A stretch of 8,178 nt of DNA from positions 1 to 8,178 of the forward strand of contig NZ_FUWK01000062.1 of the NCBI RefSeq assembly GCF_900167395.1, in the 5' to 3' direction. Source of the stretch: Nitrosomonas europaea (GTDB lineage: Bacteria; Pseudomonadota; Gammaproteobacteria; Burkholderiales; Nitrosomonadaceae). The notes under the pieces were generated by a model, which did no database searches, was not told where the DNA came from, and saw only the letters and a program-made list of their open reading frames with translations. The number at the start of each line of letters is the position of its first letter. The first letter of the stretch is position 1. Made by a program: the position numbers and the translations under genes. Of this stretch, positions 1-8,178 are shown in pieces.

Positions 1-319
1 CAGAGGATCGCAATACGTGTCGATCCGTTATACCGAACGTCTGGCACAAGCCGGTATTGAACCGTCTGTCGGCAGTCGCGGTGACAGTTACGATAATGCG
101 CTGGCTGAAACGATCAATGGCCTGTACAAGGCTGAACTGATACACAGGAGAGCTCCCTGGAAAACCAGGGCTGCTGTGGAGCTGGCAACTTTGGAATGGG
201 TTGCCTGGTATAACCATCAACGCCTGCTTGGATCTATCGGGTATATTCCTCCAGCTCAGGCTGAAGAAAACTACCGACAAACCCAGGATAATAAGACATT
301 GATGGATATTTTACTTTAA
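1..319 (+). CDS. IS3-family transposase OrfB (DDE/rve integrase core), C-terminal part; 5' end lies outside the window
   Basis: The frame is open from nt 2 and reads RGSQYVSIRYTERLAQAGIEPSVGSRGDSYDNALAETINGLYKAELIH...WYNHQRLLGSIGYIPPAQAEENY. That covers the (HSD)RGSQY motif, the GDSYDNALAE..NG.YK.E block and the YN..R.H..LGY..P tail typical of IS3-family (IS51/IS6110-like) OrfB. Stop at 317-319. Confidence 0.9.
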   Translation, partial: RGSQYVSIRYTERLAQAGIEPSVGSRGDSYDNALAETINGLYKAELIHRRAPWKTRAAVELATLEWVAWYNHQRLLGSIGYIPPAQAEENYRQTQDNKTLMDILL

Positions 320-354
320 CCAAATAGCCTCCTCGATTGTCGGGACGGTTCACA
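1..354 (+). mobile_element. Right end of an IS3-family insertion sequence (transposase 3' end plus terminal inverted repeat)
   Basis: Downstream of the transposase stop the sequence ...CGATTGTCGGGACGGTTCA(CA) ends at 352/354. Read inward from that end it is TG(TG)AACCGTCCCGACAATCG, giving the TG...CA termini of IS3-family IRs. It shares the GACAATC block with the IR at 3544. The exact terminus (352 vs 354) is ambiguous. Confidence 0.55.
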
Positions 355-383
355 ATGGAGTTACATCTTAGAGTAAAGAGCAG

Positions 384-842
384 TCATGAACGAAGCCTGG
401 AATCGAATGTAAAATTACGGATAATTTCAATCGTAACTTCTTTCATCATTGGATGATTTGGGTTGATGACTATGTTTCGAGCCTCTGGAATTACCGCTGA
501 CGGCACAATTAAACCGAGATATTTTCCATTGAGTAAGAAAGAATCACCATAGGTAGCTGCAGTTGGAGATCCGGGAAGGGCACTCCAACCATCTGGTAAA
601 GCATCAGGCGGCGGAATTTTGTAAAGGCTATTATCATCCGGCAAAGTCATTCTGACAACCACAAGATTCAGTGGAAGATTCGAACCTGTATGTACCAGCT
701 TCTCCATAGCAGCGATTCCCAGCGAGAGACCAGCATAAATTGCTGGTATGCTGGCGCTATTCCAGCGTTGACCTTTTATGCTGGCTCCATATCCGGTACG
801 GTCCAGAGCAAATTCTTTTCTGGAAATTCTCCAGACAAACAC
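384..842 (-). CDS. RES-domain toxin (NAD+-targeting type II TA toxin of the RES-Xre / ParT-MbcT type)
   Basis: 152 aa carrying the three signature positions in order: GQRWN (Arg), AAMEKLVH (Glu) and IVPSAVIPEARNIVINPNHP (Ser). GTG start; GGAGG lies about 9 nt upstream. Its start overlaps the upstream antitoxin stop by 1 nt (TAGTG). Confidence 0.9.
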   Translation of the reverse strand: MFVWRISRKEFALDRTGYGASIKGQRWNSASIPAIYAGLSLGIAAMEKLVHTGSNLPLNLVVVRMTLPDDNSLYKIPPPDALPDGWSALPGSPTAATYGDSFLLNGKYLGLIVPSAVIPEARNIVINPNHPMMKEVTIEIIRNFTFDSRLRS

Positions 843-1297
843 TAGGCAATGCCTCCATAAGCAATGGAAGCCAAAACTTTCCTTACTTCATCAGCACCCA
901 TATCAGTATCAAGTAACGATAGAGGGGATTCGCCCAAAGCCAGATTAGATTCGAGCATCCAACGCTTCGCCAGATCTGAAGAATCAAAAACTTTTTCTGC
1001 TTCGGCCTCGATTAGTGCAATTCGTGCCAATCTCTCGGATTCCAAAGGACCAAGTTTTCCGCTCGATCTGATCTTTCTGGTAATGGTTGCATCAGAGATA
1101 CCAAGTAACTTTGAAAGTTTTGCTTGAGATATACCGTAGTACCGCCCGGCACCAACTAAATGAGTTACTTTTACTCCATCTCGCACCATCTTAATCCTTT
1201 TAGCCGGAGGCATTTTCAGGATCGTCATGCCCCATTCCAGGAAAGAATGTCCGGATGATATTTCCTTTTGTTTGGCTTGTTTTCGCTCAATGTTCAT
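842..1297 (-). CDS. Xre-family HTH antitoxin with C-terminal DUF2384 (ParS/MbcA toxin-binding) domain
   Basis: HTH-like YGISQAKLSKLLGISDATITRKI is followed by GKLGPLESERLARIALIEAEAEKVFDSSDLAKRWMLESNLALGESPLSLLDTDMGADEVRKVLASIAYG, the classic DUF2384 pattern. It sits directly upstream of the RES toxin. The longest ORF starts at 1297 with no SD. An internal ATG at 1189 (MVRDG...) is preceded by AAGGA 5 nt upstream and may be the true start. Confidence 0.85.
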   Translation of the reverse strand: MNIERKQAKQKEISSGHSFLEWGMTILKMPPAKRIKMVRDGVKVTHLVGAGRYYGISQAKLSKLLGISDATITRKIRSSGKLGPLESERLARIALIEAEAEKVFDSSDLAKRWMLESNLALGESPLSLLDTDMGADEVRKVLASIAYGGIA

Positions 1298-1375
1298 TAT
1301 TTAATACAGTCAAATGATTAGATATTTACACTCGAAAGATTATATCATTAATAAAGATAAGGATTCTATTCAAAG

Positions 1376-1575
1376 TGACCTGACCAGCCTTTTTCGATTT
1401 AAGGGAACTTGAGACAATGTCATCTTGACGAGAGAAAGGCGTATGAAGAAGACGCAATACAGTGATGAACAGATCGTCCGGATCCTGCGGAAACGGACAA
1501 GGATACAGTGGCCGAGATTGTCAGGCGCTACACACCTGGCGCAAGGAATACGGTAGCATGGTGATCGAAATGTAG
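1376..1575 (+). pseudogene. Decayed left end of an IS3-family IS: terminal IR plus frameshifted/deleted orfA remnant
   Basis: TGACCTGACCAGCC... at 1376 is an IS3-type terminal IR and has the same TGACCTG start as the IR at 3544. The ATG at 1443 opens MKKTQYSDEQIVRILR, and two shifted frames then give ETDKDTVAEIVRRY and TWRKEYGSMVIEM*. These are the conserved IS3 OrfA blocks (HTH ... TWRK.YG), but they are spread over three frames with internal deletion. Confidence 0.65.
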
Positions 1576-1656
1576 CATCTATTGGCCTGTGCTTTTCTTC
1601 TATGGCCAGGGCAATGGCTAGCCGTGGGTTCGACGACGACAATCCCCGTAGCCTCT

Positions 1657-1945
1657 TCATTTTTGTCAGTTTTACGATGTGCTGTGTAGGTAATCCTCTA
1701 CAAAATAGTGGTGAATGGAGGAATTACCAAGCCATATGCACATAAAGGCCGCGATGATTACCAGAACGAAGAGGAGATTCTTCTGCTTGTGCAATTTCCT
1801 CTTCTTTTCTTCTGGCGGGAAGCTTACTCCCCCGAACGAAATTTTTGTAGCAGCATGAAAACCGTGGTCGATCCCCATTTTTCTGCACACACCGTCTTGA
1901 TAGCATCGGCAGACAAAAATCCTGGAATTATCAGTATACGTACGT
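1657..1945 (+). repeat. Copy A of a ~289-bp dispersed direct repeat (partner at 4158-4446)
   Basis: Hand alignment to 4158-4446 shows long identical runs, e.g. CTACAAAATAGTGGTGAATGGAGG, CGCGATGATTACCAGAACGAAGAG, TGCTTGTGCAATTTCCTCTTCTTTT, AAATTTTTGTAGCAGCATGAAAAC and ACCGTCTTGATAGCA. Scattered transitions plus a 3-nt and a 2-nt indel separate the copies. Identity is high from about 1684 and weaker back to about 1657. Confidence 0.85.
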
Positions 1946-1994
1946 AACCCATGGGATCGTTTCTTCAAGGAAAAGTACTTTTGATCATTGTCAC

Positions 1995-2189
1995 ATGGTT
2001 AAAGTAAAAACGCCTTTTCCTGAGGGGTTCTCACCGATAGGCATGAGTGGGAGCGCGCTATACGGTATGGACCGGAATGGAAATGTTCGATTTGGTGGTG
2101 CTGTAATTGAATTCAACGAATACACAAACGAATATATGGTTATTGGTGCAGCCATCCTGTCAGGGTTGCTTGGTCATGAAAATGCCTAA
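1995..2189 (+). CDS. Hypothetical 64-aa cassette ORF, possibly the 3' remnant of a longer gene truncated by the repeat/IS insertion
   Basis: The ORF ends with its TAA inside the R'' box GCCTAAC of the following attC, which is typical for cassette genes. The frame stays open upstream of the ATG into repeat A. It contains GMSGSALYG, faintly like a serine-hydrolase GxSGx motif. No SD is evident. Confidence 0.35.
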   Translation: MVKVKTPFPEGFSPIGMSGSALYGMDRNGNVRFGGAVIEFNEYTNEYMVIGAAILSGLLGHENA

Positions 2190-2261
2190 CAAGGCCATTA
2201 AGTTCGCTCCCTGCGGTCGCCGGACGTTCGCAAGCTCGCGCCGTTTATGGCGGCGTTAGAG
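2184..2261 (+). other. Integron attC recombination site #1 (R'' GCCTAAC 2184-2190 ... R' GTTAGAG 2255-2261)
   Basis: R'' fits RYYYAAC and R' is close to GTTRRRY. An imperfect palindrome lies between them (GCCATTAA / TTTATGGC arms and a GC-rich centre). Total length is 78 bp. The TTAGAGC following the predicted G|TT crossover is the reverse complement of the R'' at the end of the next cassette (2786-2793). Confidence 0.75.
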
Positions 2262-2277
2262 CATATCATCCAGATAC

Positions 2278-2313
2278 TTGATTCCCACTCAATAAAGGTA
2301 TACTTTCTATACC
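2278..2313 (+). promoter_or_regulatory. Putative brnTA promoter with overlapping palindromic operator
   Basis: TTGATT (2278-2283), a 15-nt spacer, then TATACT (2299-2304). The inverted repeat GGTATA (2297-2302) / TATACC (2308-2313) overlaps the -10 and abuts the ATG at 2314. No SD is present, which would imply a leaderless or near-leaderless mRNA. Motif matches only. Confidence 0.3.
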
Positions 2314-2577
2314 ATGATAGCTTTTGAGTTTGACGAGGCAAAGAGTCAGGCCAATCTTCTGAAACATGGCATCAGCTTTGTTGATGCTCAAGCATTATGG
2401 AATGACCCAAGATTACTGGAGATTCCCGCAAAAACAGAAGATGAACCACGATACCTTATGATAGGGCTGATTAACGGCAAACACTGGTCTGCCGTTATCA
2501 CTTACAGGGGTACAAATATCAGGCTTATTTCCGTTCGTTGCTCACGTACCGAGGAGGTGACACTATATGAAAGCTAA
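2314..2577 (+). CDS. brnT: BrnT (DUF497) ribonuclease toxin of a type II TA system
   Basis: 87 aa. FEFDEAKSQANLLKHGISFVDAQALWNDP...RYLMIGLINGKHWSAVITYRGTNIRLISVRCSRTEE matches the BrnT/DUF497 layout (FEWD..K...N..KHG.SF.EA..VF.DP ... IRIISAR.A...E). It overlaps the downstream antitoxin by 11 nt. Confidence 0.9.
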   Translation: MIAFEFDEAKSQANLLKHGISFVDAQALWNDPRLLEIPAKTEDEPRYLMIGLINGKHWSAVITYRGTNIRLISVRCSRTEEVTLYES

Positions 2578-2818
2578 AGATTTTGAACAGCAGTTTGACG
2601 AAGGCGTTGATATTACTGCTTCGCTGGATTTGTCAAAGGCAAAGCGCGTATTGCAAGAGCAAAAACGTGTCAATGTCGATTTCCCAACGTGGATGATTGA
2701 GTCTCTTGACCGGGAAGCTGAAAAGCTTGGTGTGACCAGGCAATCTATCATTAAGGTGTGGCTTGCCGAACGCCTCGAAAAGGCTGCTCTAACCCATCCA
2801 TCAAGCGGGACGCGCTAA
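2567..2818 (+). CDS. brnA: BrnA-type / CopG ribbon-helix-helix antitoxin partner of BrnT
   Basis: 83 aa. KRVNVDFPTWMIESLDREAEKLGVTRQSIIKVWLAERLEK is an RHH (beta strand plus two helices) module. GAGGAGG lies 7-9 nt upstream of the ATG. The C-terminal tail and stop codon are encoded inside attC #2. Confidence 0.85.
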   Translation: MKAKDFEQQFDEGVDITASLDLSKAKRVLQEQKRVNVDFPTWMIESLDREAEKLGVTRQSIIKVWLAERLEKAALTHPSSGTR

Positions 2819-2846
2819 AGCGCGCCCCTTATGTCCAACGTTAGCC
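2786..2846 (+). other. Integron attC recombination site #2 (R'' (G)CTCTAAC 2786-2793 ... R' GTTAGCC 2840-2846)
   Basis: The arms CATcAAGCGGGaCGCGC / GCGCGCCCCTTATG pair, leaving an unpaired C (2802, = G on the bottom strand) and A. The spacer is TCCAAC before GTT. GCTCTAAC is the exact reverse complement of GTTAGAGC at the start of the same cassette (2255-2262). Confidence 0.75.
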
Positions 2847-2891
2847 TGCAATTGAAGCGATTGCATATTGCGTCGTACGTACAATATACGT

Positions 2892-3156
2892 ATGAGTCTA
2901 TCCTTCGAGTGGGATCCAGAACCTGCGCAAGCATGGTGTTTCGTTCGAAGAGGCTGCGTCAGTGTTCTCCGACGAGCGAGCTCGCCTCATTGACGATCCC
3001 GACCATTCGGCTGAGGAGGAACGGTTCGTCTTGCTGGGTTTCAGCGCGAATCTTCGAGTCCTTGTCGTGGTTCATTGTTACCGGAGATCTGGAAGCACGA
3101 TTCGCCTTATTTCCGCCCGGAAGGCGACACGAGAGGAGAGGCGGTTTTACCCATAG
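2892..3156 (+). pseudogene. brnT-like (DUF497) toxin gene inactivated by a frameshifting deletion near codon 10
   Basis: The ATG at 2892 gives MSLSFEWDPE. The conserved continuation NLRKHGVSFEEAASVFSDERARLIDDPDHSAEEERFVLLGFSANLRVLVVVHCYRRSGSTIRLISARKATREERRFY is in the +1 frame from 2920. About 3-4 codons that normally sit between FEWDP. and NLRKHG are missing. The original frame stops after 33 codons. Confidence 0.8.
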
Positions 3157-3158
3157 GT

Positions 3159-3374
3159 ATGCCCATGAGACAACAGTATGACTTCAGTTCATCGAGGAAG
3201 AATCCCTACGCTGCGAAGCTCAAGAAGCCGGTGACGATTCGGCTGGACGAGGAGTCGATTTCCTACTTCAAGTCGATGTCCGAGGAAACTGGCATTCCGT
3301 ATCAGAGCTTGATCAATCTCTATCTGAAGGAATGCGCAGCATCAGGTAAGCGGCTGAATCTCTCGTGGAAGTAG
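3159..3374 (+). CDS. brnA: BrnA-family antitoxin (COG3514 / BrnA_antitoxin type), apparently intact
   Basis: MPMRQQYDFSSSRKNPYAAKLKKPVTIRLDEESISYFKSMSEETGIPYQSLINLYLKECAASGKRLNLSWK matches the family pattern YDFS.a.rNPYa..LKK.VTIRLD.d.i.YFK.la.etGipYQtLINlyLrdCa. The ATG at 3159 lies just after the brnT pseudogene stop. The 99-aa ORF on the track (start 3075) is an upstream extension. Confidence 0.85.
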   Translation: MPMRQQYDFSSSRKNPYAAKLKKPVTIRLDEESISYFKSMSEETGIPYQSLINLYLKECAASGKRLNLSWK

Positions 3375-3379
3375 CGCGT

Positions 3380-3451
3380 TGCCGTCTAACAATTAAGGTT
3401 ATGTCGTGATCGCGAAGCGAACCACGGCATAACCTTAATTGTTAGACGGCA
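3380..3451 (+). other. Integron attC site #3 (R'' GTCTAAC 3384-3390 ... R' GTTAGAC 3441-3447) forming a near-perfect 29-bp-stem hairpin
   Basis: TGCCGTCTAACAATTAAGGTTATGTCGTG (3380-3408) is the reverse complement of 3423-3451 with a single T/C difference. The loop contains CGCGAAGCG. The R boxes fit RYYYAAC/GTTRRRY perfectly. The site starts 6 nt after the brnA stop. Its R'' side is 10/12 complementary to the start of its cassette (GTTAGCCTGCAA at 2840). Confidence 0.7.
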
Positions 3452-3543
3452 GTTGCGTCAGCTTGAGTACTTTCATTTTTTTGAATTGCTCTCAATGCGA
3501 CCTGGTAGCAGTCGTCAACATGAGAATTTCCAACTAACTTCAT

Positions 3544-4161
3544 TGACCTGGTCAAGTAAAAGCGGACAATCCAGTTAAGCAACATATTTCAACATTTCCA
3601 TTTCTGCCTCATATTGGTTTGGACTTTTGTAGCCCAAGTATGAATGCAGTCGATGGCTGTTATAAAGCAGGAAATATACTGCAGCACATCTTGCTGTGCT
3701 GCATAGCGAGTCAGGTAGCATTGCCGATGGATTTGCTCCTGTTTAAGGCTACCGAATAAGCGCTCAGCCACTGAATCATGCCGGACCTTGTCCTCTTGCT
3801 TGTCAGATCGCGAAACTGCGCTACGCTTGTTTTCCCAACAATTTCCCACACGACTCATACTGCCGATAAAACCATGTATTTTTAAAAGTTGGCGGTACTG
3901 TTTGCTGGCGTATTGCGATCCACGATTCGAATGTGCTATCAGTCCTGCTTATGGTTGACGTTGCCAGACAGCCATTTGCAATGCATCACAAACCAGTTTT
4001 GCTTTCATTCTTGTACTCATACTCCAGCCGACCATCGTCAGATCACGCAAGGGTCGCAAGGTAGAAAGTCTGGCGACAATAATGGTCGATGAGGTACTGA
4101 CGAAACTTGCAACTATTCTGGATTGAAGGGAAGGGAAGGGATGCGATGGTGAAGAGCTCAT
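3544..4161 (-). pseudogene. IS3-family transposase orfB remnant with its terminal IR; 5'-truncated, with an in-frame stop and a mutated catalytic motif
   Basis: The minus strand reads ...DLTMVGWSMSTRMKAKLVCDALQMAVWQRQP*AGLIAHSNRGSQYASKQYRQLLKIHGFIGSMSRVGNCWEN...VAERLFGSLKQEQIH...RYAAQQDVLQYI. These are IS3 OrfB blocks in order. There is a TAA at 3949-3951, HSNRGSQY replaces HSDRGSQY, and there is an odd insertion after GNCW. The N-terminal ~100 codons and orfA are absent. The terminal IR TGACCTGGTCAAGTAAAAGCGGACAATCC starts at 3544. Confidence 0.85.
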
Positions 4162-4446
4162 TTACTCATTTTTTATCGGGACGTGTTGTGTACGGTAATC
4201 CCCTACAAAATAGTGGTGAATGGAGGGATTATCAAGCCACATGCACATAAAGGTCGCGATGATTACCAGAACGAAGAGAAGATTCTTTTGCTTGTGCAAT
4301 TTCCTCTTCTTTTGTTCTGGTGGGCTTATTCTCCCGAATGAAATTTTTGTAGCAGCATGAAAACTGTGGTTGATCCTCATTTTTCTGCACACCGTCTTGA
4401 TAGCAATCGACAGACAAAAATCTCGGAACAGCCAGCATACGTGTCA
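4158..4446 (+). repeat. Copy B of the ~289-bp dispersed direct repeat (partner at 1657-1945)
   Basis: See copy A. It has the same orientation and begins exactly where the IS3 orfB remnant is truncated. Similarity ends around CATACGT (4436-4442). Confidence 0.85.
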
Positions 4447-4770
4447 ACAACTTCAATATGAATGATCATCCAGATTCAGGATCCTGGATGTTGATATATC
4501 AGCCACCCTCACTCTCACCGTAATAAACAGATAATTCTTCCTTTACTCGTTGATTGAGATCAACTTCAAACGCAGCAGAATGCCTGAAACCTCATTTTTG
4601 AAATTTCAAAGGAGCTGTTTTTCTCCTGATCAAGGTAGCAAGCCGCTGCGAAGCTGATCGAATGAGCAAGGTGTAATCAGGACAGAAGATTGCGATATTT
4701 CACTCATGCAGTTCTTTTAATTCAAAATCTTACTGAATAATGAGTTTTGTTATACACCTATTTACAAAGA

Positions 4771-4807
4771 AGTATGCACCGCTTGCGGTGCATACTAAAC
4801 GTTGGGC
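4771..4807 (+). other. Hairpin plus R' core site GTTGGGC: 3' part of an attC whose R'' half I cannot find (probable attC remnant)
   Basis: AGTATGCACCG-CTTG-CGGTGCATACT (4771-4796) is a perfect 11-bp stem. It is followed by the spacer AAAC and GTTGGGC (4801-4807), the same L'-spacer-R' layout as attC #2 and #4 (..TCCAAC GTTAGCC, ..TTCAAC GTTAGGC). No RYYYAAC box is visible upstream. Confidence 0.45.
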
Positions 4808-4833
4808 GTCACACTGAACCTTCTGAGGCAACG

Positions 4834-5250
4834 ATGGACGAAAACTCACAGGCTAATAAGCACAAACATCTTGACTTCATTCAGGCTGCAATCAATCGAA
4901 TGGCAGGTAACTTGTTCTTGCTAAAAGGCTGGAGTATCACGTTGATTGCCGCATTGTTTGCACTAGCTGCGAAAGACTCAAACAAGCTCTACATCGTAAT
5001 CGCGTATTTCCCCTTATTTATTTTCTGGGCGTTAGACGGCTACTTTCTAAGCCAAGAACGCAAGTTCCGAGCCCTGTACGACCACGTTCGCACTCTCGAT
5101 GAGTCTCAGATTGACTTTTCGATGGACACAAGACCATTTAGCAGCGATATCCGAAATACGTGGGCTGGCTCTGCGTCGTCCAAGACCCTTGTTGTTTACT
5201 ACGCTGGGCTGGCTGTTGTAATGCTCATTCTCATGTACGTAGTGCGGTAG
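4834..5250 (+). CDS. Small (138 aa) predicted 3-TM membrane protein of unknown family; first gene of the TM + TIR cassette
   Basis: The ATG at 4834 has GAGG 5 nt upstream and lies 32 nt inside the cassette boundary. The track's longer start (4747, TTG) would begin in the preceding attC remnant. Hydrophobic segments are WSITLIAALFALAA, LYIVIAYFPLFIFWALDGYFL and TLVVYYAGLAVVMLILMYVV. There is an amphipathic N-terminus (HLDFIQAAINRMAGNLFLLKGW) and a polar ~45-aa loop (SQERKFRALYDHVRTLDESQIDFSMDTRPFSSDIRNTW). Confidence 0.75.
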   Translation: MDENSQANKHKHLDFIQAAINRMAGNLFLLKGWSITLIAALFALAAKDSNKLYIVIAYFPLFIFWALDGYFLSQERKFRALYDHVRTLDESQIDFSMDTRPFSSDIRNTWAGSASSKTLVVYYAGLAVVMLILMYVVR

Positions 5251-5269
5251 TTACCAAAGGAGAGGATTG

Positions 5270-5776
5270 GTGGCACGAAAATGTTTTTATAGCTTTCACT
5301 ATCAGCCAGATAACTGGCGTGCCTCTACTGTGCGCCAAATTGGAGCTATCGAAGGTAACCAACCGGCCAAAGACAATGATTGGGAGTCGATTGCTAGCGG
5401 CGCCAATCAAGACGAGAAAATCAAGCGCTGGATCGCAGAACAAATGCAAGGCCGCACTTGCACGATTGTTCTTGTCGGCACATCTACCGCTAATCGCAAA
5501 TGGATCAATCACGAGATAGTTAAGTCCTGGAATGATGGGCTGGGTGTGGTCGGAATTCGAATTCATGGCCTAAAGGATCGAAACGGAAATACGTCAGCAA
5601 TGGGGAAAAACCCTTTCGATCACATAACTCATGGCCCAAGTAAGAAGCCGCTTTCCTCTCTCGTCAAGTGCTATAACCCTGCGGGTGCTACCAGTCAGGA
5701 TCGTTACGCATGGATTGCTCAGCACCTCGAAAATGCAGTGGCAGAAGCAATACGAATCCGAAAAGCGAACTCGTAA
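5270..5776 (+). CDS. thsB: ThsB-like TIR-domain protein (DUF1863 / TIR-like family)
   Basis: MARKCFYSFHYQPDNWRASTVRQ..., ...CTIVLVGTSTANRKWINHEIVKSWNDGLGVVGIRIHGLKDRNGNTSAMGKNPFDHI parallels my recollection of Bacillus cereus ThsB (KRVFFSFHYQ...FRVNVVRN; VTCVLIGSQTFNRRWVRYEIMKSIEKGNKIIGIHINAFKDKYGN...GPNPFDYL). This includes the W..x.EI glutamate expected of TIR NADases. AGGAG lies 7 nt upstream of the GTG at 5270. The TTG at 5267 is an alternative start. Confidence 0.9.
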   Translation: MARKCFYSFHYQPDNWRASTVRQIGAIEGNQPAKDNDWESIASGANQDEKIKRWIAEQMQGRTCTIVLVGTSTANRKWINHEIVKSWNDGLGVVGIRIHGLKDRNGNTSAMGKNPFDHITHGPSKKPLSSLVKCYNPAGATSQDRYAWIAQHLENAVAEAIRIRKANS

Positions 5777-5785
5777 CAAAGTGAC

Positions 5786-5857
5786 GCCCAACCCTTCGGT
5801 CAAGAGGGACGCTCCGCCGGCAAGCCGGCTACGCGCCTCTTACCTTCAACGTTAGGC
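5786..5857 (+). other. Integron attC recombination site #4 (R'' GCCCAAC 5786-5792 ... R' GTTAGGC 5851-5857)
   Basis: 72 bp. The arms GGTcAAGAGG (5798-5808) / CCTCTTACC (5836-5844) pair with one unpaired C (5801, = extrahelical G on the bottom strand, as in canonical attC). The palindromic centre is GCCGGCAAGCCGGC. The spacer is TTCAAC before GTT. GTGACGCCCAAC (5781-5792) is the exact reverse complement of GTTGGGCGTCAC at the cassette start (4801-4812). Confidence 0.85.
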
Positions 5858-5937
5858 ATCAGTCGTTCGCATCTCTCACGTGCAGTGATAAATAGCTATG
5901 GTGGAGACATCCACCATCAAACTTATAGGAGAAAACT

Positions 5938-6168
5938 ATGTCAAAAGAAATAGCTTATGTGTCCGTACAACTTGACGATAACGTCCCTGAGTACATGGAT
6001 GGGATAATTCGCTGTGGCTCCGTCACATCTCAAGACGAAGATGGTAACGACCTGCAAGACCACCAAGAGCTTATCGACAACGCGGAGTTCCGCTCGGAAG
6101 ATGAACTTATCAGCTACGTCGCTAGCAAGCTTGGAGTTAGCAAGGATATTGTTGGCATTGATGCCTAA
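5938..6168 (+). CDS. Hypothetical highly acidic 76-aa protein (single-gene cassette)
   Basis: AGGAG lies 7 nt upstream of the ATG. The composition is about 18 Asp/Glu against 5 Lys/Arg by hand count (QDEDGNDLQDHQELIDNAEFRSEDE). The stop TAA (6166-6168) sits in the R'' box of the cassette's attC. I recognise no family. Confidence 0.7.
   Translation: MSKEIAYVSVQLDDNVPEYMDGIIRCGSVTSQDEDGNDLQDHQELIDNAEFRSEDELISYVASKLGVSKDIVGIDA
6157..6167 (+). other. Left fragment of attC #5 (R'' box GCCTA|AC interrupted by the group II intron)
   Basis: TTGATGCCTA (to 6167) joined to ACAA (8175-8178) gives TTGATGCCTAACAA. This restores R'' GCCTAAC. It is complementary to the cassette start GTTAGGCATCAG (5851-5862) at 11/12 positions and identical to the ATGCCTAACAA of attC #1 (2182-2192). 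Confidence 0.75.
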
Positions 6169-6236
6169 TCGGGTAGCTGGGAGCTTTTAACTCCCAGCCC
6201 CCACACCACCCACCGTGCGGGTCCGCAGTAGGCGGT
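6168..6236 (-). ncRNA. Group II intron domain V (6205-6236) and domain VI with bulged branch-point A (6174)
   Basis: DV RNA is ACCGCCUAC-UGCG-GACC-CGCA-CG-GUGGGUGGU: a 9-bp lower helix (with a CGC triad containing a G.U pair), a 2-nt CG bulge, a 4-bp upper helix and a tetraloop. In DVI, GCUGGGAG/CUCCCAGC form an 8-bp helix extended by GGG/CCC, with an unpaired A at 6174, the 7th nt from the 3' splice site. Folded by hand. Confidence 0.8.
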
Positions 6237-6268
6237 TCAACGAGCGTGCTCGTGTGACGACGACGCCT

Positions 6269-7582
6269 TCAACCCTTGTCCGGCCCGTAGCTCTGTGCTT
6301 TGCACCACAGGTCTTTGATGCTGAGCAGTCCCTGTGCCCTGAGCCAGTCGTTGGACATGGCCTGTTGGGTCACCGGAGTTCTGGCCATGCGCCAATAGCT
6401 CAGGCTGCTCACGCCGTGTTGGATGGCAGCCTTCAGCGGTATGCCCAAGTCCAGCAGGTGCCGGATCTTAGTGCGCGCCCAGCGCCACTGTTTCCAGTAG
6501 CACATACGCACCCGACGTCGGATCCATTCGTCCAGTTCCGGGATCGGCCGGTAGTACTGGCTGATCCCGTAGTACCCGAACCATCCCCGCAGATACTGAC
6601 CGAGCTTTTCCAGCCGGTACTCCATGCTGACGCCCCAACTTCTGCCGGTGAGTTGCCGCACCCGATGCTTGAAATTCGCCAGGGATTTCTCTGTCCAGCG
6701 GATCTTCTTGCCCACAAGAGTGAAGCCTAGAAAGCTGCATTCACTCATCGGTGCGACTTGGCTCTTGGCCAGGTTCACGGTGAGCTTGAGGGTGGATTGC
6801 AGGAAGTACGTGAGGCTTTGCATCACCCGCTCGGCCGCGCGTCGGGACTTGACCAGGATGATCACATCGTCGGCGTAGCGGGCGAAGCGGTGTCCGCGGC
6901 GTTCCAGTTCGAGATCGAACTGGTGCAGCAGGACGTTGGCCAACAGCGGCGAGAGCGGCCCGCCTTGCGGCGTGCCCACCTCGCTGGGTTGGGGGTGCTC
7001 CCCGACCAGCACCCCGGCGCGCAGGTAGCGCCCGATCAGGGCCAGCAGTCGCTTGTCGGCGATGCTTCGACTCAGCAGGCTCATCAACAGGTCATGGTTG
7101 ACGTTGTCGAAGAACCTGGCCAAGTCCAGATCTACCGCCCAACGGTAGCCGGCCTTCACGTGCGCCTGCACCTGGCGGATCGCCTGGTGTGCATTGCGGC
7201 CCGGTCGGAAGCCGAAGCTCGATGCCGAAAAGCCCGGATCGAAGATCGGTATGAGCACCTGGGCGATGGCCTGCTGGATGACCCGGTCCGTGACGGTCGG
7301 GATGCCCAGTTGCCGTTGGCCGCCATCGGGCTTGGGGATATCCACCCGTCGCACCGGTTGCGGCCGATATCGCCCGGCCTCGATCTGCTCGCGCGTGGCT
7401 GGCCAGTGTGCGCGGGCGTGTTCGGGCCATTCCGCCGTGGTCACGCCGTCGATACCCGGCGCCCCCCTATTGGATTTGACCCTGCGCCACGCCCGCGCCA
7501 GGTTGTCTCTGGCCAGCACGGCCTCGAGCAGGTCTTGGCCGTCTTGGTTATGGTCGTCGTCTTGGTTCAAGGCTCGGTGCAT
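6269..7582 (-). CDS. ltrA: Group II intron-encoded reverse transcriptase/maturase (RT + X domains, no En domain)
   Basis: 437 aa. It has NRGAPGIDG (RT1), RRVDIPKPDGGQRQLGIPTVTDRVIQQA (RT2/3), FGFRPGRNAHQA (RT4), DLDLARFFDNVNHD, GTPQGGPLSPLLANV (RT5), FARYADDVIILV (YADD, RT5/6), FLGF (RT7) and the maturase X motif LGQYLRGWFGYYG. The protein ends shortly afterwards, so there is no HNH endonuclease. Confidence 0.95.
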   Translation of the reverse strand: MHRALNQDDDHNQDGQDLLEAVLARDNLARAWRRVKSNRGAPGIDGVTTAEWPEHARAHWPATREQIEAGRYRPQPVRRVDIPKPDGGQRQLGIPTVTDRVIQQAIAQVLIPIFDPGFSASSFGFRPGRNAHQAIRQVQAHVKAGYRWAVDLDLARFFDNVNHDLLMSLLSRSIADKRLLALIGRYLRAGVLVGEHPQPSEVGTPQGGPLSPLLANVLLHQFDLELERRGHRFARYADDVIILVKSRRAAERVMQSLTYFLQSTLKLTVNLAKSQVAPMSECSFLGFTLVGKKIRWTEKSLANFKHRVRQLTGRSWGVSMEYRLEKLGQYLRGWFGYYGISQYYRPIPELDEWIRRRVRMCYWKQWRWARTKIRHLLDLGIPLKAAIQHGVSSLSYWRMARTPVTQQAMSNDWLRAQGLLSIKDLWCKAQSYGPDKG

Positions 7583-8178
7583 GCCGACCGCCGCCGTGCC
7601 TGGCCCATGCGGGCTTCATCGGTTTGGTCGAGTTCGGTCACGTCTGCTCCTTAGTATCTCGTTGTTCAGCCCTTCGGCAGCCCGACACCTGGCTGCCTAC
7701 TATGGCTTCTGCTGACTTCTGCACCGTCACGCCCACCGTTGCCAGTGGACGCGCTGCCCGTCTGATCGTGCGTCGCTGCCGGTTTCTTCGCTCGTGGCGG
7801 GCAGCTCGCCACGGCTCCTGGTCCTTGGTTGCCCGGTGGGACCGGCCGGGTCATCGTCACGATCAGGCTGGCCGCCGTCAGCACAGACCTCCCCAGGTAA
7901 GAACGCGAACTGTCGGTGCACAAGCGCCGCATTTACCGTGGCCGGCGTACCGTTGGGCTTCGCTGTCATGTGCCAGCTCGCCTCGCCTGCCTCGGCCTTC
8001 TATGCGGTTTCTGTCCGTCGCCTCGCACCTCTTGCACTCCGGCTTCCTCCAGACAATCCCTCACGGGCTTGCCCTTGCCTTCGGCTCGTGGTTATACTCG
8101 GTTCACAATGAATCCAAGTCGGTACTCCCACAGGGGACTTGCACCCCATAAGTTCGCGCCCATGCTGGGCGCACACAA

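Follow-up and report, generated by a model that had tools for sequence, protein, structure and literature searches.

The closest described relatives of the locus reported here are the type V Thoeris systems, which consist of ThsB and ThsF (Yirmiya et al. 2025, bioRxiv 10.64898/2025.12.03.692087) and have been validated in Bacillus thuringiensis DAR 81934 and Bacillus sp. 1NLA3E. The B. thuringiensis system protects B. subtilis, and its TIR protein makes 3'cADPR upon infection; added 3'cADPR is toxic to cells carrying the system, and Tad1, a sponge for 3'cADPR, blocks its defence. In the 1NLA3E system 3'cADPR is no trigger, and E. coli was not protected by a proteobacterial type V system, that of V. 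cholerae ZWU0020. The authors caution that the effector labels in their Table S1 are noisy, and report that none of 3'cADPR, 2'cADPR, cADPR, N7-cADPR and His-ADPR was detected for type XI TIRs. The same kind of gene pair has been picked out both by defence-island enrichment (bioRxiv 10.64898/2025.12.03.692087) and, independently, as the PADLOC candidate PDC-M50, which is defined as this two-gene cassette and counts 57 RefSeq instances, collected through guilt-by-embedding in known defence systems (bioRxiv 10.1101/2024.01.29.577857).

Our window, by which we mean the whole 8,178-nucleotide stretch of Nitrosomonas europaea DNA that was analysed, contains a two-gene integron cassette (4802..5851, + strand, 1050 bp) which, judged by the homology of its two products, very probably carries a type V Thoeris anti-phage system. 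Gene 1, thsF, encodes a protein that shares 44% identity with ThsF of the validated B. thuringiensis system (BtThsF) over 131 of 138 residues (E 6e-42), where BtThsF is the 141-aa gene directly downstream of a TIR 100% identical to B. thuringiensis DAR 81934 ThsB. The product of gene 2, thsB, contains Table S1 entry 2606838437 ('DUF2270 - Type V'), with 154 of 154 TIR-domain residues identical. The locus belongs to a described family, and its exact TIR protein is already known from the paper that defined this family. Furthermore, gene 1 matches PDC-M50A (1.3e-54) and gene 2 matches PDC-M50B (5.9e-62), both over the full length, and because validated BtThsF matches PDC-M50A in the same way (1.8e-48), this direct sequence comparison equates the PADLOC candidate with validated type V Thoeris. 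The first of two readings in the initial annotation was a stripped-down Thoeris whose membrane effector is gated by a signal, and the identity to BtThsF and the listing of the exact TIR as type V bear it out. The novelty that the annotation implied is lost, since the pair is already classed as type V Thoeris and has, besides, been PDC-M50 since 2023-2024; prior classification as a Thoeris subtype was an outcome that it had itself named as refuting, and this is what we found.

The thsF gene (4834..5250, +) runs from the ATG at 4834 to the TAG at 5250 and begins 32 nt from the cassette boundary, a distance that we could verify in the sequence, with a Shine-Dalgarno GAGG at 4825-4828, 5 nt before the ATG. 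Hydropathy analysis of the 138-aa product gives hydrophobic segments at about 27-46, 54-72 and 118-137 and a polar loop at 73-117, the same three-peak pattern as in BtThsF, and an AF2 monomer model (pLDDT 95.7) has helices at 5-48, 52-87 and 117-136. Both analyses agree with the three hydrophobic helices and polar loop of about 45 aa that had been read from the sequence, and predict three transmembrane helices. A Foldseek comparison of the model with the PDB had a best E of 0.5 and returned generic helical hairpins only; no SLATT-, Cap15- or channel-like fold was recovered among these solved structures.

Pfam gives neither a SIR2 nor a SLOG match for gene 1 at E<=1 and no Macro match either, as the initial annotation had stated, and the SLATT family is absent from the matches of gene 1 and of 111 relatives. 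Nothing exceeded the curated Pfam cutoffs, DUF3278 (E 0.01) and DUF2270 (E 0.25) falling below them, and the NCBIfam search came back empty, so that gene 1 receives no housekeeping or transporter assignment. The DUF2270 model (PF10028) scores 11.4 bits against a cutoff of 25; it matches 7 of 111 diverse ThsF-family members at E<=0.01, all weakly, and hmmscan against Pfam finds no DUF2270 match in validated BtThsF, while DUF3278 is touched weakly by 15 of the 111. On these profile scores the DUF2270 label probably reflects a remote relationship and would not discriminate type V membership; we judged membership by direct comparison with validated ThsF and set the Pfam label aside. The ThsF family comprises 4684 representative clusters.

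The thsB gene (5270..5776, +) has a GTG start and encodes 168 aa, or 169 aa from an alternative TTG at 5267, so that the gap to thsF is 19 nt or 16 nt, respectively. Its Shine-Dalgarno, AAGGAG, lies at 5256-5261, and the description of two co-directional genes, each with a ribosome-binding site, is thereby upheld. The protein matches Pfam ThsB_TIR (PF08937) at E 1.7e-30 and the PADLOC model ThsB1 at 2.5e-63. Its E82, in WINHEIV, aligns with the RYEI-motif glutamate of B. cereus ThsB (BcThsB, PDB 6LHY/9B7D), to which the window protein is homologous (E 5.7e-19); this agrees with the ThsB-type TIR and W-x-x-x-E-I glutamate recognised earlier. The window ThsB is also 40% identical (E 6e-28) to a type XI TIR and shares TIR cluster 2661146773 with type XI TIRs. 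Compared with validated B. thuringiensis type V ThsB it shows no significant pairwise similarity beyond the WIxHEI motif. Comparison of the locus with five orthologous pairs gave dN of 0.10-0.19 with saturated synonymous sites, which points to purifying selection as a qualitative conclusion only, without a dN/dS ratio.

The divergence of the TIR clade, its likeness to type XI TIRs, the V. cholerae and 1NLA3E results, the noisy labels of Table S1 and the failure of Pfam to reproduce the DUF2270 label for gene 1 or BtThsF were weighed against the type V reading. Another point against it is that the cassette is promoterless and that IS fragments and a group II intron interrupt the array around it, so that the system may be silent.

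Integron packaging had been proposed from the sequence, and the cassette at 4802-5851 is confirmed as real and intact, closed by a genuine attC. The 5' boundary reads CTAAAC-G/TTGGGC at 4801/4802 (the slash marks the crossover), where the R' core GTTGGGC of the upstream site (4801..4807, +) places the crossover between G4801 and T4802, and the 3' boundary reads TTCAAC-G/TTAGGC at 5851/5852. Both lie exactly where the initial annotation had placed them. The scan and the fold together find an integron attC at 5786..5857 (+), as defined by R'' RYYYAAC (here GCCCAAC, 5786-5792), R' GTTRRRY (GTTAGGC, 5851-5857), a bulged bottom-strand hairpin and a crossover at G/TT. The bottom strand forms the expected bulged hairpin at -19.4 kcal/mol (z -3.0), which was equalled by 0 of 200 shuffles, and the top strand folds more weakly, at -14.1 kcal/mol. 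The equivalent attC of L003, an unrelated Rhizobacter array, folds at -32.9 kcal/mol (z -9.1). The two cassette ends had been described as 12-nt reverse complements, and the complementarity is indeed exact: GTTGGGCGTCAC (4801-4812) is the reverse complement of GTGACGCCCAAC (5781-5792), a pairing that is unique in the window among such matches of >=9 nt. The 3' partner, however, is not the cassette end but the R'' end of the attC, about 60 nt further inside, the extended complementarity beginning at 5781; this position is as expected for a real cassette.

Similarity between the window and L003 spans only GTTGGGCGTCAC to just past AACGTTAGGC, and the genomes of L019, L022 and L023 hold the thsF-thsB pair with co-varying cassette-start and R'' sequences. 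The boundaries are therefore supported twice, by homology to an independent array that begins and ends there and by co-variation, and this two-gene cassette, with co-varying attC ends, is present in at least four other genomes. Just 5' of the cassette lies a perfect 12-bp hairpin (4771..4796, unstranded; inverted repeat I9, 100% complementary). Together with the R' core it shows no R'' and no R''/R' pairing in the fold, and remnant of the preceding recombination site, close to the wording of the initial annotation, is a fair description of it.

Further attCs at 2184-2261 and 3384-3447 indicate that the cassette is part of an array, and no integron integrase was found inside the 8.2-kb window. 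The adjoining cassettes hold toxin-antitoxin (TA) modules, namely RES/Xre and two BrnT/BrnA pairs; IS3 fragments occupy 3589-4161 and a group II intron 6269-8070. With its TA cassettes, IS elements and intron, the array looks chromosomal, not like a class 1-type mobile integron. This setting bears on whether the cassette descends from type V Thoeris but is now silent or decaying, promoterless, far from the integron promoter and in a disrupted array, a reading which we regard as rather unlikely. Promoter-like sites are not enriched across 4400-6000 (1 seen, 2.5 expected), the promoter and terminator scan giving no promoter signal in or just 5' of the cassette; the reduction of the upstream attC to a hairpin, the IS3 fragments, the intron and the decayed form in which the cassette ends are present in Ideonella (L007/L024) all point the same way. 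On the other hand, both ORFs are intact, with their Shine-Dalgarno sites and all family-invariant residues, and two sequencing runs, independent of each other, contain the locus in identical form. Chromosomal arrays, moreover, often store cassettes silently, and these still work once they have been moved.

The pairing of the two genes is conserved well beyond this array. Of 42 GTDB genome loci, 35 have a TIR gene next to, and co-directional with, the ThsF homologue, a neighbourhood whose recurrence the initial annotation had suggested surveying, and in all contexts that we read (L001, L003-L010) the two genes adjoin each other in one orientation. The pair is also found on Terribacillus, Priestia and Klebsiella plasmids. 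No copy identical to the window locus is present among GTDB representative genomes; the top match there, at 86%, is labelled Planctomycetota, and Burkholderiales account for most of the matches. [quoted passage not shown] ThsF proteins may be 65-76% identical while their TIR partners are only 36-48% identical and the gene order is opposite; this combination of a conserved ThsF with exchanged TIRs is consistent with signal-makers that can be interchanged around a shared effector. The Streptomyces plasmid locus L013 has a ThsF-like gene beside a HIT-domain gene and a TIR gene, and this gene set, like the exchange of TIRs around a conserved ThsF, fits shared or swapped signals. The support that it lends to a signal shared by types V and XI is weak, because its TIR has no sequence relationship to the window ThsB. 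A match on a B. cereus plasmid (H1) was set aside, being a TIR homologue that lies with SIR2 and TIR genes and not with ThsF.

By analogy with its relatives, the system would work as follows. ThsB would be the sensor, its TIR domain turning NAD+ into a cyclic-ADP-ribose-type second messenger through Glu82 upon phage infection. ThsF would be the effector, a small protein that spans the inner membrane three times, and its N-terminal helix and 45-residue loop (73-117) are both predicted to face the cytoplasm. The conserved residues on this predicted cytoplasmic face are H12, Q17, R22, K31, D68, E75 and R79. Following the oligomeric channel model in the literature on relatives, we expect ThsF to form a ring-shaped homo-oligomer with the messenger held in positively charged pockets between subunits; binding would open or disrupt the membrane, and the infected cell would arrest or die before phage release (abortive infection). 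The two genes probably form one operon in a promoterless cassette, which would be transcribed from upstream in its native host and could be moved as a whole by an integrase.

The literature on relatives also makes 3'cADPR the default guess for the signal, one that we hold with about even confidence. The window TIR falls in the cluster shared with type XI, whose TIRs made none of the known signals, and for this reason we consider it possible, if somewhat doubtful, that the system signals through a novel TIR product, in which case the 138 aa of ThsF would make up a minimal receptor-pore attuned to this product.

TIR proteins of bacteria frequently serve as NADase effectors in CBASS, Pycsar, pAgo and Avs contexts, and the initial annotation had offered a corresponding second reading of this pair, in which the TIR itself is a toxic, NAD+-depleting NADase and the membrane protein is a sensor, anchor or regulator, responding for example to phage-induced membrane events. 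Such an arrangement, which Yirmiya et al. allow for unverified configurations (bioRxiv 10.64898/2025.12.03.692087), would accord with the fact that no known signal molecule is assigned to this TIR clade. It is nevertheless not favoured, and we think it very unlikely: the homologous B. thuringiensis system is sensitive to external 3'cADPR and to Tad1, ThsF is kept while its TIR partners are swapped, and the window TIR clusters with ThsBs that signal (BcThsB of type I, and type XI). One relative (P0140), furthermore, carries a ThsF-type membrane module joined to a SLOG nucleotide-sensor domain, and its gene shares an operon with a TIR gene; this places the membrane module downstream of a nucleotide signal. 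That the pair is non-immune, an addiction or stabilisation module or a phage-unrelated membrane function kept in a TA-rich chromosomal array, is extremely improbable, for although its neighbours are TA modules, type I toxins are often small membrane proteins and the window clade is known from sequence alone, gene 1 is directly homologous to an experimentally validated defence effector, two independent surveys found the pair among defence genes, defence-type neighbours recur at other loci and no housekeeping or transport family was matched in Pfam or NCBIfam.

Type V Thoeris thus being the preferred assignment, there is little novelty in the locus, which extends a published family by a further example, and integron-borne defence has already been reported. 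It provides, however, a compact and easily cloned (~1.05 kb) representative of the type XI-like TIR clade. The validated Bacillus type V systems are likewise two-gene operons of a TIR and a three-TM effector of about 140 aa. They differ from the window in gene order (thsB then thsF, here reversed), in their TIRs, to which the cluster 2661146773 TIR of the window has no detectable pairwise similarity, and in that only the window system is carried on an integron cassette. In PDC-M50, as in the window pair, both HMMs are matched full length by adjacent genes, and that family was described as a computational candidate without a mechanism attached (bioRxiv 10.1101/2024.01.29.577857). Type XI (ThsB with the HIT hydrolase ThsL) has the 40% identical TIR of the same cluster, whereas its effector is a HIT hydrolase and that of the window is ThsF, Pfam finding no HIT domain in the cassette. 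With type I the window shares a ThsB-type (DUF1863) TIR and lacks the SIR2/SLOG partner (ThsA SIR2-SLOG), and with type II (ThsC Macro-2TM) it shares a membrane-acting effector, as predicted here, and lacks the Macro domain. The window effector is at most half the size of type I and II effectors and has no separate globular sensor domain, and the SLATT domain of type VII/SLATT effectors is absent from gene 1.

The nearest parallel in packaging is given by brc22 'Tragantia' and brc23, in which a ThsB homologue and a membrane protein share one mobile-integron cassette and confer phage resistance (bioRxiv 10.1101/2024.07.02.601719). In these, the first ORF encodes ThsB, and its partner, a protein of about 300 aa, has a Deva-like octameric fold, whereas ThsF, the partner in the window, has 138 aa and belongs to a chromosomal-looking array. 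Several Burkholderiales-type genomes share a sub-lineage with the order thsF then thsB and a type XI-like TIR, which circulates among them as a genuine two-gene integron cassette; a single recombination step is therefore enough for an integron to move a whole signalling immune system.

Our data place the cassette at 4802-5851, judged by homology, within type V Thoeris. Payne et al. 2024 (bioRxiv 10.1101/2024.01.29.577857) used "guilt-by-embedding" to define the candidate cassette FAM_00415>>FAM_00416, PDC-M50, with 57 RefSeq instances, and Yirmiya et al. (December 2025, bioRxiv 10.64898/2025.12.03.692087) described type V as a ThsB TIR protein with a three-TM-helix effector, ThsF, labelled DUF2270. 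Their Table S1 lists IMG gene 2606838437 as "DUF2270 - Type V" (TIR cluster 2661146773), and the gene 2 product contains its 154-aa TIR domain letter for letter. The Table S1 ThsB of B. thuringiensis DAR 81934 retrieves an identical protein (P0270), and 14 nt downstream on that contig lies a 141-aa gene, the validated ThsF, to which the gene 1 product is 44% identical over 131 residues (E 6e-42). As the validated ThsF (1.8e-48) and the gene 1 product (1.3e-54) both match PDC-M50A, the PADLOC profile for the membrane protein, PDC-M50 and type V Thoeris are one and the same system, an explicit equation of some value. The initial annotation proposed a stripped-down Thoeris variant and took prior assignment to a known subtype as counting against its candidate; the interpretation was right, yet the pair is already classed as PDC-M50 and as type V, and the exact TIR sequence is already catalogued in Table S1.

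Gene 1 (plus strand, ATG 4834 to TAG 5250, with GAGG 5 nt 5' of the start codon) encodes 138 aa with three hydrophobic segments at about 27-46, 54-72 and 118-137 and a charge-rich polar loop at 73-117. AlphaFold2 models it with very high confidence (pLDDT 95.7) and places helices at 5-48, 52-87 and 117-136, in agreement with the three helices and roughly 45-aa loop described earlier. The positive-inside rule would place both the N-terminal helix and the loop in the cytoplasm. Neither Pfam nor NCBIfam gave an assignment above curated cutoffs, and the housekeeping or transport homology that had been raised as a counter-argument was thus not found there; Foldseek with the model returned no similar solved structure (best E 0.5). 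The "DUF2270" label reflects a remote relationship and is a poor membership criterion: gene 1 scores 11.4 bits against a Pfam cutoff of 25, the validated ThsF has no match, and 7 of 111 relatives match. Weak similarities of gene 1 and the validated ThsF (4773-5198 of locus L014, B. cereus-group GCA_900108905.1) point instead to DUF3278 and to 8xMP, the family named "octameric membrane protein" (E 0.012), and one 351-aa relative, P0163, combines 8xMP with a ThsF-like part, either as a true fusion or because two gene calls were merged.

Gene 2 (plus strand, GTG 5270 or TTG 5267 to 5776, 168-169 aa, preceded by AAGGAG) encodes, as had been proposed, a ThsB-type TIR protein (Pfam PF08937, 1.7e-30; PADLOC ThsB1, 2.5e-63; PDC-M50B, 5.9e-62). 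It aligns to B. cereus ThsB (PDB 6LHY/9B7D; E 6e-19), with E82 of its WINHEIV motif, the predicted W-x-x-x-E-I glutamate, on the RYEI glutamate. What signal it would make is uncertain, because it does not significantly resemble the validated type V ThsB; with type XI TIRs of its own TIR cluster it shares 40% identity, and those made none of the known signal molecules, and a further relative, type I BcThsB, makes 3'cADPR (Yirmiya et al.). The uncertainty is compounded by one validated type V system in which 3'cADPR elicited no response and by a Vibrio type V system that gave no defence in E. coli (Yirmiya et al.). The signal of this TIR clade gives the locus some value.

The two genes run in the same direction, 16-19 nt apart, and the expected Shine-Dalgarno sequences and spacing, as well as the junctions G|TTGGGC (4801/4802) and G|TTAGGC (5851/5852), are all present in the sequence. 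The cassette ends had been described as 12-nt reverse complements. The complementarity is exact between GTTGGGCGTCAC (4801-4812) and GTGACGCCCAAC (5781-5792), the sole match of at least 9 nt within the window, but at the 3' end the complementary stretch forms the R'' side of the cassette attC and not the final bases, which is the geometry expected for a cassette. This attC (5786-5857, plus strand) has canonical cores R'' GCCCAAC and R' GTTAGGC, and a bulged hairpin of -19.4 kcal/mol (z = -3.0) forms on its bottom strand, the top strand being weaker at -14.1. Upstream, the preceding attC is a remnant, as suggested before, since just a perfect 12-bp hairpin (4771-4796) without R'' remains. Public calls (158 aa, P0001) and a mechanical ORF (167 aa) start gene 1 in 4747-4833, 5' of the 4802 boundary; homologue conservation and the cassette junction show ATG 4834 to be the true start.

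The cassette boundaries prove genuine when the window is compared with a Rhizobacter locus that carries the same pair within an extended array of short cassettes all pointing the same way: similarity opens at GTTGGGCGTCAC and closes just past AACGTTAGGC, with unrelated flanks. In three more genomes the cassette start is the reverse complement of its own R'', with sequences that differ between genomes: Burkholderiales (L019), Nevskiaceae (L022; GTTGGGCGCT / AGCGCCCAAC) and Pseudomonadales (L023; GTTAGACGTCAC / GTGACGTCTAAC). Ideonella loci have decayed cassette ends. Among the loci compared, the signature was not found in L004, L008 or any locus ordered thsB then thsF, so the integron-borne form is one sub-lineage within a wider family. 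The evidence that thsF-thsB recurs as an integron cassette in several genomes of Burkholderiales type is of some value.

Around the cassette lie two BrnT/BrnA toxin-antitoxin cassettes (2314-2818 and 2962-3374, the latter with an N-terminally truncated BrnT), bracketed by a weaker attC at 2184-2261 and one at 3384-3447 (within 3380-3451) whose near-perfect 29-nt arms are 97% complementary (R'' GTCTAAC, R' GTTAGAC). A RES/Xre pair (384-1297) is on the opposite strand, and IS3-family transposase fragments occur at 1425-1556 (orfA-like) and 3589-4161. An element of roughly 250 nt, perhaps an IS end, MITE or cassette part, is present at 1689-1941 and 4194-4442 (78-93% identical over three blocks), each copy near these fragments. 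A minus-strand group II intron (6269-8070, probably from about 6190 to past 8178) comprises an RT/maturase ORF (6269-7582; RVT_1 1.7e-40, GIIM 1.4e-19) and RNA domains D1-D4 (7669-8070; Rfam RF02001, RF01998). Together with the attCs, toxin-antitoxin cassettes and IS3 fragments, it fits a chromosomal cassette array. The promoterless cassette and disrupted array make it plausible, as far as expression is concerned, that the window holds a silent stored copy of the system, but this would leave its identity unchanged.

The ThsF family comprises 4684 clusters (50% identity, E<=1e-3), and a ThsB_TIR gene lies directly before or after the ThsF homologue in every context read. In GTDB representative genomes, searched with a limited TIR panel, a TIR gene is adjacent on the same strand in 35 of 42 loci, which answers the earlier suggestion to ask whether the pairing recurs. 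Homologues from Terribacillus, Priestia and Klebsiella plasmids sit beside B. thuringiensis-type TIRs, and GTDB loci L025-L043, mostly Burkholderiales, combine ThsFs 65-76% identical to gene 1 with TIRs 36-48% identical to the window's ThsB, encoded upstream instead of downstream. In these GTDB loci the ThsF effector is conserved and the TIR signal-maker around it has been exchanged. Purifying selection acts on both genes (dN 0.10-0.19, synonymous sites saturated). Furthermore, the membrane module serves also as output of SLOG-sensor effectors: the 378-aa P0140 (2689-5137 of L016, metagenome contig ERZ27315079 k141_7716811) has a SLOG cluster-2 domain (1.7e-15) at its N-terminus and, fused to it, a ThsF-like module at its C-terminus (profile E 2e-40). 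Its gene shares an operon with TIR_2 and 152-aa genes, and fusion and operon together support the module as output of a nucleotide signal. On Streptomyces sp. NBC_00724 plasmid NZ_CP108986.1 (L013 2938-5393), a ThsF-like gene (41% identical to gene 1) adjoins a HIT-domain gene, HIT being the class to which the type XI effector belongs, and a TIR protein of 510 aa with no sequence relationship to the window's ThsB; this locus may hold two effector types. Metagenome contigs L004-L006 (around 6001-6931) carry the pair outside any integron, near two other TIR_2 proteins, a DUF4365 protein and a SLOG cluster-3 protein, in what looks like a TIR-rich defence island.

In the best-supported model, ThsB would detect infection and use E82 to turn NAD+ into a cADPR-type messenger, which would bind oligomeric ThsF at its cytoplasmic face; bound ThsF would then breach the membrane and abort the infection. 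Gene structure, family membership and conserved pairing come from the present analysis, while defence, signal and oligomer come from published relatives: phage defence was validated in two Bacillus systems, and the model proposed for ThsF is a homo-heptameric ring whose inter-protomer pockets carry positive charge (Yirmiya et al.). In the B. thuringiensis system infection induced 3'cADPR, added 3'cADPR was toxic and the sponge Tad1 blocked defence (Yirmiya et al.), results which, with the SLOG fusion and the swapping of TIRs around ThsF, disfavour a TIR that is itself the NADase effector under control of the membrane protein. A toxin-antitoxin-like or non-immune module is likewise disfavoured: gene 1 is homologous to an effector of validated defence function, and two screens independently associated the pair with defence.

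The group II intron starts directly after a 76-aa ORF cassette (5938-6168), at its expected attC position and opposite in direction to the cassettes, and in site and orientation it resembles attC-targeting group IIC introns. ThsB-containing two-gene integron cassettes with phage protection have been reported before, as brc22/brc23 (bioRxiv 10.1101/2024.07.02.601719).

Follow-up and report, generated by a model that had tools for sequence, protein, structure and literature searches.

The intron that splits the R'' box of a cassette attC site in Nitrosomonas europaea is very probably a copy of the known group IIC-attC intron N.e.I1

The stretch of Nitrosomonas europaea DNA that we analysed (the window; 8,178 nt, positions 1 to 8,178 of NZ_FUWK01000062.1 in assembly GCF_900167395.1) is a complete contig that ends at 8178, and the question it raises is whether a group II intron sits antisense in the R'' box of its last attC, as the original prediction proposed, and if so which intron this is. 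Sequence inspection showed that the minus strand carries a group II intron of 2007 nt (8174..6168), with the ends GUGCG ... CCCGAU. Its minus-strand 5' junction reads ttgt/GTGCGCCC (8178-8175/8174; a slash marks the splice junction throughout) and its 3' junction ...CTACCCGAT/taggcatca (6168/6167), so the intron is flanked by TTGT/TAGGC and divides the R'' box, as GCCTA/AC, of the attC located behind a cassette ORF of 76 aa. On the plus strand the 5' exon end TTGT (IBS1; 8175..8178, minus strand) reads ACAA and, from the junction sequence, completes R'' as GCCTAAC-AA; the 3' exon start TAGGC (6163..6167, minus strand), in which the T at 6167 is IBS3, supplies the GCCTA half of R'', as seen both from the junction and from the start of a repeat shared between contigs that is described below. 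Deleting 6168-8174 in silico joined ATGCCTA to ACAA on the plus strand. The insertion point falls between both T's of the R'' GTT triplet, and the intron is antisense to the cassettes, in the attC bottom strand. This architecture, which the original prediction had likened to that of attC-type class C introns, agrees with the published consensus for IIC-attC introns, which enter the bottom strand in the opposite orientation, with TTGT/T at R'' as their target (PMC7923331; PMC3001079).

The termini fit the group II rule at both ends, with GUGYG on the 5' side (GUGCG at 8174) and AY on the 3' side (GAU at 6168). The base-exact boundaries of the element (N.e.I1, as we identify it below) rest on this GUGYG/AY convention, and under it the prediction that the junction was resolved to the base stands; however, because a T precedes the 5' junction and also the 3' junction, there is a 1-nt ambiguity, and TTG/TGTGCG...CCCGA/TTAGG yields identical ligated exons. 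The chosen boundaries agree with the Rfam matches to domains I-IV and with alignment to an intron in a dfrA14 attC and to a Methylocalor plasmid intron, both of which have the same junctions TTGT/GT[AG]CG and CCCGAT/T. More broadly, the same boundaries and a GT/T target were seen in >40 relatives and in the class 1 integron intron, and 48 related junctions from other genomes were nearly all GT/T. The intron is foreign in composition: its G+C content is 63.6%, compared with 46.1% in the rest of the window and 50.7% in the genome.

The cassette ORFs lie on the strand opposite the intron, and the occupied site (attC 5) belongs to the last cassette of an array without its own integrase gene. The 76-aa ORF (5938..6168, plus strand, from the ORF list; no Pfam family) ends in a TAA at 6166-6168 that overlaps R'' and the last intron base: the final A is complementary to the U that ends the intron, and the reconstructed empty allele takes this A from ACAA. 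Since the empty allele would supply the same TAA, the insertion would be silent for the 76-aa ORF, and the expected preservation of the stop codon was confirmed in both the occupied and the reconstructed allele. The 76-aa cassette was absent from the 39 related genomes searched, hence these provided no empty-site allele. An unoccupied copy of the target had also been predicted in the same array, and we located it at 2182-2192, where the 11-mer ATGCCTAACAA, which occurs only once in the whole 2.74-Mb genome, forms R'' plus flank of attC 1 (2184..2261, plus strand). Our home-made attC scan, run in a relaxed form (a stricter version missed attC 1 and attC 2), found four intact attCs in the window and scattered weak candidates elsewhere. 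All four lie within 4 kb and are empty, and two of the four, attC 1 and attC 3 (3384..3447, plus strand), are TTGT/TAG sites, which suggests that mobility, if any, is infrequent.

Continuation of attC 5 past 8178 had been anticipated, and its remainder is present in the N. europaea ATCC 19718 chromosome (AL954747.1), where the flank on the 5' exon side makes up a full attC of 60 nt, with L'', L' and R' (GTTAGCT) and an R-box/L-box hairpin fold. This bears on the alternative that an ordinary class C intron has inserted behind a terminator-like hairpin that merely resembles an attC, as might be thought given that class C introns insert mostly after intrinsic terminators (PMC4424553). However, the site has the R''/L''/L'/R' architecture and lies in an array with four further attCs, a T-run is absent, a second copy of the intron occupies the attC of a cassette adjoining intI and attI, the intron-encoded protein groups with attC-inserted introns (see below), and the IIC-attC lineage as published includes N.e.I1 (PMC3001079). 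The attC architecture, the protein grouping and the missing T-run contradict insertion at a terminator, a reading to which we give practically no credence.

The ribozyme core was recognized by two Rfam models on the minus strand, both far over their gathering scores: RF02001 matched the domain I core at 7902..8070 (118.7 bits), and RF01998 matched the region from domain II-III to the base of domain IV at 7669..7753 (70.6 bits). The Rfam model for domains V and VI, RF00029, had no match in the window at E<=1, and these two domains were assigned by folding, from the centroid structure. The fold of 6168-6250 (-43.3 kcal/mol, z = -4.06) contains a domain V hairpin (6205..6236, minus strand), whose triad is CGC and which has a bulge of 2 nt and the loop GACC, and a domain VI hairpin (6170..6203, minus strand), in which a single A, the predicted branch point, bulges out at 6174; the 3' splice site lies 7 nt away. 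A CGC triad in domain V is carried by some introns (PMC4424553). Domains V and VI with a bulged A, as originally predicted, were thus recovered by the fold, and from sequence and folding we consider that all ribozyme domains are present in the intron.

We placed EBS1 in the loop ACAU at intron nt 204-207 (7968..7971, minus strand) from covariation among relatives, in which this loop changes together with the 5' flank (ACAA-TTGT, ACCA-TGGT, ACTA-TAGT, ACAC-GTGT) and the flanking stem covaries too. The pairing with TTGT that had been envisaged is therefore present (7971-7968), but it comprises 3 bp (ACA/UGU) and not 4, with a U-U at position -4 of IBS1. Class C introns are characterised by an EBS1-IBS1 pairing of 3-4 bp, an IBS3, the lack of an IBS2 and a DNA stem-loop on the upstream side of the target; the intron in the window agrees in its 3-bp pairing and in an attC bottom-strand hairpin 5' of the site. 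Covariation cannot place EBS3, since every 3' exon begins with T.

The intron-encoded protein (IEP; 6269..7582, minus strand, within domain IV) is an open 437-aa frame, as predicted, with the Pfam domains RVT_1 (residues 82-289, including the YADD motif; 1.8e-40) and GIIM (residues 302-373; 1.4e-19) and no other domain, and is thus without an endonuclease domain. Its best solved relative was the GsI-IIC RT, of group IIC (462 bits), followed by the group II intron RT/maturase 7uim (376), with LtrA (IIA; 140) and a IIB maturase (134) far below. In a quick ML tree with a midpoint root, no named reference set and no outgroup from other intron classes, the IEP and that of the class 1 integron intron fell in a 56-row group, which was split from a 10-row, mostly Bacillota group with 99% SH-aLRT; the IEP thus falls with introns inserted at attC or GT/T sites, and also with Geobacter and Accumulibacter relatives. 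A published tree likewise placed the N. europaea IEP in the IIC-attC lineage, with 100% bootstrap at the base of the lineage (PMC3001079). The nearest IEPs were those of Ideonella and other Burkholderiales, at <=86% identity, and among 23 same-genus genomes only one had a close relative, a decayed copy. The class check posed by the original prediction therefore came out as IIC, in company with attC-inserted introns, and the element qualifies as a bacterial class C (IIC) intron of the IIC-attC lineage.

As to which intron this is, window positions 269-8178 are identical (100% over 7910 bp) to AL954747.1, the whole intron included, and AL954747 is the source of N.e.I1, a group IIC-attC intron with the IEP NP_842195 described by Leon, Quiroga, Centron & Roy (NAR 2010; PMC3001079). 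The published NeI1 primers match exactly at intron nt 1-20 and 181-200. Two internal promoters that point outward, a trait of IIC-attC introns in domain I or II, are present as well: P1out (TTGCCC-18-TATACT; intron nt 77-106; 8069..8098, plus strand, in the direction of the cassettes) has the same sequence and position as in Table 3 for N.e.I1 (PMC3001079), and P2out (TTGCCA-16-TCTGAT; 7739..7766, plus strand) spans intron nt 409-436 and is printed there as nt 409-435. In all compared points (sequence, primers, P1out/P2out, and the IEP at both genomic places) our intron and the published one are the same, with the difference that Table 3 lists a copy adjacent to ampG and the window holds the other copy, in the array lacking an integrase gene. 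We conclude that the window intron is almost certainly N.e.I1 of N. europaea ATCC 19718, in one of its two identical copies. The original prediction that the phenomenon was known and this instance complete was correct but understated, as the exact element had already been published; our reading is the correct recognition of an already known element and no discovery.

The same identity disposes of the concern that the junction, or the whole picture of an intron in an attC, is an assembly artefact produced by a contig ending inside a repeat. The window does end 4 nt beyond the intron, and a 2016-bp repeat that starts at window position 6163 is common to three contigs (C14, C32 and C74); a search of the assembly for a fourth contig, on which the other 5' exon would lie, found none. 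The absence of this expected exit is explained by a multi-copy IS that follows the intron after only ~195 nt of unique DNA, and the complete AL954747.1 chromosome has the same junctions at 100% identity, which refutes the artefact; the probability left to it is negligible.

The complete reference genome contains only two copies of N.e.I1. The second is inverted, ~91 kb away and 100% identical over 2007 nt. A single cassette adjoins intI, and it is the attC of this cassette, which could likewise be completed, that holds the second copy; the genes upstream on the intron strand are an IS3-type transposase for the window copy and ampG for the other. Identity between the copies ends exactly at GCCTA and ACAA, i.e., it covers the intron and, of the conserved attC core, 5 nt on one side and 4 nt on the other, and the flanks are unrelated. 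Two identical copies at different attCs argue for recent retromobility in the N. europaea lineage. A competing explanation is that the intron looks intact and is nonetheless an immobile resident, an old insertion kept since its excision is impossible, with the copies arising by DNA duplication or gene conversion. Consistent with this are the presence of only two copies, the unoccupied perfect TTGT/TAG sites next door, an EBS1 pairing of only 3 nt, and hybrid junction contigs that suggest DNA-level recombination between the copies. However, DNA duplication normally brings flanks along, which these copies do not share, both insertions are at a precise GT/T in different attCs, and the copies do not differ and have an intact ORF, YADD motif, DV and DVI. 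We regard an immobile resident as improbable and favor a mobile N.e.I1, of which the window copy is complete and, on indirect evidence, probably active.

The hybrid contigs come from three independent assemblies (L102, L103 and L108), in which the 5' exon of the ampG side is joined through the intron to the 76-aa cassette of the window. The inverted copies ~91 kb apart could conceivably act as recombination substrates, inverting the segment between them, so that the cassette next to intI and the array without an integrase would exchange halves of their attCs; we think this unlikely, and the idea, which may be new, is unsupported. If the joins are genuine rather than misjoins caused by the repeat, they would represent a natural case of intron-mediated attC/gene joining, which Leon & Roy reportedly proposed for cassette formation. 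Separately, in one of the sequenced strains the intron is interrupted by an IS, a point that is possibly new.

Extrapolating from class C biology, N.e.I1 RNA would arise by read-through on the 5'-exon side, and the IEP would assist splicing and remain on the lariat. The resulting RNP would reverse-splice into single-stranded attC bottom-strand hairpins, recognising the hairpin and the short IBS1/IBS3, and, because the IEP has no endonuclease domain, a replication-fork strand would prime the cDNA. A split attC should no longer fold, which would leave the cassette immobilised after insertion, and the intron should not be spliceable from cassette-sense transcripts. P1out and P2out can drive sequence beyond the intron, an activity that Leon et al. 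2010 demonstrated, in E. coli for P1out (PMC3001079).

With N.e.I1 catalogued and its outward promoter assayed, the locus has little weight as a discovery. It is a clean worked example, with exact junctions, an unchanged cassette stop, empty look-alike sites and an identical copy beside intI, and it indicates that an element of this kind can be recovered to the base from raw sequence alone.

Among known systems, S.ma.I2, E.c.I7, Kl.pn.I1 and the dfrA14-attC intron of E. cloacae plasmid OW968333.1 are likewise antisense, in the attC bottom strand at TTGT/T. The IIC-attC introns of class 1 integrons share with N.e.I1 both termini (GT[AG]CGCCC on the 5' side, CUACCCGAU on the 3' side), an RT-maturase that has no endonuclease domain, and outward promoters in domains I and II, but nucleotide identity is ~70% across 46% of the length, their EBS1 is ACAA where that of N.e.I1 is ACAU, and they reside on resistance plasmids whereas N.e.I1 lies in the chromosomal array of a nitrifier. 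Closer in protein sequence are the introns of Ideonella, Roseateles, Sphaerotilus and Ca. Accumulibacter, whose IEPs are 75-86% identical to that of N.e.I1, which mostly have ACAU as EBS1 and which target GT/T followed by RRRY. Unlike N.e.I1, these betaproteobacterial relatives occupy GGGT, TGGT and GTGT sites besides TTGT, from which it follows that the sub-lineage tolerates mismatches at IBS1 positions -3 and -4; an ACAU EBS1 sub-lineage at NNGT/T sites, with a pairing of only 2-3 bp, may be new. The canonical class C introns B.h.I1, GsI-IIC and O.i.I1 have in common with N.e.I1 the IIC ribozyme with its CGC triad, the short IBS1 and IBS3, the upstream DNA hairpin and an IEP without endonuclease; they insert after intrinsic terminators, whereas N.e.I1 lies inside the R'' box of an attC, and in our IEP tree the Bacillota class C relatives stand across the 99% split from it.

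When we re-read the minus strand of 5900-8178, we recovered the intron ends and TTGT|TAGGC-type flanks of the original prediction, with the 5' junction at 8178-8175/8174 (ttgt|GTGCGCCCAGC...) and the 3' junction at 6168/6167 (...CCCAGCUACCCGAU|uaggcaucaaug), giving a minus-strand intron of 2007 nt (6168-8174). A T precedes both junctions, so a 1-nt shift is allowed by sequence alone; the exact junction was chosen by the GUGYG...AY convention and alignment to relatives. The final A of the TAA (6166-6168) that ends the 76-aa cassette ORF (5938..6168, plus strand) is the complement of the intron's last U. Without the intron this A would come from ACAA (8175-8178), and thus the cassette stop codon is unaltered and the insertion is silent for it, as had been proposed. 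An exact match search found ATGCCTAACAA once in the whole 2.74-Mb genome, at 2182-2192, which is the empty identical 11-mer predicted in attC #1.

The ribozyme and its protein appeared complete. Rfam covariance models matched the minus strand at 7902-8070 (RF02001, 118.7 bits, gathering score 32) and 7669-7753 (RF01998, 70.6 bits, gathering score 35), and the sole long minus-strand ORF (7582..6269) encodes a 437-residue intron-encoded protein (IEP) with RVT_1 (1.8e-40) and group II maturase GIIM (1.4e-19) domains, no others, and the YADD motif. Folding of the 83 nt 3' of this ORF gave two hairpins (-43.3 kcal/mol vs a shuffle mean of -30.8, z = -4.06): a 32-nt domain V (6236-6205, minus strand; CCGCC 5' strand, 2-nt bulge, 4-nt loop) and domain VI (6203-6170, minus strand), whose single bulged A (6174) lies seven nt before the 3' end. 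The open IEP, YADD, domain V and bulged-A domain VI noticed earlier are all borne out by the ORF and domain searches and folding.

The IEP's top solved-structure match was the GsI-IIC RT (1.7e-137, 462 bits), followed by the group II intron RT/maturase 7uim (376 bits) and the shorter RT chains 5hhj and 5hhl (~284 bits), with LtrA (IIA) at 140 bits and a IIB maturase at 134 bits. In a quick, midpoint-rooted maximum-likelihood tree of 66 IEPs, from which other intron classes were left out, two groups split at 99% SH-aLRT, one of 56 rows (the window IEP with a class 1 integron intron and Geobacter and Accumulibacter relatives) and one of 10 rows from Bacillota, Actinomycetota, Spirochaetota and Ignavibacteriota. 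The GsI-IIC match and the grouping with the class 1 integron intron uphold the class C/attC-type assignment. The closest IEP neighbour was in an Ideonella MAG (86% identity). The intron has 63.6% G+C (46.1% in the remaining window, 50.7% in the genome), and this high G+C together with the Burkholderiales nearest neighbours fits horizontal acquisition.

The element is not new. Table 3 of Leon, Quiroga, Centron & Roy (NAR 2010) lists N.e.I1 in AL954747, with IEP NP_842195 and ampG as the 5'-exon gene (PMC3001079), and gives it the outward promoters P1out (TTGCCC-18 nt-TATACT, nt 77-106) and P2out (TTGCCA-16 nt-TCTGAT, nt 409-435) (PMC3001079). A promoter scan placed TTGCCC-18-TATACT at 8069-8098 on the plus strand (intron nt 77-106), and TTGCCA-16-TCTGAT lies at 7739-7766 (intron nt 409-436). 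Since AL954747.1, the N. europaea ATCC 19718 chromosome, also matches window 269-8178 at 100% identity around 2,285,091-2,293,000, the genome belongs to that strain or to one that cannot be told apart from it, and the window intron is N.e.I1. The prediction of an antisense, attC-inserted class C intron was correct in both observation and interpretation. Promoter activity we take from the literature: P1out of N.e.I1 drives cat in E. coli at 0.40 of tac strength, >5x the weak integron promoter Pc (PMC3001079).

The IEP look-up returned two places within AL954747.1, contigs C32 and C74 of the assembly being 100% identical to the second, and the 2016-bp block of GCCTA, intron and ACAA is 100% identical on these contigs and the window contig (C14). 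The window copy (~2,285,095-2,287,101) lies at the distal array end without an adjacent integrase gene; the second, inverted copy (~2,378,147-2,380,153) occupies the attC of a lone cassette (DUF6232, 123 aa) adjoining intI, with ampG beyond it reading toward the intron. On C32 the intron comes after an integron integrase gene, an attI-like junction and a single cassette ORF. C74 begins with the block and continues through the rest of a 111-nt attC ending GTTAGTT to an opposite-strand gene; the reconstituted attC folds as an attC-like hairpin (-34 kcal/mol). Outside the intron the copies have only 5 + 4 nt of attC core in common, which fits two retromobility events and not DNA duplication. In three assemblies made from different samples, L102 (JGI 3300030446), L103 (ENA ERZ926323) and L108 (JGI 3300029168), the ampG-side 5' exon is joined through the intron to the 76-aa/ThsB cassette side, flanks that in AL954747.1 belong to different, inverted copies ~91 kb apart. 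These joins reflect either inversion by recombination between copies or a repeat-induced misjoin; no reciprocal junction was found among the 10 places listed.

The window is a whole contig, and it ends 4 nt past the intron. The two 5' exons differ directly after ACAA (ACAAT vs ACAAG), which is why C14 and C32 end exactly there, and the 5' flank has no draft contig because a multi-copy IS end lies only ~195 nt farther on in the reference. In AL954747.1 the 5' exon runs from TTGT into 56 nt (L100:5353-5408) that with GCCTA make up an attC of 60 nt; it has L'', L' and R' (GTTAGCT) and folds into an R/L-box hairpin, so the sequence past 8178 continues as the predicted attC. At its other end the contig begins within an IS3-family element: window 1-352 is that element's right end, which recurs at 10 or more contig ends and explains the start of the contig here. 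In the two-gene cassette at 4747-5776, a 167-aa ORF that matched no Pfam family precedes the gene for a ThsB-type TIR protein (PF08937, 1.7e-30).

IIC-attC introns target TTGT/T (IBS1/IBS3) at R'' on the attC bottom strand and run against the direction of cassette transcription; their IBS1 pairing spans 3-4 bp and they have no IBS2 (PMC7923331; PMC3001079; PMC4424553), and the class and target of the window intron agree with this published consensus. In named genomes, 80 related loci yielded 48 junctions. Nearly all had GT|T, followed by RRRY in close relatives, which puts the insertion point within the bottom-strand GTT of R'', between its two T's. Intron nt 202-209 form a loop with the behaviour of an EBS1: it covaries with the flank across relatives (ACAA-TTGT, ACCA-TGGT, ACTA-TAGT, ACAC-GTGT), and its closing stem covaries too. 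The predicted EBS pairing with TTGT held in part: the window loop, ACAU (7971-7968), forms 3 bp with UGU and leaves position -4 unpaired (U-U). Among the relatives (loci L009-L088), those with ACCA, ACTA or ACAC loops sit at perfectly complementary sites; those with ACAU occupy TTGT (5), GGGT (6), TGGT (2) and GTGT (1), so the ACAU sub-lineage relies on little beyond GT|T and the hairpin. This comparison points to IBS1 pairing stringency that differs between sub-lineages.

The window's four intact attCs all offer GT|T (TTGT|TAG at 2186-2192 and 3386-3392, GGGT|T in the other two). None of them is occupied, and mobility is therefore at most occasional. A close relative occurred in 1/23 same-genus genomes, G009 (86-93% identity; L090, G009:C9:58211-62168), where an internal deletion has left it decayed and its site is GGGT|TAGGTG in the attC of a different cassette; a further 430-bp fragment (G009:C9:64997-65426) lies 4 kb away. 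In the related 2.84-Mb complete genome CP054389.1 (L099, locus 4080-5497) an IS3-family element interrupts the same intron copy near nt 89-95; window 8080-8178 and 5348-8086 map to its two sides with a 7-nt overlap, and that copy is therefore dead. On contig C46 (54025-54294) the N. europaea assembly itself holds a ~270-bp remnant of a related group II intron, in which three pieces match portions of the IEP and domain IV region at 83-89% identity (RF01998 34.3 bits, below the gathering score of 35).

Read-through of the IS transposase gene upstream (window copy) or of ampG (second copy) would supply the intron RNA, which would be spliced with help from the IEP and reverse spliced into single-stranded attC hairpins, with cDNA probably primed at the replication fork because the IEP has no endonuclease domain (PMC4424553). 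Cassette excision is presumably lost, because 2 kb now separates R'' from L''-L'-R'.

Two plasmid introns can be aligned with the window intron from one end to the other and have the junctions TTGT|GT[AG]CGCCC and CUACCCGAU|U in common, one in a Ca. Methylocalor plasmid and the other in an E. cloacae plasmid (OW968333.1), where it lies antisense in the dfrA14 cassette attC of a class 1 integron, between cmlA5 and qacEdelta1-sul1, just as the window intron lies antisense in its attC. The 18 nt just past the window intron in the reference (ACAATTCATTCAAGCCGA, L100:5391-5408) are also the opening 18 nt of primer Sm909-3497.for, which lies within the aadB attC beside S.ma.I2 (PMC3001079). N.e.I1 and S.ma.I2 thus occupy attCs that are much alike, and attC #5 of N. 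europaea resembles that of a class 1 integron resistance cassette.
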